A stretch of 64,000 bases of DNA from a phage: the sequence record PZ445431.1, one strand, 5' to 3'. Numbering within the stretch: position 1 is the stretch's first letter; every line of letters starts with the position of its first letter. The notes beneath the pieces were generated by a model. It had not been told where the DNA came from, made no database searches, and saw nothing but the letters and a program-made list of their open reading frames with translations. The position numbers were made by a program, and so were the translations under genes. Below, in pieces: positions 1 to 64,000 of this stretch.

Positions 1-419
1 TGAGCGTGAATGATTTCATCACGAGGGATACCAGCACGTTCCAGAAGGTCATCAACGTTAGTAGTGAAGTTCTTCACGCTATCCGCACCATAACGCTGGA
101 ACCATTCTGCAATTCGCAGATGGGCAATGTTAGGCTCAACAGTCTGTAATTCCTGACGACGCATGTTGTAGAACTCATGAGTCTTGAGATACAGATCGTT
201 ACCATCTTTATCAATGCCAGGGAAACGAGCACTGAAGTAGTTAGGATCATCTTCACCACAGAAGCGACGGAAGCCAGCTTCAAAGTTAGGCAAGCTACAT
301 ACTTCCTCTAGATCGTACTCATCCCACAAGGATTTCCCACTAGCAGTATCAGTACGGAAAGCACGAACACCACTATCTACACTCAAACCTGCACCACTAA
401 CAACGATTAGTCTACGCAT
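1..419 (-). CDS. Sir2-like NAD-dependent deacetylase/ADP-ribosyltransferase family protein, partial (C-terminus beyond window start)
   Basis: Minus-strand frame from ATG at 419-417 translates MRRLIVVSGAGLSVDSGVRAFRTD..., i.e. the sirtuin N-terminal GAG[IL]S..SG..FR motif; stop of upstream gene overlaps the ATG (TAATG); not in ORF track because truncated. Confidence 0.55.
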   Translation of the reverse strand, partial: MRRLIVVSGAGLSVDSGVRAFRTDTASGKSLWDEYDLEEVCSLPNFEAGFRRFCGEDDPNYFSARFPGIDKDGNDLYLKTHEFYNMRRQELQTVEPNIAHLRIAEWFQRYGADSVKNFTTNVDDLLERAGIPRDEIIHA

Positions 420-613
420 TATACGATTCCTTGCTTGAATCCTTCGATGATATTTTGGAGCAGAATTGCTTCTTCTGGGCGAACCTTCTCTTGCTTAATA
501 AGCATATCCAAACCAGCAATACAGGTAGCTACTCCAGCATTATACCCAGCATTCCACTGCTCCATGAGCATATTTTCTAAATTACTTTTTAGATTCTGAT
601 TCAAGAAGTCCAT
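419..613 (-). CDS. hypothetical small protein (about 65 aa; ORF track lists longer 419..697 form)
   Basis: GGAGGA RBS immediately upstream of internal ATG at 613; region upstream of 613 better explained by the overlapping 582..785 ORF. Confidence 0.4.
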   Translation of the reverse strand: MDFLNQNLKSNLENMLMEQWNAGYNAGVATCIAGLDMLIKQEKVRPEEAILLQNIIEGFKQGIV

Positions 614-785
614 AAAGTTTTTCCTCCAATTCCATAATACGATTTTCGTAAGAAGCACGCAGCTTCTCGATGGACAAAGCACGAACTGTAACTTCATCTG
701 AATTGATCGCTAGCTGAGCTAGATCTTCTGTTTCCATACGTCCGTTGTAAATTAAGCGATATTTAAGATGTTTTACGTTTTTCAT
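582..785 (-). CDS. hypothetical protein (67 aa)
   Basis: ORF in minus-strand gene string; exact 3' end versus the 419..613 gene unresolved. Confidence 0.4.
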   Translation of the reverse strand: MKNVKHLKYRLIYNGRMETEDLAQLAINSDEVTVRALSIEKLRASYENRIMELEEKLYGLLESESKK

Positions 786-794
786 TCTTGTTCC

Positions 795-1076
795 TTAGTT
801 CTGTACTGTAAATTCATTCTTATCACAGTGAGCATAATAATACCCATACATACGATAAATTTTCACAGCCTTAGTAGACCCCTTCGATTCTTCATAATCA
901 ATCCAGAGCCACTTGTCTTTACCTACATAATGTACCCGAAACTTCTTAACTTTCTTATCATTCCATGTTGCAACAACACGACGATAATCAAATCCGCCCA
1001 ACCAATCTAGAGCCTTACGTTCTTCACTAGGCTCTCCAAGATGGGAAACATCTACTTTTGGAAGCAATTCGCTCAT
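795..1076 (-). CDS. hypothetical protein (93 aa)
   Basis: ORF with GAGGAGA RBS upstream of the ATG. Confidence 0.5.
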   Translation of the reverse strand: MSELLPKVDVSHLGEPSEERKALDWLGGFDYRRVVATWNDKKVKKFRVHYVGKDKWLWIDYEESKGSTKAVKIYRMYGYYYAHCDKNEFTVQN

Positions 1077-1174
1077 AGCTTTCTCCTCTCAAATTTATAA
1101 ATCAATTATACATAAGTTTTAGTTCGAAAGCAAATAAAATAAAAGCCAGGTCGACTAGCAACCTGGCTGATTCA

Positions 1175-3049
1175 TTATTTAGCGCGAATGTCTTGATGTT
1201 TCACTCGACCCATAACCTCATGTTGTTTACCTGGGTTAAACGGACGAGCACCTGGATTTCCAAGATATCCACAAACTCGACGAGTTACCTCAAGAGTCTC
1301 AGGATCATGGTTGCCACAAATAGGGCATTTGAAACCATCCTCAGAAGCTATAGTTTCACCCAAGAACCCACATTCCCCACAAGAGTCTACTGGAGTATTA
1401 ATACCGAAGTAATGAACTTTACTTGCAGCATAGTTAATAACCCATTCCAGTGCATCAGGGAATCGTTTCATATCCGGTAATTCCACATAGGAAATGCACC
1501 CACCAGAAGCAATAGGAGTAAAGTTAGACTCATAATCAAACTTCACATTTGGAGCAACCTTACGTTCTACATCAAGGTGATGGGAATTAGTGTAATATCC
1601 TTTAGCCAGAATATCTTCATGCTCTGGGAAATACTCACGGTCTAGGCGACAGAAGCGATCACATAGAGATTCAGATGGTGTAGCATACAGACTATACCCT
1701 AATTGAGTCTCTTCCTTCTTCTGATCAGCACGATCACGCATGTATTGTAGCACACGTTGAACGAACTTGATACAAGACTCAGACATTGTATCTACATCTT
1801 TACCAAACATGAGTTGCAACATTTCGTGGCAGCCAATATATCCTAGGGATACAGAAGCACGCTTGTAGAAATGATCAAACACATATTCATCTGGCCCCAG
1901 ACGTAATCCAAAGGCTCCTGACGTATAGAGGATGGGCGCAGCTTTAGCTTGAATGTATTTTAAGCGATCAACCCTCCACTCCAATGCTTTTAACGCGGTA
2001 TCCACACGCAGCTCAAGCAGATCGAAGAATAGATCAATATTTCCTTCCGCTTCGATAGCGATTCGAGGAAGGTTTACGGAAACAACGCCTAAGTTGTTAC
2101 GACCAGAAGTTTCACCATCTTCCGCAGCAGCCAGGAATGAACGACAGCCCATAGAGACTTTGTAGTCCCCCGTAACTTCTACAACCTTATCATAACTGAT
2201 GTAGTCAGGATACATACGTTCAGCAGTACATTTCATAGCTAACTTCTTGATATCATAGTTAACATCACCAGGTTTCATGTTTACGCCCTCACGCAAAACA
2301 AATACCAGTTTAGGGAAGATAGCTGTACGTTTATTGATACCCAAACCATCCATACGTACTTCTAGTATTGCTTTCTGTACAAGACGTGCTTCCCAAGAAG
2401 TTCCTAGACCAAAACCAAAGGTAATAAACGGACTTTGACCATTAGAGTTGAACATCGTATTGATTTCATACTCCAGGCCCTGACAGGCATCGTAAACTTC
2501 TTTCTCAGTCATTTCCGTAGCCATTACAGATGCTTTAGCTTCATCCTTAGTCCAACGCTTTGCAAACGCATGATTCTTATCATAAGACTTACGAACATAA
2601 GGAGCCAATACTTCATCTAATCGGTCTACAGAAGTACCCCCATATTGATGTGAACTAACCTGAGTGATAATCTGAGCTGTGATAGCAGCCGCAGTAGTAA
2701 TAGAGTTTGGTGTACTGATTTCAGCATTACCAACCTTCATACCATTCTTCAACATATCTTCCAAAGCAACCAGGCAACAGTTAGTCATACCTAACGCAGC
2801 GTAATCAGCATCATGGAAGTGAATATCACCAATCATGTGAGCATTTCGAATCTGGATTGGCATTTCTTCCAGAATCAGATATTTACTCAATTCCCCTGCA
2901 AGCATATCCCTTTGTGTAGGGAAACGTTCTGAGGGCTTATTGGCATTATTAAACAGCAGCTCTTCATCTGCTGAACCTTCGATAATTTCTTTGCAGTTTC
3001 GAATCAAGGACTGCATTCCTTTATACTTTAGTTCTTCATTGCGATTCAT
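1175..3049 (-). CDS. nrdD: anaerobic ribonucleoside-triphosphate reductase (class III RNR, glycyl-radical enzyme)
   Basis: 624 aa; C-terminal glycyl radical motif RVCGYLG preceded by Cys-rich zinc ribbon (CGECG...CPICG); length and layout typical of NrdD. Confidence 0.9.
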   Translation of the reverse strand: MNRNEELKYKGMQSLIRNCKEIIEGSADEELLFNNANKPSERFPTQRDMLAGELSKYLILEEMPIQIRNAHMIGDIHFHDADYAALGMTNCCLVALEDMLKNGMKVGNAEISTPNSITTAAAITAQIITQVSSHQYGGTSVDRLDEVLAPYVRKSYDKNHAFAKRWTKDEAKASVMATEMTEKEVYDACQGLEYEINTMFNSNGQSPFITFGFGLGTSWEARLVQKAILEVRMDGLGINKRTAIFPKLVFVLREGVNMKPGDVNYDIKKLAMKCTAERMYPDYISYDKVVEVTGDYKVSMGCRSFLAAAEDGETSGRNNLGVVSVNLPRIAIEAEGNIDLFFDLLELRVDTALKALEWRVDRLKYIQAKAAPILYTSGAFGLRLGPDEYVFDHFYKRASVSLGYIGCHEMLQLMFGKDVDTMSESCIKFVQRVLQYMRDRADQKKEETQLGYSLYATPSESLCDRFCRLDREYFPEHEDILAKGYYTNSHHLDVERKVAPNVKFDYESNFTPIASGGCISYVELPDMKRFPDALEWVINYAASKVHYFGINTPVDSCGECGFLGETIASEDGFKCPICGNHDPETLEVTRRVCGYLGNPGARPFNPGKQHEVMGRVKHQDIRAK

Positions 3050-3158
3050 TATACCCTCCTTCTCTAACTAAGACTACTATTATAACTCATTCGAAGGCGG
3101 ATGTCAACAATATTTTACTATAAAGTTCTGTAACATGATCTGAGTCAAAAAATTTTAT

Positions 3159-3187
3159 TTGCCAACCTCTACTAAAAATAGTATAAT
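3159..3187 (+). promoter_or_regulatory. sigma70-type promoter (TTGCCA-N17-TATAAT)
   Basis: -35 at 3159-3164, -10 at 3182-3187. Confidence 0.55.
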
Positions 3188-3299
3188 CACGCATCCGTGT
3201 ACGCGATATAAAATGATTATCTAGTACCATACATCTCCCAATAAAAGCAAGCAAATTTTTTATTTAAATGCAATATCATAGGCTTATTTAAAATTGTAG

Positions 3300-3328
3300 T
3301 TGCTTTCTCCCGTATATATTGGTATAAT
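3300..3328 (+). promoter_or_regulatory. T5-type early promoter (TTGCTT-N17-TATAAT) upstream of phoH
   Basis: -35 at 3300-3305, -10 at 3323-3328. Confidence 0.65.
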
Positions 3329-3401
3329 ATATTTGTAAGTTGATAAACAAGATCTTTTTGTTGATCCTCTGTTAGCGAAGTACACTATAGGAGTGTTATT
3401 T

Positions 3402-4154
3402 ATGGGAAAAGCACGTCAAAAAAGAGAGAACCGCAATGGTTCAAGAAAGCGTGGCAACAAGTATGAGAGTAACGTAATTCAAGCAGATTTCTCTGGTGAT
3501 TACGCCAATCCAGTTGCTAAATCCCTAGTTGGTAAAAACCGTGAGCAAAAATCATATATCAATATGATCAAGAACAACACAGTGACTGTGGGTATTGGTG
3601 AACCAGGTACTGGTAAAACCTTTATTCCGTCCGTTCTTGCAGCTCAGGAACTCGTAGACATTCACTCAGATATTGAGCAAGTGATCCTCGTGCGTCCGAA
3701 CGAACCTCTAGGTAAATCTCTTGGTATGCTCCCAGGTGATCTGGCAGAAAAGCTAGAGCCTTGGTTGGAACCAATAACCGATGGTATGAAATGGGCAATC
3801 GGTGATCACGCCTACAAAGGATATGTCGAACGTCAGAAAATTAAATTCCTGGCTATCGAACATGCCCGTGGCCGAACTTTCAACAACTCCTATGTAATTG
3901 TCGATGAAGCTCAGAATATCTCCGTTGAAGCAATGATCTGTCTCCTGACTCGTGTAGGACAAGATTGTCGTTTAATTATCTGTGGGGATATAGCTCAGAA
4001 AGACATCAAGGGTGATTCAGGTCTAGCACTTCTTATGGAAGTCTATGAGAAGTACGAAAACTCTCCTTTCTCTATGATCGAACTGATCGACAACGTTCGC
4101 TCACCAGAGTCTAAAGCATTCTACGATATCTTTAAGGATATGGGGAAGGTGTAA
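3402..4154 (+). CDS. phoH: PhoH-like ATPase
   Basis: Walker A GEPGTGKTF and VIVDEAQN motif; start moved to ATG 3402 (RBS TAGGAG 9 nt upstream) rather than track start 3393. Confidence 0.85.
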   Translation: MGKARQKRENRNGSRKRGNKYESNVIQADFSGDYANPVAKSLVGKNREQKSYINMIKNNTVTVGIGEPGTGKTFIPSVLAAQELVDIHSDIEQVILVRPNEPLGKSLGMLPGDLAEKLEPWLEPITDGMKWAIGDHAYKGYVERQKIKFLAIEHARGRTFNNSYVIVDEAQNISVEAMICLLTRVGQDCRLIICGDIAQKDIKGDSGLALLMEVYEKYENSPFSMIELIDNVRSPESKAFYDIFKDMGKV

Positions 4155-4155
4155 T

Positions 4156-4398
4156 ATGGGAAACGTCGTACATCTGCACCGCAAAACTAAGATCCACCGT
4201 ACTTCACTGAGCGCTGCTAATATGATTACACGTAAGGAAGGGGAAGAAAGTCCTAAGACTACCCTAGCGTGGAAAATTGTAGCCTCTAATCCAAATCGGC
4301 CTTTCAACTATAATGAACTGAGTACTTCTATAGACATTCTTATGGCTAAGGAAATACAACAGAAACTAACTGATATGACCGATAAACTTAAATGGTAA
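4156..4398 (+). CDS. hypothetical protein (80 aa)
   Basis: ORF tightly coupled to phoH stop; followed by hairpin terminator. Confidence 0.5.
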   Translation: MGNVVHLHRKTKIHRTSLSAANMITRKEGEESPKTTLAWKIVASNPNRPFNYNELSTSIDILMAKEIQQKLTDMTDKLKW

Positions 4399-4405
4399 GA
4401 CAGAC

Positions 4406-4439
4406 GAGCCTGGGTATGAAAATATCCGGGCTCTTTTTA
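4406..4439 (+). terminator. rho-independent terminator candidate
   Basis: GAGCCTGG ... CCGGGCTC stem followed by TTTTTA. Confidence 0.6.
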
Positions 4440-4454
4440 TCTGTAAAATTGTAC

Positions 4455-4483
4455 TTGCAAAATGACCCAAAACAAAGTAGAAT
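4455..4483 (+). promoter_or_regulatory. promoter upstream of nrdA (TTGCAA-N17-TAGAAT)
   Basis: -35 at 4455-4460, -10 at 4478-4483. Confidence 0.55.
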
Positions 4484-4521
4484 ATTTCCTAAATCCTGAT
4501 AACTACAAAAAGGAAAGCCAA

Positions 4522-6855
4522 ATGAGCCATCGTATCGAAAAAGTAATTAAACGTGACGGTACTGTTCAGGACTTTGCTCCTGAAAAACTCAATGATTGGG
4601 CTGCATGGGCATGTAAAGATACTGACGTAAGTTGGTCTGCCGTAGTTATGGCTGCCCTGAAAAATCTACCCAAAGGTGTTGTAGACTCCGATACACTCCA
4701 AGATGTGTTAATTAAAGCCGCTGAAGGTCTTATCAAAGACAACCCAGCATATGATACTGTAGCAAAGGAATTACGTCTTGCGCAGATGCGTAAACGCCTA
4801 TATGATTCTTTTGAACCTCCTTCTCTGCGTTTCTTCCACGATCATATGGTTCGTGTCGGCGCTTGGGAAGACATGAGTGCATGGATTAGCGATGATCAGT
4901 TTGAAGCTCTGAACCAAGTTATTGATCATGATCGTGATCGTTTATTCACCAGTGGTGGACTGAAACAGTTCTTCGACAAGTATTCCCGTCGTAATATTGC
5001 AACTGGTGAAATTTATGAAACCCCGCAGTTTGCCTACATGGGTATGGCAATGGCGATGTTATCTCAACCTAACTGGACAATTCTCGATGCAATCGACCTC
5101 TACAACGCAATGTCACTCCATAAAATCAACGTGCCGACTCCACCTCTCGTGGGTCTTAGGAGCAGCGACCGCGGTTTTGCTTCTTGTTGTCTTGTTGATA
5201 GTACTGATACCCTCGATTCAATCGACACAGCCGAGCACATCGTCTTCAAAATGGTCGCAGCCAGAGCGGGAATCGGGTATCATCTTGAAAGCCGATCAAT
5301 TGCTGATCCGGTGCGAAATGGGGCATTCCCGCATTCCGGAAAACTGCCATATTATCGACACATTGACCGATCAGTAAAAGCTAACACTCAGCAAACCCGT
5401 GGTGGTTCTGCTACTGTGTCTTACCCATACTTCGATCCTGAAATCATTCAGTTGATGCAGGTTAAGCAGCAACGTGCTACAGACGAGAATAAAATCGATA
5501 AGATGGATTACTCTCTGAGCTTTAACAACCTTCTGTTAAAACGTTACCTGAAAAATGAAGATATTACGCTAATGTCCTACTTCTACGCACCAGAAGTTCA
5601 TGAAGCGTTTTATGGCGAAGATGAGGCTAAGTTTGAAGAAATCTACGTGGCAGCGGAGAAACGTGTGGCATCTCTTACAAAGATCGACCACGAAGGAAAA
5701 ACAATTCCAGCAGCTCCTAGAATCTCTGCAAAAGAAATCCTAGATACTTGGTTACGTATCCGTATGGAAACAGGGCGTATGTATGCTCATCACATTGGTG
5801 AATCTAACCGTCATGGTAACTTCCTTGACCCGATTCGTATGACCAACCTTTGTGTTGAAATTACTCAGCCAACCCGTCCATTCCATCACATTACGGAGCT
5901 GTATAAGACCCAAGATCAGTTAGACGATATGCGTCCAGAGGACATTGGTGAAGTATCTCTGTGTAACTTAGGTGGTGTTGTACTAGGTCGCATGGAATCT
6001 CTGGCTGAATGGGAGAAAACTTGCTACATCCTTCTGAAATTCGTTGATACAATCATCGAGATTCAGGATTATCCATTCCCAACCATGGAATACACGGCTA
6101 AGAAACGTCGTAACGTTGGTATTGGTCTGATGAACGCAGCAGGTGCAATGGCAGCAGAAGGTTTGGCTTACGAAGGTGTTGAAGCACGTAACTGGATTCA
6201 CCGTGAAGCTGAAAAGCTGTCCTACTTCCTGCACAAAGCCTCTGTACGTCTGGCCAAAGAACAGGGTGCATGTGACTGGTTTAATCGTACTAAGCCTTCA
6301 CAAGGAACTCTGGTAATCGACACGTATAAGAAAACTGTTGATGAACTGGTAACTGTAGGTCTAGAAATGGATTGGGAATCTCTACGTGCAGATATCCTGA
6401 AATATGGTATGCGTAACTCCGTTCTGACTGCTCAGATGCCGGGTGAAAGTTCCTCTGTACTGCTAGGTGTTACTAACTCTATTGAACCGCCTCGTAAGAT
6501 TGTATCTATCAAGGGTAGTGCAGTGAATAAAGTAATTGCAATTGCTCCAGGTGCAACTGATTGGGATACATTAATGAGCTATAAACTGGCTTATGATGTA
6601 GATCGTATCGAGTGGATCAAATGGGTAGCAACCATGCAGAAATTCTTCAGTCAGTCTATAAGTACGAATATGTACTATGACTACACCAAGTTTGAGAATG
6701 AAATTATTCCTGGCCCAGTAGTAGTTCGTGACTTCATGACTGCTGTTAAGTACGGTTGGAAAACTTTCTACTATGCAAACTTTAACACCGAGAATGGTGG
6801 TGGTGCAGGGGAAGAAACTGCTGCTGGATGCGCATCAGGTGGTTGTAACCTGTAA
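4522..6855 (+). CDS. nrdA: ribonucleoside-diphosphate reductase large subunit (class Ia)
   Basis: ATP-cone N-terminus (VIKRDGTVQDF), about 778 aa from ATG 4522 with AAGGAAAG RBS; track start 4462 lies inside the promoter. Confidence 0.9.
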   Translation: MSHRIEKVIKRDGTVQDFAPEKLNDWAAWACKDTDVSWSAVVMAALKNLPKGVVDSDTLQDVLIKAAEGLIKDNPAYDTVAKELRLAQMRKRLYDSFEPPSLRFFHDHMVRVGAWEDMSAWISDDQFEALNQVIDHDRDRLFTSGGLKQFFDKYSRRNIATGEIYETPQFAYMGMAMAMLSQPNWTILDAIDLYNAMSLHKINVPTPPLVGLRSSDRGFASCCLVDSTDTLDSIDTAEHIVFKMVAARAGIGYHLESRSIADPVRNGAFPHSGKLPYYRHIDRSVKANTQQTRGGSATVSYPYFDPEIIQLMQVKQQRATDENKIDKMDYSLSFNNLLLKRYLKNEDITLMSYFYAPEVHEAFYGEDEAKFEEIYVAAEKRVASLTKIDHEGKTIPAAPRISAKEILDTWLRIRMETGRMYAHHIGESNRHGNFLDPIRMTNLCVEITQPTRPFHHITELYKTQDQLDDMRPEDIGEVSLCNLGGVVLGRMESLAEWEKTCYILLKFVDTIIEIQDYPFPTMEYTAKKRRNVGIGLMNAAGAMAAEGLAYEGVEARNWIHREAEKLSYFLHKASVRLAKEQGACDWFNRTKPSQGTLVIDTYKKTVDELVTVGLEMDWESLRADILKYGMRNSVLTAQMPGESSSVLLGVTNSIEPPRKIVSIKGSAVNKVIAIAPGATDWDTLMSYKLAYDVDRIEWIKWVATMQKFFSQSISTNMYYDYTKFENEIIPGPVVVRDFMTAVKYGWKTFYYANFNTENGGGAGEETAAGCASGGCNL

Positions 6856-6864
6856 TAAAAACAA

Positions 6865-6890
6865 GGAGATCTTCGGGTCTCCTTTTTCTT
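6865..6890 (+). terminator. rho-independent terminator candidate
   Basis: GGAGAT-CTTCGG-GTCTCC hairpin followed by TTTTTCTTT. Confidence 0.6.
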
Positions 6891-6901
6891 TGAAATTTTA
6901 C

Positions 6902-6930
6902 TTGCTAATCGCTACCAGATTTGCTATAAT
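6902..6930 (+). promoter_or_regulatory. promoter (TTGCTA-N17-TATAAT) upstream of HNH/nrdB
   Basis: -35 at 6902-6907, -10 at 6925-6930. Confidence 0.65.
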
Positions 6931-6956
6931 ATCTCCATTAGTTAAGGAGATTAGTT

Positions 6957-7472
6957 TTGATAACACAAGATGAATTAAAAAGGATTCTGGAGTATAATCC
7001 AGATGAAGGAACATTTACTTGGTTAAATAACCAAGAAGTACACAATAAAGTAAGAGGACTACCTGCTGGTTGTTTAAAACCCCACTCAGTAGATCCTAAC
7101 CGAAAAGACTTAGTAATACAAATCAATGGTAAGAAATATCCTGCACAAAATATTGCTTTCCTGTACATGACAGGAAACTTACCTAAAGTTATGGTTGATC
7201 ATATAGATGGAGATTCACTAAACTATAAGTGGACTAATCTAAGAGAAGCAGACTGGCAGTTAAATAGTCAAAATAGAAAAACCAGTAAAAACAATATATT
7301 GGGTACTAAGAATATTCGGAAGAAAGGGTCTGGATTTCAAGTTAGAAAATCCATTAACGGAAAAGAATACGTGAAAACTCTTCCAACTCTCGAAGAGGCG
7401 ATAGAGTATCGAGATTCTTTAATCCTCTCTATAACCAAAGACCCAACACTACTTAGAAACACAGATAAATAG
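6957..7472 (+). CDS. HNH homing endonuclease with AP2-type DNA-binding domain (free-standing, between nrdA and nrdB)
   Basis: N-terminal ELK..LEYNPDEG.F.W motif, DHIDGD...N...NLR HNH core, AP2-like SGFQVRK..NGKEY; TTG start after AAGGAG; paralogous to 28254, 39420, 41576. Confidence 0.8.
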   Translation: MITQDELKRILEYNPDEGTFTWLNNQEVHNKVRGLPAGCLKPHSVDPNRKDLVIQINGKKYPAQNIAFLYMTGNLPKVMVDHIDGDSLNYKWTNLREADWQLNSQNRKTSKNNILGTKNIRKKGSGFQVRKSINGKEYVKTLPTLEEAIEYRDSLILSITKDPTLLRNTDK

Positions 7473-7480
7473 GAGAACTA

Positions 7481-8626
7481 ATGACAACTTTACTTAACTT
7501 AAACTGGGATCATACCAATAAAGATCTATTTCTCGGTGATTCTCTTGGTATTGCAGATTATGTACGAGTAGCTCATCCAGAGCTAGAAAGGCTGGCGTTA
7601 TTAGCTCGCTCTCAATTCTGGACTGAAACTGAAATCAGTCTGGAAGCTGATAAGAAACAATGGCCAAACCTTCCGCGTGATATTCAGGAAATTACTCTCC
7701 TGAACTTAGCATGGCAGACCCAAACAGATTCTTTCATTAGCCGTGCTCCTGAAGCAGCTATTATGCCGCTTGTAAGCCGTCCTGAATTGGAGGGTATGCT
7801 CAAGCAGTGGAGCTACTTCGAAGATCTGCATAGCCGTGCATATAGTAACATTATTCGTAACGTTCTGACTGATCCAGCAGAATTTATTGATTCTGTAACT
7901 AAAAACCAAGAAGCATTTGCACGTATCGCAGATTCTGTTGAACTGTTTGATGAATTGTATCTGTTAGGTCAGTATTTCCTTGCAGTACGTGATCATCGTG
8001 GTGATAATACTTATCCAGAAACTGAGTTCCCTGAAGTTAAACGTGAAACTCAGGCTAAGCTGTTAGATGCTTACTTTGCAATCTACGGTCTGGAAGCAAT
8101 GCAGTTCTACGCATCCTTTGCATGTACCTTTGCTCTAGCAGAGAACGATATTCTGCAAGGTATTGCCAAGAACCTGCAACTAATCGCTAAAGATGAAGCT
8201 CTACATACTCAAATGTCTAAAGCTATCATCCAGATTATGTTCCAGCAGTTTGATAAAGATCTGGTAGACGAAGCATTAGCTAAAGCACCAGCACAACTCC
8301 TAAAAACTCTGAAAACTGAGATTGAATGGGGCCACTTTATCTTTAAAGGCCGCAGTCTGATTGGTTTGAACGCAGAATTGCTTGAAGAATACCTTTACTT
8401 TGTAGGACGTAACGCATTTATGCACATTGGTGTAGAATGGCCAAGCCACTTACCTGTAATTACTAAGAACCCTATTCCGTGGATTATGAACTGGCTGGAT
8501 ACTACTTCCTTACAGCCTGCCCCACAAGAAATCCAGATTGGTGCAGCATATCGTGTGGGTCAGGTAACTGAAACTTCTGCTGATACCCTGAAAGATCTGG
8601 GTAACGAATTTGAGGGCATGTTCTAA
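7481..8626 (+). CDS. nrdB: ribonucleoside-diphosphate reductase small subunit (class Ia)
   Basis: 381 aa, di-iron RNR small-subunit layout, directly downstream of nrdA. Confidence 0.85.
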   Translation: MTTLLNLNWDHTNKDLFLGDSLGIADYVRVAHPELERLALLARSQFWTETEISLEADKKQWPNLPRDIQEITLLNLAWQTQTDSFISRAPEAAIMPLVSRPELEGMLKQWSYFEDLHSRAYSNIIRNVLTDPAEFIDSVTKNQEAFARIADSVELFDELYLLGQYFLAVRDHRGDNTYPETEFPEVKRETQAKLLDAYFAIYGLEAMQFYASFACTFALAENDILQGIAKNLQLIAKDEALHTQMSKAIIQIMFQQFDKDLVDEALAKAPAQLLKTLKTEIEWGHFIFKGRSLIGLNAELLEEYLYFVGRNAFMHIGVEWPSHLPVITKNPIPWIMNWLDTTSLQPAPQEIQIGAAYRVGQVTETSADTLKDLGNEFEGMF

Positions 8627-9156
8627 TGATAGCAGCAATCTATGCAACTGGGCCGAATGGGGAGTTCGGCCTCAATGGTAAGCTCCCCTGGGGTTCTTTC
8701 AAAGAAGAACTAGATATCTTCTATACTACTTTGGATTCTCTAGCACCTGATAATATTATTGTAGGTGCAGGAACTTGGTTAGCCTTCCCTGAGACTCTGC
8801 AAAAAAGAATACTAGGAGATTCTGACCTATTTATTTATGCAAATAGATCACTACCTAACTCTGTAGGATCAGCTACACGCATAAGCAACATTGGATACCG
8901 TCTGCCTGATTTTCTCAAGGAAGAGGTAACTGTAGTATTAGGGGGAGCAACTCTGCTTCTTGAAATGTATGTCAAAAATCATCTAGATATGGCGTATATC
9001 TCTACTATTACTTCAGCCACACCATTATCTGCTGATGTACATCTGCATCATCATATTACTTTAACTAATTCAATGGCAACTAGAATGGACTATGTGGCAG
9101 GACAGAATGCAGATAAAACGCTTTCATTCTTACAAGAATTGGTGATATTTAAATGA
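8626..9156 (+). CDS. frd: dihydrofolate reductase
   Basis: N-terminus [22 protein letters not shown] matches the DHFR signature; sits between nrdB and thymidylate synthase. Confidence 0.75.
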
Positions 9157-10007
9157 AGCAATATATTGAAACTGGAAAACGTATTCTTGAAGAGGGTGTA
9201 TGGGTAACGAATCCTAGAACAGGGGTTCGTTGCCTAACCATTATTGATGCAGACTTTACCTTTAACGTAGGAGCAGGAGAACTGCCGCTAGTAACTACTC
9301 GTAAAGCATTTGCTAAACAAGCAATAATGGAAATGATCGGATATCTCCGTGGGTACGACTCAGCAGCACAATTCCGCGCTATTGGTGTTAATACATGGAA
9401 TGCTAATGCAAATGAAAATATTGCCTGGCTAGGTAATCCATTCCGTAAAGGCGAGGATGATATGGGACGAGTCTATGGTGTTCAAGGACGTCATTGGACT
9501 AATTCTGATGGTATGGTATTTGATCAGTTAGCCAAAGTCTATCATAATTTGAAAAGAGGGATTGACGATCGTGGAGAAATTTTAACTTTTTGGAACCCTG
9601 GGGAATTTCGTAAAGGATGCCTACGTCCGTGTATGCATACCCATCAATTCTCTATTTTAGGTGATACACTATACCTAAACTCTTTCCAGAGGTCTAATGA
9701 TTTCTTGCTGGGCCAAGTATTTAATATGGTGCAATGCTATGCACTTCTAGCTATTATGGCACAGATTACAGGTCTTAAGCCAGGTATTGCTCGTCAAAAG
9801 ATTATTAATCTTCATATCTATGAAGATCAGTATAATGTTCTGATGGAGCACAAGCAATTCGATCGTGAACCTTTTGCACCTCCTACTTTAGAAATCAATC
9901 CAAATATTAGAACTTTGGATGATGTATTAACGTGGGTAAGTAAGGATGATTTTACTGTTCGTGGCTATGAACACCATCCTGCTATTGCATATCCATTTAC
10001 GGTGTAA
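9153..10007 (+). CDS. thyA: thymidylate synthase
   Basis: MKQY start, [14 protein letters not shown] (active-site Cys region), [24 protein letters not shown]; collinear with E. coli ThyA. Confidence 0.9.
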
Positions 10008-10055
10008 CATATATTAATTATACTATTATTTGTCATATTCTTTCTAAAACATTTT

Positions 10056-10364
10056 ATGGCCGATTATCCACTCCAAACACCATATATGCTAAAAAAGACG
10101 CATAAAATAGGGTGGAAACTTCCATTATTAACCCATTCGCTAGTACATGCTGGATTAACATTTGCAATTCTAATCCTATTCACATCACCAGGAATGTCTA
10201 TAGCTTTAGCTATTATGGAATTAATTCTACACTTTATTATAGATTATTGGAAAGCACAACGCTGTAAATACGCTATAAGCGATGCTAAGTTTTGGATAGC
10301 TTTAGGATTTGATCAGTTACTGCATTATCTGACATACGCCCTAATAATCTTGATTATAATCTAA
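10056..10364 (+). CDS. hypothetical membrane protein
   Basis: Highly hydrophobic 102 aa ORF; start may be the internal ATG near 10086. Confidence 0.5.
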   Translation: MADYPLQTPYMLKKTHKIGWKLPLLTHSLVHAGLTFAILILFTSPGMSIALAIMELILHFIIDYWKAQRCKYAISDAKFWIALGFDQLLHYLTYALIILIII

Positions 10365-10368
10365 TTCA

Positions 10369-10394
10369 AATAGCCCTTCGGGGCTATTATATTT
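10369..10394 (+). terminator. rho-independent terminator
   Basis: TAGCCC-TTCG-GGGCTA hairpin followed by T-rich tract. Confidence 0.7.
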
Positions 10395-10403
10395 AAATTT
10401 CAT

Positions 10404-10432
10404 TTGCTTACTGAGTGAAATTCAAATATAAT
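10404..10432 (+). promoter_or_regulatory. T5-type early promoter
   Basis: TTGCTT 10404-10409, TATAAT 10427-10432. Confidence 0.65.
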
Positions 10433-10462
10433 ATACTTCTAATTTGACAGAAGGATTTAATA

Positions 10463-11041
10463 ATGACAGCCATAGTAGCATTTAAATATAAAGATAAAGT
10501 ATACTTAGCCGGTGATCGTATGGGTTCTAATGGCTATACGAAACTGCTGGTTAAAAATCCGAAAGTATTCAAAATCTCTGATGATTTGTGCTTCGGATAC
10601 ACTAGTTCCTTCTACATGGGACAATTACTAGAGCATAGCTTTACTGTACCACCACGTTTAGCAGATATTTCTGATGATAAATATTTATATACGGAAATAG
10701 TACCTAAATTACGTGATATGTTTAACCAGAAAGATTTTGGCGAAAAGAAAAATGAAAAATATGCTGAACCTAATCTGGGACAATTTATTATGCTCTACAA
10801 AGGAAGAATCTTTATTTTCCAATCTAATGCTTCTATTCTAGAAGTTGAATATGCCGGTGTAGGCTGTGGAGGAGAAGATGTACTTTCCAGTATTCGTACA
10901 GGTTTAGCTATTGCGGATTGTCGAGCCACAGATTTAGATGTAGATGATATATTTGAAATCATTGATCTGGCTTTTACGCATTGTGCAGATTATATGTGTG
11001 GTGTATCTTCTCAACATGATATTTTAGTAATTGGAGAATAA
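10463..11041 (+). CDS. putative Ntn-hydrolase, HslV/proteasome-beta-like peptidase
   Basis: N-terminal MTAIVAFKYKDKVYLAGD (Thr2 after Met, as in HslV TTIVSVRR..V.IAGDGQ) and later YAGVGCGGEDV resembling the HslV GSGG motif; similarity judged by eye. Confidence 0.4.
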   Translation: MTAIVAFKYKDKVYLAGDRMGSNGYTKLLVKNPKVFKISDDLCFGYTSSFYMGQLLEHSFTVPPRLADISDDKYLYTEIVPKLRDMFNQKDFGEKKNEKYAEPNLGQFIMLYKGRIFIFQSNASILEVEYAGVGCGGEDVLSSIRTGLAIADCRATDLDVDDIFEIIDLAFTHCADYMCGVSSQHDILVIGE

Positions 11042-11043
11042 AT

Positions 11044-11313
11044 ATGTCTATTCTTTTATCTGCTTTAGAAGCAAAACAAAATACTATTGCTAGCATTAAA
11101 AAGGAAGTAATTGACCTAGAATCACTTATTGCCGTAGAGATTGACAAAGCTATTAAAGATAAAGAATTTAATTGTCACATCCAGGGATTAACTGAATACT
11201 CAGAAAACGCTAGAAATAGCGTCATGCAAAAACTTAGCAAACTAGGTTATGTTGTAGAAGCTAAGTATGAACAGCGTGAAGGTTTTTGGCTTGAAATTGA
11301 TTGGAGCAAATAA
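11044..11313 (+). CDS. hypothetical protein (89 aa)
   Basis: ORF coupled to upstream gene. Confidence 0.5.
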   Translation: MSILLSALEAKQNTIASIKKEVIDLESLIAVEIDKAIKDKEFNCHIQGLTEYSENARNSVMQKLSKLGYVVEAKYEQREGFWLEIDWSK

Positions 11314-11789
11314 TGTCGGTTTTCCACATATATACAGATGGTGCATGTAAAGGCAATCCTGGTTTAGGTGCGTGGGGATTCGTTGTCTATAATGATAATG
11401 ATGATCGTATTGGCTCTAAATCTGGCTTCAGCCCTAAAACTACTAATAACGAAATGGAACTTACTGCAATTGTAGAAGTTCTTCGTTGGTCTACTAAGAA
11501 AGATAATCGTCCAGTAATTATCTACACTGATTCTGCTTACTGCAAAAATGGTATGGAAAGCTGGATGTGGTCTTGGCAGAAGAAAGGCTGGAAGAAGGGA
11601 GATGGTGAAACCCCTCTTAATCTAGAACTCTGGCAAGAAGCATTTAAACTAACCCAACAGTACATTAACTTCCATGATACCAATCCAACCTTTGTTAAGG
11701 TTAAAGGTCACTCAGGTATTCGTGGTAATGAAGAAGTTGATGCTCTATGCAATACTGTAATTACTGAGCAAGAACTTGCTGAGATGTAA
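11301..11789 (+). CDS. rnh: ribonuclease H
   Basis: RNase HI motif HIYTDGACKGNPGLGAWG and downstream catalytic acidic residues; true start probably ATG near 11313. Confidence 0.85.
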   Translation: MEQIMSVFHIYTDGACKGNPGLGAWGFVVYNDNDDRIGSKSGFSPKTTNNEMELTAIVEVLRWSTKKDNRPVIIYTDSAYCKNGMESWMWSWQKKGWKKGDGETPLNLELWQEAFKLTQQYINFHDTNPTFVKVKGHSGIRGNEEVDALCNTVITEQELAEM

Positions 11790-11809
11790 TAAATAAATTA
11801 AAAATTCAC

Positions 11810-11838
11810 TTGCTTAAAGCCCTCGAATTTAGTATAAT
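11810..11838 (+). promoter_or_regulatory. T5-type early promoter
   Basis: AAAATTCACTTGCTTAAAGCC...TAGTATAAT; -35 at 11810, -10 at 11833. Confidence 0.7.
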
Positions 11839-11865
11839 ATTCGTATTGAAAGTGAGGAGGGCTTT

Positions 11866-12144
11866 ATGCGAATTTACAACTCAAATTCATTAGGATTTAA
11901 ACCTTTGAGAAAACGCGCACAATCTCCGCGTCAGATCAGAAAGGCAAATATTGGTGAGCCAGAAACTAGGCTTCCACCACCTCCGGAGCAACGTCTAGTT
12001 TACCTAGATGAAGAGTTAGCCGAAAGGGAACGCAAAGCTCAAGAAGAAATTGAGCGTAAGAAACTGTGTACTGCTCCTGCGTATAACAAGGGTGGTTATC
12101 AATACGTTTCCAGTGAGGAACAAGCTAAGATGATCGGCAGATAA
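11866..12144 (+). CDS. hypothetical protein (92 aa)
   Basis: ORF directly after a consensus early promoter with GAGGAGG RBS. Confidence 0.55.
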   Translation: MRIYNSNSLGFKPLRKRAQSPRQIRKANIGEPETRLPPPPEQRLVYLDEELAERERKAQEEIERKKLCTAPAYNKGGYQYVSSEEQAKMIGR

Positions 12145-12160
12145 TTTTTAAAAAATTCAT

Positions 12161-12189
12161 TTGCTAAACGCTTCAAAATTTAGTATAAT
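12161..12189 (+). promoter_or_regulatory. T5-type early promoter
   Basis: TTGCTA 12161-12166, TATAAT 12184-12189. Confidence 0.7.
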
Positions 12190-12227
12190 ATATCTCATAA
12201 ATTGATCAACAAAAAGGAAAACAAATA

Positions 12228-12743
12228 ATGGCTAAGCAGAAAAACGCAAAAACTCAGGCAGCTCCGGCAGTTAAAACTTTCGCTCAGACCGAAGCCAATC
12301 GTAAGGCTCGTCTGGAACGTCATCTGCGTAAGCATCCTAGCGATGCTCAGGCTCAGACTGCTCTGAAGTCTCCGGTTCCGATTCGTCAGAAGCCGAAGGC
12401 TAAGAACTCCACTCGCGCAACTGCTAAGCAGGTTGTGTTCATCAAGGGTGAAGGTCATAAGTCTGTACCGGTAACTCTGAGCTTTAACGGAGGTGCTGAG
12501 ATGTTCGCCCGCAACGGTATGGCTCTGAAAGATTACGAAAAAGCAGTCAATCAGAAGCGTAAGCCAATGGCTGACGTAATGCGTGAATCCCGTGGACAGT
12601 TTGGCTCCGTTAAACCGAATATCTTCGGGGTAGAGTATAGCCGTGACAACGTTCGCGCTCTGTGCTATGGTATCGGTATTAAGTTTACTGGTGCTTCTGA
12701 TCGTAAATCCACTAAACCTGCTCGTAAGCGTAAAGCGAAGTAA
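12228..12743 (+). CDS. hypothetical basic protein (171 aa), probable highly expressed early protein
   Basis: Lys/Arg-rich; codon choice dominated by CTG/CGT/AAA; consensus promoter upstream and GNRA-loop hairpin terminator downstream. Confidence 0.6.
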   Translation: MAKQKNAKTQAAPAVKTFAQTEANRKARLERHLRKHPSDAQAQTALKSPVPIRQKPKAKNSTRATAKQVVFIKGEGHKSVPVTLSFNGGAEMFARNGMALKDYEKAVNQKRKPMADVMRESRGQFGSVKPNIFGVEYSRDNVRALCYGIGIKFTGASDRKSTKPARKRKAK

Positions 12744-12749
12744 TGATTG

Positions 12750-12767
12750 ATGGGGCGAAAGCCCCAT
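12750..12767 (+). terminator. hairpin terminator with GAAA tetraloop
   Basis: ATGGGGC-GAAA-GCCCCAT perfect 7 bp stem. Confidence 0.6.
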
Positions 12768-12804
12768 ATACTAACTCTTTCTCTGACTAATTAAGGATAT
12801 TTTT

Positions 12805-13020
12805 ATGTTCTCTAAGAAACCACGTTCCGTTACTGAAATCGTTGCTTCCTTTACCACTATTACTGATGAACTTCAAGCTCGTATTGAAGCTGACCAGAAA
12901 ACTGCTGCTGATATTCAGAAACAGCAGGAAGAACTCGCTCTGAAACTGGCTGAAACCAATAAGAGTGAAAAATCTGCTCAAACTATTAAGGAAAATATCC
13001 TTAAACTGCTGGGCAAGTAA
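12805..13020 (+). CDS. hypothetical protein (71 aa)
   Basis: ORF with AAGGA RBS between two GAAA-tetraloop hairpins. Confidence 0.55.
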   Translation: MFSKKPRSVTEIVASFTTITDELQARIEADQKTAADIQKQQEELALKLAETNKSEKSAQTIKENILKLLGK

Positions 13021-13027
13021 TTTAAAT

Positions 13028-13052
13028 CAGGGGGCGAAAGCCCCTCTTATTT
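13028..13052 (+). terminator. hairpin terminator with GAAA tetraloop
   Basis: GGGGGC-GAAA-GCCCC followed by TCTTATTT. Confidence 0.6.
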
Positions 13053-13061
13053 GGAGAAACT

Positions 13062-13274
13062 ATGCGTAACTTCGTTGCAAAGAATGATTTTAACCGTGCT
13101 AGCACTCACAAGTCTGCTAGAGACTACACTCGTCTTTCTAAACATGAGCTTCTAGAAGAAATCATGGAAGAAAACTGGGATGTTAGTGAAAATGGAACAG
13201 ACCTGTTTGAAGAAGGGGAACTTCCTCTGAAAGACCCCAAACAGTGGGAGTCTATTAAAGAGACAGCTCTTTAA
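13062..13274 (+). CDS. hypothetical protein (70 aa)
   Basis: ORF with GGAGAAA RBS. Confidence 0.5.
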   Translation: MRNFVAKNDFNRASTHKSARDYTRLSKHELLEEIMEENWDVSENGTDLFEEGELPLKDPKQWESIKETAL

Positions 13275-13304
13275 TAGTTTTCTACAACAATAAAGGACAT
13301 AATT

Positions 13305-14006
13305 ATGAAATTCAAGCCCTTTGGTATGCTGGACATTGAATCTCTAGGTACTCCAGGAAATTGCGGTACTACTCATATTGCAATGCCTTCTTTCGCTTTT
13401 GTAGCGATGCACGGAATTGATAAAGATCCTGATCTGGTATTCGTTACTCTAGACGTTCAAGATCAGCTTAATGCGGGTGCTAAGGTAACTGCCTCTACTA
13501 TTGCATTCTGGATGGATCAAGCTAAAAACAGTCCATCTGCGCTCCATATTATGGAGGCTCTAAATGGTCGTAATCCTAAACTGATTGCCTTCCGTGATGG
13601 TAAGCATCACTGCACTAATGACGTAGGCTCTAATTATGCTGCCTTCTCTATGGCTCAGAACATTATGGAATTGTCTCTAGGAGATAATGCTCTGTATTAC
13701 GGCAATGGCCCAGAGTTTGATATGACTATCTACTCTGCAAATACGTTCCATGCCGGAACCCATGAAGAAGTAGTTCCGTGGAAATTCTGGAACTTAGGTA
13801 ATGTTCGATCTTTCCGTAATCAATGGATGCAAGCTGGTTATAGTTATAAAGATCTAGAAGCCGAAGGTGCTAGCTGGGCAAAAGCTAAAATGGAAAAGAT
13901 GGATACCATTCGTTATGGAATCTATCCAGTTAAACATGATCCAGCATTCGATGCTTTAGTTGAAAGTTATTGTGTAGCCATCATGATCGAAAAAATCAAA
14001 ATTTGA
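13305..14006 (+). CDS. putative DEDDh-type 3'-5' exonuclease-like protein
   Basis: Exo I-like MLDIESLG near N-terminus and C-terminal H-x4-D (KHDPAFD); weak, motif-only. Confidence 0.35.
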   Translation: MKFKPFGMLDIESLGTPGNCGTTHIAMPSFAFVAMHGIDKDPDLVFVTLDVQDQLNAGAKVTASTIAFWMDQAKNSPSALHIMEALNGRNPKLIAFRDGKHHCTNDVGSNYAAFSMAQNIMELSLGDNALYYGNGPEFDMTIYSANTFHAGTHEEVVPWKFWNLGNVRSFRNQWMQAGYSYKDLEAEGASWAKAKMEKMDTIRYGIYPVKHDPAFDALVESYCVAIMIEKIKI

Positions 14007-14007
14007 T

Positions 14008-14036
14008 TTGCTTTCAGCTCCAAAATTCTGTATAAT
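14008..14036 (+). promoter_or_regulatory. T5-type early promoter
   Basis: TTGCTT 14008-14013, TATAAT 14031-14036, then leader CATAAATTTGAGAGAACAA. Confidence 0.7.
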
Positions 14037-14076
14037 ATATTCATAAATTTGAGAGAACAACAAAAGGAAAATAATT

Positions 14077-14259
14077 ATGCCAGTATCTAAAAACGTCCGT
14101 AAAAATGGTAAAGTAGCAAAACGTAACCTGGGTCTGCGTCGTATGGCTGAGCGTCAGTCCGGCATCCAGAAAATCTTTAATGTACTGAATCGCACCAACC
14201 CGAATATTGATAACAGTTCTGATACTGTTCTGCGCACTCTGCTCGCAATCGGTCTGTAA
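14077..14259 (+). CDS. hypothetical small basic protein (60 aa)
   Basis: ORF downstream of consensus promoter with AAAGGAAA RBS. Confidence 0.5.
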   Translation: MPVSKNVRKNGKVAKRNLGLRRMAERQSGIQKIFNVLNRTNPNIDNSSDTVLRTLLAIGL

Positions 14260-14313
14260 TAGACCGTTTTTAAAACAAGTTCAAATCTCAAACTTCATAT
14301 AAGGAAGCAAATA

Positions 14314-14952
14314 ATGACTACTCGTATCTCTAAAACTCGTGCTCTGGCAACTATCAAGTCTCTGGAAGCTAAAATCCGTAAAGCTACTGAACAACAGCTT
14401 TTGATTGCTGTTGGTGAAGGTAAAGACAAGAATCAAGTTGTCGTTGGTGCTGCAATCGAAGTAGATGCTCTGTCTACTCGTATTAAAACTGATTTCCAGT
14501 CTCTGCTGGATATGATGACCCAGCGTGATCATCTGAAAGCAGCGCTGATCAAGAGCAATGCTGAAACTGTTGTAGAGATCGGTTCCCGCTCTATGACTGT
14601 TGCGGAAGCAATCGAAGCTAAGCGTTCTATGGAACTCAAAGCTCAGTTGCTGGCTAACATGCGTAAGCAGTTCCATGCTGCTACTGTTAAGTTTAACACT
14701 CAAAAGGCTCAGTTTGATGCCAAGTATGAGCGTTTGCAGGATACCATGGCTACCCGTGACAAGAAGACTTCCGAGGATGAAGTTAAGATGCAGCTTAACC
14801 TGCTGGAACTCAAGAACACTCCGTTCCTGATCGATCCGCTGGAGCTGGAAAAGCTGATCAAGCAACACGACGAAGAGTACCAGGACTTTGCAACCAACGT
14901 TGACTTTGTTCTGTCTGAGTCCAACGCCTCTACTTTTATCGAAGTAGAGTAA
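14314..14952 (+). CDS. hypothetical protein (212 aa), coiled-coil-rich, probable highly expressed
   Basis: AAGGAAG RBS, host-like high-expression codon usage; antisense ORF 14281..14868 judged spurious. Confidence 0.6.
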   Translation: MTTRISKTRALATIKSLEAKIRKATEQQLLIAVGEGKDKNQVVVGAAIEVDALSTRIKTDFQSLLDMMTQRDHLKAALIKSNAETVVEIGSRSMTVAEAIEAKRSMELKAQLLANMRKQFHAATVKFNTQKAQFDAKYERLQDTMATRDKKTSEDEVKMQLNLLELKNTPFLIDPLELEKLIKQHDEEYQDFATNVDFVLSESNASTFIEVE

Positions 14953-15336
14953 TAATTTAAAAGACTAGTAAATCGGTAGACGAAAGCCCAAGCATCTTAC
15001 CTCGCAGCAGCGGTTGAAATACGAGGTTAAATAAGACCGCTGACCATACTATAAAGTATAATCTATTGGAGATTATGTTTATTACATCAGACATTTAATC
15101 TGACACGTAAAAACAAAAGGTCGTTGGTAGTACCAACACAACTTCAAAGATCAACGCTCAAGTATGAAAGCTGAAAAGTTAAAAGCACTCAAACTTCTAA
15201 CCTTCTAAAGCTAAAAGATGCAAAGTATTCGTTGATGATTCAAACCCTAGATCAAAGGTACATGGCTCATAAGATATGGCCTGTGGCGCCTCTAGGCTGT
15301 TTATCGGTTTACTAGTCTCTCAATTTAAAAATGTAT

Positions 15337-15365
15337 TTGCTAATTAGTTTAGTTTTCTATATAAT
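15337..15365 (+). promoter_or_regulatory. T5-type early promoter
   Basis: TTGCTA 15337-15342, TATAAT 15360-15365. Confidence 0.65.
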
Positions 15366-15395
15366 ATATTTTTAAATTGATGAGACGAGGCTATT

Positions 15396-15713
15396 ATGAT
15401 TTTTCATATTCTGATTGATGATGTGCGTAACCTTCATGGAATGGACATTATCATTCGAACCCCCGAAGCCGCTGTTGAGTTTCTGAATAAAACCGATACC
15501 ACAGGTCATTTCGTTTATATGGATAACGATCTGGCTGTAGATGGTATGGAAGGTTATCAAATTCTTCGTTTACTCCTAGAATTTGGTCAGAGACCCAAGA
15601 AAGTGGTACTAGTAACCTCGAACCCAGTAGCTAAAGAGACCATGCGTAATGATCTCTTAGACGAAGGGTATCAAGAAAGCCCTAATCGTATTGAGTACGA
15701 TTGGCCGGAGTAA
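15396..15713 (+). CDS. putative stand-alone CheY-like receiver (REC) domain protein
   Basis: ILIDD near N-terminus, YMDNDLAVDGMEGYQIL (acidic pocket/phospho-acceptor region resembling CheY DWNMPNMDG), LVTSN and a following Lys; shorter than canonical REC. Confidence 0.35.
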   Translation: MIFHILIDDVRNLHGMDIIIRTPEAAVEFLNKTDTTGHFVYMDNDLAVDGMEGYQILRLLLEFGQRPKKVVLVTSNPVAKETMRNDLLDEGYQESPNRIEYDWPE

Positions 15714-16168
15714 ATAAAATGAAGGCAGCTTTGCTTTTAATAGCTGCCCTAACCTATAGCTTCAATAGTCATGCGACCTACGACTCAAAGCAGATTGATT
15801 GCATTGCAAAAAATATCTACTTCGAAGCACGAGGTGAGGGCACTAAAGGAATGATCGCAGTTGCACAGGTTACTAAAAACCGTGTTAACTCTGGTACTTT
15901 TCCTAATTCTTACTGTAAAGTAGTATATCAGTCTAACCAGTTCTCTTGGGTGGCCAAGAGACCAAAAGTTGATAAAACCGATGAGGCTTGGCAAGTTGCT
16001 AAGAATTTAGCTAGAGTGATATACTACGTTGATTTACCACAAGATCCAACACATGGAGCGTTATACTTCCATAGTGGTAAAGATAAACCGTACTGGACAA
16101 AGAAGTTTAAGAAAACAACGAAGATTCAAGGCCATACGTTCTACAAGCCTGTGGTTAAGAAAACTTAA
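15701..16168 (+). CDS. secreted SleB-like cell-wall hydrolase (Hydrolase_2 family)
   Basis: Signal peptide MKAALLLIAALTYSFNSHA and the NIYFEARGEG...AVAQVTKNR signature; start probably ATG near 15719. Confidence 0.7.
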   Translation: MAGVNKMKAALLLIAALTYSFNSHATYDSKQIDCIAKNIYFEARGEGTKGMIAVAQVTKNRVNSGTFPNSYCKVVYQSNQFSWVAKRPKVDKTDEAWQVAKNLARVIYYVDLPQDPTHGALYFHSGKDKPYWTKKFKKTTKIQGHTFYKPVVKKT

Positions 16169-16176
16169 AAATTCGA

Positions 16177-16205
16177 TTGCTTAAAGCCTTAAATTTCTGT
16201 ATAAT
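16177..16205 (+). promoter_or_regulatory. T5-type early promoter
   Basis: TTGCTT 16177-16182, TATAAT 16200-16205. Confidence 0.7.
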
Positions 16206-16236
16206 ACTTTCATAAATTAATGAGAGGAAGCGAAAT

Positions 16237-16407
16237 ATGAAATCAGTTGTAATTATTGGTGTTAATACTCGTGGTATCCGTACTACGAAAACAGTTAAAA
16301 CTACTAACGTTGCTGAAATTACTACAAACCCTAAGAAGTTTGATTTCGCTAAAGTCTCGGCAGTTATGACAGAACAATCTTTTAACCAAGCACTGGGAAT
16401 TAAATAA
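16237..16407 (+). CDS. hypothetical small protein (56 aa)
   Basis: Not in ORF track (<60 aa); sits exactly behind the conserved promoter/leader ...AATTAATGAGAGGAAGCGAAATATG and is coupled (TAATG) to the next gene. Confidence 0.5.
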   Translation: MKSVVIIGVNTRGIRTTKTVKTTNVAEITTNPKKFDFAKVSAVMTEQSFNQALGIK

Positions 16408-16850
16408 TGGAAGAGAATATTCTAGATGTTTTGCGTAGGGCTTTGCAGGAATCTAAGGTTGATGGTTCTGATAAAGAAGTAGCTAAAAGCTACCAGACCA
16501 TAATCGGAGATCTTCAGCGTGTTGATAAAGACTTCATTACTTCTGAACAGTTTGTATCTTATATAAAAGCTCAACTGAAAAGCATTAATCAGACGAAAGC
16601 TAAACTTCACGGTCAAGACCTTGATAATTATAGCTTGCAGTCTGCTCAGTATGAGTATATACTGAACAAATGGCTACAACAGTATCTGCCGCCTCAGTTA
16701 TCTGATTCTGAGATTCGCAAATACTTTGCAGAATTAGTTAAGTTGAACCCTGGGATTACAAAAGGTATGCTGATGAAAGCGATTAAGGAAGAGTTTCCTG
16801 GTCGTTACGACGGTGGCATTGCTGCTCAGGTTGCTGGCGAATTTAATTAA
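16407..16850 (+). CDS. GatB/YqeY-domain protein
   Basis: C-terminal GMLMKAIKEEFPGRYDGGIAAQVA resembles YqeY; 147 aa. Confidence 0.6.
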   Translation: MEENILDVLRRALQESKVDGSDKEVAKSYQTIIGDLQRVDKDFITSEQFVSYIKAQLKSINQTKAKLHGQDLDNYSLQSAQYEYILNKWLQQYLPPQLSDSEIRKYFAELVKLNPGITKGMLMKAIKEEFPGRYDGGIAAQVAGEFN

Positions 16851-16858
16851 AAATTGAT

Positions 16859-16887
16859 TTGCTAAACGCCTCAAAATTCTGTATAAT
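16859..16887 (+). promoter_or_regulatory. T5-type early promoter driving an ORF-free segment
   Basis: TTGCTA 16859-16864, TATAAT 16882-16887. Confidence 0.7.
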
Positions 16888-17770
16888 AGATTCATAAATT
16901 AGAGAACAGCGAGCCGATTACGCTGAGTGAGTTTAGTGATTCCTACTAGGATAGCTATTCCACTGAATAGAGTCGGTGAGTTTAGAATGATCACCTGTTA
17001 GAGTTCCGAGTCCAGTCCGGTATATCCGGCCAAGTGACTAGAGTAACGAATATAGGTTCGAGACTTCTTGTAAAACTCGGGAGCTGTCCCGAAATCTCGT
17101 AAACTCTTCTCTAGTTTATGTTAGTGGGGTGTCGAACTGACTTATGTGATAACACTGCCGTCCTAGTATAAACGGTAATATCAAACCGTAACTGGTGGAA
17201 GATGCAGGTTCGAATCCTGCGGTCGGAAAGAATCAGATAACTCGGGCTTATACCGGATAAGCATTCGCTGCTGGAGTACATACTATGACGGTTCAGGAGG
17301 TACGCCACCTGATCAGTATTAGGTTAGAATCGAAACAGCTAAACCACGAGGAAACCTGACGGCCTCAACCAAACTCGGAACTCGGGATCACTGCCTAGTG
17401 TGTGCCCCGTTTAACCTGAGACTAGGCATCCAGCTTCGCATCGAAAATCGGAGGTGCGATTCTAACAGACCGCGTGAATATGAGAGTGGGAAACGCTGAC
17501 ATGAGAGATGTCACTAATGGTGCCCAATAGTACAGGTAATTCGCGATAATTCCTGTTGAGCGGCAGCAGTAGGCTGGGAGTCATGACCTAAGCCTAACCG
17601 AGTTCTTCACATACGGAGAACATAACCACAAAGTCACCCTGACTTAAACTGGAAGATATTGTCTGACGGAAGGGCTGCAGAGCTTAATCTGAGGGGGCTG
17701 ACCCTACCTACCATCGGGTATCTTTAAGAGCTTTTTCGAGAGTTCTTAAAAATACCTAACAAAAGGAATC
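16888..17770 (+). ncRNA. candidate structured non-coding RNA region (no ORF >=60 aa on the sense strand)
   Basis: About 0.88 kb directly downstream of consensus promoter 16859-16887; contains tRNA-like T-arm GCAGGTTCGAATCCTGC (17204-17220) without a pairing acceptor stem and several short hairpins. Confidence 0.35.
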
Positions 17771-17773
17771 AAT

Positions 17774-18283
17774 ATGAATCTAGGAACAACTTGTATCTTT
17801 GATCATCAAGAAATGTGTTGCCCTCGTATTCTGCATATAGCACATTTCTCTGAACGATTGACACTTGATCAAGCTCGCGAGAAAATGAGTGAGATTACAG
17901 GATATAATTTTCGAGAAGGTGAATACTTTAGCGTAGCTTTGGATTACATCGACAATACTCGTCTTTATCACCTAGTTCAGCTTGGTGAAGAAACTGATGA
18001 AGTAAAAATGGCGAAAGATACATTACGTCGTTATCGCCCGCAGATTCTAGAGAGTACACTTCGCGGAGAGCCTAGTGATTACTTCTATATGCGCTGTTAT
18101 GACGCAGATGCACAAGAATACATGGCACATCAACGTTTCTACCACGATATTAAAGAGTTCGTTAATATCAAGTATGACAAGCTATTGATTGACTCTAAAG
18201 CACAACGTGCAGCTAAAAATGCTGAGAAATCTGCTAAAGAAGCTGTTGAAAGTCAAACTAAATTGAATAAAGTCATTAAATGA
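17774..18283 (+). CDS. hypothetical protein (169 aa)
   Basis: ORF with AAAAGGAA RBS. Confidence 0.55.
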   Translation: MNLGTTCIFDHQEMCCPRILHIAHFSERLTLDQAREKMSEITGYNFREGEYFSVALDYIDNTRLYHLVQLGEETDEVKMAKDTLRRYRPQILESTLRGEPSDYFYMRCYDADAQEYMAHQRFYHDIKEFVNIKYDKLLIDSKAQRAAKNAEKSAKEAVESQTKLNKVIK

Positions 18284-18291
18284 TTAACTTT

Positions 18292-18363
18292 CGGGGTGTA
18301 GTCTAAGGGATAGGCAGGAGTCTTCTAAATTCCTTTATGCAGGTTCGAATCCTGTCACCTCGG
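18292..18363 (+). tRNA. tRNA-Arg (anticodon UCU, read by eye)
   Basis: Acceptor CGGGGTG/CACCTCG (one G-U), anticodon arm GGAGT-CTTCTAA-ATTCC, T-arm GCAGG-TTCGAAT-CCTGT, encoded CCA. Confidence 0.55.
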
Positions 18364-18392
18364 CCAATTTTATTAACTGCTAGGAAAATAAA

Positions 18393-18593
18393 GTGAAAAC
18401 ACGATATATAGTAAAAGTAGTAGGTGAACATTCACAAGTAAATACCACCGATGTTACAGCGCTAGCATTTGAAGTAGTCTCCGGTATAGTCATATTTCAT
18501 AACGGAGATATCAAAGCTCCTGAATTTGCTGTGGATGCTAGCCTGTTTATTTCTGCAACTAAAGTAACTGTAGTAGCTAACTCTTCTAAATAA
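18393..18593 (+). CDS. hypothetical protein (66 aa)
   Basis: ORF track only. Confidence 0.4.
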   Translation: MKTRYIVKVVGEHSQVNTTDVTALAFEVVSGIVIFHNGDIKAPEFAVDASLFISATKVTVVANSSK

Positions 18594-18604
18594 TAAGGAA
18601 ATAT

Positions 18605-19549
18605 ATGTTTACTAAAAACACTAAAGAACTGACTTCCGATCAAAAAGTAATTCGTACTATTAAACGTTGGGGCGTTGGTGCTGTAGTTGGTCTTGGCGCT
18701 CTTATTCTGGCTCTCAATTCCTATACAGTTGTTCAGGACGGTACGGTTAAAACTCAGACTTTCCTGGGTAAAGTTAGTCCTAATCCTGTATTGCCGGGGT
18801 TCCATATTGTCAACCCATTCGCCTCTTTTGATACTTTTAGTACGAAAGATATTTCTATGAAACTGGATAAACTTCAGGTTCCTAGCCAGGATAAGTTTAA
18901 GTCCACTGTTGACATTACCGTTATGTTGCAGTTTGATGGTGCTAAAGCTCCTATGAACCGTGTTAACGCAGGTACTCAGGATCAAGCTCTGAACAAGTAC
19001 GTTGAAGAGAAGATGCTATCTACGATTCGTGAGTTTGGTAAGTCTGTACCAAAAGCACAAGATCTGTTCGACGCTAAGATTCAGGCTCAACTGCAAACTG
19101 CTATTCAGCAAGAAGTAGAAGAGTACGCGCGTCCTTATGGTTACACGGTTAAGCAAGTATTCCTTCAGGATATTACTCTGCCACCTGTAATCATGGAACA
19201 GGTACAAAACACAAAAGTTCGTGAAGAACAAGTTAACGCCGCTAAAGCTGAATTGGCTCGTGTTGAACAAGAAGCACAGCAGAAAGTTAAGCAAGCTGAA
19301 GCTGATCGTTCTGCTCGTGAAAACATGGCAGTAGCTAACGAACGTGACGCAGATGCTAAACTGTACGCAGCTAAGAAAGAAGCTGAAGCTAACGCCGCGC
19401 TGCAACGTACCATTACTCCTGAAATGATTCGTTGGAAGCAGCTGGAAGTTGAAATGCTTCGTGCTGAAAAATACCAAGGTGGTGTACCGCAGACTGTTGT
19501 TGGTACTGGCTACGATGGTCAAATGATCATGGATATGCGTAACAAGTAA
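18605..19549 (+). CDS. SPFH/band-7 (prohibitin/HflKC-like) membrane protein
   Basis: N-terminal TM helix, then VVQDGTVK...LPGFHIVNPF SPFH core and long Ala/Glu/Gln-rich coiled-coil tail. Confidence 0.7.
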   Translation: MFTKNTKELTSDQKVIRTIKRWGVGAVVGLGALILALNSYTVVQDGTVKTQTFLGKVSPNPVLPGFHIVNPFASFDTFSTKDISMKLDKLQVPSQDKFKSTVDITVMLQFDGAKAPMNRVNAGTQDQALNKYVEEKMLSTIREFGKSVPKAQDLFDAKIQAQLQTAIQQEVEEYARPYGYTVKQVFLQDITLPPVIMEQVQNTKVREEQVNAAKAELARVEQEAQQKVKQAEADRSARENMAVANERDADAKLYAAKKEAEANAALQRTITPEMIRWKQLEVEMLRAEKYQGGVPQTVVGTGYDGQMIMDMRNK

Positions 19550-19572
19550 TAGTTACACGTAATCTTCGAACC

Positions 19573-19612
19573 AAGCCCGCGTTTCCTCTGAGAGCGCGGG
19601 CTTTTCTGTATT
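19573..19612 (+). terminator. rho-independent terminator
   Basis: AAGCCCGCG ... CGCGGGCTT stem followed by TTCTGTATTT. Confidence 0.7.
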
Positions 19613-19752
19613 TAAGGCAAAAGAAAAGCCCATAAGTTATTCAACTAAGGTCTTTAGTATTTAATTCTTTAGAATCATATACTATTATTTCAGCAACAAC
19701 GTGCTGCCCTTAAGTGCCCTGCGATTTTCCTCTAAAAAGTTAAAAAATTCGA

Positions 19753-19781
19753 TTGCTTGAATGCTAAATTCTCTGTATAAT
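19753..19781 (+). promoter_or_regulatory. T5-type early promoter upstream of nadR-like gene
   Basis: TTGCTT 19753-19758, TATAAT 19776-19781. Confidence 0.7.
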
Positions 19782-19811
19782 ATATTTATAAATTTGAGAG
19801 AGGAATCAAAT

Positions 19812-20867
19812 ATGATTAAGACTGGTCTAGTAATTGGTAAGTTCGCACCATTAACACGTGGTCATATTAACCTAATAAACACAGCAGCAACTATGTGTGA
19901 ACGAGTTATAGTTGTAGTTAGTCATGATAATCGCTGGCTGGATAAACAAAACACACGTGATCAGGAAGTCTTACAGTTAAAGAACCGACTTCGTTGGTTA
20001 GAACAAACTTACGCGGATATTGAGCACATTTCGGTAGAGTACATTATTGAAGATGATATTCCTGAATATCCGAATGGTTGGCCGGAATATGCTAGAATAC
20101 TTAATGAAAATTATGGACATTTGCCTGAGATCACCATTTTCTCTAGCGAACTAGACTATGATGCAGAATATAAGAAATATCTGCCGAAGTTTGGTCATTA
20201 TATTGTAGATTCTGATCGGACTCGTGTTCCAATCTCAGCTACAATGATTCGTAATGATCTTATGAAGTATTGGGAGTTTCTTCCTAGCGTAGTTCGTAAA
20301 GATTACGTGCGTAAGGTTGTAATCATTGGGACTGAAAGCTCGGGAAAGACTACTTTAACAAAATACCTTGCGAAGCTATACAACACTTCGTGGGTAGAAG
20401 AATATGGTCGAACGTATTGTGAAGTTGATCTAGTTGGTAACGAAAATCTGCTTACCAGCGAAGATTATAGTAAAATTGCGTTCAGACACAAAGAGCTAGA
20501 GTTTGAAGCAGAACGTACTGCAAATAAGATCATGTTTGTGGATACAAATGCTTTTATTACTGAGTTCTACCACAGACTTTATGAACATAGTAAGAATCCT
20601 GTGGTTACAGCAATTGCAAAAGAAGAACATTATGATTTAGTAATTGTTCTAGCGCCTACTGTCAAGTGGGTAGATGATGGTTTACGTATTAACTCCGATC
20701 GTTCAATTACTTCTGAACTGTTCGAGCAGATGAAGAAAGAATTTCCAAATCAGTTCCCTGAAGGGCGTACTGTTTACATCGACTCTCCGGACTACAAAGT
20801 TCGTATGGACGAAGCAGTAAACGCAGTAGACTGGCTGATTCATCACTTTAACGTTGGAGAGTTTTAA
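19812..20867 (+). CDS. nadR: NadR-like bifunctional NMN adenylyltransferase / ribosylnicotinamide kinase (no HTH domain)
   Basis: GKFAPLTRGHINLI nucleotidyltransferase motif and VVIIGTESSGKTTLTKYLAKLYNTSWVEEYGR P-loop closely matching NadR; start ATG 19812 after conserved leader GAGAGAGGAATCAAAT. Confidence 0.8.
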   Translation: MIKTGLVIGKFAPLTRGHINLINTAATMCERVIVVVSHDNRWLDKQNTRDQEVLQLKNRLRWLEQTYADIEHISVEYIIEDDIPEYPNGWPEYARILNENYGHLPEITIFSSELDYDAEYKKYLPKFGHYIVDSDRTRVPISATMIRNDLMKYWEFLPSVVRKDYVRKVVIIGTESSGKTTLTKYLAKLYNTSWVEEYGRTYCEVDLVGNENLLTSEDYSKIAFRHKELEFEAERTANKIMFVDTNAFITEFYHRLYEHSKNPVVTAIAKEEHYDLVIVLAPTVKWVDDGLRINSDRSITSELFEQMKKEFPNQFPEGRTVYIDSPDYKVRMDEAVNAVDWLIHHFNVGEF

Positions 20868-20868
20868 T

Positions 20869-21546
20869 ATGACTAACTATCTCGTAAATGACTTTAAAAA
20901 CTGGAAACCTCTGGAATATCTGTGGCTGTTCATAGCGGTTGTCTTCATTAGTTTAGCAAACTATAATGGTACAGCTCTAGATTGGGCTACTGCAATAACC
21001 AATGTGGTTTGTGTTATTCTGGTTGCAAAAGGACGTGTTTCCAACTATATTTGGGGCTTAGTGGGTGTTCTTACATATGGTATTACAGCTTTAAACGCAG
21101 ATCTTTATGGTAACGCTGCACTAAACCTGCTATACTACGTTCCTATGCAGTTTTATGGAATGTACTTATGGCATAAAAATAAGCCAAGTAATCTGCCGGA
21201 TGTTCCAACTAAGGTTCTGACTAAAGCCCAAGCTCTGCTGACTCTAGGGATTCTAGCAGTAGCCACGTTAGGGTATGGTAGTTTCTTAGCTACTACGGCT
21301 GATCCATTTCCAATGTTGGATGCATTTACTGCGGTAGGTAGTGTGATCGCTATGTGGCTTATGGTTAAGCAGTATGCCGAGCAGTGGCTGATCTGGATTG
21401 CTATTAACATTGGTACTGTGTACATTTGGCTTGTAACTGCTCAATCTACAGGTGCATCTTATGCAATCCTAGCAATGTGGCTAGTATTCTTAGGTAACTC
21501 TATTATGGGAGCCTATAAAGGATACTTTGTACGCGTTAACAAATAA
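20869..21546 (+). CDS. pnuC: PnuC-family nicotinamide riboside transporter
   Basis: Multi-TM 226 aa protein with Trp-rich PnuC-like helices, immediately downstream of the nadR-like gene. Confidence 0.7.
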   Translation: MTNYLVNDFKNWKPLEYLWLFIAVVFISLANYNGTALDWATAITNVVCVILVAKGRVSNYIWGLVGVLTYGITALNADLYGNAALNLLYYVPMQFYGMYLWHKNKPSNLPDVPTKVLTKAQALLTLGILAVATLGYGSFLATTADPFPMLDAFTAVGSVIAMWLMVKQYAEQWLIWIAINIGTVYIWLVTAQSTGASYAILAMWLVFLGNSIMGAYKGYFVRVNK

Positions 21547-21553
21547 AGTAGTT

Positions 21554-21580
21554 ATAGCCCTCGCTTAGAGGGCTATTATA
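21554..21580 (+). terminator. rho-independent terminator
   Basis: TAGCCCTC-GCTTA-GAGGGCTA hairpin followed by TTATAC. Confidence 0.6.
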
Positions 21581-21593
21581 CAGAAATTTTCAC

Positions 21594-21622
21594 TTGCTTA
21601 ATATAGAAAATTTCTGTATAAT
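21594..21622 (+). promoter_or_regulatory. T5-type early promoter
   Basis: TTGCTT 21594-21599, TATAAT 21617-21622. Confidence 0.7.
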
Positions 21623-21652
21623 ATATTTATAAATTTGAGAGAGGAATCAAAT

Positions 21653-21949
21653 ATGAAACGCATTGTACTTGCATTGACTCTAGTATCTACTTCTGTATTT
21701 GCTGCTCCACAACAGGAACTTTGTCAAGTTCAAGTTTGTAATAAGCTAGAACGATTTACTCTAGACATTTGGTCACATATTAAAGATAATATGGGTGAAC
21801 AGTGTTTTGATATTGTTCTGCCAAAAGAACAAGCTGTTCCTGGTGCTGTTCTCAGTTCAGAATCACGTTGGTGGCAGGGTTCTTCTATCAATCCAACTAA
21901 GAAGTCAGTGACACGTATCAAACAAGTATATCAGTGCAATGTTCAGTAA
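21653..21949 (+). CDS. secreted small Cys-containing protein
   Basis: Signal peptide MKRIVLALTLVSTSVFA; four Cys; conserved promoter/leader upstream. Confidence 0.6.
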   Translation: MKRIVLALTLVSTSVFAAPQQELCQVQVCNKLERFTLDIWSHIKDNMGEQCFDIVLPKEQAVPGAVLSSESRWWQGSSINPTKKSVTRIKQVYQCNVQ

Positions 21950-21957
21950 AATTTCAC

Positions 21958-21986
21958 TTGCTTAATGCCGAAATTTTCTGTATAAT
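21958..21986 (+). promoter_or_regulatory. T5-type early promoter driving tRNA-Ser/tRNA-CAU
   Basis: TTGCTT 21958-21963, TATAAT 21981-21986; tRNA starts 15 nt downstream. Confidence 0.7.
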
Positions 21987-22000
21987 ATATTCATAATTTC

Positions 22001-22091
22001 GGAAGATTAACCCTAAAGGTAAGGGAGCTGTTTGCTAAACAGCTAGTAGCTGTGGAAACACGGTGTGCCAGTTCGAGTCTGGCATCTTCCT
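22001..22091 (+). tRNA. tRNA-Ser (anticodon GCU), type II
   Basis: Perfect acceptor GGAAGAT/ATCTTCC, anticodon arm GCTGT-TTGCTAA-ACAGC, long variable arm, T-arm GCCAG-TTCGAGT-CTGGC, encoded CCA. Confidence 0.75.
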
Positions 22092-22099
22092 CCAAATTT

Positions 22100-22174
22100 G
22101 GTTCTCAAGCTCATTTGGTATGAGCCGTCGCCTCATAAGCGAAAGGTAGGTAGGTTCGAATCCTCCGGGAGCCA
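22100..22174 (+). tRNA. tRNA with CAU anticodon (Met/fMet or Ile-lysidine)
   Basis: Acceptor GGTTCTC/GGGAGCC (two G-U), anticodon loop CTCATAA, T-loop TTCGAAT, encoded CCA. Confidence 0.6.
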
Positions 22175-22194
22175 CCAATTAACTAGGAGACGAT

Positions 22195-22380
22195 ATGTCT
22201 AAGTTTCAGGAATTGAAGCAGGAACTAGAAGAGTGTGCCTGCCCAAAATGCTTCGGAGCAGGTGAATGGAACGATGCTGAACCTGGTGATACATGGTATA
22301 ATACATACGTTTGTACACATTGTAATGGTTCTGGTATTAATCCTGAATGCGGTATTTCTCTAGGTATTGAGCGAGGCTAA
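22195..22380 (+). CDS. hypothetical Cys-rich (zinc-ribbon-like) small protein
   Basis: CxxC ... CxxC pairs in 61 aa; AGGAG RBS. Confidence 0.5.
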   Translation: MSKFQELKQELEECACPKCFGAGEWNDAEPGDTWYNTYVCTHCNGSGINPECGISLGIERG

Positions 22381-22381
22381 G

Positions 22382-22714
22382 ATGGATATTTACACTACAC
22401 CAGCAGTAAACCTGATTGGCTCTTGCCTTGTGCATTTCCGCTTCTTCCAAACGGATGATAGCAAAGAGGAGTATACCTATCCTCTGATGGATTTTCAGAT
22501 TGAGGACTTCTTCCGTGAAGTGCGTAATATCTCTGAGAACTTCTATTATGGCATGGATAAGGAAGACTTTGACATTGAGTTCCCTATAATCTCTCGTTAT
22601 TTCCTAGAGCAGTCCGACGCTCGGTTTGAGAAGATTGAACACATGGAAGTAGCCTGGGCTATCCAGTTCGAAATTACTGGCTTTGCTCGATACATTCAAG
22701 GTTACGAACTATGA
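22382..22714 (+). CDS. hypothetical protein (about 110 aa)
   Basis: ORF; start moved to internal ATG 22382 to avoid overlap. Confidence 0.5.
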   Translation: MDIYTTPAVNLIGSCLVHFRFFQTDDSKEEYTYPLMDFQIEDFFREVRNISENFYYGMDKEDFDIEFPIISRYFLEQSDARFEKIEHMEVAWAIQFEITGFARYIQGYEL

Positions 22715-22809
22715 AATTAAAAGATTATTATATTGGTTGGTTTGTAGGACTAATAGTAGGATTTTCACTGGGCTACAACTTGTATCAACTGATAAACTGA
22801 TTACATGGG
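22714..22809 (+). CDS. possible small hydrophobic peptide (31 aa)
   Basis: ATGA-coupled to upstream stop; single predicted TM; overlaps the 5' end of the following tRNA by 3 nt. Confidence 0.25.
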
Positions 22810-22880
22810 GGTGTAATCGAATTGGCATAGGTACTGGACTTAAAATTCAGGTTTTGTGGGTTCGAATCCCACCACCCCTA
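22807..22880 (+). tRNA. tRNA, anticodon UAA by eye (Leu-type anticodon on a short-variable-arm body)
   Basis: Acceptor GGGGGTG/CACCCCT, anticodon arm CTGGA-CTTAAAA-TTCAG, T-arm GTGGG-TTCGAAT-CCCAC, A73, encoded CCA. Confidence 0.55.
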
Positions 22881-22898
22881 CCAAATTAAGGAAATAAA

Positions 22899-23021
22899 AT
22901 GAAAGCTATTAAGAAAGCACTGCGTAAATTTATGTATTGTCGTTTTCATAGCATCAAGGCTTCAACTAATGGTACTACTTACGATCGCTATGATCCTAAG
23001 TTTGGCTTACATTCTAAATAA
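22899..23021 (+). CDS. possible small basic protein (40 aa)
   Basis: AAGGAA RBS then ATG; not in track (<60 aa). Confidence 0.3.
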   Translation: MKAIKKALRKFMYCRFHSIKASTNGTTYDRYDPKFGLHSK

Positions 23022-23035
23022 CTGGAGAAAACAAA

Positions 23036-23241
23036 TGGCTAATCCTGAAATTACGGCACAACGCTTTATGCTGAAAGGAATTATTGCTGAAGCAGGCATG
23101 ACAGAAGAAGTTGCAGATTTTCAAAAGCAATTCCTCAATATTCTCACTCAAGCCAAAGAGCTAGGAGAGAAAGAACATGGCGCGGCTATTATGGCAATCA
23201 CATTGGTTGGGCTTGATCTGGCTGAAGAATCAGGAGTTTAA
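23036..23241 (+). CDS. hypothetical protein (68 aa)
   Basis: ATG 23036 after GGAGAA RBS; track form 22969..23241 begins inside the preceding small ORF. Confidence 0.45.
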
Positions 23242-23271
23242 CTCCTCCAAGCAGAAATTTTAAAAATGTAC

Positions 23272-23301
23272 TTGCTTTTTACTTAAGATTTCTGCTATAA
23301 T
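23272..23301 (+). promoter_or_regulatory. T5-type early promoter (N18 spacing)
   Basis: TTGCTT 23272-23277, TATAAT 23296-23301. Confidence 0.6.
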
Positions 23302-23330
23302 AGTTATATAAGTTGATGAGAGGAATCAGA

Positions 23331-23597
23331 ATGTTAAAACGTTTTGCAGCAACTGGTATTGAAAGCTCAGTATGTAAATCCTGGGGTGGTTGGGAAGGTG
23401 AGATCGAGTGGCTTTATTTCTACAATGTAGAACTTCTTCCAGAGATCAAAGCTCAATGTATTGAGGCTGGTATGGCTCCTGATGCTACGGCTGATGTTGA
23501 AATCAGCATGAATAAGCTAGAGGGTCGAGTAGTCACTGTTACTGATGAAGGTGAAGAGGTATTCGAACTTCCATTCACTTTGAAAGTCACTCCTTAA
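23331..23597 (+). CDS. hypothetical protein (88 aa)
   Basis: ATG directly after conserved leader TTGATGAGAGGAATCAGA. Confidence 0.55.
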   Translation: MLKRFAATGIESSVCKSWGGWEGEIEWLYFYNVELLPEIKAQCIEAGMAPDATADVEISMNKLEGRVVTVTDEGEEVFELPFTLKVTP

Positions 23598-23642
23598 TTT
23601 GATTAACTGATACAGCACTGAGCAAGTTCTTTAAAATTTGAC

Positions 23643-23671
23643 TTGCTCAGTCCTTCAAAACTTGATATAAT
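23643..23671 (+). promoter_or_regulatory. T5-type early promoter driving tRNA-Tyr/Glu cluster
   Basis: TTGCTC 23643-23648, TATAAT 23666-23671. Confidence 0.65.
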
Positions 23672-23735
23672 AGTTATCTAATTTGGAAAACATATTTAAA
23701 AGTGTTTAAACTAGTATTTGAATATTTCTAAATAT

Positions 23736-23823
23736 GTTGGATTAGTATCGTAGAGGTAGCGAAGCAGACTGTAAATCTGCCGACTCGGAAGGGTCTCGGG
23801 TGGTTCGACTCCATCATCCAACA
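23736..23823 (+). tRNA. tRNA-Tyr (anticodon GUA), type II
   Basis: Perfect acceptor GTTGGAT/ATCCAAC, anticodon arm GCAGA-CTGTAAA-TCTGC, long variable arm, encoded CCA. Confidence 0.75.
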
Positions 23824-23833
23824 CCAAATTTAA

Positions 23834-23907
23834 GTCCTGTTAGACAAACTGGTAAAGTCACTACCCTTTCAAGGTAGGATTTGCGGGTTCGATCCCCGCA
23901 CAGGACG
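23834..23907 (+). tRNA. tRNA-Glu (anticodon UUC)
   Basis: Perfect acceptor GTCCTGT/ACAGGAC, anticodon arm CTACC-CTTTCAA-GGTAG, T-arm GCGGG-TTCGATC-CCCGC, encoded CCA. Confidence 0.75.
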
Positions 23908-23917
23908 CCAATTTCTG

Positions 23918-23995
23918 CATTCCTAGAGTGTTACTGGACAGCATGTCGGTCTCCAAAACCGTACGGTCTAGGTTCGAGTCCTAGTAGGTTTGCCA
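23918..23995 (+). tRNA. tRNA-like gene, possibly Trp (CCA anticodon arm CGGT-CTCCAAA-ACCG); acceptor stem not resolved
   Basis: Anticodon arm and T-arm CTAGG-TTCGAGT-CCTAG resemble tRNA-Trp but I could not pair a 5' acceptor strand by eye. Confidence 0.35.
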
Positions 23996-24001
23996 ATATT
24001 T

Positions 24002-24073
24002 GCACCTTTAGCTGAGATGGATTAGCGCTTGCCTGAAGAGCTTGAGAGGTTCGTTCGATACGAACAGGGTGCA
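24002..24073 (+). tRNA. tRNA, anticodon not resolved by eye (possibly CCU)
   Basis: Acceptor GCACCTT/AGGGTGC, T-arm GTTCG-TTCGATA-CGAAC, encoded CCA; anticodon stem has a mismatch. Confidence 0.5.
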
Positions 24074-24087
24074 CCAATTTGAAGGAG

Positions 24088-24366
24088 ATGCTGATGCATC
24101 CTGAAAACTTCTTTATTTACTGTGCGGATAAGTCACTGAAACGCAGAATTAACAAAGTCTATCATTATCGTGCTAGTCAACAGCCTTATGTTTATGCTTT
24201 TGATGGAGATTACATCCCACTAGAACAGTTGGCCTGTGATTACATGGTTTTGAAGAACTTTGACGAGACAAAGATCTCAAGCGTTCATAATCGACAGAAC
24301 CCGTTAACGTGGAAATATAAGAAGAAAAAGAAAGGCATCAAATTCTTAAAAAATGTAGTTGCTTAA
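24088..24366 (+). CDS. hypothetical protein (about 92 aa)
   Basis: GAAGGAG RBS then ATG; 3' end overlaps the next promoter. Confidence 0.5.
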   Translation: MLMHPENFFIYCADKSLKRRINKVYHYRASQQPYVYAFDGDYIPLEQLACDYMVLKNFDETKISSVHNRQNPLTWKYKKKKKGIKFLKNVVA

Positions 24367-24387
24367 CCGCTTAAAGTTCTGTATAAT
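24359..24387 (+). promoter_or_regulatory. T5-type early promoter embedded in the 3' end of a CDS
   Basis: TTGCTT 24359-24364, TATAAT 24382-24387. Confidence 0.65.
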
Positions 24388-24416
24388 TATTACATAAATT
24401 GAACTGGAGAAGCAAC

Positions 24417-24641
24417 ATGACAGAACAAGAATTGAAAGAACGTAAGCTGGTAATGCTTCGCTTACTAAACATTTTCTCTGGTATGGATGGTGGTATTGAC
24501 TTCATTCAACTACGCACTTTTGTAGAAGAAGCAGAAGGCGAGGCTATCACTAGGATTCTTAAACATATGGGTTTGTTACTAGATGCTGCTAATGTGGCTA
24601 CTCAATATAAACTCGAAGATTTACCGGAGCGTGTTAAATGA
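24417..24641 (+). CDS. hypothetical protein (74 aa)
   Basis: ATG after conserved leader; track start 24399 lies inside the leader. Confidence 0.55.
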   Translation: MTEQELKERKLVMLRLLNIFSGMDGGIDFIQLRTFVEEAEGEAITRILKHMGLLLDAANVATQYKLEDLPERVK

Positions 24642-24829
24642 AAATGTTAGTTAAATTTAAGTGTTGTGGTTCTGAACATATTTTCACTCGTTATAGAGAG
24701 TTTAAGATGTGTGAGTGCGGTAAATCAGGCTACGATGCTGGAGATGGCTATTATGCTAGATCTATAGGACATTCTAAAGATCTAGAGTTTACTAATCTCG
24801 AAAAGCAAGATAAATCGACCGTTGGCTGA
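24638..24829 (+). CDS. hypothetical Cys-rich small protein (63 aa)
   Basis: CC...CxC cluster; overlapping ATGA coupling. Confidence 0.5.
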   Translation: MKMLVKFKCCGSEHIFTRYREFKMCECGKSGYDAGDGYYARSIGHSKDLEFTNLEKQDKSTVG

Positions 24830-24888
24830 ATGGCTTAGGCGGAGGCCTGCAAAACCTCCTTATGTGAGTTCGAATCTCATGCGGTCGT
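24816..24888 (+). tRNA. tRNA-Cys (anticodon GCA)
   Basis: Acceptor CGACCGT/GCGGTCG, anticodon arm GAGGC-CTGCAAA-ACCTC with a C-A closing mismatch, T-arm GTGAG-TTCGAAT-CTCAT, encoded CCA. Confidence 0.55.
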
Positions 24889-24898
24889 CCAAATTTTA

Positions 24899-24978
24899 GG
24901 GTCGTTAGCCAAGCGGTTTGGCGGTGGACTGTTAATCCATGTCGAAAGACAACGTAGGTTCGAATCCTACACGGCCCG
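24899..24978 (+). tRNA. tRNA-Asn (anticodon GUU) with unusually long variable region
   Basis: Acceptor GGGTCGT/ACGGCCC, anticodon arm GTGGA-CTGTTAA-TCCAT (close to E. coli tRNA-Asn), extra hairpin GTCGAAAGAC before the T-arm, encoded CCA. Confidence 0.55.
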
Positions 24979-25084
24979 CCATATTCTGTGTAGAGTTAAG
25001 TAAACCGGTAGCCAACCAGCTATCATTGCTGATATCGAATTCAGTCACAGATACCATTTTTCATTAACAACTGAGGAAATAGAT

Positions 25085-25270
25085 ATGACAACTCGTGCAA
25101 TTGCTCGACTAGAAGCTGATCGTGATAATCTGATTAATAATATTAAGGTTCGTGGTAATATTATTAAGGCTCTGAAAGCTGAACTTCTTGAAGAACTTCA
25201 AGGTCAAGTAGAGCGTCGTGAAGCTCTAAAAGAGGTTGAGGAAGCTATCGAAAAACTCAAAACTGAGTAA
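25085..25270 (+). CDS. hypothetical coiled-coil protein (61 aa)
   Basis: GAGGAAA RBS. Confidence 0.5.
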   Translation: MTTRAIARLEADRDNLINNIKVRGNIIKALKAELLEELQGQVERREALKEVEEAIEKLKTE

Positions 25271-25273
25271 ATT

Positions 25274-25855
25274 ATGCACGGAATATCCTTACCCATTCCA
25301 GGGTTTGAGGAGTACTTAGTAAGTTTGGATGGGTTAGTATTTAGTATCAAATCAAACAAAATACTAACCCAAATAACCAGTAATTACGGATACTTATCTA
25401 TACGTCTCCATAAAAATGGTCAACAGAGAAATACCGGTGTACATAGGATTTTAGCATGTGCATTTAAGAAATTACCAAGTCTAGACTCTGAACTAGAAGT
25501 TGACCATATTAACACAGACATTACTTATTGGGGTCTTAATAACTTACAAGTGCTCACAAAAGAGCAGCATCTAGAAAAGACTTTAAAAGATAAAGGATTT
25601 AGTAAACTAAACCATGATAATTGTTGTAAGGATTGTGGTAAAGCTATTTCTTTAAAAGCTGAAAAATGTCAGGAGTGCTCTTCACATAAACCAAAAGATA
25701 TCTCTATAACTAAAGAAATAATCGAGGTTACAGTAAGAGAGCTAGGCTGGTCAGGTGCAGGGAGAAAGTTAAGTTATTCAGATAATGGGTTGCGTAAAAG
25801 ATACACTTCTTTAGGAGGCAATCCTAAAGAACTTAAAAAGTTAAAGGTACTATAG
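25274..25855 (+). CDS. HNH homing endonuclease (NUMOD-type N-terminus)
   Basis: IPGFEEYLVSLDGLVFS N-terminal motif and VDHINTD...NNLQVL HNH core; stop codon lies inside the acceptor stem of the next tRNA. Confidence 0.75.
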   Translation: MHGISLPIPGFEEYLVSLDGLVFSIKSNKILTQITSNYGYLSIRLHKNGQQRNTGVHRILACAFKKLPSLDSELEVDHINTDITYWGLNNLQVLTKEQHLEKTLKDKGFSKLNHDNCCKDCGKAISLKAEKCQECSSHKPKDISITKEIIEVTVRELGWSGAGRKLSYSDNGLRKRYTSLGGNPKELKKLKVL

Positions 25856-25917
25856 TCTAACGGTTAGGATACTCCCCTGTCACGGGAGAGGTAGGGTTTC
25901 GATTACCCTTAGTACCG
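25846..25917 (+). tRNA. tRNA-Asp (anticodon GUC)
   Basis: Perfect acceptor GGTACTA/TAGTACC, anticodon arm CTCCC-CTGTCAC-GGGAG, T-arm AGGGT-TTCGATT-ACCCT, encoded CCA; 5' end overlaps the HNH gene stop. Confidence 0.75.
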
Positions 25918-25926
25918 CCAAATTAT

Positions 25927-26000
25927 ACATCCATAGCTCAATTGGTTAGAGCTACCGCCTCTTAAGCGGTAGGTTCTAGGTTCAAGTCCTTCATTGGAGA
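25927..26000 (+). tRNA. tRNA-Lys-like (anticodon CUU); acceptor/T stems imperfect
   Basis: Canonical D-arm GCTCAATTGGTTAGAGC and anticodon arm ACCGC-CTCTTAA-GCGGT; acceptor pairing poor by eye. Confidence 0.4.
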
Positions 26001-26010
26001 CCAAACAATT

Positions 26011-26084
26011 GCGGGTTAGATCTTTGGTAGAGATCGCTAGTCTCATAAGCTAGAAAGAGGTAGGTTCGATTCCTGCACCCGCTT
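26011..26084 (+). tRNA. tRNA with CAU anticodon (second copy)
   Basis: Acceptor GCGGGTT/CACCCGC region, anticodon arm CTAGT-CTCATAA-GCTAG, T-arm GTAGG-TTCGATT-CCTGC, encoded CCA. Confidence 0.6.
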
Positions 26085-26108
26085 CCAATTTAATAGAAGG
26101 ATTTCGAA

Positions 26109-26273
26109 ATGAAATTATTTCGTTTAAAAGTAAGTGATTTACGTTCTAGCAAAGATCGTAAGAAGTATCCACTAGCCCATTACGGTAAAGATGAAAACGA
26201 AGTGATGGCGGAATTTGGTATTAATCACCCTTACTTAAAAGTTTATTCTATTAAGGAAGTCTATGCTAATTAA
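26109..26273 (+). CDS. hypothetical small protein (54 aa)
   Basis: AAGGA RBS then ATG; not in track (<60 aa). Confidence 0.4.
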   Translation: MKLFRLKVSDLRSSKDRKKYPLAHYGKDENEVMAEFGINHPYLKVYSIKEVYAN

Positions 26274-26736
26274 TAAAGTTTTAGCTGCCTTAAACCTTCC
26301 TGATAACTTCATTATAGATGATAAGCTCATAAGAGCTTATATGAGCAAATATAACGAAATTTCAGGTAAAGAAGGTAAGTTAAAAACTTCAGAGTTTAGA
26401 TTCTGTTATCGAATGGCAGCCTTAAATCTCTTAAAATATAAAAGGGAGCATAAAATACCTATAACGGAAGGTTTTGTATATGTAATTGGTAATCCAGCAT
26501 GGCCAGGCATGTATAAAATAGGTATGACTATAGATGTGAATGAGAGGTTAACAAGTTATCAAACTTATTCACCTAATAGAGACTACAAGCTATACCATTT
26601 CAGATTTTCGTCGGATAAAAGACGTACAGAGAAAGAATTACATAATCTTCTTAAAGATTATAGAGTATCTGGAGAATGGTTTGAAGTACCTGTACTAGAT
26701 GCTTTTAAATTATTAGTAGAAAAATTGGATTGCTAG
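26263..26736 (+). CDS. T5orf172-domain (GIY-YIG-like) protein, putative homing endonuclease
   Basis: GFVYVIGNPAWPGMYKIGMTIDVNERL matches the T5orf172/GIY-YIG-like core; 3' end overlaps the next tRNA acceptor stem. Confidence 0.6.
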   Translation: MLINKVLAALNLPDNFIIDDKLIRAYMSKYNEISGKEGKLKTSEFRFCYRMAALNLLKYKREHKIPITEGFVYVIGNPAWPGMYKIGMTIDVNERLTSYQTYSPNRDYKLYHFRFSSDKRRTEKELHNLLKDYRVSGEWFEVPVLDAFKLLVEKLDC

Positions 26737-26801
26737 CTCAACTGGATAAGAGTAGCGGACCTTTAATCCGTCAGTTCTGGGTTCGAATCCCAGGCAATCC
26801 A
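26727..26801 (+). tRNA. tRNA, anticodon UUU by eye (Lys) with C at position 33
   Basis: Perfect acceptor GGATTGC/GCAATCC, T-arm CTGGG-TTCGAAT-CCCAG, encoded CCA. Confidence 0.55.
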
Positions 26802-26808
26802 CCAAATT

Positions 26809-26879
26809 GCTCGGTTAGTTTAATGGGAGAACCCCGTCTTTACACGGCGGTTGCGATAGTTCGATTCTATCACCGAGTA
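26809..26879 (+). tRNA. tRNA-like gene with apparent 6-nt anticodon loop (anticodon unresolved)
   Basis: Acceptor GCTCGGT/ACCGAGT, perfect T-arm GATAG-TTCGATT-CTATC, encoded CCA; only CCGT/ACGG pairs around loop CTTTAC. Confidence 0.45.
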
Positions 26880-26906
26880 CCACTCAACTAAAATAAGGAA
26901 TTGCAA

Positions 26907-27143
26907 ATGCAATTATCATCTAAAGTTCAAGGTTTCTTCGCACATGCAACAGCAGAATTTGCTATTAGCAAGGGTTGGGATTTTGAGCAAGAACTTTCTG
27001 AGTTCTATAAAGATATAGATATGAATACGCCATACATGGGACTCTCCACTGGTCAAGAGATCACAGAAGGCGATGTGTTCAAGGCAAGTCAAGGTGAGGT
27101 AACACCTAGTTTTGCCGCTTTTTTGGAGTGGCTTCACAATTAA
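26907..27143 (+). CDS. hypothetical protein (78 aa)
   Basis: AAGGAA RBS; second in-frame ATG chosen for spacing. Confidence 0.5.
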   Translation: MQLSSKVQGFFAHATAEFAISKGWDFEQELSEFYKDIDMNTPYMGLSTGQEITEGDVFKASQGEVTPSFAAFLEWLHN

Positions 27144-27252
27144 AGAAGAAGCTCCAGATGATGATGTATTTATGCAAAGCATGCACTCTGGGAGTTCTGA
27201 TATGTTATTTGTTAAAGATGTACGACATATCCAAGAAGTGGTAAAAACGCAG

Positions 27253-27281
27253 TTGCTTAATGCTTAATTTCTTGTTATAAT
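27253..27281 (+). promoter_or_regulatory. T5-type early promoter driving ORF-free/tRNA-like segment
   Basis: TTGCTT 27253-27258, TATAAT 27276-27281. Confidence 0.7.
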
Positions 27282-27284
27282 ATT

Positions 27285-27615
27285 TATATAAATTGATGCG
27301 AAAATAGCTGCCTAGATACCAGGTGTATGACGTCTACACTAGCAGAGCTACCGAAAAAGAGATCCTCAGGATAAACGTCGTAGCAAAATTAGTCTGGTAT
27401 CCATTAATTTAGTTCACTAAGGTATTAGCTCGACCTAGGACTGGCTGCCAAAAAGCACGATCCCTACGATTTGGGAGAAGTTCTAGATTAGTCCACTAGA
27501 TTCAGCGGCAACTGAATAGTGTATCGGGTTTGTGAAGAGCAGCTATTCTCTACTGGCTAATGTCTGAGGTTAGTACGCACACCGAGCTAATAGCCTTAGT
27601 AAACTTAAAGAATTT
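27285..27615 (+). ncRNA. candidate non-coding RNA (ORF-free segment downstream of consensus promoter)
   Basis: About 330 nt with no ORF >=60 aa after promoter 27253-27281; long-range complement GATACCAG (27308) / CTGGTATC (27394) and hairpin ATTCAG-CGGCAA-CTGAAT. Confidence 0.35.
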
Positions 27616-27688
27616 GGGCGAATAGTGTCAGCGGGAGCACACCAGACTTGCAAGTCTGGTAGGGAGGGTTCGAGTCTCTCTTTGTCCA
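27616..27688 (+). tRNA. tRNA-like gene with non-canonical anticodon loop (6 or 8 nt around TTGCAA)
   Basis: Acceptor GGGCGAA/TTTGTCC (two G-U), D-stem GTGT/ACAC, stem CCAGAC/GTCTGG, T-arm GAGGG-TTCGAGT-CTCTC, encoded CCA. Confidence 0.45.
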
Positions 27689-27706
27689 CCAAATTAAAAA
27701 GAATGC

Positions 27707-27780
27707 GCGCGATTGACGGAATAGGTATACGTGTCAGCCTTAGAAGTTGAATTTTGAGGGTTCGAATCCCTTGTCGCGCA
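27707..27780 (+). tRNA. tRNA, anticodon UAG by eye (Leu-type anticodon on a short-variable-arm body)
   Basis: Perfect acceptor GCGCGAT/GTCGCGC, anticodon arm TCAGC-CTTAGAA-GTTGA, T-arm GAGGG-TTCGAAT-CCCTT, A73, encoded CCA. Confidence 0.55.
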
Positions 27781-27908
27781 CCAAATTTGATGGTCAGAGT
27801 AAATTAAACCTACTATCTCGGTTGAGCTGTTTTAATGGATTCGAATCCCAGCGAGGCGTAACTGCCTGGCGTGATAGAGGCATCATTCCACTAACATTGG
27901 AAAAACTA

Positions 27909-28139
27909 ATGAAACGAAAATTAAAAAAGTCTTATATAATTAAGATAAATAAGCTACGAAGTAGGGCAAAAGGATGGCCACTTCGAATATTAATTGCGGA
28001 TAACCATATTAGATACCATGCGGAACAACATCATTACAAACAGTGGGAGTCATACTGTCGCTCAAAAGCAGGTCGTTTAGATGGATCTTATGAGCTTCTA
28101 TTTGGTAAGAAGCCTACTAGATTAGCTTTAGGTAAGTAA
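27909..28139 (+). CDS. hypothetical basic protein (76 aa)
   Basis: Internal ATG of track ORF 27747..28139; the upstream part of that ORF overlaps tRNA-like sequence. Confidence 0.35.
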   Translation: MKRKLKKSYIIKINKLRSRAKGWPLRILIADNHIRYHAEQHHYKQWESYCRSKAGRLDGSYELLFGKKPTRLALGK

Positions 28140-28144
28140 TACTT

Positions 28145-28235
28145 GGAAAAGCAAATAGACTGGCGACTAAACCCGATTGGAAATCGGTTGAGTAATAGCA
28201 ATATTGCCTTATGGGTTCAACTCCCATCTTTTCCG
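28145..28235 (+). tRNA. tRNA-Ser (anticodon GGA), type II
   Basis: Perfect acceptor GGAAAAG/CTTTTCC, anticodon arm CCCGA-TTGGAAA-TCGGT, long variable arm, T-arm ATGGG-TTCAACT-CCCAT, encoded CCA. Confidence 0.7.
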
Positions 28236-28253
28236 CCAAATATTGGAGTATAG

Positions 28254-28769
28254 ATGCTAACACAACAAGAATTAAAATCCGTGTTGTTATATAAACCAGA
28301 TACTGGAGAGTTTTTCTGGAAATATAGATCTGATTTAGATAGTCAATGGAATAGTAAATATGCTGGAACTAGGGCAGGATTTATTAATGAACTAGGCTAT
28401 TGGAAGATAACTCTAGGAAATACTAGCTGGTTAGCACATCGTCTAGCATTCTTATACATGACTGGGGAAATACCAGATCTAATTGACCACAAGGATCAAG
28501 ATAAGTCCAATACTAAATGGGATAACTTACGAATAGCCACTGTATCACAGAATCAGGCTAATGCTAAATTAAGGGTAGATAATACCTCTGGGTACAAAAA
28601 TGTAACTTGGCATAAGCAAAGAAATAAGTGGAAAGTAGAAGTACGTAAAGATGGCAAACTCCATTATGGTGGACTTTTTACAGAACTAGATAAAGCTGTA
28701 AATAAAGCTAATAATCTTAGACGTGAGTTATTCGGGGAATTTGCAGTATATGAAGAGTTTATGGGGTAG
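28254..28769 (+). CDS. HNH homing endonuclease with AP2-type DNA-binding domain
   Basis: Same architecture as 6957..7472 (ELK..LYKPDTG.F.W, IDHKDQDKSNTKWDNLR, AP2-like SGYKNVTWHK); stop lies inside the next tRNA acceptor stem. Confidence 0.8.
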   Translation: MLTQQELKSVLLYKPDTGEFFWKYRSDLDSQWNSKYAGTRAGFINELGYWKITLGNTSWLAHRLAFLYMTGEIPDLIDHKDQDKSNTKWDNLRIATVSQNQANAKLRVDNTSGYKNVTWHKQRNKWKVEVRKDGKLHYGGLFTELDKAVNKANNLRRELFGEFAVYEEFMG

Positions 28770-28856
28770 GTCAATCCAACGGCTGGCGCTGGACTCCGAC
28801 TTGAAATCGGTTGATCGTAGTGATACGGTGTAAGGGTTCGATCCCCTTACCTACCT
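28765..28856 (+). tRNA. tRNA-Ser (anticodon UGA), type II
   Basis: Perfect acceptor GGTAGGT/ACCTACC, anticodon loop CTTGAAA, long variable arm, T-arm AAGGG-TTCGATC-CCCTT, encoded CCA. Confidence 0.7.
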
Positions 28857-28879
28857 CCAATTAACTATAAGGAATCCTT

Positions 28880-29053
28880 ATGAGCAAAACAGCTACTGTA
28901 ACAATGAAGGATGGTACAAAATTTAAAGCATGTCTTCATGAAACAGATAATGGATGGAAGGCTTATTTGCCACACCTAGATTCCACTGGGTATGGAATGA
29001 CCCAACGTGAAGCTATTGTTGATGCTTTAAATGAGGCTTCCGCTGGTTTATAA
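28880..29053 (+). CDS. hypothetical small protein (57 aa)
   Basis: TAAGGAA RBS then ATG; not in track (<60 aa). Confidence 0.4.
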   Translation: MSKTATVTMKDGTKFKACLHETDNGWKAYLPHLDSTGYGMTQREAIVDALNEASAGL

Positions 29054-29060
29054 AAATTCT

Positions 29061-29191
29061 TGGAATATGCCGGAATTGGTAGACGGGACTGCCGAATAGG
29101 TTTACTAGGAACATCCACTCCTAGAAATATACCTTAAAAGCGGTTGAGTTAAATGGTATAACTCATGAAGGTTCAAGTCCTTCTATTCCTT
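29061..29191 (+). tRNA. tRNA-like element of abnormal length (about 131 nt, or 85 nt from alternative 5' end); possible insertion-containing or degenerate tRNA
   Basis: Leu-like D-arm TGCCGGAATTGGTAGACGGG near 5' end, perfect T-arm GAAGG-TTCAAGT-CCTTC at 3' end, acceptor candidates pair 6/7, no encoded CCA. Confidence 0.3.
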
Positions 29192-29312
29192 GATACATCA
29201 ATGGCTCAAAGTGTAACGGTGCTATTTGATGCTCTTGGCAAGACTTCCCCGACATGCGTTCGGGAGTAAGCTGCTAAGACTAGAGTAGAAGAGTTTCAAC
29301 AAGACAACGATA

Positions 29313-29384
29313 GCTCTTAAAGCATTGCTGGCGATGCAGTTGCCTTGTAAGCATCTGAACCGGGTTCGATTCCTAGTGGGAGCA
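29313..29384 (+). tRNA. tRNA-Thr (anticodon UGU)
   Basis: Acceptor GCTCTTA/TGGGAGC (two G-U), D-arm GCAT...ATGC, anticodon arm GTTGC-CTTGTAA-GCATC, T-loop TTCGATT, encoded CCA. Confidence 0.55.
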
Positions 29385-29403
29385 CCAAAATTAAAAAATT
29401 CAT

Positions 29404-29432
29404 TTGCCTTCTCTCTTATTTCTTGTTATTAT
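29404..29432 (+). promoter_or_regulatory. early promoter variant (TTGCCT-N17-TATTAT)
   Basis: -35 at 29404-29409, -10 at 29427-29432. Confidence 0.55.
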
Positions 29433-29462
29433 ATTTATATAAATTAATGAGAGGGAAACCAA

Positions 29463-29756
29463 ATGAAACGTTATCTTTCTGTTATGTTCCAAACTGGTGG
29501 TCAACGCTATACTTATGAATTTCCATCTTCTTGGAAGATCAAAGAAGGTGATCAAGTAGTAGTGTTAACACCGCGTGATGGTTTCAAGGTAGTAACGGTT
29601 AAGCAAGTATTTCCAAAAGATCACGAACCATCTAAGGCTATTCAGTACAAGATGATTCATGGTCTGGTACGAAAAGTACCTAGAACAGAAGTCGAAGTAG
29701 ATAAAACTGGGGAAGCTAAATACCAGTATACCTCTTACTTAGACGAGTTGTTATAA
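29463..29756 (+). CDS. hypothetical protein (97 aa)
   Basis: ATG directly after conserved leader AATTAATGAGAGGGAAACCAA. Confidence 0.55.
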   Translation: MKRYLSVMFQTGGQRYTYEFPSSWKIKEGDQVVVLTPRDGFKVVTVKQVFPKDHEPSKAIQYKMIHGLVRKVPRTEVEVDKTGEAKYQYTSYLDELL

Positions 29757-29962
29757 TGGGAATTACTTTCACAGAAAAGATTATGGGCAATGGTGTTATG
29801 ATCATTACCGCATGGGATGGTAATCAGTGGTGTAGTGTTTCAGGTATTAAGCCTGAAGAACAAACACTAGAAAATATCTCAAAGATTAAGCGAAGAATGG
29901 CAGAACGTGCACGACTTCCAGGTGCGCCTAGAAATGGTAAACGTTCTGCAATTAAATGTTAA
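29756..29962 (+). CDS. hypothetical protein (68 aa)
   Basis: ATAATG-coupled ORF. Confidence 0.5.
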   Translation: MGITFTEKIMGNGVMIITAWDGNQWCSVSGIKPEEQTLENISKIKRRMAERARLPGAPRNGKRSAIKC

Positions 29963-29963
29963 T

Positions 29964-30037
29964 GCTTCGGTAGCTTAGCGATCTAAAGCACTCGGCTGAT
30001 AACCGAGAGATCGGGGGTTTAAATCCCTCCCGGAGTA
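29964..30037 (+). tRNA. tRNA-Ile (anticodon GAU)
   Basis: Acceptor GCTTCGG/CCGGAGT (two G-U), anticodon arm CTCGG-CTGATAA-CCGAG, T-arm GGGGG-TTTAAAT-CCCTC, encoded CCA. Confidence 0.65.
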
Positions 30038-30058
30038 CCAAATTTAGGAAGTAAGACT

Positions 30059-30133
30059 ATGCGTCCAGGAAAGTTTAAAAAAAAAAAAAAGCTAATTGGT
30101 CTAAAGAGTATAAAGAATATTTACTTAGTCTAG
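30059..30133 (+). CDS. possible mini-ORF (24 aa) containing an A14 homopolymer
   Basis: ATG after TAGGAAG; translation MRPGKFKKKKKLIGLKSIKNIYLV; coding status doubtful. Confidence 0.2.
   Translation: MRPGKFKKKKKLIGLKSIKNIYLV
30077..30090. repeat. A14 homopolymeric tract
   Basis: 14 consecutive A between tRNA-Ile and the third CAU tRNA. Confidence 0.95.
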
Positions 30134-30144
30134 TAAAACATAAT

Positions 30145-30217
30145 AGTTAGTTGGCAGAGTGGTTATGCACCTCCTTCATACGGAGCGACTACAGTGGTTC
30201 AAATCCACTACTAACTA
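30145..30217 (+). tRNA. tRNA with CAU anticodon (third copy)
   Basis: Perfect acceptor AGTTAGT/ACTAACT, anticodon loop TTCATAC, T-arm AGTGG-TTCAAAT-CCACT, encoded CCA. Confidence 0.6.
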
Positions 30218-30258
30218 CCATAAAAAAGAGCTAGAGATAGCTAAATATAGGAGCAAGT

Positions 30259-30453
30259 GTGTTAACTGTTAAAATAATGTCTGCAAATGGTGGTGAAGAA
30301 ATTCATGATGGTAATAGCGTAGGATTTAATCCTAAAAATAAGAGTATTCATGTCTCGGGATTAGATCAAGCCATATTCCTAAAAGAGGATGAAGTCGCCT
30401 ACGTTATGAATCAGAACGGTAAAACAGTTTCTGTTTACTACGGTAAGCTGTAA
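30259..30453 (+). CDS. hypothetical protein (64 aa)
   Basis: GTG/ATG start after TAGGAGC. Confidence 0.45.
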   Translation: MLTVKIMSANGGEEIHDGNSVGFNPKNKSIHVSGLDQAIFLKEDEVAYVMNQNGKTVSVYYGKL

Positions 30454-30820
30454 AGAACAGAGGATCAGGTCATTGTACCAGATCCTGCTGAGAAGAGAGT
30501 CCACATTCTATAAATGGCCGGGCGTGACAGCAGGAAGTAGACTGCAACTCCATGCTATCCAGGAGTATAAATGTAGAAGCTAAGACTTTAGATAGCCATT
30601 GTCTTAGCGTGAGCAATCACGTAGTTGCAACAGACCTGGAAGATCGCAACGTTAAAATCAAAGCTCCTGTGCTTATTAAACTGAATGGGACTATCAATCC
30701 ACAAGCCGGACTACGAGCGATTATCGGGTATTCACTTAATAAGCAAGCCTGCCTTCCAGTTTTTATCTTGCTTCTGGGTTAACAAAAAGCTGAGCCAAAT
30801 TCTAACATCAGGGAGATCTA

Positions 30821-31189
30821 ATGAAAGCATATCAAAGTCTTAAGTCTGGCGTAATTAACATTGTTCATAACAATCAGATCATTCAACTATATTCTAAAGA
30901 TGGTGAACTTAAACAGAAAGTTCTAGTCGAAGATCTAGAAGGTATCACACCTCACTTTGACCCTGAGGCCTTTCGCATTGTAGATGTGGAAGTGGTTCCT
31001 CAAGTCGAGGGTGGTCAGCACCTAAATGTCAATGTGTTAAGCCGTGATCAGCTTTTGGATGCACAGAAACATCCTGAAAAATATCCTCAGTTGACCATCC
31101 GTGTCTCTGGCTATGCTGTTCGATTTAACGCATTGACGCGTGAACAACAGAACGACGTTATTAGTCGTACATTTACTCAGGCGATATAA
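30821..31189 (+). CDS. grcA: GrcA/YfiD-like autonomous glycyl-radical cofactor (pyruvate formate-lyase C-terminal domain homologue)
   Basis: C-terminal [60 protein letters not shown] is near-identical to the glycyl-radical domain of E. coli GrcA/PflB (RVSGYAV motif); host-like codon usage. Confidence 0.85.
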
Positions 31190-31270
31190 TGGGGTTTGGA
31201 TACGATTTCTCCCAGCTACGCAAGGTAGTCGAGCAAACTCCATTTATCTCCCAAGTTTTAGGAGAAATGT

Positions 31271-31570
31271 GTGGATCGAGCATTAAGACGCCATCACCGG
31301 CAACGTGTGAAAAACAATCGCAAAAAGTATTGGACAGTCTTCCCACATGAAGAAAGTCCTAAGCGGTTAGGCATTATCACTACCACTCCTTGCATCTGTT
31401 CTTGTTGGATGTGTGGGAATCCTCGCAAATACTATAAGAATAGTAAAGCAGGCATGAAAATCTCGGAGATTAAAAAGATGGATGCAATGATTATGGGCAT
31501 CACCTTTACAGGTGGTATCTCTGATGAATTCGACGGTTTTGTAACTCAGGATATTGTCGAAATTATCTAA
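31271..31570 (+). CDS. hypothetical Cys-rich protein (99 aa)
   Basis: GTG start 8 nt after TAGGAG; CxCxC...C cluster. Confidence 0.45.
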   Translation: MDRALRRHHRQRVKNNRKKYWTVFPHEESPKRLGIITTTPCICSCWMCGNPRKYYKNSKAGMKISEIKKMDAMIMGITFTGGISDEFDGFVTQDIVEII

Positions 31571-31579
31571 TTAATAATA

Positions 31580-31617
31580 AACCCCAGCTATTGAATAGGT
31601 AGTCTGGGGTTTTCTTG
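31580..31617 (+). terminator. rho-independent terminator
   Basis: ACCCCAG ... CTGGGGT stem followed by TTTCTTG. Confidence 0.65.
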
Positions 31618-31634
31618 TATGTAGGATTTTCGAA

Positions 31635-31820
31635 ATGAAAATTTTTAAAGTGAACTATAGCGGCCTGTGGTTAGGTGGTACAGCTATTGTCGTTGCAGAA
31701 ACTGCAGAAGAAGCAATCGAACTGACTAGAAACCATAGAAGTTCTATAGAATTCGAGGATGTGACAGTAGAAGAACTCCCGAGCAGTGGGGTAGTATACA
31801 ACAACAACGGAGATTACTGA
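31635..31820 (+). CDS. hypothetical protein (61 aa)
   Basis: ORF with weak RBS. Confidence 0.4.
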   Translation: MKIFKVNYSGLWLGGTAIVVAETAEEAIELTRNHRSSIEFEDVTVEELPSSGVVYNNNGDY

Positions 31821-31878
31821 TGTTATATTTTGAAGTTCGCCCACATTAAGTTAATTTAAAAGACTTAATGGAGGTAAT

Positions 31879-32274
31879 ATGAGCCGTACATATCGTAAAC
31901 AATCTGGTGATCGTCACTGGCGTGATGCACATCGTTCTACTTATAATTTTCATAGCACTAATATCCGTATTCCGTATACCTACACGGATAGGGATGGTAA
32001 GCAGTGGAAGTATTATCAAGTTCGATCCAATGAAGCATGGGCTAAAACTTGGGATGAAATTGAGAAGGAGATTCAGGAAAATATCATCCGTAACGAGAAG
32101 AAAGATGGGCACTGGTGGGATTCTGTTAGTAGGAATGTTAAGTGGCATTCTAACAAAATGGTTCGTCAGGGAAACCGTCGCGAACTTCATCGTGTGATGA
32201 AAGATCCAGAAAATTACGACTATAATCGCGATCATGATCTGCGTAAGCGTGGGTTATGGTGGTGCTACGACTAA
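31879..32274 (+). CDS. hypothetical basic Trp/His-rich protein (131 aa)
   Basis: GGAGG RBS; antisense ORF 31846..32235 judged spurious. Confidence 0.5.
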   Translation: MSRTYRKQSGDRHWRDAHRSTYNFHSTNIRIPYTYTDRDGKQWKYYQVRSNEAWAKTWDEIEKEIQENIIRNEKKDGHWWDSVSRNVKWHSNKMVRQGNRRELHRVMKDPENYDYNRDHDLRKRGLWWCYD

Positions 32275-32291
32275 TTTCGTAAATAATTCAT

Positions 32292-32320
32292 TTGCTAAAA
32301 CCCTCTCCTTTTGATATAAT
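32292..32320 (+). promoter_or_regulatory. T5-type early promoter
   Basis: TTGCTA 32292-32297, TATAAT 32315-32320. Confidence 0.7.
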
Positions 32321-32350
32321 ATTTATATAAATTGATGAGAGGGCTTTGAA

Positions 32351-32623
32351 ATGAAAGAAGCAGAAATTAATGAAATGGCTAGAATATTCATCGTTTCCTA
32401 TATGCAAGGCAGTTGCAATAGTTTATTCGAGTCTGCTATAGTATTTCAGGAAATGTTAGCCGAGAAAGGCGTACATATGGAAGATACTGAAATTGAAGAT
32501 CTTCTAATGGAAACTTGTAGTAGTGCTGAAGTCTTCCAGTGTGGTAACTGTAATTGGTGGTGTCCAGAGCATGATCGTTCTGAAGAAGGTTCCTACTGTT
32601 CCGATTGTGAAGGAGAAGAATAA
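32351..32623 (+). CDS. hypothetical acidic protein with C-terminal CxxC...CxxC zinc ribbon
   Basis: ATG after conserved leader; QCGNCNWWC...YCSDCEGEE. Confidence 0.55.
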   Translation: MKEAEINEMARIFIVSYMQGSCNSLFESAIVFQEMLAEKGVHMEDTEIEDLLMETCSSAEVFQCGNCNWWCPEHDRSEEGSYCSDCEGEE

Positions 32624-32922
32624 TGAATAAGTTTATTATTGCTCTAGTAATTTCAGCAGTTAGTTTCGGTTCTCTGGCATCTACCAAAGTTTCTATGAAA
32701 AATGGTAATGTTAAAGTTCAGCAGAATGGCATTACCACCGAATATGGTAAAGTACGTGATGTAAAAGAACGTAATGGCAAAGTAGAAATATATACTAATA
32801 AAAACTTCTCTACTCCGGCTGTTACTGTTAGTAAACGTGGTGAAATCACTACTCAACGTACTAATAGTTCTGATTCTTTTACTTGCCGTTATGACTGCGG
32901 CTTTGAAGGTGAAGATGAGTAA
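32623..32922 (+). CDS. secreted protein (signal peptide)
   Basis: MNKFIIALVISAVSFGSLAS signal peptide; ATAATG coupling. Confidence 0.55.
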   Translation: MNKFIIALVISAVSFGSLASTKVSMKNGNVKVQQNGITTEYGKVRDVKERNGKVEIYTNKNFSTPAVTVSKRGEITTQRTNSSDSFTCRYDCGFEGEDE

Positions 32923-33334
32923 TTTAGACCCTAGAATTAAACATGCAGTCGAAGAAATCCAAGATCAGATAGATGAGGACTTCACTGTTTGGTCAAGATT
33001 TGGCAATGGTGAAGGCTGTCAGCTTTATAGCATGAAAATGGGCATCTCGATTGAACTTAGTATCAATCCAGAGGGCAACGTAGAAGCCCAACCCATGTTC
33101 AGTGTTCCAGGCTTCTCTGGATTTGTTATGGGCATGAAACTATGTCTACCAAATAAACATCTTTACCGTGTTATCTGTCAGCTAGAAACAATTAAACATT
33201 TCTTGCCAGAAGATAACATTAATGACTACTATCATGAAGTTGTAGCAGCTTACATGATGAAAGAACGCAAACGTCGGAGAGAAGAACGTGAAAGAGCTAA
33301 ATCTCAACAGTCTAGTACAGATTCCAGCAACTGA
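32915..33334 (+). CDS. hypothetical protein (about 139 aa)
   Basis: Internal ATG 32915 overlapping upstream stop (ATGAGTAA); track start 32837 would overlap 85 nt. Confidence 0.5.
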   Translation: MSNLDPRIKHAVEEIQDQIDEDFTVWSRFGNGEGCQLYSMKMGISIELSINPEGNVEAQPMFSVPGFSGFVMGMKLCLPNKHLYRVICQLETIKHFLPEDNINDYYHEVVAAYMMKERKRRREERERAKSQQSSTDSSN

Positions 33335-33581
33335 TGCTGTACTAGAATATCTTAGAAAGGATCATGTTAAATTCTGGACTGATTATAGCTACGAGCATAA
33401 CTCAGATTTAGCTACTGATTTTGCAAATAAACGAATAGCTGAGTATACAGATCCTAGAGTTAAGAATGGTGTGATTACTTTACCACTTTGGGATGTGATG
33501 GAAAAGTTTGGTAAAGATTTGTGCCCAGGTTGTGTACCATTGTTTGTTACTATTCTAATTGATGAAAAGGATCTTAAATGA
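33288..33581 (+). CDS. hypothetical protein (97 aa)
   Basis: ORF overlapping upstream gene by 47 nt. Confidence 0.45.
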   Translation: MKELNLNSLVQIPATDAVLEYLRKDHVKFWTDYSYEHNSDLATDFANKRIAEYTDPRVKNGVITLPLWDVMEKFGKDLCPGCVPLFVTILIDEKDLK

Positions 33582-33862
33582 TTATCTCTCCATTTGCTTT
33601 GTGGTTTGTTATTGGTGCAGTTGTCGCGATTTACAGCCTGATTGATGATCTGTATATCTCTAAAAATAAAGATGTTATTCTTTATGTTATAAACAAATAT
33701 CGTCCACCAGAATTAGCAGAATTTGACAATGAAAAGATGTTCAAATTCATTATGTCAGGTATGCTTATCATGGACACCTTGTTCGGGCCAGTAGCTACTT
33801 ACTTCTTCTTCCGTAAAACTCGTAAGATGAAAAAGTTTCGCGCTGAAATGCAGAGCAAGTAA
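33578..33862 (+). CDS. hypothetical membrane protein (94 aa)
   Basis: Two hydrophobic helices; ATGA coupling. Confidence 0.5.
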   Translation: MIISPFALWFVIGAVVAIYSLIDDLYISKNKDVILYVINKYRPPELAEFDNEKMFKFIMSGMLIMDTLFGPVATYFFFRKTRKMKKFRAEMQSK

Positions 33863-33979
33863 AGAACTCGCGTAGGACCGAGTTGCGTCACCTGCAACTG
33901 TTACGGATAAGGGAGTCGTGCCCCTTTAGTGCGGTAAGTGGTGAGTTGGTCGCTGACCTCAACTTTAACTGGAGATATC

Positions 33980-34327
33980 ATGAGCTTTATTTTATTCAGT
34001 GTAGCAGCATGGTTTATTATTGGTTTAGGCTATGCTATTGCAGTTATTCGTCATCTGGATGAATATTCTGCTGAATGGTTTATTAAGTACCTACGTTTAG
34101 ACGATCGAGAACACGAGTTCGACAGTGCTGAGGAAAGACAGGCTGTCCAGTCAATGACTCCCAAAGAATGCTTGCTTTACATGCGTGTAATTGGTTTCTT
34201 TGGACTGTTGGTAGTGGGGCCGCTAGGTCTTACTATTGCTCCCTACAAAGAAGTTGTTGACGACATTAAACTATGGAGAACCGCTGGATCGCTACGTCGT
34301 GCTAGAGAATTAAGTAAACAAGAGTGA
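33980..34327 (+). CDS. hypothetical membrane protein (about 115 aa)
   Basis: Start at ATG 33980 after CTGGAGA; two predicted TM segments. Confidence 0.5.
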   Translation: MSFILFSVAAWFIIGLGYAIAVIRHLDEYSAEWFIKYLRLDDREHEFDSAEERQAVQSMTPKECLLYMRVIGFFGLLVVGPLGLTIAPYKEVVDDIKLWRTAGSLRRARELSKQE

Positions 34328-34361
34328 TGATAATCACCTCCTAGCAAGAATAATAATGACA

Positions 34362-34396
34362 AAGCCCAGCCTGCAATTTTGCGACTGGGCTATTTT
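34362..34396 (+). terminator. rho-independent terminator
   Basis: AGCCCAG ... CTGGGCT stem followed by ATTTTTG. Confidence 0.65.
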
Positions 34397-34412
34397 TGTA
34401 ATAAAATTTCAG

Positions 34413-34441
34413 TTGCTCAGATGCCACAAGTATTGTATAAT
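34413..34441 (+). promoter_or_regulatory. T5-type early promoter
   Basis: TTGCTC 34413-34418, TATAAT 34436-34441. Confidence 0.65.
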
Positions 34442-34472
34442 ATGTTTATAGATTGAGGCAAAAGGATAATTT

Positions 34473-35171
34473 ATGAGAATCATTTCAAAGTTCAATGATG
34501 TATACGATTTGCAGAATAGTTTATTTGATCCAGATCGTGTCTGGGAGCGTAAAACTGAAGAGCTGCGAGTAAAAGTAACTGACGATGTAGAAAAGAATAT
34601 CGTTCATAATCGTCAGGTGTTTCGTGAGGGTTCCTTATCCTTCCGTGGTGACTTCGAATACTCAGTAAATCCACTGTTTATTGCAGGCGAAGTTTACTGG
34701 TTACATGAACTGTCCTGCTGGCATCCAGCATTCAGTTTCAAAACGTTCAACATCGATGCTGTGTTCGATAAAATGGAAGAAATGGGATTACATGCCCGTT
34801 CTTACTTACTAGATAAGAATCGTGGTGATGTTCGTGAAACCATGCGAGATATGTTGGTTGAAGCAAAACCTAAAGCAGAACGTATCTTATCTGAACTGCG
34901 CGTACCAATTGCATATGTGAAAGGTATTAAGAAGAACGATAACGATGATGTTCGTAACTTCGTAATTCAGACAAACATTCGTTTCCATCAGTCAGGTATT
35001 CCGTGGCAGGAAATTGAAAGTAACTTATACCGTTTACACCAAGTTCTCGAACAGTATATCTTCGGTGTACTAGGAACTGGTGAGCCTGATATGATTACCG
35101 TATCAGATAAAGACAGGTTAGCAGCACATGGATTTGATACAAAAACTTCTTTCAGGAATATGGCAAGGTAA
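34473..35171 (+). CDS. hypothetical protein (232 aa)
   Basis: ATG after AAAAGGATAA and consensus promoter; no motif recognised. Confidence 0.6.
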   Translation: MRIISKFNDVYDLQNSLFDPDRVWERKTEELRVKVTDDVEKNIVHNRQVFREGSLSFRGDFEYSVNPLFIAGEVYWLHELSCWHPAFSFKTFNIDAVFDKMEEMGLHARSYLLDKNRGDVRETMRDMLVEAKPKAERILSELRVPIAYVKGIKKNDNDDVRNFVIQTNIRFHQSGIPWQEIESNLYRLHQVLEQYIFGVLGTGEPDMITVSDKDRLAAHGFDTKTSFRNMAR

Positions 35172-35577
35172 GTGGTATATCCTGGGAGCTGGTCTTGCGA
35201 TAGGTATCGGATTCGGTGCTTATCACTTAGTTAATAAGGTTGAGACTCTAGCAGGTGATCTTGCAGTTGCGACTAAAAAGATCTCCACTCTAGAGACTTC
35301 TCTTAATAAAGTGAAAACTGAGAGTGAACTTCGTGAGACTCGAATGAACCAGTATTTCACAATGAATAATATTTCGCAAGCAGATCTAGACAAAAAGATT
35401 AAGCAGTTAGATAAAGCTCTTAGTCGTCAAGATGTTATCGCTGCAAAGCCTGGATTGGTAACATTAATTGCTAAAAAGCAGAATAAAGAGTTCGAGGAAA
35501 GATTAGCGTGTTTAACTGGAAACTTGGAGTACTGCTCGCAGCCGCAATCACAATCACAGGCTGTGCAGAAGAAATAA
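35128..35577 (+). CDS. membrane-anchored coiled-coil protein, i-spanin-like
   Basis: N-terminal TM helix (WYILGAGLAIGIGFGAYHLV) then coiled coil; 3' end overlapped by a lipoprotein gene in another frame. Confidence 0.4.
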   Translation: MDLIQKLLSGIWQGKWYILGAGLAIGIGFGAYHLVNKVETLAGDLAVATKKISTLETSLNKVKTESELRETRMNQYFTMNNISQADLDKKIKQLDKALSRQDVIAAKPGLVTLIAKKQNKEFEERLACLTGNLEYCSQPQSQSQAVQKK

Positions 35578-35861
35578 AACCGGAGCCATCCCATGAGTTA
35601 AAGCAAGCTCATATAGATTGGCCTAAAGGACTTCAGCCGTGTAGCTTTGATTTCAAATTCGAAAAGAAATTAGCTACAAATGGTGAAGATGGCGTAGTAG
35701 TTGTTGTACCTTACAAAGATTGGAATGCAAAAGCAAAATGCGAGGAAGCAGTTTACTCTTACATTTCACGACTGACCGGTATGGTTTGCTTCTATCGTCA
35801 AGATTTACAAGAAAAACGTTGCTTAGTTTATTATCCACCCATTACAAATAGGAAAGATTAA
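35508..35861 (+). CDS. lipoprotein, o-spanin-like (embedded/overlapping arrangement)
   Basis: Signal peptide with lipobox LAAAITITGC; overlaps 3' end of preceding membrane protein. Confidence 0.4.
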   Translation: MFNWKLGVLLAAAITITGCAEEIKPEPSHELKQAHIDWPKGLQPCSFDFKFEKKLATNGEDGVVVVVPYKDWNAKAKCEEAVYSYISRLTGMVCFYRQDLQEKRCLVYYPPITNRKD

Positions 35862-36613
35862 TGTCAGTATTAGTCGGTTTACACGGTGAGGCTGGTGCGG
35901 GAAAAGATACCGTTGCAGAATTAATGATTGACTGGTGTAATGACACGTTCCCAACGTGTTTATCCCGTCGTTACAGTTTTGCTAAACCCGTTTACGAACT
36001 TGCATCCGTAATCCTCGGGGTAACTCCAGAGTTTCTGGGAGAGCGCAGGGGGAAAGAGATTGACCAATGGTTTACAGTCACACAATCTCAATTGGAGCGA
36101 GCTAGAGACATATGGTTTAAGTATGGTATCGATAAGTTTGAGGACTTCTCGTACGTTTGGCCTATTTTTGAAGGAAAATACCTTGATCCTCAGCAGTTAA
36201 TTGGGCAAGCTGATGATGCGCTGTATAGCGTGTTTATCTCCCCAAGAAAAATGCTACAGCTTGTAGGTACTGAGTTAGGAAGGCAGCTGGTGCATGAACG
36301 CATTTGGCTCATAATTCTGGAGCAATCCATCGATAAAGACGACCCAGACGTCGCAATCGTTACCGATGTGCGTTTTCCCAATGAGGGAGAGCTAATCATG
36401 GAAACCAATACTCTAGATATGGATTCCATACTTATTAAGGTTGAATCTGGTATTACTAATAAGTATCGCATCGAGACAGATCATCCGTCTGAAAGCGGTA
36501 TTCCTGAAAAATACATTTCTCATAAATTTGAGAATACCTTCAACGGACTTGATGCACTTCGTACCGATGTGTACCACTTCTGTGACTTAGAGCTAGAACC
36601 ACTAGTTGGATAA
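35861..36613 (+). CDS. dnk: deoxynucleoside monophosphate kinase
   Basis: P-loop GLHGEAGAGKDT at N-terminus, 250 aa, matching T5 dNMP kinase size and layout. Confidence 0.7.
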   Translation: MSVLVGLHGEAGAGKDTVAELMIDWCNDTFPTCLSRRYSFAKPVYELASVILGVTPEFLGERRGKEIDQWFTVTQSQLERARDIWFKYGIDKFEDFSYVWPIFEGKYLDPQQLIGQADDALYSVFISPRKMLQLVGTELGRQLVHERIWLIILEQSIDKDDPDVAIVTDVRFPNEGELIMETNTLDMDSILIKVESGITNKYRIETDHPSESGIPEKYISHKFENTFNGLDALRTDVYHFCDLELEPLVG

Positions 36614-36625
36614 TTAAGGATCACT

Positions 36626-37225
36626 ATGACTAACAAGAAAGAAGAAAAGACTAACCTGTTTCACACTGTTCGCCAATCTAATGAGTATACCTTTTTCTTT
36701 GACGAAGAGTTAGGCTCACCGGATGAGTATCGTGATCTATCAATGATACTGATGCAGGCTGGTGAAGATGATGAAATTAATCTGATGATTAATGGGCCTG
36801 GTGGTTACGTTGATACTGCTGCACAGCTATCTAACCTAATAGCTAACTGTCGTGGAACGGTTATTGGGCACCTGCTCGGTCCTAGTGCTTCTGCTTACTG
36901 CACAATCTTCCTATCTTGCCACGGTTGGGTTGTACATCCACATGCTACGCTTATGGGACATACGTTCTCTGGCGGATTCTGCGAGAAAGGTCAAGAAATC
37001 AAGAAAGCCTATGAATCCTACAACCAGTTTGTAGAAGATATGATGCTAGATATTTACTTTCCGTTCTTCTCTGTCGACGAAATCGAGGACATGGTAAAAG
37101 AGAATAAGAATATCTATCTCAACAGCAAAGAAATCAATAAGCGTATTGAAATTTTGGCGAATTATCGTAAAGAGCAGTGTAGTAAAGCTCAAGCCCCACA
37201 TCCAGAAGAACATGGAGAAGTGTAA
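36626..37225 (+). CDS. ClpP-like serine peptidase (S14 family-like)
   Basis: INLMINGPGGYVDTA (ClpP INSPGGVITAG), GPSASAYCTIFL (GQAASMG) and LMGHTFSGG (MIHQPLGG) blocks collinear with ClpP. Confidence 0.55.
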   Translation: MTNKKEEKTNLFHTVRQSNEYTFFFDEELGSPDEYRDLSMILMQAGEDDEINLMINGPGGYVDTAAQLSNLIANCRGTVIGHLLGPSASAYCTIFLSCHGWVVHPHATLMGHTFSGGFCEKGQEIKKAYESYNQFVEDMMLDIYFPFFSVDEIEDMVKENKNIYLNSKEINKRIEILANYRKEQCSKAQAPHPEEHGEV

Positions 37226-37233
37226 GTAGTTTT

Positions 37234-37267
37234 AAGCCAGAGTTTAACGACTCTGGCTTTTCTTTTG
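37234..37267 (+). terminator. rho-independent terminator
   Basis: AAGCCAGAG ... CTCTGGCTT stem followed by TTCTTTTG. Confidence 0.7.
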
Positions 37268-37327
37268 CCTAAAATTCTTCTTGACAACGACAAAAAATTG
37301 TGCTCCAGAAGTGATCTTAAAAAACAC

Positions 37328-37357
37328 ATTGTAATTTTACTCTAGAATTAGTATAAT
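37328..37357 (+). promoter_or_regulatory. candidate promoter upstream of holin (TTGTAA-N18-TATAAT)
   Basis: -10 TATAAT at 37352-37357. Confidence 0.4.
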
Positions 37358-37381
37358 GGTAGTGGTTAGAGGAGGTTACAA

Positions 37382-38038
37382 GTGGAAAAGTTTATACAAC
37401 TATTAACGATACTGCTACAAGAAGCGAAAGATCCAGCTTCACTACTAAAACGTCTGCTAACTATCTTAGTTGCTGTCATTATTTTCTTGTTTGTAAGTAA
37501 CACTAGCGAGGTGATGTCATTTTTAAAGACTTTCTCCACGTCTTCGGTTTTACAGGATGTTCAAACCCAAAGGATAGATAACTTTCCTAATGTAGCACGA
37601 GAAAAGAGTATGGTTCTTTTCTCCCAGACTGGTGCGGATGCCGTTTTTGTAGTAAAGTATAAACCAGATGCTATAAATGATTATTCAAACATTATTGCAT
37701 GGGAAAGCAATGCGCAATTGGATAGGGCTGACTTGGCCGATAAAGCAGTAAATAAGACGTCTGAACTTTATAGACGTCACCTGGAAGGCTTTAACTACGC
37801 TGCGGATTTAAGTGTAAAAGTAAATAAATATACGGGGTCAAATATACCAGCGTTTAAGAACATTACTTTTAATTACGTCTACACTTGTCCATATTTCAAC
37901 CTAAATAATATCTATGCTGGATACATAGGTATTGCATGGAAGGATAAACCCGTAGATACAGCTGATTCGGAACAATTTAATGAGTACTTAGCAAAGCTCT
38001 GTTCCCCACAACGGAGATCATTAGGTAGATCTATATGA
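37382..38038 (+). CDS. holin (T5-type, large)
   Basis: GTG start after AGAGGAGG; N-terminal TM helix; immediately upstream of and overlapping the endolysin gene. Confidence 0.6.
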   Translation: MEKFIQLLTILLQEAKDPASLLKRLLTILVAVIIFLFVSNTSEVMSFLKTFSTSSVLQDVQTQRIDNFPNVAREKSMVLFSQTGADAVFVVKYKPDAINDYSNIIAWESNAQLDRADLADKAVNKTSELYRRHLEGFNYAADLSVKVNKYTGSNIPAFKNITFNYVYTCPYFNLNNIYAGYIGIAWKDKPVDTADSEQFNEYLAKLCSPQRRSLGRSI

Positions 38039-38448
38039 GTTTTAAATTTGGTAAAAATAGCGAAAAACAATTAGCAACTGTTAAGCCCGAGCTACAGAAG
38101 GTAGCTCGTAGGGCTTTAGAATTATCTCCATATGATTTCATAATCGTACAGGGTATTCGTACAGTAGCACAAAGTGCCCAAAACATTGCTAATGGTACTT
38201 CATTTTTGAAAGACCCTAGCAAGAGTAAGCATGTAACTGGAGACGCTATCGATTTTGCACCATATATTAATGGAAAGATTGATTGGAAAGATCTGGAAGC
38301 ATTTTGGGCTGTTAAGAAGGCTTTTGAACAAGCCGGTAAGGAACTTGGTGTCAAACTTCGTTTTGGTGCCGACTGGAATAGTTCTGGTGATTATCATGAT
38401 GAGATCGATCGTGGTACTTACGACGGTGGTCACGTAGAATTAGTCTGA
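38035..38448 (+). CDS. lys: endolysin, L-alanyl-D-glutamate peptidase (M15 family)
   Basis: 137 aa with SKHVTGDAIDF and DGGHVEL zinc-binding motifs; size and motifs match T5 endolysin. Confidence 0.85.
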   Translation: MSFKFGKNSEKQLATVKPELQKVARRALELSPYDFIIVQGIRTVAQSAQNIANGTSFLKDPSKSKHVTGDAIDFAPYINGKIDWKDLEAFWAVKKAFEQAGKELGVKLRFGADWNSSGDYHDEIDRGTYDGGHVELV

Positions 38449-38458
38449 TAATAAATCA

Positions 38459-38482
38459 AGGCGGGGTAATTCCCGCCTTTTA
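38459..38482 (+). terminator. rho-independent terminator
   Basis: GGCGGG-GTAATT-CCCGCC followed by TTTT. Confidence 0.7.
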
Positions 38483-38523
38483 AAGCAAAGGGGGCTTTAA
38501 AAACTTAATGATAGGAGAAAGCC

Positions 38524-38940
38524 ATGTTTGCAGAACTATTCACCATGATATTACTAGGAATATGGAAAATAAGCCTAGTAATTTTCATCTTAATGATAAT
38601 TCTCACTGTTGTCGCACTAGTTACCCAAAATGATACATTAAAGAAAGTCGTTCATGGGCTAGAGTATATAATTATGGGCACATTCGGCGTTTGCAAATGC
38701 AACTGTCAGAGGAATACGAAATATTGTTGGCTTTGGATGGAGTTAGAGAACTGCATCACAGTAGCCCTGGCTGTCTCATTCGGTATGATTCTTATGGCCC
38801 TAACTCTAGCATTGATACCACTAATGTTAGCTGGGGGAGTCACGGCTTATTTCACCCTTTTCTCCCCTATACTTATGTATTCAATATATCCAATAACTAT
38901 GTACTTAGTTAGGAAGAGATTCCCACATCAAGCACACTAA
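38524..38940 (+). CDS. hypothetical polytopic membrane protein (138 aa)
   Basis: Several hydrophobic helices and a CKCNC cluster. Confidence 0.5.
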   Translation: MFAELFTMILLGIWKISLVIFILMIILTVVALVTQNDTLKKVVHGLEYIIMGTFGVCKCNCQRNTKYCWLWMELENCITVALAVSFGMILMALTLALIPLMLAGGVTAYFTLFSPILMYSIYPITMYLVRKRFPHQAH

Positions 38941-38953
38941 TATAAAAAAGTAG

Positions 38954-38982
38954 TTGACTTTCCGCTGAAATTTTTATATAAT
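38954..38982 (+). promoter_or_regulatory. early promoter (TTGACT-N17-TATAAT)
   Basis: -35 at 38954-38959, -10 at 38977-38982. Confidence 0.7.
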
Positions 38983-39015
38983 ATTTGTATAAATTGAATC
39001 AGAGGAGTTTCACAA

Positions 39016-39423
39016 ATGTCAGATCGTTACTATACTCAGATGGCTAACCATTACAATATGGCTCCGTATGAATTGAACATCGCATTACGTGACCTCGATT
39101 CACCAGAGCGTGCAAAACTTGAGAAAAAGGCGGGAATTCGTATGTCTAGCAAGGGCAAGAAACTTACTCGTATTGACTTAAATACCATGTTAATGGAAGA
39201 GCTTGGCGTGAATATTGAAGGTCAGAAGTTGCCTCTCAATGTTCTTGAAACGATGCTGGATAAAGTCAAAAAGAAAACCTATAAGAAAGTACAAGTACCG
39301 GAAGGCAGGCTAAAAGCCCCTTATCAGGCTGCTGTATCTGAGTGCTTAGGTGCTACCTTAGATCTTAGCACTGCAACTGTTAAAGTGATGCGTGCGTTTT
39401 TAGAGGCAGTTAATAAATTGTGA
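39016..39423 (+). CDS. hypothetical protein (135 aa)
   Basis: ATG after conserved leader. Confidence 0.55.
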   Translation: MSDRYYTQMANHYNMAPYELNIALRDLDSPERAKLEKKAGIRMSSKGKKLTRIDLNTMLMEELGVNIEGQKLPLNVLETMLDKVKKKTYKKVQVPEGRLKAPYQAAVSECLGATLDLSTATVKVMRAFLEAVNKL

Positions 39424-39947
39424 TTACCCAAGAAAGATTGAAGGAGCTTCTAGAGTACAATCCAGATACAGGGATATTTATATGGAAGAGCCGAAAGATA
39501 GATAGAAGTGGTTTTAACAAGCAATTCGCAGGAAAAGTTGCTGGCAATCCTCAAAATAACGGTTATATCAATATTACTGTTGATTCCGAAGTTCATGGGG
39601 CACATAGATTAGCTTTTCTTTACATGGAAGGCTATATGCCTGCAAGGGTAGACCACGAAAACATGGTTAGGTCTGATAACAAATGGCTTAACCTACGAGA
39701 AGCTACAGTCTCTCAAAATGGTGCTAATGCGTTAAAGTATTCTAACAATAGTTCTGGATATAAGAACGTATACTGGACAAAGAAAACGTGTAAATGGCAA
39801 GTACAGGTTATGAAAGATGGTAAATCCTACTCGGGAGGATACTTCACAAACCTCAAAGATGCTGTAGAAACTGCCAATGAGTTAAGATTTGAATTATTTG
39901 GGGAATTTGCCCTATATGAACCATTTAAAGGAGATAAACATGAGTAA
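39420..39947 (+). CDS. HNH homing endonuclease with AP2-type DNA-binding domain
   Basis: GTG start; ERLKELLEYNPDTGIFIW, VDHENMVRSDNKWLNLR, AP2-like SGYKNVYWTKK; paralogue of 6957, 28254, 41576. Confidence 0.8.
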   Translation: MITQERLKELLEYNPDTGIFIWKSRKIDRSGFNKQFAGKVAGNPQNNGYINITVDSEVHGAHRLAFLYMEGYMPARVDHENMVRSDNKWLNLREATVSQNGANALKYSNNSSGYKNVYWTKKTCKWQVQVMKDGKSYSGGYFTNLKDAVETANELRFELFGEFALYEPFKGDKHE

Positions 39948-40230
39948 ATTAGTATATCTATTAAAGGGATCTACCTGCAATCCGTGCAAAATGTTCGAGC
40001 CTGTATTCGATAAAGTAGTACAGGACTACAGTCTAGAAGTTCATAAAGAGACTGATAACACAGAACTTATGCAGAAATTTGGCGTTCGTCAGGTTCCTGT
40101 AGTAGTTCTAGCAGATCGTCTCCCTAATGGTCGTGTGGAAGCCAACCACATTCTGATTGGTCGTCAGCTTCGTAAAGAAACTATGCACGATGCAATCAAA
40201 AACTTCCTGGAAGATAATCCAGAAGATTAA
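39940..40230 (+). CDS. thioredoxin/glutaredoxin-like protein
   Basis: CNPC redox motif near N-terminus and thioredoxin-fold-like length (96 aa); start ATG 39940 after AAAGGAGA. Confidence 0.5.
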   Translation: MSKLVYLLKGSTCNPCKMFEPVFDKVVQDYSLEVHKETDNTELMQKFGVRQVPVVVLADRLPNGRVEANHILIGRQLRKETMHDAIKNFLEDNPED

Positions 40231-40238
40231 TAAATCCA

Positions 40239-40268
40239 ACCCAGATCTTAGCTGATCTGGGTTTTTTA
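40239..40268 (+). terminator. rho-independent terminator
   Basis: ACCCAGATC-TTAGCT-GATCTGGGT followed by TTTTTATT. Confidence 0.75.
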
Positions 40269-40272
40269 TTAC

Positions 40273-40301
40273 TTGCTTTCTGCTAAAAATTTTGATATAA
40301 T
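40273..40301 (+). promoter_or_regulatory. T5-type early promoter
   Basis: TTGCTT 40273-40278, TATAAT 40296-40301. Confidence 0.7.
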
Positions 40302-40332
40302 ATATTTATAAATTGATGAGAGGAGTATCACA

Positions 40333-40713
40333 TTGAATTACGCATATCTTATAATACATAACAACGTGGTCTGTGGTACTCGTGCTGTAGAAATGGGAAT
40401 CACAGAAGAAAAATATAAGTCACTACCTGAAAAAGAGCAAGAATATTACGTTGAGCAAGCTGCTTGGGAATATGCTGAAGTTTATCCCGAAGAACGTGAA
40501 GGTCGTGTTACTATTGTTGTTGCTCTGGGGCTGGTGGGCTGTGATACCGAAGTTGATACAGATCTAGAAACACTTGAAGAATGGGAAGAGCTGGATATTG
40601 CAGAGCAAAATGCTATTATCCGTGAATCTTTCTGGGAAGCAGTAGACTGTCACGTTGTCTTTGAGCCAAACGATACAGAAGCTGAAAAACATACTAATTG
40701 GATGACTCGATAA
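40333..40713 (+). CDS. hypothetical acidic protein (126 aa)
   Basis: TTG start after conserved leader GAGAGGAGTATCACA; alternative ATG at about 40393. Confidence 0.45.
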   Translation: MNYAYLIIHNNVVCGTRAVEMGITEEKYKSLPEKEQEYYVEQAAWEYAEVYPEEREGRVTIVVALGLVGCDTEVDTDLETLEEWEELDIAEQNAIIRESFWEAVDCHVVFEPNDTEAEKHTNWMTR

Positions 40714-41576
40714 TGAAAAAAGAATTTAACCTGCATGAAATGTTAGTAGTACCAGACGATGTTAACCTGTTCTTCGTAGGAGATATTCACGGCTGTAATG
40801 ATATGCTGGAAGATGCTCTTAAACTAGCAGGATATAAAGAAAAGCGTGACTATGTTGTCTGTGTTGGCGACTTAATTGACCGTGGCCCGCAGAACTTACA
40901 GGTTCTAGCCAAATTCTTATATAACCCACGTTTCCGTAGCGTTCGTGGCAACCATGATCAGTTTATGATTGCCGGGGATTATGCCAACTGGATGTATAAT
41001 GGTGGAATGTGGGCAATGAATGATCTGGATACCGATACAATTAAAGGTATCGCAGAAGATATGGCAGTTAAAATGCCAGTATTCATGACTGTACTCCATC
41101 GTGGCAAGAAATACGGTATTGTTCATGGTGGAATACCATTCCAGTATAAAGATGCGGGATTCGATGTACATACACCTAATTGGGACGATATTATTGATCA
41201 TATCGCTGCAAGTGAAAATGATCCTAATGATCATCCTAGTTATTACATTGAGCCATATCTATGGGATCGTGATGTAATTCAGGAAATTGGGTTCATCCTA
41301 GCACGTGGAGGAGCTACTCATGAGTACTTCAATCGTTATGCTAGCTTTAAGAATCAGTTAGTAGTTGAAGTACCTCCAGTTAAAGGTGTGGACTATGTAT
41401 TCCATGGGCACACAGGTGTACCATACCCAATCCTGTACCAGAACCGCGTATACCTAGATACTGGCGGTGTGTTCAACGGGAAGTTGACGGTTGCGCAAGT
41501 TAATGATGAAGCCGGTAAGATTATGACATTTACCACAGATAAAAATGATAGCTGTGGTGTACAGAGGATTCTGTAA
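40713..41576 (+). CDS. serine/threonine protein phosphatase (calcineurin-like metallophosphoesterase, lambda-PPase type)
   Basis: GDIHGC, GDLIDRG, GNHD motifs. Confidence 0.8.
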   Translation: MKKEFNLHEMLVVPDDVNLFFVGDIHGCNDMLEDALKLAGYKEKRDYVVCVGDLIDRGPQNLQVLAKFLYNPRFRSVRGNHDQFMIAGDYANWMYNGGMWAMNDLDTDTIKGIAEDMAVKMPVFMTVLHRGKKYGIVHGGIPFQYKDAGFDVHTPNWDDIIDHIAASENDPNDHPSYYIEPYLWDRDVIQEIGFILARGGATHEYFNRYASFKNQLVVEVPPVKGVDYVFHGHTGVPYPILYQNRVYLDTGGVFNGKLTVAQVNDEAGKIMTFTTDKNDSCGVQRIL

Positions 41577-42088
41577 TGGCCGGTATTTCTCAGGAATACC
41601 TGAAGAGTAGACTAACCTATAATCCTGAAACATGGGAGTTTCGGTGGAAGCCTAACCCAAATGCTAGTAAAACATGGAATACTAGGTTTGCTGGTAAAGA
41701 AGCAGGTACTCTAAATAAAACTACCGGATATATCAATTTAACAATTGATGGGGTTAAGCATGGTGCACATAGAATGGCTTTCTTATACATGGAGGGCTAT
41801 TTACCTACTAAAGTGGATCACAAAGATACAATAAGAACAAATAATGCTTGGAGTAACCTTAGGGCTGCTGATAATGCTCAGAATACTTGGAATGCTGGTA
41901 TGAAAAGCTCCAATACTTCAGGATTTAAAGGTGTTTACTTAGATAAGCGTATAAATAAATATGTAGGTAGAGTTCGCTTTAGAGACAAAAGGTTCTCTAC
42001 TAAATATTATGAAAATGCTGAGGATGCAGCTAAAGAGTTGGAAATCCTTAGAGAACAGTTACATAAAGAATTTGCGAGGAATGAATAA
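41576..42088 (+). CDS. HNH homing endonuclease with AP2-type DNA-binding domain
   Basis: Same family as 6957, 28254, 39420; KVDHKDTIRTNNAWSNLR HNH core and AP2-like SGFKGVYLDK. Confidence 0.8.
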   Translation: MAGISQEYLKSRLTYNPETWEFRWKPNPNASKTWNTRFAGKEAGTLNKTTGYINLTIDGVKHGAHRMAFLYMEGYLPTKVDHKDTIRTNNAWSNLRAADNAQNTWNAGMKSSNTSGFKGVYLDKRINKYVGRVRFRDKRFSTKYYENAEDAAKELEILREQLHKEFARNE

Positions 42089-42686
42089 TGCGTGTTAAAT
42101 TCTGGTCGGATTTGCACTTAGACCACCCTGGAACTCTTCGCTTCCGTCCGTGGTTTAAGAATATGAAAGAACATGATGAATATATCCTAGATACTTTGTC
42201 CAAGCACATTGGCAAGCGTACTAAGCTCGTCTTGCTAGGGGATATTGCCGTGGGGCGTGAAGGGTTGGCTAAATTAAAGTCGGTTATCCACAATGTGCCT
42301 AACCAGTTAATCATGGGCAACCACGATGCTGAACGTCAGGGTCTGCATATTAAAGATCTTGTAGACGTTTATGATGATATTCAGGCTCTAGGTAAGCAAA
42401 CAGGTGGTGGCAAGAAGTTTTGGCTGTCACACTGTCACACTGTCCATTGCACGAAGCAGAACTTCGTGGTAAGCTAAACATTCACGGACATGTGCACACC
42501 AATTCTGTGCGCGACCCACGTTATATCAACATCTCTTTTGAGATGAGTAAGACTCCTATTCCTCTAGAAGATATTGTATCTGGCAAGTTCACAAGCTATG
42601 ATAGAGTAGTTAACTGCACTACTGGTGAAGTACTCCAAATCGATGAAGATGTGGCAGCAGTATTGAGGGGAGATATCAATGTTTGA
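42088..42686 (+). pseudogene. calcineurin-like metallophosphoesterase interrupted by a frameshift (8 bp tandem duplication)
   Basis: ORFs 42088..42477 (DLHLDH, GDIAVG, GNHD) and 42420..42686 (HGHVH) are two halves of one phosphoesterase; frames switch at CTGTCACA CTGTCACA (42424-42439); removing one copy restores ...FWLSHCPLHEAELRG... Confidence 0.65.
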
Positions 42687-42780
42687 TTTTGATGGTATGG
42701 CTCGTGAGATATTTATAGCAATAGGGGTAGTAGTTCTTATCTCTTTCTTTACGGGCCTAGGCTTAGGCCTTTTATTTTAA
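42679..42780 (+). CDS. possible small hydrophobic peptide (33 aa)
   Basis: ATG overlapping upstream stop (ATGTTTGA); single TM. Confidence 0.3.
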   Translation: MFDFDGMAREIFIAIGVVVLISFFTGLGLGLLF

Positions 42781-42788
42781 AACTTCAT

Positions 42789-42817
42789 TTGCTAAAATGC
42801 TTAGTTTTCTGTATAAT
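42789..42817 (+). promoter_or_regulatory. T5-type early promoter
   Basis: TTGCTA 42789-42794, TATAAT 42812-42817. Confidence 0.7.
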
Positions 42818-42847
42818 TACTTTATAAATTGATGAGAAGGAATCAAA

Positions 42848-43279
42848 ATGCAAAAGATTGATAAAGCACTTTTAATCGCAACAGCAGATAAGTTTGAGCA
42901 AGTTAAAGCTACTTTTAAGGCAGTCTTTCAGTCCTATGTTCAAGACAAATCGAACCCGATTTCTGAGCGTTTGATGATGTGGGAATGTTTTGCTTGCAAT
43001 GCTCTGCTAATTTCCGATTATAAGGGAGAAGTATCTGAGGAATTGCATGAGATCTTTATTAATGAGGATACTCCACGCTATCAGTTAGTGAACTTCCAAG
43101 ATCTAGCTGAGCAAGTTATTCCTGATGATCTTTGGGACAAGTATTACGGTGATCCTGAAGAAGATGGTATGGAACCTGAGAAGTGCATTGAACTGATCTG
43201 TAAAGATCATCCTGAAATTGCTGAGAAATTTGAGTTGGTATTTGCTTCGGAGTTCTCAGGTTTCGTTAACGATTGGTAA
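42848..43279 (+). CDS. hypothetical acidic protein (143 aa)
   Basis: ATG after conserved leader. Confidence 0.55.
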   Translation: MQKIDKALLIATADKFEQVKATFKAVFQSYVQDKSNPISERLMMWECFACNALLISDYKGEVSEELHEIFINEDTPRYQLVNFQDLAEQVIPDDLWDKYYGDPEEDGMEPEKCIELICKDHPEIAEKFELVFASEFSGFVNDW

Positions 43280-43292
43280 ATAAATAATTTAC

Positions 43293-43321
43293 TTGCTAAA
43301 TGTCCAGAAATCTTATATAAT
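43293..43321 (+). promoter_or_regulatory. T5-type early promoter
   Basis: TTGCTA 43293-43298, TATAAT 43316-43321. Confidence 0.7.
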
Positions 43322-43353
43322 ATATTTATAAATTAATGAGAGAGGAAGTTCAA

Positions 43354-43605
43354 ATGGAAAACATGACTAAAACTGAAATGGCAAACGTATTGGCTATCCT
43401 GCTGGACATGCAAGGGTTTGAAGGTCAGCTCATGAAGATGTCTATTCCGGCAATGAAAAAGATGTACGATTCTCTGAACAAGAATGCTATGGCATTCAAC
43501 CTCGCAAAACAGGAAGCACGTTTTGCGAAAGAGCATCAAGCAACTGCCGAACGTCGTGCAGCATCTTTTGAGCGTGAAGTTAAGCAACTAAAAGGTAAGA
43601 AATAA
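43354..43605 (+). CDS. hypothetical protein (83 aa)
   Basis: ATG after conserved leader; track start 43336 lies in the leader. Confidence 0.55.
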   Translation: MENMTKTEMANVLAILLDMQGFEGQLMKMSIPAMKKMYDSLNKNAMAFNLAKQEARFAKEHQATAERRAASFEREVKQLKGKK

Positions 43606-43979
43606 TGACTAACGGAAAATTCTTACTTGTACTAGGGCTGAATGCCCTAGTTTCCCTGGCTATCACGCTTGGTGTTACCGATTTCACGCTCAACCAGCGT
43701 GAGAAGATGGAGGACTTACCTTTATCCTTCTCAGCGGTTGAATATACTAACCAAGAAGCAGATGTTATACGTTACCAAGCTAACCTAGACGAGGGTCTTT
43801 CGAAGTATTCTGGTGTGGAAGTTTTTGATGCGTATAAACTGAATGATATCGCTGAAGCTAAGCTTCAGATTGAAGAAGGTAAACTCTTCTGTAAAGCAAG
43901 TAACTCATCCCTAGTAAAAATTAAGTTTTATGAAACTATAAGCCCCTACATTAAATGTAGTAATGGAGTAACGGATTAA
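43605..43979 (+). CDS. hypothetical exported/membrane-anchored protein (124 aa)
   Basis: N-terminal hydrophobic signal-like segment; ATAATG coupling. Confidence 0.5.
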   Translation: MTNGKFLLVLGLNALVSLAITLGVTDFTLNQREKMEDLPLSFSAVEYTNQEADVIRYQANLDEGLSKYSGVEVFDAYKLNDIAEAKLQIEEGKLFCKASNSSLVKIKFYETISPYIKCSNGVTD

Positions 43980-44260
43980 TGATTACAGAAATTTTAATTG
44001 GATTGCTGGTTCTCACGACTTTAGCAGCAATTGGCGGAATCATTGGCATTATTAATGCTAATAAAAATATGGATAGGATGCGCCTCACTAATGATGGGCT
44101 AGTTAAACGTCTCGTTGAACAGGAAGAAGATATCGAATTAGCACAAAGACGCTCAGATCTTCTTAAAGAAAAGCTAACGAATATTGAAACTCTTGTTGGT
44201 AACACTAAACTTCCTATTAAAGTCCTGCGCGCTCAGGTAATCACGGAGATTAAGAAATGA
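43979..44260 (+). CDS. hypothetical membrane protein (93 aa)
   Basis: N-terminal TM helix, coupled start. Confidence 0.5.
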   Translation: MITEILIGLLVLTTLAAIGGIIGIINANKNMDRMRLTNDGLVKRLVEQEEDIELAQRRSDLLKEKLTNIETLVGNTKLPIKVLRAQVITEIKK

Positions 44261-44502
44261 TGTTAATTATCTTAGCTTTTTATCTGGTTATTGTTGGTGT
44301 TCTGGTTACTAAGTATCATACCTGGATCCCGAAGAACGTTGCTAAAGTAGCACTGTTTGTTCTGCCAGTTCCTATCATCATCGTTGCAATGCTGTTCACG
44401 ATGTTGGCTGGTAAAGTGACAAAAACCGACGTTAAACGCATTGTAGATGAACTACAGCAATCTTCTGACCTGATCGAGGATATTCTGAAAGATGAAGCTT
44501 AA
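44257..44502 (+). CDS. hypothetical membrane protein (81 aa)
   Basis: Two hydrophobic helices, ATGA coupling. Confidence 0.5.
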   Translation: MMLIILAFYLVIVGVLVTKYHTWIPKNVAKVALFVLPVPIIIVAMLFTMLAGKVTKTDVKRIVDELQQSSDLIEDILKDEA

Positions 44503-44824
44503 TTTTAGTGAATTAACCCTGCTGGACGAGTTTCTAGGTTTTGTTACTGAACGTGGGTTTATTAATGTAGATCCTCAGACACTAGAAGTTCTGCAATCTA
44601 TCCAGAATAAAACTAGAACAGATCTAGAAGACTTATGGCGACCGCTTTCTGAGCTAACTCCTCTTAACATGAAAGTGATTGTTAAAAATATTGAAACTGG
44701 TGAAGAACGCGAAATGGTTCGTAAAGAACTGGCTAATAGTTATTCTCCAGAGTCCTTAGTAATGCATCATGACGATGAACCAGAAACACTTTGGACAGCC
44801 CATTACGTTTGGCGTCTGCCTTGA
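44492..44824 (+). CDS. hypothetical protein (110 aa)
   Basis: Coupled ORF. Confidence 0.5.
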   Translation: MKLNFSELTLLDEFLGFVTERGFINVDPQTLEVLQSIQNKTRTDLEDLWRPLSELTPLNMKVIVKNIETGEEREMVRKELANSYSPESLVMHHDDEPETLWTAHYVWRLP

Positions 44825-44924
44825 TTGATTTAACAACTGTTACGGCAATCCTAGTCTTCGGTTTAGTGGTTGCCGTTTTCATAATAGTTGAGCAGGCCAA
44901 AGTAATACGGAGACTTAAAAATAG

Positions 44925-45125
44925 ATGATTAATTTTTATAACCCTAAATTGCAGAAAGCAACGTGGGATTACTTTATAATTCTACCAGCTTTTATGTTAA
45001 GTTGTGCAATCATTAACATTATGTATCAAGAAGCTGGTTGGACAGTCCAAGATTTCCACATTTCACAAGTTCTTCCTTTCATGTATGAAGGCGTTATCGC
45101 AGCAATAAATGGAGTTTGTAAATGA
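44925..45125 (+). CDS. hypothetical membrane protein (66 aa)
   Basis: Hydrophobic ORF. Confidence 0.45.
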   Translation: MINFYNPKLQKATWDYFIILPAFMLSCAIINIMYQEAGWTVQDFHISQVLPFMYEGVIAAINGVCK

Positions 45126-45589
45126 CAGCACTGCAAAGATTACAGAATTACTGGTTTGATGGCCAATTTAATGATTTATTCATCCAGTTGTTTGTCGAAA
45201 CGAACGGACGTTTTAATTACCGCTTCTTTAATACTTTCCATGAAACGAAGTTCTCGCATACAGAGATTAACGCAGCGATTCAAGATCTCACTGGTTCTAA
45301 GGTAATTCCTTATCGTGATGTAGATTTTGCACCTGACTGTTTTGGTTTTGAACTGTTTAAGAAAGCATATAAGTTCGGTAAGTTCGAAGATGCACGACAT
45401 TGGGTTCATGACTTCTGGTATAATACCGATATCGTCCCTAGCCGTGTACTGATCCTCAACTGGATTGCTAAACAACATCCGCCGAAGGCACAATCGGCAT
45501 TCCTTCCAACTGATACAGGAAATCTTTACCATGACACAAAAGAAAAATCCAGTGCTAGAGCAGATGAAGCAGTTGGAGAAGCAGATTGA
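45122..45589 (+). CDS. hypothetical protein (155 aa)
   Basis: Coupled ORF. Confidence 0.5.
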   Translation: MTALQRLQNYWFDGQFNDLFIQLFVETNGRFNYRFFNTFHETKFSHTEINAAIQDLTGSKVIPYRDVDFAPDCFGFELFKKAYKFGKFEDARHWVHDFWYNTDIVPSRVLILNWIAKQHPPKAQSAFLPTDTGNLYHDTKEKSSARADEAVGEAD

Positions 45590-45914
45590 GGAAGGAAGCG
45601 TTGATGGACAGTCAATTGTCAATCATGCTTTTGATCTTACAGTAGGATGTGCTAATCCGCTGGTGGCAGGTGAAACAGCAGATATTCTTGGGCTTTTAAT
45701 GGCAGTTGGCCAGTTAATCGAGATTACCCAAGAAGAGCTAGACAATGATGAAGAAGTAATTGTTCATGATGTTCTTGGTGCTCTAGATCTGATTGTTAAT
45801 GCTTATGCCTATAAACGCCGCCACTCAATTGATGAATATCGAGTTTCTCGTGAGATTACCGAATCTATTCTGGAAACTGCTGATATGGCCTTAAACGGCA
45901 AGCAACTTCACTAA
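45531..45914 (+). CDS. hypothetical acidic protein (about 127 aa)
   Basis: Internal ATG 45531 of track ORF 45465..45914. Confidence 0.45.
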   Translation: MTQKKNPVLEQMKQLEKQIEEGSVDGQSIVNHAFDLTVGCANPLVAGETADILGLLMAVGQLIEITQEELDNDEEVIVHDVLGALDLIVNAYAYKRRHSIDEYRVSREITESILETADMALNGKQLH

Positions 45915-45968
45915 TCCTAGAGGCCAGGACTTAATTGTTCTGGCCTTTCGTGTATCAAGGAATATAAT

Positions 45969-46166
45969 ATGAAATCACTAGATAATTACTTAAAAGCTAA
46001 ATACAGTCCTATAGAAGATCAATCCGCTGTAACTTGTGAAATAAGTCAAAATAATACATTACGATTAGCTCAAAAAGGTGGAGGAGCATCCGCCAGCATT
46101 ATTTGGCTATCCGAAGAACAAGCAAAAGACTTGTACCATAAGCTAGACAAGTTATTTAATAAGTAA
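45969..46166 (+). CDS. hypothetical protein (65 aa)
   Basis: ORF with AAGGAA RBS. Confidence 0.45.
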   Translation: MKSLDNYLKAKYSPIEDQSAVTCEISQNNTLRLAQKGGGASASIIWLSEEQAKDLYHKLDKLFNK

Positions 46167-46167
46167 T

Positions 46168-46686
46168 ATGAGAGATAAAATAAACGAATTACTTTATGAG
46201 GAAGCATTACAATTCCCCATAAATAGATTCACTAAATCAGATGGATCTATTAATAGAACTAAGCTCAAACAACTTCATCCAGATTTCCAGCAAGATGCAC
46301 TTAATCTAATCTTTATTAGAAGAGCTGTAGAAGCACATGGTAAGTTCTTTGGGTATGAAAGAGTTAAGTATAGAACTATGCAACAGCAAGTTGAGATCTA
46401 TTGTCCAGATCATGATGGTTACTTCTTGCAAACTGCACGGTCTCACTTAGAAGGACATGGTTGCCGATTATGTGCACATAAAGTTGTGACACGCTTAACA
46501 GAATATGGAGTGTACACCGTACCAGCACCTTTCCACAAATTTATAGTTGACGGTGAGCACATAATTTGGTATAATAAAGATCAAAAGTTAAAACAGGAGT
46601 TAAAGAAAGATGGAGTACGTAGTCTGGTCAAACCCCTTAGCTCTACTCTCCCACAAACTGTTCAAGACGACGTGGGGAAAGAATGA
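46168..46686 (+). CDS. putative endonuclease-like protein with His/Cys zinc-binding module (paralogue of 48708..49436)
   Basis: Shares HPDFQQDALNLIFI...YGYERV...QTARSHLEGHGC..CA block with 48708..49436. Confidence 0.5.
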   Translation: MRDKINELLYEEALQFPINRFTKSDGSINRTKLKQLHPDFQQDALNLIFIRRAVEAHGKFFGYERVKYRTMQQQVEIYCPDHDGYFLQTARSHLEGHGCRLCAHKVVTRLTEYGVYTVPAPFHKFIVDGEHIIWYNKDQKLKQELKKDGVRSLVKPLSSTLPQTVQDDVGKE

Positions 46687-46894
46687 GATAATTGTTAACG
46701 AGAGTCCTCTTAATCATCAACATCCTTTAGTCCCAGCTCTCTACAAGATTATTATAAATGGTACAGAATACCTAGTAGATGATTTCGGTAAAGAGTTTGT
46801 ACAAGAAGCCATAGACAACAATAACATTTCTATGGGCGAATTAATTAATAGAGCATCTAATTTTGATAAGAGTTGGATGCTAATCTGGGGTTGA
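46610..46894 (+). CDS. hypothetical protein (94 aa); start uncertain
   Basis: Track ORF overlapping previous gene by 77 nt. Confidence 0.3.
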   Translation: MEYVVWSNPLALLSHKLFKTTWGKNEIIVNESPLNHQHPLVPALYKIIINGTEYLVDDFGKEFVQEAIDNNNISMGELINRASNFDKSWMLIWG

Positions 46895-46895
46895 T

Positions 46896-47060
46896 ATGGA
46901 AACATTACTTCTTGTACTACTAGGCGGTTCACTCTTAACCATTCTAGGCTTGATAATTATATGTAGTCGCCTCAATGTTAAGAATCTAGAATTAGATAGT
47001 GAGAATCAGATTCTTAACCGAGAAATTAAACAACATAATACACAGCTCGTAAGCTGTTAG
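46896..47060 (+). CDS. possible small membrane-anchored protein (54 aa)
   Basis: ATG then hydrophobic N-terminus; not in track. Confidence 0.3.
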   Translation: METLLLVLLGGSLLTILGLIIICSRLNVKNLELDSENQILNREIKQHNTQLVSC

Positions 47061-47079
47061 ATAAACTGGAGAATAGATA

Positions 47080-47685
47080 ATGTTTACACAACAAACCATT
47101 AAAGTAGTTGCAGATCATGAACTCGACACATGGGATTACAGCTTTAAAGATCTGACTGCTACAGTACAGTTTAAATCTATGCAACTGTCGTTTTTGCACA
47201 TTGATCTTCAGGCTTGCAAAGAGTTTCAGGCTAAGCTCATGAATGCTCGTAAGATCTTTGGCACAGCTCGCATCCCGGCTGATAATCTGATTAATGCACT
47301 GATCGATGCAGGATACAAACTCGTGAAGACTGAAGTGAACCGCCCGAGTACTACAACTATTCCTCGTAATGACCCTTGGCATATTACTGCACTAACTAAT
47401 TCTGATAAAAGATTAATGTCGGATATGCACAATGTTCCGTGTGGTGGCGTGGTAAGCAATACGCAATCATATAAATTTGGGGAAACATCTAGCGTAGACG
47501 AGTGGAATAAAGCTGGCGTTGCAATGATGGGCTTTGCAAAAGATCGCGGAGCACAAGAAGACTCCGGAGTTTCTAGGAACTCATATACTATCCGTTTGAG
47601 CAATCCTAGAAAAGAGGGAGAGCTTGAAGAAATGTTAACGAAAGTATTCGAAGCTATTGATGCAGATAAAGCTAGAGGTCGTTAA
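47080..47685 (+). CDS. hypothetical protein (201 aa)
   Basis: ORF track; antisense ORFs judged spurious. Confidence 0.55.
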   Translation: MFTQQTIKVVADHELDTWDYSFKDLTATVQFKSMQLSFLHIDLQACKEFQAKLMNARKIFGTARIPADNLINALIDAGYKLVKTEVNRPSTTTIPRNDPWHITALTNSDKRLMSDMHNVPCGGVVSNTQSYKFGETSSVDEWNKAGVAMMGFAKDRGAQEDSGVSRNSYTIRLSNPRKEGELEEMLTKVFEAIDADKARGR

Positions 47686-47993
47686 TGGATATAATTACTC
47701 AGTTTACTGTAGGCCGCTGTAAGGTGGCCACACTCAATAAACATACAGTCGGAGTTAGTACATTATCTGAAAACGAATATGAACAAAAAGAAGATATGCA
47801 GTATATTCTCTTCATTGGTTCAGATGATATGAAGTTACTTAAAGACCTAGTATTTAAGTTACCTCCAAATATAAAAATAACACCTAGAAATATATCTCAC
47901 TTATCTAAGCAGCTAGGGTTTACGTGGATTAAGTTAGATCCTTCAGTGAAATCAGTAACAAAAACTAAACCAAAACCGGATGATTATATATGA
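47685..47993 (+). CDS. hypothetical protein (102 aa)
   Basis: Coupled ORF. Confidence 0.5.
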   Translation: MDIITQFTVGRCKVATLNKHTVGVSTLSENEYEQKEDMQYILFIGSDDMKLLKDLVFKLPPNIKITPRNISHLSKQLGFTWIKLDPSVKSVTKTKPKPDDYI

Positions 47994-48715
47994 GTATAAA
48001 AAAGAATTTAGCAGAGATTATTAAGTTAGCTAGAGCTTGTAATGGAAAGAATGTTTCCGAACTTAATGAGTTAGAAGCTCATGCAGTAGCATTTTGTGCA
48101 GAGTTTTATCCAGCATATATTAATGCTAGTGGGCAACCTAAATATAATAAAGATGCAGAAGAAGTCACATTAGCCCCTTCATACATTAGCTTACGTCGTC
48201 TAATTCAAACTATTGATCCGACTATTAAAGGATTCTCAGCGGATTCATTCCATGTGTTTGCAGATGTAGAACTTCCACATTTTAAGGAAGCAAATGCAAA
48301 GTCAGCATTAGAATGTTATCCAAATATTTTAATGGTTCCACAAAAGCAATGTAAATACGATCATCTTCCTAGACTTATTAAAAAGGTAGAACCTCCTTAT
48401 TCTTCCTTATCTGAATTAAAGCTAGGGATTGTATCTACTCTTACGCAAGTTCATCTAAGTTTAGTTGATGACAATGTTACTTCTAATCCTATTCTAGATG
48501 CCGCACATTATGAAATTCTACGTGACCCTGAGCAAGCTAGAAAAGTTGCAAAGTCAGTTAAGTTTGATATCTCAACAATTCTTGACATTGAACAAGAAAC
48601 GAGACCTAGAGGAAGTGTGGATTATTCTGCGCTTAATTCTGAAGCATCTTATTTAGCGACATTCCTTTTTATGGCATCGAAAGGAGTTATTCTAAAGGTT
48701 AACAAAGATGGATGA
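47990..48715 (+). CDS. hypothetical protein (241 aa)
   Basis: Coupled ORF. Confidence 0.55.
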   Translation: MSIKKNLAEIIKLARACNGKNVSELNELEAHAVAFCAEFYPAYINASGQPKYNKDAEEVTLAPSYISLRRLIQTIDPTIKGFSADSFHVFADVELPHFKEANAKSALECYPNILMVPQKQCKYDHLPRLIKKVEPPYSSLSELKLGIVSTLTQVHLSLVDDNVTSNPILDAAHYEILRDPEQARKVAKSVKFDISTILDIEQETRPRGSVDYSALNSEASYLATFLFMASKGVILKVNKDG

Positions 48716-49436
48716 TTTACGTAGTGAAATTAATAAAAACCTAAGAGAGGAAGCCAGGAGGTTTCCTCTCAAAAACTTTTTAAAGTCAAACGGTTCTACT
48801 AATATTACAAAGATTAGGCAGCTTCATCCAGACTTCCAACAAGAGGCATTAAATCTTATCTTTATTAAGAAAGCATTGAAAGTCCAAAAGGAAGAGTATG
48901 GGTATGAAAGAGTTAACTATAAAACAGCTACTCAATTAGTAGAGATTTGGTGTTACAAACATCAAGGCTATTTTATGCAAACAGCTAGATCCCATCTAGA
49001 AGGGCACGGTTGTTTACAATGTGCTAGAGAAAGCAATCTCAATACACCTATCGAGAAACCGGAAATAGATGAGGATGTTCAGTTTCCCACCTATCTCTAT
49101 ATCTTCTCTAATAAGGATCAGTCTAGGAAGAAATTAAAGACGAAGATTGGAGTTTCTAGAGAGCCACATCAAAGGTTTAAGAATCTAGAATATGATAAAC
49201 TGCGTGTGCCGGGTTTCGAAGATATGGAAGTATTTGGTATATATCAGTATAAGAAAGGATCTAAAGAACTTGCTTATAAAATGGAACATCAAGCACATAA
49301 ATTTTTCGAGAGCAGATTTGCTAATCATTATAAATTCGATGGAGCAAAAGAGATATTCAACGTTAAGGCTGTGGAGGCAGAAGAATATTTATTAAGTCAA
49401 GGATGCATAAAAATTTACCCAACTCCAAACTCATGA
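48708..49436 (+). CDS. putative GIY-YIG/T5orf172-like endonuclease with His/Cys zinc-binding module (paralogue of 46168..46686)
   Basis: N-terminal block shared with 46168 (HPDFQQEALNLIFI, QTARSHLEGHGCLQCA) plus C-terminal YLYIFSNKDQSRKKLKTKIGVSREPHQRFKNL GIY-YIG-like segment. Confidence 0.5.
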   Translation: MDDLRSEINKNLREEARRFPLKNFLKSNGSTNITKIRQLHPDFQQEALNLIFIKKALKVQKEEYGYERVNYKTATQLVEIWCYKHQGYFMQTARSHLEGHGCLQCARESNLNTPIEKPEIDEDVQFPTYLYIFSNKDQSRKKLKTKIGVSREPHQRFKNLEYDKLRVPGFEDMEVFGIYQYKKGSKELAYKMEHQAHKFFESRFANHYKFDGAKEIFNVKAVEAEEYLLSQGCIKIYPTPNS

Positions 49437-49463
49437 TAAAAATTTAAAAGTAACGAAATCTGC

Positions 49464-49493
49464 TTGACATTCGTGAGAATAATGTGTTATAAT
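49464..49493 (+). promoter_or_regulatory. near-consensus sigma70 promoter (TTGACA-N17/18-TATAAT) with no ORF downstream
   Basis: TTGACA at 49464-49469, TTATAAT at 49487-49493; differs from the TTGCTT early promoter class. Confidence 0.5.
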
Positions 49494-49779
49494 AATCTCA
49501 TAGATTAAAAACATCAACTTGTTTTTACCTCTAGGCCGTAGATTTACATCATTCCTCGTAGGAAAACACTTGATGACGGTTCTGCTTGCAGGTTCTCGTC
49601 AATTGTTCTTCCTCCCCGAGACTCAGGAGGATGTATCAAATCGCGCGCGCCTAGAGGGGCTAACTCTCATGAAATGGGGGTATATTAACTTTTAAATAAC
49701 TAAAAATATTTAAAGGCAATATTTATGTTCAAGATGATACACCTGTTGCCGCTCATCTGCTAGGATGGCACAACACTTT

Positions 49780-49960
49780 CTTCTAGGCTCCTAAGTTTCT
49801 AGGAATAGTTAAGCACTAACTCTAGAGTTTACACTAAACTTTAAATCTGTTTCTCACACATTCTAGGGCAGTTTCTCTCCAACGTTACATATCCTAGGGC
49901 GGTTTCCTATACAGGGCGGTTATAGGGAGGGCGGTTATTTCTAGGAGACATTTTTTGAAA
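49780..49960. repeat. short direct repeats (TTTCTAGG x4-5, GGGCGGTT x3)
   Basis: CTTCTAGG, TTTCTAGG, CTAGGGCGGTT, CAGGGCGGTT, GGGAGGGCGGTT read directly. Confidence 0.8.
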
Positions 49961-49979
49961 ACACATTTCTGGAAATTAC

Positions 49980-50580
49980 TGTCGGATTTGCACATTACAT
50001 TTCTAGAAATTTATGGTCGGATTTGCACATTGATAGGAGTCTCCAAAGTTTTTAGGAACACTGAAAATAGCAGCATTATTTCGGGCCGAAGGCCCATATT
50101 TGCCTGAGTTTTTAGAGCCACAGGAATTTTCACTTGTCAAGCGATTTTGCCCCATTTTGCTAATAAAATTTCGCTTTATCTCCCCTAATCTCAATTCTAG
50201 CCAAAACATCCCGCATTATCCTCAAAAATGCAGCAAACCGGTGCTAAAGCACCATCACCGCTGCTCCTTCCGTAGTTCCTCCCAAAATCTCATCGGATTC
50301 GCACTTCTCCCCAAACTCACACAATCACACACCCTCTCATCGAAGTCACAAAAATCTTGTCGGATTTGCACACCTTAACACTTGTCGGATTTGCACATAC
50401 TCTAGTAAACCCAGCTGGATTGCATCGCAGTTGCGGATTGCTGGAGTTTTTAGGAAAATTCATTGTCGGATTTGCACACTATAAAAATTTTTCGGGTAGG
50501 ATTTGCACATTACCAAAAATTGTCGGATTCGCACATACACGCCAGCACGTAACCCATGGAGCAAATGTCGGATTTGCACA
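49980..50580. repeat. iteron array: about 9 direct copies of TGTCGGATTTGCACA (minor variants)
   Basis: Copies at about 49980, 50016, 50291, 50359, 50383, 50464, 50496, 50521, 50566, all same orientation, irregular spacing. Confidence 0.9.
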
Positions 50581-50599
50581 AAAGCGCAGGGCAATTTGC

Positions 50600-50755
50600 C
50601 CTGCCTGCCGAAATGCGAATGATAATGAGAATGATTCGCATTTGAGAAGTTGAATGCGAATGAGAACAGTTATCATTTGACTACCGGAATACGAATGAGA
50701 ATGATTTGCATTTAGGAAGGGAAACGCTAATAATAATGAGAATGACTCGCATTTA
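50600..50755. repeat. second iteron family AATGAGAATGA(T/C)T(C/T)GCATTT (3 full copies plus partial), each embedding short AATGCGAAT/ATTCGCATT inverted motifs
   Basis: Copies at about 50621, 50693, 50733 plus GCGAATGAGAACAG at 50664. Confidence 0.85.
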
Positions 50756-50786
50756 CAAAGCGAAGTGAGAAACACTGTTATTTAAG

Positions 50787-50856
50787 TTATCCACAGGTTT
50801 ATTAACAGCACGATCTGACTTGACAAAATCCTAGTGATTTTGAGGCGTTATCCACA
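50787..50856 (+). promoter_or_regulatory. two perfect DnaA boxes (TTATCCACA) in direct orientation
   Basis: TTATCCACA at 50787-50795 and 50848-50856. Confidence 0.8.
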
Positions 50857-50894
50857 GACTTATCAACAGGTTATTCTACTGTATATTTATACAG
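50848..50894. repeat. left arm of about 47 bp inverted repeat (partner 54593-54639)
   Basis: TTATCCACAGACTTATCAACAGGTTATTCTACTGTATATTTATACAG versus reverse complement of 54593-54639, about 90% identical. Confidence 0.8.
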
Positions 50895-50926
50895 TATTCC
50901 TGCGTAGTGAATAACTCTAATATAGC

Positions 50927-50957
50927 TCTAAAACGCTCTCAAACGCGTTCTAACGCG
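50927..50957. repeat. direct repeat copy 1 (TCTAAAACGCTCTCAAACGCGTTCTAACGCG); partner at 55019-55050
   Basis: Same orientation, about 27/31 matches to 55019-55050. Confidence 0.8.
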
Positions 50958-51041
50958 TTTATTTTTGGGGGAGGTATTTTAATAAGGGGAAATTTGAGGA
51001 AGGCCAGAAAAGACGGGGCCGATAGTTGCGCCCCGTTATTA

Positions 51042-51236
51042 TTAGTCTGGTAGTCGATGTGTGATCTTTTCGCTTTCGCCGTAGGAGTCTACCAAATGTT
51101 GATAGTAACCATCGTTATCATAAATCACTTTATCATAATCGCCACGCTCCACCGCTTGCCGATTTTCCAGCGTATCAGGCACAAAGAAAGTATCAACGGT
51201 AACAGTAGTTTTAGTTACAACAATTTTATCACTCAT
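51042..51236 (-). CDS. hypothetical protein (64 aa), pre-early-region leftward operon
   Basis: ORF in leftward gene string. Confidence 0.45.
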   Translation of the reverse strand: MSDKIVVTKTTVTVDTFFVPDTLENRQAVERGDYDKVIYDNDGYYQHLVDSYGESEKITHRLPD

Positions 51237-51366
51237 AACGCCATTGCTCCTAGAATGAGAATGATTATCAATATCATTGTGAAGCCATTACCAAATCGTA
51301 AACGCTGGGAATGTTTCCCAGCGGTATTATTAGATTTATGGCTTTGTGTTTTTCGCCACCAGCTAT

Positions 51367-51579
51367 TCACGGTTTTAAATTCTCTATAGTTAATTTTGCG
51401 CGAATAGTGATTCCATATAATTCGCCTCCCTTGTTTCTTACATCAGGTAGCCAGTCCCACAATTCATGGTATCCGCTTAAAATTCCTAGCGATGCAAGAT
51501 TAGCAATAAAACCGGCTATAGTAACCGCTTCCAGTGAAATAGTTACACGATTATTAATAACTAAAGTAAACTTTTTCAT
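51367..51579 (-). CDS. hypothetical protein (70 aa)
   Basis: ATGA-coupled to upstream gene. Confidence 0.5.
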   Translation of the reverse strand: MKKFTLVINNRVTISLEAVTIAGFIANLASLGILSGYHELWDWLPDVRNKGGELYGITIRAKLTIENLKP

Positions 51580-51920
51580 TGCGCCACCTTTCGAAACGCT
51601 GTTTCGATACTTTCAGCGGTTGATTGAATATACGCGCCTTTCATAATTAGACGCTCCGTACATACTTTGCGGAAAATGAAAATGAATTCATTTTCATTTT
51701 CCGCTATTAACGCTTCCCCCATAACCTGAACGTCACAAGACCCAAAAGTTAAAAATTGAAACGCTAGTTCACGGGCGACAACGGCAGAAATTTTATAATG
51801 TGCTTTGCCCTCATAGATATTAACCACGCCTTTATAAACAGGGGAAAGCTGATTTAAATAGTTTGCTAATAATGCCGGACGGCAATTAGTTACAAAGCGA
51901 TTGCCCTCATAAATAACCAT
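51576..51920 (-). CDS. hypothetical protein (114 aa)
   Basis: ORF in leftward gene string. Confidence 0.55.
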   Translation of the reverse strand: MVIYEGNRFVTNCRPALLANYLNQLSPVYKGVVNIYEGKAHYKISAVVARELAFQFLTFGSCDVQVMGEALIAENENEFIFIFRKVCTERLIMKGAYIQSTAESIETAFRKVAQ

Positions 51921-52026
51921 TAAATGATCCTCGCATCACGGATAACCATAATCACTAGCGTGATCAACATTGCAGCACTAGACACGCCACAAACAAAAGT
52001 TAGCATTTTAACAATTGCCCCTTCCA

Positions 52027-52239
52027 TTATAACACCCCACGAAAAGCAGCGTAAAAAGTAGCAAAGTGTTTAACCGTTTCGGCTATCAAATTGCCGCGCT
52101 TGTCAAATTTCTTTTCTGTAACACGGAAAGCGTTTTTGTTGCGTGCTACATATTCTATTTTACAATCTGGACGCTCGAAGGTGTTAACATCCACCAGCTT
52201 AAAACCTTTAGAACGGGCAAGGGAAACATTTTTTAACAT
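52027..52239 (-). CDS. hypothetical basic protein (70 aa)
   Basis: ORF in leftward gene string. Confidence 0.5.
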   Translation of the reverse strand: MLKNVSLARSKGFKLVDVNTFERPDCKIEYVARNKNAFRVTEKKFDKRGNLIAETVKHFATFYAAFRGVL

Positions 52240-52245
52240 TTTTAT

Positions 52246-52395
52246 TCCCCTTTACCAGTCATACAGCCCAACAAGTAAGAAAACCCCGCGATACCTGCTC
52301 CAATAATAACCACGTGAACGCCGAAAGCTATTACAAACAGCGATAAAATAGCGCCCAAGATACTAGCCAGAATAGATCGAAAAATAACCATTTTA
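52246..52395 (-). CDS. possible small membrane protein (49 aa)
   Basis: Minus-strand ATG at 52395 followed by two hydrophobic segments; not in track. Confidence 0.35.
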
Positions 52396-52437
52396 TTAGC
52401 TCCTAGAAATTAGGGGATAATATATCCCCTTTAATAA

Positions 52438-52665
52438 TTACATTAAAACAATTTTTACCGCTTGCTTTTTGGTGCAGTGGTTAGTTTTCAATTCATCCAA
52501 CAAAAAGCCCGCCGTTTGCTGGTCAATCTTGTCATTGTCATAAAGTTCCTGAATGGTAACATAAGTTTTACCTATGCCGAACTCAGAAACCATAACGCTG
52601 ACAATAGCGGGAACGGATACCCATTCCATACCGTTAAAAATTGCAGAAGATGATGAATGTACCAT
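52438..52665 (-). CDS. hypothetical protein (75 aa)
   Basis: ORF in leftward gene string. Confidence 0.5.
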   Translation of the reverse strand: MVHSSSSAIFNGMEWVSVPAIVSVMVSEFGIGKTYVTIQELYDNDKIDQQTAGFLLDELKTNHCTKKQAVKIVLM

Positions 52666-52772
52666 TTTAACGCCTCCTAGAAATCAGGGAAAATTTTCAA
52701 TCCACCGTTTCGGTGTAAAGGCATTATAACAAAAAAGGCCACCATAATAGGCGACCTTTACAAAACTTTACA

Positions 52773-53294
52773 TTAGACTATTTCTAATGCTTCCACACCG
52801 AAACAGCGTTTTAGTTCTTTCTGTAAAACTGCATATTCATCCCAACGGGAATTATCAGGAATATAAACAAGCTGTTTTAATCGATTTGCATATAATAACG
52901 CCTTGTTACCAATTATTTCCGCGCCACCGTGTTTAATAATTAGTTTCATAACGGTATTAATAGGATCGCCGCCATTTACATAAGTACCGGACTTACTCAA
53001 TTGATAATGATAAATACTCGCATATACATTATCATTTTCAATCCATTCCCCTGTTTCTTCATCTTCTTCCCCATCGCTACCGAAACGAGAAGCATTATCA
53101 TATGCGTGTTCGTTTGCGAAAGCGTCCAGATCACAGCCAGCGGGAACAAAATGTTCCTCCGTCCAGCCCTCCCCGCAATAGCCAGTATGACAATCAACTA
53201 AAACGATCATATCGTGCTTAGCTTCATTCACACTTTCTAGTGAAAATCCATACTTGCAAACACTATCACGCTCAATAATTAATTTACTAAACAT
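52773..53294 (-). CDS. hypothetical acidic protein (173 aa)
   Basis: Cys/His cluster (CHTGYCGEGW...GC) followed by strongly acidic tract GSDGEEDEETGEWIEND. Confidence 0.6.
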   Translation of the reverse strand: MFSKLIIERDSVCKYGFSLESVNEAKHDMIVLVDCHTGYCGEGWTEEHFVPAGCDLDAFANEHAYDNASRFGSDGEEDEETGEWIENDNVYASIYHYQLSKSGTYVNGGDPINTVMKLIIKHGGAEIIGNKALLYANRLKQLVYIPDNSRWDEYAVLQKELKRCFGVEALEIV

Positions 53295-53347
53295 AATTAG
53301 TCTCCTAACTAAAAGGGAAAGCGGGGATTATTCCCCACTAGTAATTA

Positions 53348-54343
53348 TTATTCACTTTCGGTGTTAGTGGTAAAGGTAGAAATGTCAATACCTTTTACCA
53401 TTTCGTCGATCATTTCAGCAATATTGAAACTCTGTACCATTTCCAACATTGCCGCTTCCATTGCCGCGCCTGCTACCGCTTTCGCTTTCTGATTAGTCGG
53501 GGCGTACTGGTCAACTGCTACGCTTAACAGGTTAGCGATCACTATACGACCAATCGGCGTATCGATATAACCTTTAATCATAAACGGCGCTTTTTTCGCC
53601 GCTACTTTCGTGATTTGAGTTAATGCAATTTTACCCGCTTCCAGTTTTGCAGCATTTACAACAGCGGATTTATTAGCAGCAACGATAGAAGATACTTTAG
53701 TCATGATATTTCCTTTATTTTCAGTAGTTTGCGCATTTGCGCTTGAAGTTTGAGAGTTTACAGCCTGTTTTGCTACGTTGTCAACTGGTTTTAGTGTAAA
53801 TCCAGCGTTTGCAACGTTTGATTCATTCCCATACTCTAAATAATCGTTAGGGATCAACATGTTACCGCTAGCGCGTTCAAAACACAATACGCCAGTTGTT
53901 TCGATTGCGTCACTATCCGCACGTTTAATGGCGCTTGTCAATTCGCCCCAAATGCTAGACAGTAAATCTTCTACATCTCTGGAATTAATACCATTTACGC
54001 GAGTAGCGAAAACCATTTCTTTTTCTTGTACATTGTAACCACGGGCAATATAGCTTTTTTCGTCGTGACCTACAATGATAAAATCAATATCGCTTCCCCG
54101 CTGATTTCGTATGATGTGATAGTCACGGTTGTAAAGCACTAGAACGCGGCTAGGGTCTAGTAATAGCGTGAAATCATCGACTGAATAATGAGTATCATTA
54201 TTATCTAAAATATCATCGTGAATCTTTTCAACCATTGCCACCGTATGTTGTAGGCTTGCTGGACTTGATCCGTCTAGCAGGTTGCGCAAAATACCCTTAA
54301 TAATAGTGGCGTTTGCTGGTACTGCAATTCTTACAGTAGACAT
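53348..54343 (-). CDS. hypothetical protein (331 aa), first gene of leftward pre-early operon
   Basis: Longest ORF of the block; GGAGAC RBS; Ala/Lys-rich C-terminal half. Confidence 0.6.
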   Translation of the reverse strand: MSTVRIAVPANATIIKGILRNLLDGSSPASLQHTVAMVEKIHDDILDNNDTHYSVDDFTLLLDPSRVLVLYNRDYHIIRNQRGSDIDFIIVGHDEKSYIARGYNVQEKEMVFATRVNGINSRDVEDLLSSIWGELTSAIKRADSDAIETTGVLCFERASGNMLIPNDYLEYGNESNVANAGFTLKPVDNVAKQAVNSQTSSANAQTTENKGNIMTKVSSIVAANKSAVVNAAKLEAGKIALTQITKVAAKKAPFMIKGYIDTPIGRIVIANLLSVAVDQYAPTNQKAKAVAGAAMEAAMLEMVQSFNIAEMIDEMVKGIDISTFTTNTESE

Positions 54344-54592
54344 TTCTTTGTCTCCCTCGTTAATCGGTGAGTGAATGATATAGATAATTGTTCGCTATGG
54401 GCAAGAAAAAAGAAAAGGTTTTTTATTCCTTGCCTAACGCTTGTTTTTATGATACCCGCGTGTTTTCTATTTCTAGCTCTCTGTAAGCGTACACAAGGCT
54501 TTATTATAATAAGGGTAGCAGTGAGAAAACGCCGTGTAGCGTGTTCTAGACCTCTTAAATTTGATTGCGGTTGTTACTGCTACCATTCTACC

Positions 54593-54639
54593 CTGTATAT
54601 TTATACAGTAGGATAACCTGTATATAAGTCTGTGGATAA
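54593..54639. repeat. right arm of about 47 bp inverted repeat (partner 50848-50894), containing a DnaA box
   Basis: CTGTATATTTATACAGTAGGATAACCTGTATATAAGTCTGTGGATAA. Confidence 0.8.
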
Positions 54640-54688
54640 GTCGCCAAATCGTCGCCTATTACGTCAAGTTATTTTGTGCTGTGGATAA
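54631..54688 (-). promoter_or_regulatory. two perfect DnaA boxes (TGTGGATAA on + strand = TTATCCACA on - strand)
   Basis: TGTGGATAA at 54631-54639 and 54680-54688; partial boxes at about 54611 and 54965. Confidence 0.8.
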
Positions 54689-55018
54689 CTTTGGGGATAA
54701 GTTAAATGATAGTGGTTCTCACTTAGCCCGATAGTTTCTCATAGTTATTATTTCTCTTTAATTTATAAGTATATTATATAATATGAAATAGTTAGTTGGC
54801 TAATAGGTTTTTAGAGTATTAATAGTCTGCTAATAATAACGCATGTTACAATCCACCAGCGTGATTATCATCCTAGCGACTATTAGCGTGCTAATGACCT
54901 GATACACGTCCAGACTTATTTGTCAATGAAAAATAATAGCAGAAAATACTTTTTTGAAAAATCAAGTGGATAACTCATTAAATTTCATTTTTGCTTTTTG
55001 TATAAGTTATTAACAGGG

Positions 55019-55050
55019 TCTAAAACGCTCTGTAACGCATTCTAAGCGCC
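55019..55050. repeat. direct repeat copy 2 (TCTAAAACGCTCTGTAACGCATTCTAAGCGCC)
   Basis: Matches 50927-50957 in the same orientation. Confidence 0.8.
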
Positions 55051-55351
55051 TCAAAGGAAAAGATAGGCAATCATAAGGAGTACACCGAGAAAACCTCACC
55101 ACTAGCGAAATAAGTTTTGTCAAGTACCCCAAAGCAGATATAAATGAAAAAATTACTTGCTAAAATGGTTGTTTTGATGTTATTCGCGCGCCCGTTTCAT
55201 TTAATTTTAGGCAGTCGCTGGACGTGGTGCGGTGGCGTTTGTCCTTACGTTTCTTTACAAAAATAAGGTTGCGCCCTTCTCGGTATTCTCCTATTATTTA
55301 TCACGTAGGGCGGCAATGACGAACTACACGGCGGAGAAGTTTACCACCGCG

Positions 55352-55388
55352 CTCTTTAAAAACTAGGGAACATCTTAAAGCCTATCGG
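55352..55388. repeat. left arm of 37 bp near-perfect inverted repeat
   Basis: CTCTTTAAAAACTAGGGAACATCTTAAAGCCTATCGG; reverse complement matches 55795-55831 at 36/37. Confidence 0.9.
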
Positions 55389-55421
55389 CGGTAAACTTAT
55401 ATAATATAAGGAATCGACGAT

Positions 55422-55580
55422 ATGACAACAATATTTAACGATCATCCAGCTACCCACGACACGATCGAAAAAATCGAACAATGGGTAAAGACTGCAAATG
55501 AATACTATGCTAATCATTCGGAAGCGGTAATAATCTGCAATGATGGGAATGGTTTATATGCTTTGGAGGATCTCAAATGA
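55422..55580 (+). CDS. hypothetical small protein (52 aa) inside the IR-flanked cassette
   Basis: ATG after TATATAATATAAGGAATCGACGAT; ATGA-coupled to the next ORF; not in track. Confidence 0.45.
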   Translation: MTTIFNDHPATHDTIEKIEQWVKTANEYYANHSEAVIICNDGNGLYALEDLK

Positions 55581-55786
55581 AACAAACGCTTTTGATCACT
55601 GGCAAGCCTATCAAGTCACTTGATAGCAGAACAAAAAATTTGTTGATAGTAGCGCAAAAATCGGTAAAATACCGATTCAAGCAGTACAAGAAAGGAAGGC
55701 AGCAAGGTCTGGAAATGGTGTGGCGTAATATAATGATTGATTTATATAACTCCCATCAAATCGAAAAAAGTTTAAAAAACGCTTGA
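55577..55786 (+). CDS. hypothetical basic protein (69 aa) inside the IR-flanked cassette
   Basis: ORF track; Lys/Arg-rich. Confidence 0.5.
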   Translation: MKQTLLITGKPIKSLDSRTKNLLIVAQKSVKYRFKQYKKGRQQGLEMVWRNIMIDLYNSHQIEKSLKNA

Positions 55787-55794
55787 TACGCTAG

Positions 55795-55831
55795 CCGATA
55801 GGTTTTAAGATGTTCCCTAGTTTTTAAAGAG
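55795..55831. repeat. right arm of 37 bp near-perfect inverted repeat
   Basis: CCGATAGGTTTTAAGATGTTCCCTAGTTTTTAAAGAG. Confidence 0.9.
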
Positions 55832-56017
55832 CGATAACTTGATAAAATTTGACGGTCGGCACTTACCATAATGTGCCCCGCCCCCTAACTGGGATATAGC
55901 GGCCCGCGTGGAGTTCTTTAAATTTATTATACTGGCGAGCGGATTATAATCTAATAGCGTTTCAACGTATCGAGGCGCTATTGTGGAATAATCCCCCAAT
56001 AAACCGGAGTATTAAAA

Positions 56018-56269
56018 ATGCAAAACGTTATTACCGCGCCGAAAGTAGGTCAATCTGTTTTCATTCCTTTTGTAACTAAAACGGATGAATTAACCGGAAA
56101 AGCCGAACGTATTAAAGGTGTGGCGCTTGATCCTTTCGATAAAATCGAAGCGGTATACGCGGAAACGGAACGGAGTAACAACGGCAAGCCAATTTATAAC
56201 GTTCGCGTTAAATCCGGCGACGTTGTAAAGATCATTCAGAAAGATGATAAATGGCAAGCTATTAGCTAA
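56018..56269 (+). CDS. hypothetical protein (83 aa)
   Basis: ORF with GGAG RBS. Confidence 0.55.
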   Translation: MQNVITAPKVGQSVFIPFVTKTDELTGKAERIKGVALDPFDKIEAVYAETERSNNGKPIYNVRVKSGDVVKIIQKDDKWQAIS

Positions 56270-56368
56270 TTAGTGCTAACTTTATATTCCCCTGAAATAT
56301 GGGGAATATATGGATTAACATTAGTTAATCATAATCCCTTAATTAATAATTGAATGGAGTATTAAATT

Positions 56369-56785
56369 ATGTCTAACGTTAAAACCGAAAAAGCCGCAAA
56401 ATTCGCATGGAATGAAGAAAACACTGAAAAAGCCGTTTCTATGTATTCTGAAATGGTCGCTAAAAGCGGAATTGAATTTGCTAACACTGACGGCTTAAAA
56501 GAAATCGCCGCCGCCGTTGGCGCGGCTTCTCCCGTGTCTGTTCGCTCAAAATTGACCAGCGCAAAAGCCTACCAGAAAAGCGATAAACCTCGCAAAGTTG
56601 GCGGTGGTAGCTCAATCCGTAAAGCTCACTATGTGCGCGTCATTGCTAAACATGCCATTGATAGCGGCATTGTAAAAGACGCCGACGATCTGGCAAGTCT
56701 GGAAAGCGCAAAATTGGAAACGCTGGACGCCGTAGCGCAATTGTTAGGCGTAGCGGAGGAAGTAAAACAGGCCGCAGGCGAATAA
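56369..56785 (+). CDS. hypothetical protein (138 aa)
   Basis: ORF with GGAG RBS. Confidence 0.55.
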   Translation: MSNVKTEKAAKFAWNEENTEKAVSMYSEMVAKSGIEFANTDGLKEIAAAVGAASPVSVRSKLTSAKAYQKSDKPRKVGGGSSIRKAHYVRVIAKHAIDSGIVKDADDLASLESAKLETLDAVAQLLGVAEEVKQAAGE

Positions 56786-56834
56786 ATTTAATCAGTGGGG
56801 AATAATCCCCACTATCCCTTAAAGGAGAATAATT

Positions 56835-57059
56835 TTGATCTTTTATCCTAGCGAAGCGTTTATTTTGGGCTTATTTATAGTTGCCGCCGCTTTTATTCTG
56901 AATTATACGCGGTCAATTCTGGCAATAATCGGAATTAATAACGTTTACGCCGCAAATAATTTCCGCAAAAACGCGAATATTCAAAAATATATGTCAATCA
57001 TCTTTCTTACAATTGGCATTGTATTTGGCTTTTGTTCTAGTTTAACGCCGATTAATTAA
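56835..57059 (+). CDS. hypothetical membrane protein (74 aa)
   Basis: Two hydrophobic helices; AAGGAGAA RBS. Confidence 0.5.
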   Translation: MIFYPSEAFILGLFIVAAAFILNYTRSILAIIGINNVYAANNFRKNANIQKYMSIIFLTIGIVFGFCSSLTPIN

Positions 57060-57171
57060 ATGTTGCAAATTATAACGCCTTTAAAAGTCCTCACTTCAGG
57101 CAAGGCGTTATATTTGGCAATATTGCCAGCTTTAAAATGTTTTAAATCCCTTTAATGGAGTTACTTAACTT

Positions 57172-58836
57172 ATGAATATTTCCGCAGAAAAACAGTCTCA
57201 GATCAATAAACTTGCCGCCGACTTTAATTTCTACGGTAAGCGTTTACGCGCTACCAAACTTGAAGTTTGCGACGATATTTCAAAAGCTGTATATGATACG
57301 CCGAAACATTCAACGGCAATTTGTGACTGGTTGGAAGCAAATAAGCCAGCGAAACCGAAGGCAGCGAAAGCTGTAAAAGCCATTAAAAACGATGATCGCC
57401 CCGAAGCGGCGGGGATCGTTTCTAGCACGGTTGAGCAATGGGAAGTTAAATCCGGTCGCCGTTTTATTCTAACGTCGATTCAAAATAATACTTTCCCGCA
57501 CAAAAACTTTTTGAAAGCGCTTGAGCAATACGCTAGTTATTATGGCGCTGAATTGCTTGTTAGCAAATTCATTTACAACAAAAACGGATTTCAGAATGGG
57601 GAAGGCGGCGAAAAAATCAAATATGATCCCGCATTTGATAAATATATTTGTGAGAAAAACGTATTTTTAAATAATCGCCGCTTTGCTTTCATGGCTGAAA
57701 TTAACGTATTACCAACGGCAGATTATCCGCTTTCAGGATTCGCAGAAACTGCCACCGCTTTAAATATTGAAGGTCTGGCAATTGGTCACGCAAAAATTAC
57801 CGCTGAAAGTGTGCCAGCGTTAAAAGGTGAAGTAGTGCGCCGTATGTACTCCACCGGAACGGCTACGCTTAAAAACTACATTCAGCAGAAAGCAGGTCAA
57901 AAAGCTGAGGCGCTGCATAATTACGGCGCTTTGCTGGTAGAATTTGACGACGACGGCGAATTTTTTGTTCGCCAGCTTGAGACAATGGATGAAAGCGGGA
58001 TGTTTTATGATTTGAATATTTGCGCTATACCAACCGGATGTTTCAAAACATCTGATCATGTTTTAGGTTTGCAATATGGCGATATTCACGCCGAAAAATT
58101 AGATGATGATTGCGCTGTTGCATCATGGGTGGGCGAAAATAGCTTGCTTGATATTCTTAAACCAAAATATCAGTTTATCCATGATGTGCATGATTTTACA
58201 TCGCGTAACCATCATAATCGCGCCTCTGGTGTATTCCTAGCTAAACAGTACGCCGCCGGACGTGATAAAGTTATTGATGATCTTATCGATACTGGACGTG
58301 TATTAGAATCAATGGAGCGCGATTTTTCTCAAACAATCATCGTGGAATCCAATCATGATTTGGCGTTATCCCGTTGGCTTGACGATCGCAACGCTAATAT
58401 TAAAGACGATCCCGCAAACGCCGAACTGTATCACAGCCTAAACGCCGCTATTTATGCAGCTATTGCAAAACAAGATGATACCTTTAACGTATTGGATTAC
58501 GCGCTTAGAAACGTTGCAGGTTGCGAATTTAACGCTATTTTTCTGACTACTGACCAATCTTTCAAGATTGCAGGAATTGAATGCGGCGTACACGGTCACA
58601 ATGGCATTAACGGCAGTCGGGGCAATCCTAAGCAGTTTAAGAAACTTGGACGCCTCAACACTGGCCATACTCACACGGCGAGCATTTACGGTGGCGTGTA
58701 TACCGCTGGCGTTGCTGGTAGTCTCGATATGGGTTACAACGTGGGCGCGTCAAGCTGGACGCAAACGCATTTAATTACCTATGCAAACGGGCAACGTACT
58801 TTGATTGATTTCAAAAACGGTAAATTCTTTGCATAG
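57172..58836 (+). CDS. A1: A1-like pre-early protein (metallophosphoesterase-type)
   Basis: 554 aa with GDIHAE, ESNHD, GVHGHNG, NTGHTHT phosphoesterase-like motifs; size and position next to a dmp-like gene match T5 A1. Confidence 0.6.
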   Translation: MNISAEKQSQINKLAADFNFYGKRLRATKLEVCDDISKAVYDTPKHSTAICDWLEANKPAKPKAAKAVKAIKNDDRPEAAGIVSSTVEQWEVKSGRRFILTSIQNNTFPHKNFLKALEQYASYYGAELLVSKFIYNKNGFQNGEGGEKIKYDPAFDKYICEKNVFLNNRRFAFMAEINVLPTADYPLSGFAETATALNIEGLAIGHAKITAESVPALKGEVVRRMYSTGTATLKNYIQQKAGQKAEALHNYGALLVEFDDDGEFFVRQLETMDESGMFYDLNICAIPTGCFKTSDHVLGLQYGDIHAEKLDDDCAVASWVGENSLLDILKPKYQFIHDVHDFTSRNHHNRASGVFLAKQYAAGRDKVIDDLIDTGRVLESMERDFSQTIIVESNHDLALSRWLDDRNANIKDDPANAELYHSLNAAIYAAIAKQDDTFNVLDYALRNVAGCEFNAIFLTTDQSFKIAGIECGVHGHNGINGSRGNPKQFKKLGRLNTGHTHTASIYGGVYTAGVAGSLDMGYNVGASSWTQTHLITYANGQRTLIDFKNGKFFA

Positions 58837-58888
58837 TTAAATTTAATCGGCGGTTGAAATATACCGCCATTAATAAAAGGTTTATTAA

Positions 58889-59146
58889 ATGAATATTGTA
58901 TTACCTAAAACGCTGGATAAAAAGCAGTATATAACGCCGGATGATATGGAGTGCGGCAAGGTATACCAATTCGATTATATGTTGGCTAGTCCGACAAATA
59001 CAGGTTGTATTATTGCAGTTGATACCCGCGATAATGACGTATTAACGTTTAATGATTATTCTGACTTTATGGAATGGTTAGATGATCAAAGTATCACTAA
59101 TAATGGCGAATTAACGCCCTATCAATTAACGCTCACAATTAAATAG
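58889..59146 (+). CDS. hypothetical acidic protein (85 aa)
   Basis: ORF track. Confidence 0.5.
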   Translation: MNIVLPKTLDKKQYITPDDMECGKVYQFDYMLASPTNTGCIIAVDTRDNDVLTFNDYSDFMEWLDDQSITNNGELTPYQLTLTIK

Positions 59147-59184
59147 TTTAATCCCGTAAATATAAATAATCAGGAGTTATAAAC

Positions 59185-59577
59185 ATGAAACAACAAAATA
59201 TTCCTTTTGACGCTGCAAAATCTTCCATCGTTCTAGTTTATTCTAATGGTGAACGTTATCACGTCGAGGCGGGGCAAGTTAATTTTGATTTGCTGAATTA
59301 TAACGACGCTTTGCAGGTTACTACCTTTGCTTATGATACCGGCAAAGTGGCAAGCCATACGAAAGCAAAAGGCGTTTACGCTGATACTTTGACAGTGCAA
59401 ACAATTATTATTGATGCGCTTAAATCCGGTCTAGCGTTTGCAGTTGTTAAGCCGTGTCCGGTCTGCAATCCAGAAGCTAGCGCGATGGTTTACATTTGCG
59501 CGGGAATCCGTTCTAGTGTATCCGGTGAAGATCTTAGCTTTATTGGTGACGCGCTAGCGTACGGCCTCACTAATTAA
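59185..59577 (+). CDS. hypothetical pre-early protein (130 aa), possible A2 counterpart
   Basis: Position downstream of A1 and size; no motif-level support. Confidence 0.3.
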   Translation: MKQQNIPFDAAKSSIVLVYSNGERYHVEAGQVNFDLLNYNDALQVTTFAYDTGKVASHTKAKGVYADTLTVQTIIIDALKSGLAFAVVKPCPVCNPEASAMVYICAGIRSSVSGEDLSFIGDALAYGLTN

Positions 59578-59665
59578 TAGTTAATTGAACATTGCCAGCT
59601 AATCTAATATAATTAGCTGGCAAGATTGAATTAACCCTAAACCCCTTAAATGGAGAATGTAGCAA

Positions 59666-60400
59666 ATGAATCAAGTTAATATGAATATTACCCGCGCTTT
59701 CCCGCATATTTCCCGCGTTATGATTTGGGATTTAGACGGGACAATCATTAATTCAATGCACCGTGTAGCGCCTTGTTTTGATGATAACGGAAATTTAAAT
59801 TTAAATAAGTATTCCCGCGAAGCCTGCAAACATGATTTAATTATGCAGGATTCTTTATTGCCGTTGGTTGAATATATGCGCCAATGTATGAATGATGCAA
59901 ATACTTTAAATATTATTTGTACCGCGCGCCTTATGTCTAAAAGCGATTACTTTTATTTGCGTAAACAAGGCTTGCGAGGGCGCGGAAATAGCAATATCCG
60001 CGTATTCTCCCGCGATACATTACACAAATACTTTGAAGCGGATAAGGTTAGCGAAATATACCACAGCAAAGACGCTGTATACAAAAGCTATTACTTTGAA
60101 CTATTTAAACAGCTATATCCGAACGCTGATTTTACGATGATTGATGATCATAAAGGCGTATTATCGGCGGCGGCAAGTGCTGGATTTAAAACGTTGGATG
60201 CTCAAGCCGTTAACGATATCCTATCAATCGGCGTAACATTGATCGGTGAAACCTTTATTGATGAATCGCTTGATGATGATAACGATTATCAATTCCTAGC
60301 CGAACGTTTAAAAATGTGTTGGGAAGGTATGACCGAGGAAGAACGCGCGGAATATAGTACCACTCCGCAACAATTCATTGATAAATTAAAAGTTGCCTAA
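59666..60400 (+). CDS. dmp: 5'-deoxyribonucleotidase (HAD-superfamily phosphatase), Dmp-like
   Basis: 244 aa with HAD motif I MIWDLDGTIIN; size and position match T5 dmp. Confidence 0.65.
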   Translation: MNQVNMNITRAFPHISRVMIWDLDGTIINSMHRVAPCFDDNGNLNLNKYSREACKHDLIMQDSLLPLVEYMRQCMNDANTLNIICTARLMSKSDYFYLRKQGLRGRGNSNIRVFSRDTLHKYFEADKVSEIYHSKDAVYKSYYFELFKQLYPNADFTMIDDHKGVLSAAASAGFKTLDAQAVNDILSIGVTLIGETFIDESLDDDNDYQFLAERLKMCWEGMTEEERAEYSTTPQQFIDKLKVA

Positions 60401-60415
60401 CAATTAAAAATAAAA

Positions 60416-60450
60416 TAGTCACACTGTGTAATGATAACATGGTGTGACTA
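60416..60450 (+). other. strong hairpin (9 bp stem) immediately after the dmp-like gene
   Basis: TAGTCACAC ... GTGTGACTA with 17 nt loop; no T tract. Confidence 0.5.
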
Positions 60451-60563
60451 TTAGCTTGCTAAGTACCGGGGCGGTAATGAGACTCATTCTCATCTAGGGA
60501 ACCTCTGGGCACACCTTCATGTGTAATCTTATGAGATTTCGAGAATTGGTAATTAGCGCTAAC

Positions 60564-60809
60564 TTAGGAGGAACACCGGTCTACCGGCTTGTATCCTGAT
60601 TCTGACATACGAAATCTCCTCCGCGATGCCCGAGATCCATCCGACCACTCTCGCTCAAACTCCTCCCGTTTCTCCGCAAACTTCCGCTCCCTTTCCGAAA
60701 GCTCCCGCGATACTCCCGCAATATATTCACGATGCTTATTAATCGCCCCGAGTGTTCCGAAGATTCCCGCAAGCACCCCGATAATGAAGATAGCCACAAA
60801 ACTAAACAT
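60564..60809 (-). CDS. hypothetical membrane-anchored protein (81 aa)
   Basis: N-terminal TM helix then Arg/Glu-rich tail. Confidence 0.45.
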   Translation of the reverse strand: MFSFVAIFIIGVLAGIFGTLGAINKHREYIAGVSRELSERERKFAEKREEFEREWSDGSRASRRRFRMSESGYKPVDRCSS

Positions 60810-60912
60810 TACTTGTCTCCCCGCAGCTTACGTTCGATACGAGCTAAGTGGTTATCTAAGATGCACTGTCCGATAATTACCACAACTAGTAAAGCAATAA
60901 TTACTACTTCCA

Positions 60913-61098
60913 TTATAACCACCCCGCCATAGCTGCTAACCAAAAGAGTACAAAGATAAAGAATAACACAGTCCCGAATCCGAAACTATTTATCCAACTT
61001 TCGTACACTTCCCCGCGTCTGTTCTTTCTTCTGTTGTCGTCTGACATCTCTTTGCTTCTCCTGTAGTCTTGGTATTTGGAATACCCTAGCAATTGCAC
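60913..61098 (-). CDS. hypothetical tail-anchored membrane protein (61 aa)
   Basis: C-terminal TM helix; overlapping alternative ORF 60986..61177 not chosen. Confidence 0.35.
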   Translation of the reverse strand: MQLLGYSKYQDYRRSKEMSDDNRRKNRRGEVYESWINSFGFGTVLFFIFVLFWLAAMAGWL

Positions 61099-61376
61099 GA
61101 ACCATTATGACTGTCCCGATAAGATCCATTACTTCATCAAAGCCGGATTCTTCTAGTAAGAAGGATGTTCCCATCACGTCTTCTATTGTATCTTCTATGA
61201 CGTCTTGAATGATTTCATCAATTGCATCATGTATTGCTTTTTATTCCTGGGATTTATTTCAAAGTTAACAGGTTCCTGAAAGGACTTTTCTTCATCTTGC
61301 ATTGTGTTTGCTACCTGTACCTCATCCCAGAAATAAAAATTTTTGTTTACTTCGAGATCTTTTTACTTTATACTAA

Positions 61377-61643
61377 TTACAAGTGACCAGATTGTTCTAG
61401 TTTAAATTTGCAATCACCATATTTGAGATCAAACTGTGACAAATCCCACCACCCAAACTTAGTGCGTAACTGAGTTTTAGGGAATCGGTAGCCCACAGTA
61501 CGTGCTTCTCGAATATCTAAAGCGTAGTGTTCTTCACCAACATGACCATAAGACTTCACATATGCCTTACAAAATGGCTCGGGAGCTGGCACACAACCCG
61601 TCAACACTACTGCTGCAACTACGATGGCTAGTAACTTTTTCAT
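61377..61643 (-). CDS. llp: lipoprotein, lytic-conversion (Llp-like) candidate
   Basis: Signal peptide with lipobox MKKLLAIVVAAVVLTGC; divergently adjacent to the pb5-like gene, as llp/oad in T5. Confidence 0.65.
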   Translation of the reverse strand: MKKLLAIVVAAVVLTGCVPAPEPFCKAYVKSYGHVGEEHYALDIREARTVGYRFPKTQLRTKFGWWDLSQFDLKYGDCKFKLEQSGHL

Positions 61644-61726
61644 AATCGTTCCTCTGTTTAATTTATAAATATATTATAGCAAAATAGAGGGATCTAAGCA
61701 AATACATTTTTAAAGAAGGAGATTGT

Positions 61727-63508
61727 ATGAGTTTTTTCGCAGGAAAATTTAGTGATGGTAAAACTGTATTATCTCTAAACGCTGCTAATGGTGGTGATAT
61801 AAATCAGCACTACTCTCCAAATACTAATAGTATCTTCCACTCAGATATGCCATTTGTCCTAGTTGATGGGACTTATGAAGCAGCCCTAGGTAACGCAGGT
61901 AATGGATACTTTGTTACTCAGATGCCTTGGGATATTATAAATATTAAATCCAATGATCCGGGTAGAGTTATATTAACTGCTATTGAGATAAACGGTACTC
62001 ATCGTGGATTTCTGAATGGTACTCAATCTCAGGTTGGCCAGTTCTTATCATTCTTTGAAGACCCACCACGTGCTGGTGCTGAATTATCTGTAACATCTGC
62101 TTTTGCGATCGGTGATAGTTTAGCTCATGGTACTTATATCTATAATGGTGGTCTTGGTCATGAGGAATCTATTGCTAGGCAAGGTTCTGGAGGCAGTTTA
62201 CTACAGTCCTCTGGTTTCCAGATCTTTAGACCTGGTGGTGTTTCTGCTGGTGAAGCCATTGCCAGAGCCTGGAGTCTTATGGGTTTTCCAACTGGTGTCT
62301 CTACTGTTCCTTTAGATGGTGGTAACGCAGATTATTGGGAACCTAACTGGCAGGCGCCTATTGGTTCTGCTGGTAGAGGCCATGATTGGTTTTATGTTTG
62401 TAGTTCTAATATTCGTGGCTTCGCAGGTAAAAAAGGCGTACTACCAGATAACGTAAACGTTCTTTACCAATCTCCTGCATACCCAGAAAAAATATATGTT
62501 TGTAGAGGTTCTACTTCTAATATGGCTGCTCAGTCTGCTAGAAAGGTATATGTACAGGACTGGTATAACGTTACGCCAACTAAGGTTATTTGGTATGTGC
62601 TAAATCTGCGCTATTCTAATGGTAGTATGGGAGTTTCTGGTAATCCATTTACCGGTTCAGATATCCTAATATCTCCGTCTAATTTTACTATTAAAGGTGT
62701 TAGCCTACCAAATACAGGCTATAAATTTATTAACCAGAATGCTTTCGGAAACTTAGGCTATCGCCCTGATATGGAGTATGTTGGTAATAACGCTGCGTAT
62801 ACCGGAGTTTTTGGTGATAATACTGCACGATGTGAATTTATCGGCTCTAGTAATGGCGGGTTGTGGTCTCCTGTTAACTATGGGGGTGCAGCTTCTCAAA
62901 TTAGCTTATATAAATTTGGTATAGGTAAACAATGGTATGTAGATACTAATACCAACTCCATTGGTAATGAACATGGACCTGTGTGGAGTCCTAGTACTGT
63001 ACCCCTCAGGTTATTCCCAGGCAACGTTGCAAGTACTTATGTAGGGGACGATATAACTCCATCCTACCCTGGTGCTGGTGACTTCTACACACCTTTGGCC
63101 ACAGTTTGGTTGGGATTACCAAATGCTCACTCTACTGTTATATTAACTACTGAAGTTATTATGGGTAATCTTAATACTGCTGGAATGCCTGTGCGTACTT
63201 ACGGCGGTAGCGCTTGGCAGGTACAAGGTAGACGTCAACAAAGTTATACAGCTGGTGATGGTGTATTCCACCAGATTCTTACTCTGCCACCTGGATATCT
63301 AGTACCTTATCACAGTACAACTTCCTATAGTTATATACAGACTTGGGCTAGTAGGCCTGATGAGTTTGCTTTCCGTAGGAACGGATATATTTATACTATT
63401 AAAAACCTTGGTAATGGCAACGTTGAGTTGGGTGTTATCATTCACGCTGCAGAAGCGGCAGCTGTTTTCTTGCCAAGACTACGTGTAACAGTTCAACGCC
63501 TAACCTAA
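61727..63508 (+). CDS. oad: receptor-binding tail protein, pb5-like
   Basis: 593 aa; N-terminus [41 protein letters not shown] follows the T5 pb5 N-terminal pattern as I recall it; divergent from llp-like gene. Confidence 0.65.
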
Positions 63509-63518
63509 AGGAGGATAT

Positions 63519-64000
63519 ATGGCAAATGATGTATTAGTTCCCGATCTCATGTCTCCCGAAGGCATGGATGTTATTGAAGCCTATTTACAGTGCGGTAGTG
63601 ATGTTCCTGCCGCCGCTCGTAGTCTTGGAATGTCCGAGATTGCATTCCGTGATATAATGAATCGTGGGGAAGTTAAAAACTATCTCAACGATATCTTTAT
63701 GGAAAGTGGCTTCCGTAATCGTGACCGCTTATTCGGAGTTCTTGACGAAGTTATCAAGCGTAAGCTGGAAGAACTTGAAGAAACTGGCATGGGTTCTGAC
63801 CAGGATATCATGGATATTCTCTGGAAGGCGCACAAGATGAAGATGGAAGAAATGAAAATGATGGTAGAACTGGAGAAAGTGAAGGCAGCAGCCCGTACTC
63901 CGGCTAACCAGACTAATATTCAGAATAATATTATTGCTGGAAGTGGTGACGAAAACTATATGAATCTTATTACCGCTCTAGCAGGAGGAGGTAAGAGATA
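63519..64000 (+). CDS. putative terminase small subunit-like protein, partial (3' end beyond window)
   Basis: AGGAGGA RBS; N-terminal helix-turn-helix-like segment ([21 protein letters not shown]) and charged coiled-coil region. Confidence 0.4.

What the first reader, a model, noticed from the sequence alone, without database searches (positions are those of the whole stretch)
36626..37225. ClpP-like peptidase in the early region
Blocks INLMINGPGGYVDTA, GPSASAYCTIFL and LMGHTFSGG align by eye with ClpP segments containing the catalytic Ser and His. It sits between dNMP kinase and the lysis genes, not in a head-morphogenesis context, so a prohead protease role is unlikely. Together with the HslV-like gene this gives the phage two protease-core homologues.
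Basis: inference. Interest (0 to 1): 0.5.

Follow-up and report, generated by a model that had tools for sequence, protein, structure and literature searches.

The report
T5-type phage ClpP-like early protease
This is the already-annotated "Clp protease" gene of T5-like phages: a genuine ClpP-fold serine peptidase that is not the capsid-maturation protease, probably does not use the host's ClpX/ClpA motors, and still has no known function.

Summary
The ORF at 36626-37225 (+, 199 aa) is real and holds the three quoted blocks. It belongs to the ClpP superfamily: Pfam CLP_protease scores above its gathering cut-off, profile-profile comparison with cellular ClpP gives E 1e-23, the AlphaFold model has pLDDT 90, and its best PDB matches are all ClpP. 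Ser89 and His112 align with the ClpP nucleophile and base and are essentially invariant in about 180 relatives.

The window is a T5-like phage, 100% identical here to Escherichia phage TrudiRoth/Bas30, where the gene is already annotated "Clp-like protease". Hundreds of T5-like records carry the same kind of label (PHROG 1827). The "HslV-like" gene is also real (10463-11041).

- The third triad residue is Asn162, not Asp. This occurs only in the T5-like clade and is maintained under strong purifying selection.
- The ClpP N-terminal gate and the hydrophobic ClpX/ClpA docking pocket are not conserved, so the usual "ATP-dependent" label is unsupported.
- The gene ends an early spanin-dnk-clp transcription unit.

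Function is untested. This is a known gene of modest interest.

The parts
36626..37225 (+). CDS of the ClpP-like peptidase (199 aa plus stop). It is the orthologue of T5 clP ('putative ATP-dependent Clp protease') and of TrudiRoth bas30_0151.
   Evidence: ORF and translation. Pfam PF00574 above its cut-off. PHROG 1827 at 2e-88. 100% DNA identity to MZ501109, where it is annotated 'Clp-like protease'. dN/dS of 0.07-0.10.
36616..36620 (+). Shine-Dalgarno-like AAGGA, 5 nt upstream of the ATG and 3 nt after the dnk stop codon. The spacing suggests translational and transcriptional coupling to dnk.
   Evidence: Read directly from the sequence. A ribosome-binding site is annotated at the equivalent place in phiR2-01.
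36776..36820 (+). Residues 51-65, INLMINGPGGYVDTA, equivalent to the ClpP 'YINSPGG' loop. N56, G59 and G60 are invariant in the 53-sequence alignment A3.
36890..36892 (+). Codon TCT for Ser89, the predicted nucleophile, aligned to E. coli ClpP precursor Ser111 (mature Ser97).
   Evidence: Alignments. Ser is present in 99% of about 180 family sequences. Codon.
36959..36961 (+). Codon CAT for His112, the predicted general base, aligned to E. coli ClpP precursor His136 (mature His122). It is followed by the conserved GG of the substrate-binding strand.
37109..37111 (+). Codon AAT for Asn162, at the position of the ClpP catalytic Asp (E. coli precursor Asp185, mature Asp171). Asn occurs only in the T5-like clade.
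   Evidence: In 183 family sequences the triad is S-H-D in 153, S-H-E in 17, S-H-N in 8 and S-H-T in 3. The codon is AAT or AAC in orthologues and GAT (Asp) in a Klebsiella phage at 53% identity.
36995..37057 (+). Residues 124-144, a long helix equivalent to the ClpP 'handle' helix E, which forms the ring-ring interface in ClpP.
37124..37192 (+). Residues 167-189, a family-specific long C-terminal helix, followed by a short low-confidence acidic tail (residues 190-199). E. coli ClpP has no long helix or tail here: only about 12 residues follow the aligned core. Relatives have longer tails, up to about 140 residues.
   Evidence: helix 167-189; pLDDT 59 for residues 191-199. (C-terminal extension: median 42 residues, maximum 138). 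(Vibrio phage version of 320 aa with an acidic tail).
37234..37269 (+). Intrinsic-terminator-like hairpin (11-bp stem, 4-nt loop, T-rich tail) 9 nt after the stop codon. It ends the spanin-dnk-clp transcription unit.
   Evidence: The stem and T-run are conserved in DT57C, phiR2-01 and the Klebsiella phage, which has paired changes at the stem ends.
37329..37357 (+). Boundary element, not part of the gene: a sigma-70 promoter-like TTGTAA-17-TATAAT (10 of 12 matches). It is followed by the RBS GAGGAGG and the GTG start of the T-type holin at 37382.
   Evidence: Conserved in all four phages aligned. Holin identified as Pfam Phage_holin_T at 8e-111.
35861..36613 (+). Upstream dNMP kinase gene (dnk), adjacent to the ClpP-like gene in every Demerecviridae-like genome examined except one Vibrio phage, where one small ORF intervenes.
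   Evidence: adjacent; one ORF between them in a Vibrio phage.

Best explanation
The ORF is the T5-family clP gene. It encodes a non-structural, early-expressed serine peptidase of the ClpP (MEROPS S14) fold, in a large phage-specific subfamily (PHROG 1827/5410).

Shown here:
- It has the ClpP core plus handle helix, the nucleophile Ser89, the base His112, and the NGPGG and GG motifs.
- It is under strong purifying selection.
- It is the last gene of a spanin-dnk-clp unit that ends at a conserved hairpin.
- The phage has a different, S78-type prohead protease elsewhere.

Inferred:
- Like other ClpP-fold enzymes, it assembles into rings that enclose the active sites.
- Its N-terminal gating segment and its ClpX/ClpA docking pocket are not conserved, and no unfoldase gene accompanies it. 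It therefore most likely works without an ATPase partner, as a peptidase or limited-proteolysis enzyme acting on unstructured or specifically recruited phage or host polypeptides in the infected cell. The family-specific C-terminal helix and acidic tail are the likely recruitment or regulatory element.
- In the T5-like clade the triad acid is Asn162. By analogy with Listeria ClpP1, this predicts low intrinsic activity that depends on a conformational or partner-induced activation step.
For: Family and fold.

Catalytic Ser and His invariant.

Purifying selection: dN/dS is 0.07-0.10 at dS of about 1, and the Asn codon varies synonymously between AAT and AAC.

Not the prohead protease: the head module has its own Peptidase_S78. 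[quoted passage not shown] 2016, and separately calls the Clp protease function unknown (PMC10644984).

No canonical ATPase coupling:
- hhalign aligns only query residues 23-172 to E. coli residues 43-195, so the ClpP N-terminal loops and helix A have no counterpart.
- Residues 1-19 are modelled as coil at low confidence.
- N-terminal length varies from 0 to 71 residues with no conserved positions.
- Of ten E. coli docking-pocket positions, nine are at least 71% hydrophobic in cellular ClpPs, eight of them at least 90%. The phage family is mostly polar at these positions. For example F82 becomes N74 (8% hydrophobic in the family), L48 becomes M40 (15%) and A52 becomes Q44 (11%); Y60 becomes N52, I90 becomes H82 and L114 becomes H104.
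- No AAA+ unfoldase neighbour was found in any context examined. The only AAA+ neighbour is a gp44 clamp loader.

Transcription unit.

Against: No biochemical or genetic data exist for any member. Full-text searches found no occurrence of 'phage-encoded ClpP', 'phage ClpP' or 'viral ClpP', and the BF23 paper says the function is unknown.

Oligomeric state could not be modelled with these tools. The list of docking-pocket residues was recalled from the ClpP literature rather than derived here; only the residue letters at those positions were checked against the E. coli sequence. Pocket mapping rests on a sequence alignment at 16% identity.

An Asn in the triad could mean that the T5-clade protein is a very poor enzyme or not an enzyme at all. 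Detection of the BF23 orthologue in purified virions does not fit a purely intracellular role.
Confidence: 0.55

Rival explanations
1. It is what most GenBank records call it: an ATP-dependent Clp protease proteolytic subunit. It would replace or supplement host ClpP and be fed substrates by host ClpX or ClpA.
For: The ClpP fold with handle helix and the Ser/His active site. The annotation is widespread. The phage encodes no unfoldase of its own in the annotated record, so any partner would have to come from the host.
Against: The hydrophobic IGF/LGF docking pocket is largely polar, and the N-terminal axial loops and helix A have no counterpart. NCBIfam ClpP equivalog and subfamily models score 15-21 bits against cut-offs of 228-347. 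The N-terminus varies in length and sequence across the family.
Confidence: 0.13
2. It behaves like Listeria ClpP1. A phage-encoded heptamer, inactive on its own because of the Ser-His-Asn triad, stacks on a host ClpP heptamer. The hybrid tetradecamer is still fed by ClpX or ClpA through the host ring, but has altered activity or specificity, or is poisoned.
Against: Most of the family, in other phages, keeps Asp or Glu, so the heteromer idea would apply to one clade only. Identity to E. coli ClpP is only about 16%, which makes a complementary ring-ring interface uncertain. The clade-specific substitutions come from a single lineage and may simply be co-inherited. Nothing was tested directly.
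Confidence: 0.1
3. It is a virion-associated or assembly-associated protease: a second maturation enzyme, or a packaged protein acting at the start of the next infection.
For: The BF23 orthologue (ORF45) was detected in purified virions with 3 peptides, at an intensity similar to that of the tail tube terminator and tail completion proteins (PMC10644984). By profile score the protein is closer to ClpP-related head maturation proteases (PHROG 1684 at 1e-20; NCBIfam Clp_rel_HeadMat at 41 bits) than to cellular ClpP.
Against: The gene lies in the early region in a unit with dnk, far from the head and tail genes. The same virion preparation also contained dihydrofolate reductase, a non-structural enzyme, so carry-over contamination is an equally good explanation (my inference). 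It scores far below the NCBIfam head-maturation cut-off, 41 against 120. The near-atomic T5 virion paper mentions no Clp protein or protease. Homologues in other phages sit in replication or early modules.
Confidence: 0.08
4. In the T5-like clade it is a catalytically dead pseudo-protease that acts as a scaffold, decoy or binder, for example by sequestering a host factor.
For: Asp is replaced by Asn at the triad position. LmClpP1 with the same triad is inactive alone.
Against: Ser89, His112, the NGPGG loop and the GG strand all remain invariant in the Asn clade under dN/dS of about 0.08. That is not expected if catalysis had been abandoned. LmClpP1 becomes active once templated.
Confidence: 0.07
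5. It is an NfeD/STOPP-like protease whose substrate or partner is the phage's own SPFH/Band-7 protein (window 18605-19549), as in prokaryotic NfeD-stomatin pairs.
Against: NfeD1b_N scores 17.4 bits against a cut-off of 40, and ClpP scores higher by both sequence and structure. The two genes are 17 kb apart. The SPFH gene occurs in Demerecviridae plus T4-like Klebsiella and Aeromonas phages. The Clp family occurs also in Vibrio, Pseudomonas and Rheinheimera phages, so the distributions do not match. No transmembrane or OB domain is present. The invariant His points to ClpP-type chemistry rather than the Ser-Lys chemistry of 1510-N (the latter from my own knowledge of that enzyme).
Confidence: 0.04

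Closest known systems
T5 clP / PHROG 1827 'ATP-dependent protease' of Demerecviridae (e.g. TrudiRoth bas30_0151, DT57C ACQ32_gp037, BF23 ORF45)
   Same: It is the same gene. DNA identity to TrudiRoth is 100% over 35800-38500. Protein identity to Tequintavirus and other Epseptimavirus orthologues is 83-100%. The spanin-dnk-clp-holin-endolysin order is the same.
   Different: Nothing of substance. The window genome differs from the TrudiRoth record elsewhere, by a 979-bp deletion in the tRNA region. The 'ATP-dependent' part of the usual product name is not supported by the docking-site analysis.
Cellular ClpP (MEROPS S14; E. coli ClpP, PDB 1tyf/1yg6)
   Same: The alpha/beta core and handle helix, the Ser and His in register, the xNxPGG loop and the H-x-x-x-GG strand.
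   Different: Only about 16% identity. Asn162 replaces the catalytic Asp. There is no counterpart of the N-terminal axial loops or helix A. The ClpX/ClpA docking pocket is mostly polar. A long C-terminal helix and tail are added. NCBIfam ClpP models score far below their cut-offs.
Listeria monocytogenes ClpP1 (PDB 4jcq, 4ryf)
   Different: It is a bacterial paralogue that works with a co-encoded ClpP2. Whether the phage protein is a heptamer or pairs with any ClpP is unknown, and no phage-encoded canonical ClpP is present.
ClpP-related phage head maturation proteases (NCBIfam NF045542; PHROG 1684, 94)
   Same: These are its nearest relatives by profile score among named families, at E 1e-20 for PHROG 1684. 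They are also phage-encoded, and such proteases are generally thought to act without an ATPase (my own knowledge).
   Different: It scores 41 bits against the NF045542 cut-off of 120. It is not located next to portal, scaffold or capsid genes. The phage uses an S78 protease for head maturation.
SppA (S49) and NfeD/STOPP 1510-N
   Different: Both score lower than ClpP in structure and sequence. They use Ser-Lys chemistry and are membrane-associated (established knowledge). The phage protein has an invariant His and no membrane segment.

Membership tests
ClpP superfamily (Pfam PF00574 CLP_protease / MEROPS clan SK, family S14 in the broad sense) | Profile score above the curated cut-off | tested here: met
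   31.1 bits against a gathering score of 20.2, E 2.6e-7. hhalign against a ClpP profile gives E 1.1e-23.
ClpP superfamily (Pfam PF00574 CLP_protease / MEROPS clan SK, family S14 in the broad sense) | ClpP fold: alpha/beta head domain plus handle (strand and long helix E) | tested here: met
ClpP superfamily (Pfam PF00574 CLP_protease / MEROPS clan SK, family S14 in the broad sense) | Catalytic Ser and His at the homologous positions | tested here: met
   Ser89 aligns to Ser111 and His112 to His136 of the E. coli precursor. Both are present in 99% of about 180 relatives.
Canonical ClpP (the ATP-dependent Clp protease proteolytic subunit; NCBIfam TIGR00493 / PRK00277) | Curated equivalog or subfamily score | tested here: not met
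   15.2-20.6 bits against cut-offs of 228-347.
Canonical ClpP (the ATP-dependent Clp protease proteolytic subunit; NCBIfam TIGR00493 / PRK00277) | Catalytic Asp completing the Ser-His-Asp triad | tested here: not met
   Asn162 (codon AAT) aligns with E. coli Asp185. Asp or Glu is present in more distant family members.
Canonical ClpP (the ATP-dependent Clp protease proteolytic subunit; NCBIfam TIGR00493 / PRK00277) | Conserved N-terminal axial loops and helix A that gate the pore and couple to the ATPase | tested here: not met
   The profile alignment starts at query residue 23 and E. coli residue 43. Residues 1-19 are coil at low pLDDT. N-terminal length ranges from 0 to 71 residues with no conserved positions.
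Canonical ClpP (the ATP-dependent Clp protease proteolytic subunit; NCBIfam TIGR00493 / PRK00277) | Hydrophobic surface pocket that binds the IGF/LGF loops of ClpX/ClpA | tested here: not met
   Ten pocket positions were mapped. Cellular ClpPs are at least 90% hydrophobic at eight of them. The phage family is 8-41% hydrophobic at seven of them. In the window protein five of the ten are polar: Q44, N52, N74, H82 and H104. The list of pocket residues comes from my recollection of the ClpP literature.
Canonical ClpP (the ATP-dependent Clp protease proteolytic subunit; NCBIfam TIGR00493 / PRK00277) | Tetradecameric barrel, and ATP-dependent proteolysis with a Clp ATPase | not testable with these tools
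   No multimer prediction or model coordinates were available, and no experimental data were found.
ClpP-related head maturation protease (NCBIfam NF045542) | Score above the curated cut-off | tested here: not met
   41.2 bits against a cut-off of 120.
ClpP-related head maturation protease (NCBIfam NF045542) | Gene located in the head module next to portal, scaffold or major capsid genes | tested here: not met
   It lies in the early region between dnk and the holin. The head module has its own S78 protease.
NfeD / STOPP (Pfam PF25145 NfeD1b_N) | Score above the curated cut-off, and pairing with an SPFH gene | tested here: not met
   17.4 bits against a cut-off of 40. The phage SPFH gene is 17 kb away and has a different distribution across phages.
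PHROG 1827 (phage 'ATP-dependent protease' family) | Full-length profile match | tested here: met
   E 2.1e-88, residues 1-198 aligned to profile positions 5-201 of 202.
Listeria ClpP1-type Ser-His-Asn ClpP | Asn at the triad acid position, and absence of a chaperone docking site | tested here: met
   LmClpP1 properties from PMC9257651.
Listeria ClpP1-type Ser-His-Asn ClpP | Inactive heptamer that is activated by stacking on a canonical ClpP ring | not testable with these tools
   Needs biochemistry or multimer modelling.

The most novel reading that the evidence does not exclude
The T5-clade protein is a viral counterpart of Listeria ClpP1. It would be a Ser-His-Asn heptamer that is inert alone and stacks on a host ClpP ring. 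The hybrid barrel would hijack substrates delivered by host ClpX or ClpA, or would disable host ClpXP/ClpAP during infection. That would be a phage taking over the host's regulated proteolysis at the level of the protease chamber rather than the adaptor.
Probability: 0.1. Interest if true: 0.75.

Novelty: already known. Interest (0 to 1): 0.3.

Why it matters
The gene is conserved in essentially all T5-like phages and has homologues in many other large lytic phages: 1,305 phage records, and 532 clusters at 50% identity below 1e-30 in metagenomes. It is under strong purifying selection. Yet a 2023 paper on the T5 relative BF23 still calls its function unknown.

Two results here affect how it should be studied. 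First, it is probably not an "ATP-dependent" ClpX/ClpA client, which corrects a label propagated through hundreds of records. Second, the T5 clade carries a selected Ser-His-Asn triad, which in the one characterised precedent means that activity depends on a partner ring. T5 and the BASEL phages are genetically tractable, so a deletion or S89A mutant would be a cheap way to learn what a non-capsid phage ClpP does.

Tried and rejected
1. Holin fusion. In Vibrio phage 70E35-1 the homologue is 320 aa and abuts the endolysin with no annotated holin. I tested whether its C-terminal extension is holin-like. It is an acidic, low-complexity tail with no similarity to the T-type holin (BLASTP E 28). 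Rejected.

2. SPFH partner (NfeD-stomatin analogy). The genome encodes an SPFH protein, but its distribution across phages does not track the Clp family, and the NfeD profile score is below its cut-off. Rejected as the main reading.

3. Functional linkage with the HslV-like gene. That gene is present in only about 126 close relatives plus scattered jumbo phages, whereas clP is in about 440 T5-like records. It is an accessory gene that does not co-vary with clP.

4. Conserved AAA+ unfoldase neighbour. None was found in Demerecviridae, Barbavirus, Pakpunavirus or three metagenomic contexts. The only AAA+ neighbour is a gp44 clamp loader.

5. Defence-system membership. There were no PADLOC hits for the ClpP-like, HslV-like or SPFH proteins.

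6. Literature. Searches for T5 with Clp protease, 'Clp-like protease', Tequintavirus with ClpP, phage-encoded/phage/viral ClpP, and T5 locus tags returned no functional study. The only substantive statement found is in the BF23 paper.

7. Triad geometry in the model. Coordinates are not exposed to the scripting environment, so the distances between His112 and Asn162 or Glu120 could not be measured.

8. Compensating acid. Glu120 is specific to the Asn clade, but it lies eight residues beyond His112 in the handle strand. I judged it unlikely to substitute in the triad. This could not be tested.
Full report
**1. What is at the coordinates**

An ATG-initiated ORF of 199 codons occupies 36626-37225 on the + strand. 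The reverse strand is full of stop codons.

**2. Is it ClpP-like?**

Yes, by every independent measure available.
- Pfam CLP_protease (PF00574) scores 31.1 bits, above its gathering score of 20.2.
- PHROG 1827 ('ATP-dependent protease') matches end to end at E 2e-88.
- phmmer against all PDB sequences returns essentially only ClpP chains.
- A profile of the phage family against a profile of cellular ClpPs gives 99.6% probability and E 1e-23, aligning query residues 23-172 to E. coli ClpP precursor residues 43-195.
- An AlphaFold2 model built on a 53-sequence alignment is confident (pLDDT 90.1, pTM 0.83). It shows the alpha/beta core, a 21-residue 'handle' helix (124-144) and an extra long C-terminal helix (167-189).
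- The 50 best Foldseek PDB hits are all ClpP.

**3. Catalytic residues**

Ser89 and His112 align with the E. coli ClpP nucleophile and base (precursor Ser111 and His136). They are invariant in the 53-sequence alignment and present in 99% of about 180 family sequences.

The third triad position (E. coli Asp185) is Asn162 in the window protein. Across 183 family sequences the triad is Ser-His-Asp in 153, Ser-His-Glu in 17, Ser-His-Asn in 8 and Ser-His-Thr in 3. All eight Asn cases belong to the T5-like clade, at 59% identity or more to the query.

The gene is under strong purifying selection. dN/dS is 0.07-0.10 at dS of about 1 against DT57C and phiR2-01. The Asn codon itself varies synonymously (AAT/AAC), while a Klebsiella phage orthologue at 53% identity has GAT, which is Asp. 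Asn is therefore a fixed and maintained state of this clade, not decay.

The same clade also carries specific substitutions at Tyr91, two residues after the nucleophile, and at Glu120, in the handle strand, where 94% of other members have Gly. These come from a single lineage, so they cannot be separated from shared ancestry.

**4. Where the window comes from, and what is already known**

The region 35800-38500 is 100% identical to Escherichia phage TrudiRoth (Bas30; Demerecviridae, Epseptimavirus). The ORF there is bas30_0151, 'Clp-like protease'. 456 phage records match this DNA. Most label the gene 'ATP-dependent Clp protease (proteolytic subunit)', and in DT57C it is gene clP, noted as the homologue of the T5 'putative ATP-dependent Clp protease'.

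The identity of the gene is therefore not new. Its function is open. The BF23 study says of the orthologue (ORF45) that its function 'is currently unknown', and reports 3 peptides of it in purified virions (PMC10644984). Full-text searches for phage-encoded, phage or viral ClpP returned no occurrences. Other searches found no functional work.

**5. Context**

The local gene order is: hypothetical protein, i-spanin, o-spanin, dNMP kinase, ClpP-like, holin, endolysin.
- The ClpP-like gene starts 12 nt after the dnk stop codon and has its own Shine-Dalgarno-like AAGGA.
- Nine nucleotides after its stop there is an 11-bp-stem hairpin with a T-rich tail (37234-37269).
- A TTGTAA-17-TATAAT element, a GAGGAGG ribosome-binding site and the holin start codon follow.
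- The hairpin, the -10 element and the RBS are conserved in DT57C, phiR2-01 and a Klebsiella phage whose protein is only 53% identical.

I infer that clP closes a transcription unit shared with dnk and the spanins, while holin and endolysin have their own promoter. The holin is a T4 T-type holin (Pfam Phage_holin_T, 8e-111).

The dnk-clp-(holin)-endolysin arrangement persists in Klebsiella and Vibrio Demerecviridae-like phages and in a metagenomic relative at 42% identity. More distant members sit elsewhere: next to PhoH and Dam in Barbavirus, among small early ORFs in Pakpunavirus, and beside gp32 and the gp44 clamp loader in a T4-like contig. None of the contexts examined is a head module, and none has an adjacent unfoldase.

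**6. Not the prohead protease**

The TrudiRoth record has a 'prohead protease' (bas30_0007) between the decoration protein and the major capsid protein. It is a Peptidase_S78, E 3e-19. [quoted passage not shown] 2016.

**7. Can it work with ClpX or ClpA?**

Probably not in the canonical way.
- The profile alignment leaves the first 22 residues of the phage protein and the first 42 of the E. coli precursor unaligned. In E. coli that segment is the propeptide, axial loops and helix A.
- The model shows residues 1-19 as low-confidence coil.
- In the family this segment ranges from 0 to 71 residues and has no conserved position.
- I mapped ten E. coli residues that line the IGF/LGF-loop docking pocket. 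The list comes from my knowledge of the ClpP-ADEP and ClpXP structures, and I checked the residue letters against the sequence.
- In 21 cellular ClpPs, eight of the ten are at least 90% hydrophobic.
- In the phage family most are polar. In the window protein the substitutions are L48 to M40, F49 to I41, A52 to Q44, Y60 to N52, Y62 to M54, F82 to N74, I90 to H82, M92 to L84, F112 to V102 and L114 to H104.
- NCBIfam ClpP equivalog models score 15-21 bits against cut-offs of 228-347.

The protein belongs to the ClpP superfamily but fails the features that define the ATP-dependent ClpP subunit. The 'ATP-dependent' label in databases is inherited from the Pfam name.

**8. Most likely mechanism**

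Shown: a ClpP-fold protein with an intact Ser/His centre, conserved under selection, placed in the early region, and not the capsid protease.

Inferred: it forms ClpP-like rings and acts without an unfoldase, as a peptidase or limited-proteolysis enzyme on unstructured or recruited polypeptides. The variable N-terminal segment and the family-specific C-terminal helix and acidic tail would serve as gating or recruitment elements.

**9. The 'two protease cores' remark**

Window 10463-11041 encodes a 192-aa protein that passes Pfam Proteasome (38 bits against 22.4). It begins Met-Thr-Ala-Ile-Val, as expected of an Ntn hydrolase of the HslV/proteasome-beta type. It is annotated 'hypothetical protein' in TrudiRoth but 'peptidase HslV family' in a few relatives. 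It occurs in only about 126 close T5-like records plus some jumbo phages, so it is an accessory gene with a distribution unlike that of clP. The remark is true for this genome, but I found no evidence that the two genes are linked.

**10. Verdict**

The observation and the interpretation are both correct, and the gene is already known and annotated. This analysis adds the clade-specific, selected Ser-His-Asn triad, the missing gate and docking pocket, the transcription-unit boundary, and the size and contexts of the phage family. Interest is modest (0.3). The open question of what a non-capsid phage ClpP does is real and easy to test experimentally, but nothing here is surprising to a specialist.

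Noticed in passing
window 10463-11041 (+): A 192-aa proteasome/HslV-family protein (Pfam PF00227 at 38 bits against a cut-off of 22.4) starting Met-Thr-Ala-Ile-Val, so it has a potential N-terminal Thr nucleophile. It is annotated 'hypothetical protein' in TrudiRoth. It is found in only about 126 close T5-like records plus scattered jumbo phages such as 121Q. No HslU-like partner is annotated in the phage.
   Followed up: partly
window 18605-19549 (+): A 314-aa SPFH/Band-7 (stomatin/prohibitin-like) protein (Pfam PF01145, 70 bits), annotated 'lipoprotein' or 'hypothetical' in relatives. It is shared at 64-82% identity with T4-like Klebsiella, Citrobacter, Enterobacter and Aeromonas phages, which suggests exchange between unrelated phage groups.
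   Followed up: partly
window 25933-25991, compared with MZ501109 record positions 75982-76903: The window lacks 979 bp that are present in the TrudiRoth record. The breakpoints fall within a ~58-bp stretch that reads the same under either alignment offset and overlaps two tRNA-Lys(AAG) genes. This looks like a deletion by recombination between duplicated tRNA genes, removing tRNA-Gly, one tRNA-Lys copy and three small ORFs. The source genome is therefore a close relative or variant of TrudiRoth, not the deposited record itself.
   Followed up: partly
window ~63900-64000: The end of the window matches the start of the TrudiRoth record (small terminase, record position ~382). The window therefore comes from an assembly that is permuted, or that runs through the point where the GenBank record is opened.
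   Followed up: no
window 13305-14006 (+): The protein corresponding by position to bas30_0074, annotated 'putative metallopeptidase' in TrudiRoth, hits Pfam Rv2179c-like 3'-5' exoribonuclease (32 bits against a cut-off of 27) and no peptidase family. The public annotation may be wrong.
   Followed up: no
window 37382-38038 (+) and 38035-38448 (+): The holin downstream is a T4 T-type holin (Pfam Phage_holin_T, 8e-111) with its own conserved promoter-like element and strong RBS. The spanin genes lie about 2 kb upstream in a different unit, so the lysis cassette is split by dnk and clP. A metagenomic relative keeps the same split order.
   Followed up: partly
residues 39, 91, 120 and 158 of the ORF (window 36740-36742, 36896-36898, 36983-36985, 37097-37099): Four substitutions co-occur exclusively, or nearly so, with Asn162 in the T5-like clade: Ser39, Tyr91 (two residues after the nucleophile), Glu120 (Gly in 94% of other members, in the handle strand) and an inserted Lys158. 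They may reflect a remodelled equatorial or active-site region, or only shared ancestry.
   Followed up: partly
L005 3399-4361 (Vibrio phage 70E35-1): The Vibrio phage orthologue is 320 aa. It has a ClpP-like domain with a Ser-His-Asp triad, then a ~140-residue highly acidic, low-complexity tail. Its stop overlaps the endolysin start, and no holin is annotated in between. PHROG 5410 appears to represent this long form.
   Followed up: partly
window 12228-12743 (+): A 171-aa protein that matches Pfam DUF7022 full-length (266 bits). It belongs to a conserved family with no known function.
   Followed up: no

What the first reader, a model, noticed from the sequence alone, without database searches (positions are those of the whole stretch)
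42088..42686. Metallophosphoesterase gene split by an 8 bp tandem duplication
Motifs DLHLDH, GDIAVG, GNHD (first ORF) and HGHVH (second ORF) belong to one calcineurin-like phosphoesterase. The frame changes exactly at CTGTCACA CTGTCACA (42424-42439); deleting one copy gives a continuous protein of about 197 aa. Either a recent inactivating duplication, a slippage-prone site, or an assembly error.
Basis: seen in the sequence. Interest (0 to 1): 0.55.

Follow-up and report, generated by a model that had tools for sequence, protein, structure and literature searches.

The report
Phage phosphoesterase gene broken by duplication
In the T5-like coliphage TrudiRoth, a widely conserved accessory phosphoesterase gene is knocked out of frame by an 8-base tandem duplication found in no other phage sequence searched; this is an ordinary, strain-specific, probably recent inactivating mutation.

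Summary
The window is Escherichia phage TrudiRoth (Bas30, MZ501109.1; Epseptimavirus, T5-like). At 42424-42444 the unit CTGTCACA is present 2.6 times. Relatives carry 1.6 copies (CTGTCACACTGTC) and an intact 591-nt, 196-aa gene.

Of 142 GenBank phage records matching this stretch, only TrudiRoth has the extra copy. The junction is absent from IMG/VR, JGI metagenomes and GTDB genomes.

Removing one copy restores a protein that matches phrog_547 (E=5e-55). Its 97%-identical orthologue models confidently as a metallophosphoesterase (pLDDT 94.9; Foldseek top hit 1xm7).

The shift falls right after the motif IV histidine (H115). The 129-aa product therefore lacks eight invariant residues, including motif V (GHxH), and is almost certainly inactive.

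Most likely mechanism: replication slippage between two CTGTC repeats 8 bp apart. There is no slippery heptamer, no credible restart codon and no link to the adjacent HNH homing endonuclease. The rest of the reading frame is undamaged, so the event is recent.

A sequencing or assembly artefact cannot be excluded without reads (Illumina, 50-100x) but is unlikely. The GenBank label "serine/threonine phosphatase" for the fragment is not supported.

Interest is low: a routine pseudogenising duplication.

The parts
42088..42477 (+). Truncated phosphoesterase ORF (129 aa). Residues 1-116 are native (motifs I-IV: D8/H10, G51-D52, G77-N78-H79-D80, H115), followed by 13 out-of-frame residues (HTVHCTKQNFVVS) and a TAA stop. 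Annotated in GenBank as bas30_0160 'serine/threonine phosphatase'.
42424..42444 (.). Period-8 tandem repeat CTGTCACA, 2.6 copies. The ancestral state in relatives is 1.6 copies (CTGTCACACTGTC), i.e. two CTGTC microhomologies 8 bp apart.
42432..42439 (.). The extra 8-bp copy. It could equally be assigned to 42424-42431, or to any 8-nt window starting at 42424-42437. Its removal restores the 591-nt gene.
42440..42686 (+). Stranded 3' part of the gene, still open in its native frame (residues 117-196: P117, H119, R124, H130-G131-H132-V-H134, Y143; native TGA stop at 42684-42686). No Shine-Dalgarno-preceded start codon.
42679..42780 (+). 33-aa hydrophobic ORF (phrog_18933) whose ATG overlaps the native phosphoesterase stop by 8 nt. 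Translational coupling is probably lost in this phage (inference).
42753..42770 (+). Terminator-like hairpin followed by a T-run, ending the transcription unit. A promoter-like site follows at 42789-42817.
41576..42088 (+). Context: HNH_3 + AP2 homing-endonuclease ORF immediately upstream (its final base is the A of the phosphoesterase ATG). Not annotated in MZ501109.1. No link to the duplication was found.
40713..41576 (+). Context: the genuine lambda/NinI-like Ser/Thr protein phosphatase (bas30_0159), a different metallophosphatase family.

Best explanation
A real, strain-specific 8-bp tandem duplication has pseudogenised an accessory metallophosphoesterase gene of phage TrudiRoth.

Mechanism (inferred from the sequence): the ancestral gene read GG-CTGTC-ACA-CTGTC-CATT. 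During replication the nascent CTGTC mispaired with the other CTGTC copy 8 bp away, so the unit CTGTCACA was copied twice.

Consequence (shown): the +8 insertion shifts the frame right after His115-Cys116. Translation ends 13 codons later and yields a 129-aa fragment. That fragment lacks P117, H119, R124, the motif V metal ligands H130-G131-H132-x-H134, and Y143.

A binuclear metallophosphoesterase cannot complete its metal site without these residues, so the enzyme is almost certainly dead (inferred). The phage nevertheless propagates on E. coli K-12, so the gene is dispensable there.

The stranded 3' part is still an intact open frame with no excess of nonsynonymous changes. The event is therefore recent: shortly before isolation or during laboratory passage.
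For: - The window is 100% identical to MZ501109.1 across the locus.
- The closest relatives align with an exact 8-nt gap and have intact 591-nt genes annotated as phosphoesterase.
- Only the two TrudiRoth records among 142 matching phage records reach above 93.4% identity over the 121-nt stretch. 93.4% is the ceiling imposed by an 8-nt gap.
- The junction 24-mer is absent from IMG/VR, JGI metagenomes and GTDB genomes.
- The exact 129-aa product is on record only from this GenBank assembly.
- The ancestral CTGTC-N3-CTGTC microhomology is present in the nearest relatives.
- The restored protein matches phrog_547 (E=5e-55, residues 1-189) and Pfam Metallophos at 22.0 bits against a 21.5 cutoff.
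- Sixteen columns are invariant in 52 homologues, eight of them downstream of the shift.
- The AF2 model of the 97%-identical orthologue has pLDDT 94.9; the Foldseek top hit is 1xm7 (E=1.9e-11), followed by YfcE, Mre11, MJ0936 and LpxH.
- Codon differences to S126 are 6 synonymous / 2 nonsynonymous upstream of the shift and 3 / 2 downstream, so there is no sign of decay.
- The phage was sequenced on Illumina NextSeq at 50-100x, with ambiguities resolved by PCR and Sanger.
- The same gene carries independent frameshifts in EH1/EH7, an IMG/VR contig and probably S147, which is consistent with dispensability.
Against: - There is no access to reads, so the duplication rests on one deposited assembly.
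- The window differs from that record elsewhere (a 979-bp deletion between tRNA-Lys copies). I could not establish that it is an independent assembly.
- Loss of activity is inferred from motif loss, not measured.
- Dispensability is inferred only from the phage being a propagating collection strain.
Confidence: 0.8

Rival explanations
1. Sequencing or assembly artefact, or a minority variant in the stock fixed by the consensus caller. The phage actually carries one copy and an intact gene.
For: - The variant exists in only one deposited genome (GenBank plus its RefSeq copy).
- The rest of the gene shows no decay.
- The record has other annotation and assembly oddities: an unannotated HNH ORF, and a 979-bp difference from the window at a tRNA-Lys repeat.
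Against: - Illumina NextSeq at 50-100x, with ambiguities checked by PCR and Sanger.
- From general knowledge: Illumina errors are substitutions, not 8-bp tandem insertions.
- From general knowledge: assemblers mis-join at repeats longer than their k-mer or read length, not at a 21-nt motif.
Confidence: 0.12
2. A reversible on/off switch (contingency-locus-like). The 8-bp repeat slips back and forth, so the phage population mixes phosphoesterase-ON and phosphoesterase-OFF genomes as bet-hedging.
For: - A tandem duplication is intrinsically prone to revert by slippage (general knowledge).
- Phage contingency loci were recently reported for homopolymer tracts in T2 and T4 (bioRxiv 10.1101/2025.10.21.683753).
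- The same gene has a separate G4-to-G5 frameshift in EH1/EH7 and an IMG/VR contig.
Against: - No copy-number variation at this site in the 140 other matching phage records, or in any collection scanned.
- Many relatives lack the microhomology through synonymous changes (CTATCTCACTGCCC), so it is not conserved as a device.
- Two to three copies of an 8-mer is far below typical phase-variable repeat numbers (general knowledge).
Confidence: 0.04
3. The gene is still expressed as a functional protein, through programmed -1 ribosomal frameshifting or transcriptional slippage in the 42396-42477 overlap, or as two separately translated complementing fragments.
For: The two frames overlap by 82 nt, and the downstream frame is intact to its native stop.
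Against: - There is no X_XXY_YYZ heptamer in the overlap, and the only homopolymer run there is TTTT.
- No start codon in the downstream frame is preceded by a Shine-Dalgarno sequence.
- The arrangement is not conserved: every relative examined at this site encodes a single frame across it.
- Any shifted product would carry about 3 extra residues inside the invariant W-L-S-H-x-P-x-H motif.
Confidence: 0.02
4. The duplication is a repair scar or immunity mutation linked to the adjacent HNH homing endonuclease (41576-42088), whose target would lie at this site.
For: - TrudiRoth and EH1/EH7 both carry this HNH gene, and both have a broken phosphoesterase gene.
- The duplication lies only 336 bp downstream of the HNH ORF.
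Against: - HNH-positive AKM_ECS and RN29 have intact phosphoesterase genes.
- HNH-positive EH1 has exactly the same site sequence as HNH-negative L010 and L021 (TGGCTGTCACATTGTCC).
- HNH-negative L021 shares EH1's G-run frameshift.
Confidence: 0.02

Closest known systems
Intact orthologues in Epseptimavirus phages (e.g. Salmonella phage S126 orf125 AXC41443.1, GreteKellenberger bas26_0166, 118970_sal2 = P0001)
   Same: Same locus and synteny. 97-98% amino-acid identity to the restored TrudiRoth protein, with the same 591-nt length and the same stop overlapping the 33-aa ORF.
   Different: They have one fewer CTGTCACA unit and therefore a single uninterrupted reading frame.
PHROG 547 'phosphoesterase': small phage metallophosphoesterases found in T5-like, Vi1-like, G7C-like, T4-like Acinetobacter, jumbo and Arthrobacter phages
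   Same: E=5e-55 over nearly the full length. tblastn finds homologues in 1120 phage records.
   Different: No member has a demonstrated substrate that I could find. The TrudiRoth copy is frameshifted.
Aquifex aeolicus Aq_1665 (PDB 1xm7), a structural-genomics metallophosphoesterase of unknown function
   Same: Best sequence match (E=0.002) and best structural match (Foldseek E=1.9e-11, TM 0.67/0.71, 26% identity). Similar size (195 aa), with the same LSHxP and IHGHVH motifs.
   Different: Cellular rather than viral, with no known function, so it gives no substrate assignment.
Mycobacteriophage A10ZJ24 Gp48, a metallophosphoesterase reported as a counter-defence nuclease (EMBO Rep 2025, PMC12287305)
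   Same: A small early phage metallophosphoesterase with the five motifs. Dispensable on a permissive host but required on another. This offers a possible functional analogy for why loss is tolerated on K-12.
   Different: Homology to the T5-like protein was not tested here because no sequence was available. This is a lead only.
Lambda/NinI-type Ser/Thr protein phosphatase (the label GenBank gives the fragment)
   Same: Same superfamily fold and metal-binding motifs I-III.
   Different: The restored protein does not hit phrog_246. It lacks GDxxDRG and has GDIAVG instead. The true NinI-like enzyme is the neighbouring gene at 40713-41576.

Membership tests
Calcineurin-like metallophosphoesterase superfamily (PF00149 / PF12850) | Motifs I-III: D-x-H, G-D, G-N-H-[DE] | tested here: met
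   D8/H10, G51-D52 and G77-N78-H79 are invariant, and D80 is conserved in >=90%, across 52 homologues. All are encoded in ORF1.
Calcineurin-like metallophosphoesterase superfamily (PF00149 / PF12850) | Motif IV His and motif V G-H-x-H present in the same polypeptide | tested here: not met
   H115 is the last conserved residue before the shift. H130-G131-H132-x-H134 are encoded only in the +2 frame downstream, so the 129-aa product lacks motif V. The feature is met in the restored sequence and in every intact orthologue examined.
Calcineurin-like metallophosphoesterase superfamily (PF00149 / PF12850) | Pfam gathering score | tested here: inconclusive
   Restored protein: PF00149 22.0 bits (cutoff 21.5), PF12850 24.3 bits (cutoff 27). 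N-terminal fragment: 19.5 and 21.4 bits, both below cutoff. C-terminal fragment: no hit.
Calcineurin-like metallophosphoesterase superfamily (PF00149 / PF12850) | Metallophosphoesterase fold | tested here: met
   AF2 model of orthologue P0001 has pLDDT 94.9 and pTM 0.91. Fifty PDB hits with E<=1e-3 are listed; those with a functional description are metallophosphoesterase-fold proteins (1xm7, YfcE, Mre11, MJ0936, LpxH, Vps29, MPE, Rv0805, GpdQ).
Calcineurin-like metallophosphoesterase superfamily (PF00149 / PF12850) | Metal-dependent phosphoester hydrolysis | not testable with these tools
   Needs an enzyme assay.
PHROG 547 phage phosphoesterase | Full-length profile match | tested here: met
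   E=5.1e-55, residues 1-189 aligned to profile positions 29-227 of 245, for the restored sequence.
Lambda/NinI-like Ser/Thr protein phosphatase (the GenBank product name) | Match to the PPP-type profile and a GDxxDRG motif II | tested here: not met
   No hit to phrog_246 and motif II is GDIAVG. The neighbouring gene hits phrog_246 at 5.4e-94 and has GDLIDRG.
PdeM / MPE ligase-associated nuclease (TIGR04123) | NCBIfam score above cutoff | tested here: not met
   24.1 bits against a cutoff of 150.
Programmed -1 ribosomal frameshift site | Slippery X_XXY_YYZ heptamer in the frame overlap, and conservation of the two-frame layout in relatives | tested here: not met
   No heptamer in 42396-42477. 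Relatives examined at this site have one frame across it.
Contingency locus / phase-variable simple sequence repeat | Repeat copy number varies among related genomes or within populations | tested here: not met
   All other matching records show identities consistent with the 1.6-copy state. The junction is absent from three large collections. Within-population variation is not testable without reads.
Slipped-strand tandem duplication (mutation class) | The inserted unit is an exact copy of the adjacent sequence, and the ancestral sequence has flanking direct microhomology one period apart | tested here: met
   The insert is CTGTCACA. The ancestral sequence CTGTC-ACA-CTGTC is present in S126 and GreteKellenberger.

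The most novel reading that the evidence does not exclude
The 8-bp repeat acts as a reversible switch. It would toggle a conserved early phage metallophosphoesterase, possibly a counter-defence enzyme like mycobacteriophage Gp48, between ON and OFF within TrudiRoth populations. The deposited consensus would then have captured the OFF state selected on defence-poor E. coli K-12.
Probability: 0.04. Interest if true: 0.45.

Novelty: new member of a known kind. Interest (0 to 1): 0.12.

Why it matters
- **Annotation.** bas30_0160 should be flagged as a frameshifted pseudogene of a PHROG-547 phosphoesterase. It is not a "serine/threonine phosphatase".
- **A natural knockout.** TrudiRoth (Bas30) is part of the widely used BASEL collection, and this family occurs in more than 1000 phage genomes with no known function. 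Comparing Bas30 with near-isogenic intact relatives such as GreteKellenberger (Bas26) and IrmaTschudi, or with a repaired Bas30, on defence-carrying hosts could reveal what the enzyme does.
- **Mutation biology.** Beyond this, it is a textbook slippage mutation.

Tried and rejected
- **Link to the upstream HNH homing endonuclease: rejected.** HNH-positive phages with intact genes exist. HNH-positive and HNH-negative phages share the same site sequence.
- **Programmed frameshift or internal restart: rejected.** No slippery heptamer and no Shine-Dalgarno-preceded start.
- **Independent occurrences of the duplication: none found.** The junction is absent from IMG/VR, JGI metagenomes and GTDB genomes. 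The exact 129-aa product is on record only from GCA_020892445.1.
- **Signs of pseudogene decay downstream of the shift: none.** There are too few substitutions for a formal dN/dS test.
- **Literature on the function or essentiality of the T5-type phosphoesterase: nothing specific.** The main texts of the CRISPRi-ART and HIDEN-SEQ papers do not mention it. The phage contingency-loci preprint concerns homopolymers of 6 or more bases only.
- **Whether the window is an independent assembly of the phage: unresolved.** It equals MZ501109.1 (49992..114488, then 1..482) minus 979 bp at a tRNA-Lys repeat.

Full report
**Identity of the window**

The region 41900-42900 is 100% identical to Escherichia phage TrudiRoth (Bas30, MZ501109.1 / NC_105117.1; Demerecviridae, Markadamsvirinae, Epseptimavirus). 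This is a T5-like phage of the BASEL collection, isolated on E. coli K-12. The whole window equals record positions 49992..114488 followed by 1..482. The one exception is that it lacks 979 bp of the record between two identical tRNA-Lys copies.

**The observation**

The sequence reads ...AAGAAGTTTTGG CTGTCACA CTGTCACA CTGTC CATTGCACGAAG..., with the two complete 8-mers at 42424-42439. Tandem Repeats Finder reports period 8, 2.6 copies and 100% matches over 42424-42444.

- ORF1 (42088-42477, 129 aa) carries DLHLDH, GDIAVG, GNHD and LSHC.
- The frame shifted by +2 is open from 42396 to 42686 and carries HGHVH.
- Deleting one 8-mer yields a single 591-nt ORF of 196 aa.

A plain 8+8 tandem match is expected about 1.4 times per shuffled window. 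The 21-nt period-8 run was seen in 0 of 200 shuffles.

**Comparative evidence that this is an insertion**

- S126, GreteKellenberger and EH1 align across the site with an exact 8-nt gap, and their sequence is TGG-CTGTCACA-CTGTCC or CTGTCACATTGTCC.
- S126 and GreteKellenberger have a 591-nt CDS annotated as phosphoesterase or serine/threonine phosphatase.
- With a 121-nt query centred on the site, 142 phage records match. Only the two TrudiRoth records are 100% identical. All others are at or below 93.4%, which is the ceiling an 8-nt gap imposes. The 28 other listed hits span 113 nt (one spans 114).
- The 24-nt junction GGCTGTCACACTGTCACACTGTCC has no exact match in IMG/VR, JGI metagenome contigs or the GTDB species genomes.
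- The exact 129-aa product is on record only from the TrudiRoth GenBank assembly.

The duplication is therefore private to this one deposited genome.

**What the gene is**

- The restored protein matches phrog_547 "phosphoesterase" (E=5.1e-55, residues 1-189).
- It marginally passes Pfam Metallophos (22.0 bits, cutoff 21.5). It falls below the gathering score of Metallophos_2 (24.3 vs 27).
- The best solved relative by sequence is Aquifex Aq_1665, PDB 1xm7 (E=0.002), with LSHYP and IHGHVH aligned to LSHCP and IHGHVH.
- In an alignment of 52 homologues down to about 31% identity, the invariant columns are D8, H10, G51, D52, G77, N78, H79, H115, P117, H119, R124, H130, G131, H132, H134 and Y143.
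- An AlphaFold2 model of the 97%-identical orthologue P0001 is confident (pLDDT 94.9, pTM 0.91). Its top PDB matches are 1xm7 (E=1.9e-11, TM 0.67/0.71), then YfcE, Mre11, MJ0936, LpxH, Vps29 and P. putida MPE. These are all binuclear metallophosphoesterase folds.
- tblastn finds homologues in 1120 phage records from many groups.
- No substrate is known for this family.

GenBank labels the fragment "serine/threonine phosphatase", and this is not supported. The protein does not hit the NinI/lambda-type family phrog_246 and has GDIAVG instead of GDxxDRG. The real NinI-like phosphatase is the neighbouring gene at 40713-41576.

**Consequence of the duplication**

The frame changes right after H115-C116, inside the invariant W-L-S-H-x-P-x-H block. 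The product ends after 13 foreign residues. It lacks eight invariant residues, including the motif V histidines. From established knowledge of the superfamily, motif V supplies metal ligands. The fragment is therefore inferred to be inactive, but this was not measured.

The stranded 3' part has no slippery heptamer upstream and no Shine-Dalgarno-preceded start codon. Recoding or two-piece expression is thus unsupported.

The 33-aa hydrophobic ORF at 42679-42780 (phrog_18933) overlaps the native stop by 8 nt. It probably loses translational coupling as a result (inference). A terminator-like hairpin at 42753-42770 ends the unit.

**Mechanism**

The nearest relatives read CTGTC-ACA-CTGTC, two 5-nt direct repeats one 8-nt period apart. 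TrudiRoth reads CTGTC-ACA-CTGTC-ACA-CTGTC. This is the classical signature of slipped-strand mispairing during replication. Many other relatives lack the microhomology through synonymous changes (CTATCTCACTGCCC). The repeat is therefore not a conserved device.

**Age of the event**

Apart from the duplication, the gene is 97-98% identical at protein level to its closest orthologues. Codon differences to S126 are 6 synonymous and 2 nonsynonymous upstream of the shift, and 3 and 2 downstream. No stop codon has accumulated in the native frame. The event is recent. It could have happened in nature shortly before isolation or during laboratory propagation.

**Artefact?**

BASEL genomes were sequenced on Illumina NextSeq 550 and assembled in Geneious at typically 50-100x. 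Ambiguities were resolved by PCR and Sanger. An 8-bp tandem insertion is not a typical Illumina or assembler error (general knowledge). Without reads this rival keeps about 12% of my confidence.

**Other hypotheses tested**

The upstream ORF 41576-42088 is an HNH_3 + AP2 homing endonuclease (Pfam 8.9e-11; phrog_99 5.8e-57). It is not annotated in MZ501109.1. EH1/EH7 carry the same endonuclease and also have a broken phosphoesterase gene, so I tested for a link.

- The EH1 lesion is different: one extra G in a GGGG run at codon ~56.
- HNH-positive AKM_ECS and RN29 have intact genes.
- HNH-negative IMG/VR contig L021 shares the G-run frameshift, and HNH-positive EH1 shares its duplication-site sequence with HNH-negative phages.

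No link is supported. A contingency-locus reading is also unsupported, because no other genome varies at this site. It cannot be fully excluded without population sequencing.

**Dispensability and possible function**

TrudiRoth is a working collection phage, used in the BASEL paper as the BtuB-dependent control. At least three other lineages carry frameshifted copies. The gene therefore seems dispensable under laboratory conditions.

One published analogy, whose homology I did not test, is mycobacteriophage A10ZJ24 Gp48. It is an early metallophosphoesterase that is dispensable on M. smegmatis but needed on M. tuberculosis as a counter-defence nuclease (PMC12287305).

**Verdict**

This is an ordinary strain-specific pseudogenising tandem duplication in a conserved but uncharacterised accessory phage enzyme. 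Its practical value is an annotation correction, plus the fact that Bas30 is a natural knockout of this family. Interest is low.

Noticed in passing
window 41576-42088 (+): A 170-aa HNH_3 + AP2 homing-endonuclease ORF (Pfam 8.9e-11, phrog_99 5.8e-57) sits between the two phosphatase genes. It is not annotated in MZ501109.1, which has a gap at 92547-93057. The same gene is annotated in AKM_ECS and RN29 and is 99% identical in EH1. HNH-less relatives (S126, GreteKellenberger) have unrelated small ORFs in its place (a 369-nt ORF; GreteKellenberger also annotates a 207-nt one).
   Followed up: yes
window ~25934-25990 (tRNA-Lys at 25928-26003): The window lacks 979 bp present in MZ501109.1 (75982-76960: two to three small ORFs and tRNA-Gly) between two identical tRNA-Lys(CTT) copies. 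Relatives carry the intervening segment. This is either a recombinational deletion variant, a collapsed repeat, or a different version of the genome. The window also runs past the record end into record positions 1-482.
   Followed up: partly
L004 (EH1) ~1842-1870; L021 (IMGVR_UViG_2974569706) ~2154-2182; homologous to window 42241-42265: The same phosphoesterase gene is frameshifted independently in EH1/EH7 and in one IMG/VR genome by GGGG becoming GGGGG at codon ~56. All share the local haplotype GATAGTGCCGTGGGGGCGAG. Salmonella phage S147 (T5-type orthologue) also gives two tblastn pieces. These could be homopolymer sequencing errors or recurrent loss.
   Followed up: partly
window 42679-42780 (+): A 33-aa hydrophobic ORF (MFDFDGMAREIFIAIGVVVLISFFTGLGLGLLF, phrog_18933) has an ATG that overlaps the native phosphoesterase stop by 8 nt. 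It is followed by a terminator-like hairpin (42753-42770) and a promoter-like site (42789-42817). RefSeq curators call a feature at this locus 'Rz-like spanin' in some relatives. Its translation may be affected by the upstream frameshift.
   Followed up: no
MG065642.1 26751-26864 (homologous to window 42372-42492): The record labelled 'Campylobacter phage A148' is a T5-like genome. Its match to this stretch is 114 nt rather than 113 nt, which hints at another 1-nt indel in the same gene. The record has no annotation.
   Followed up: no
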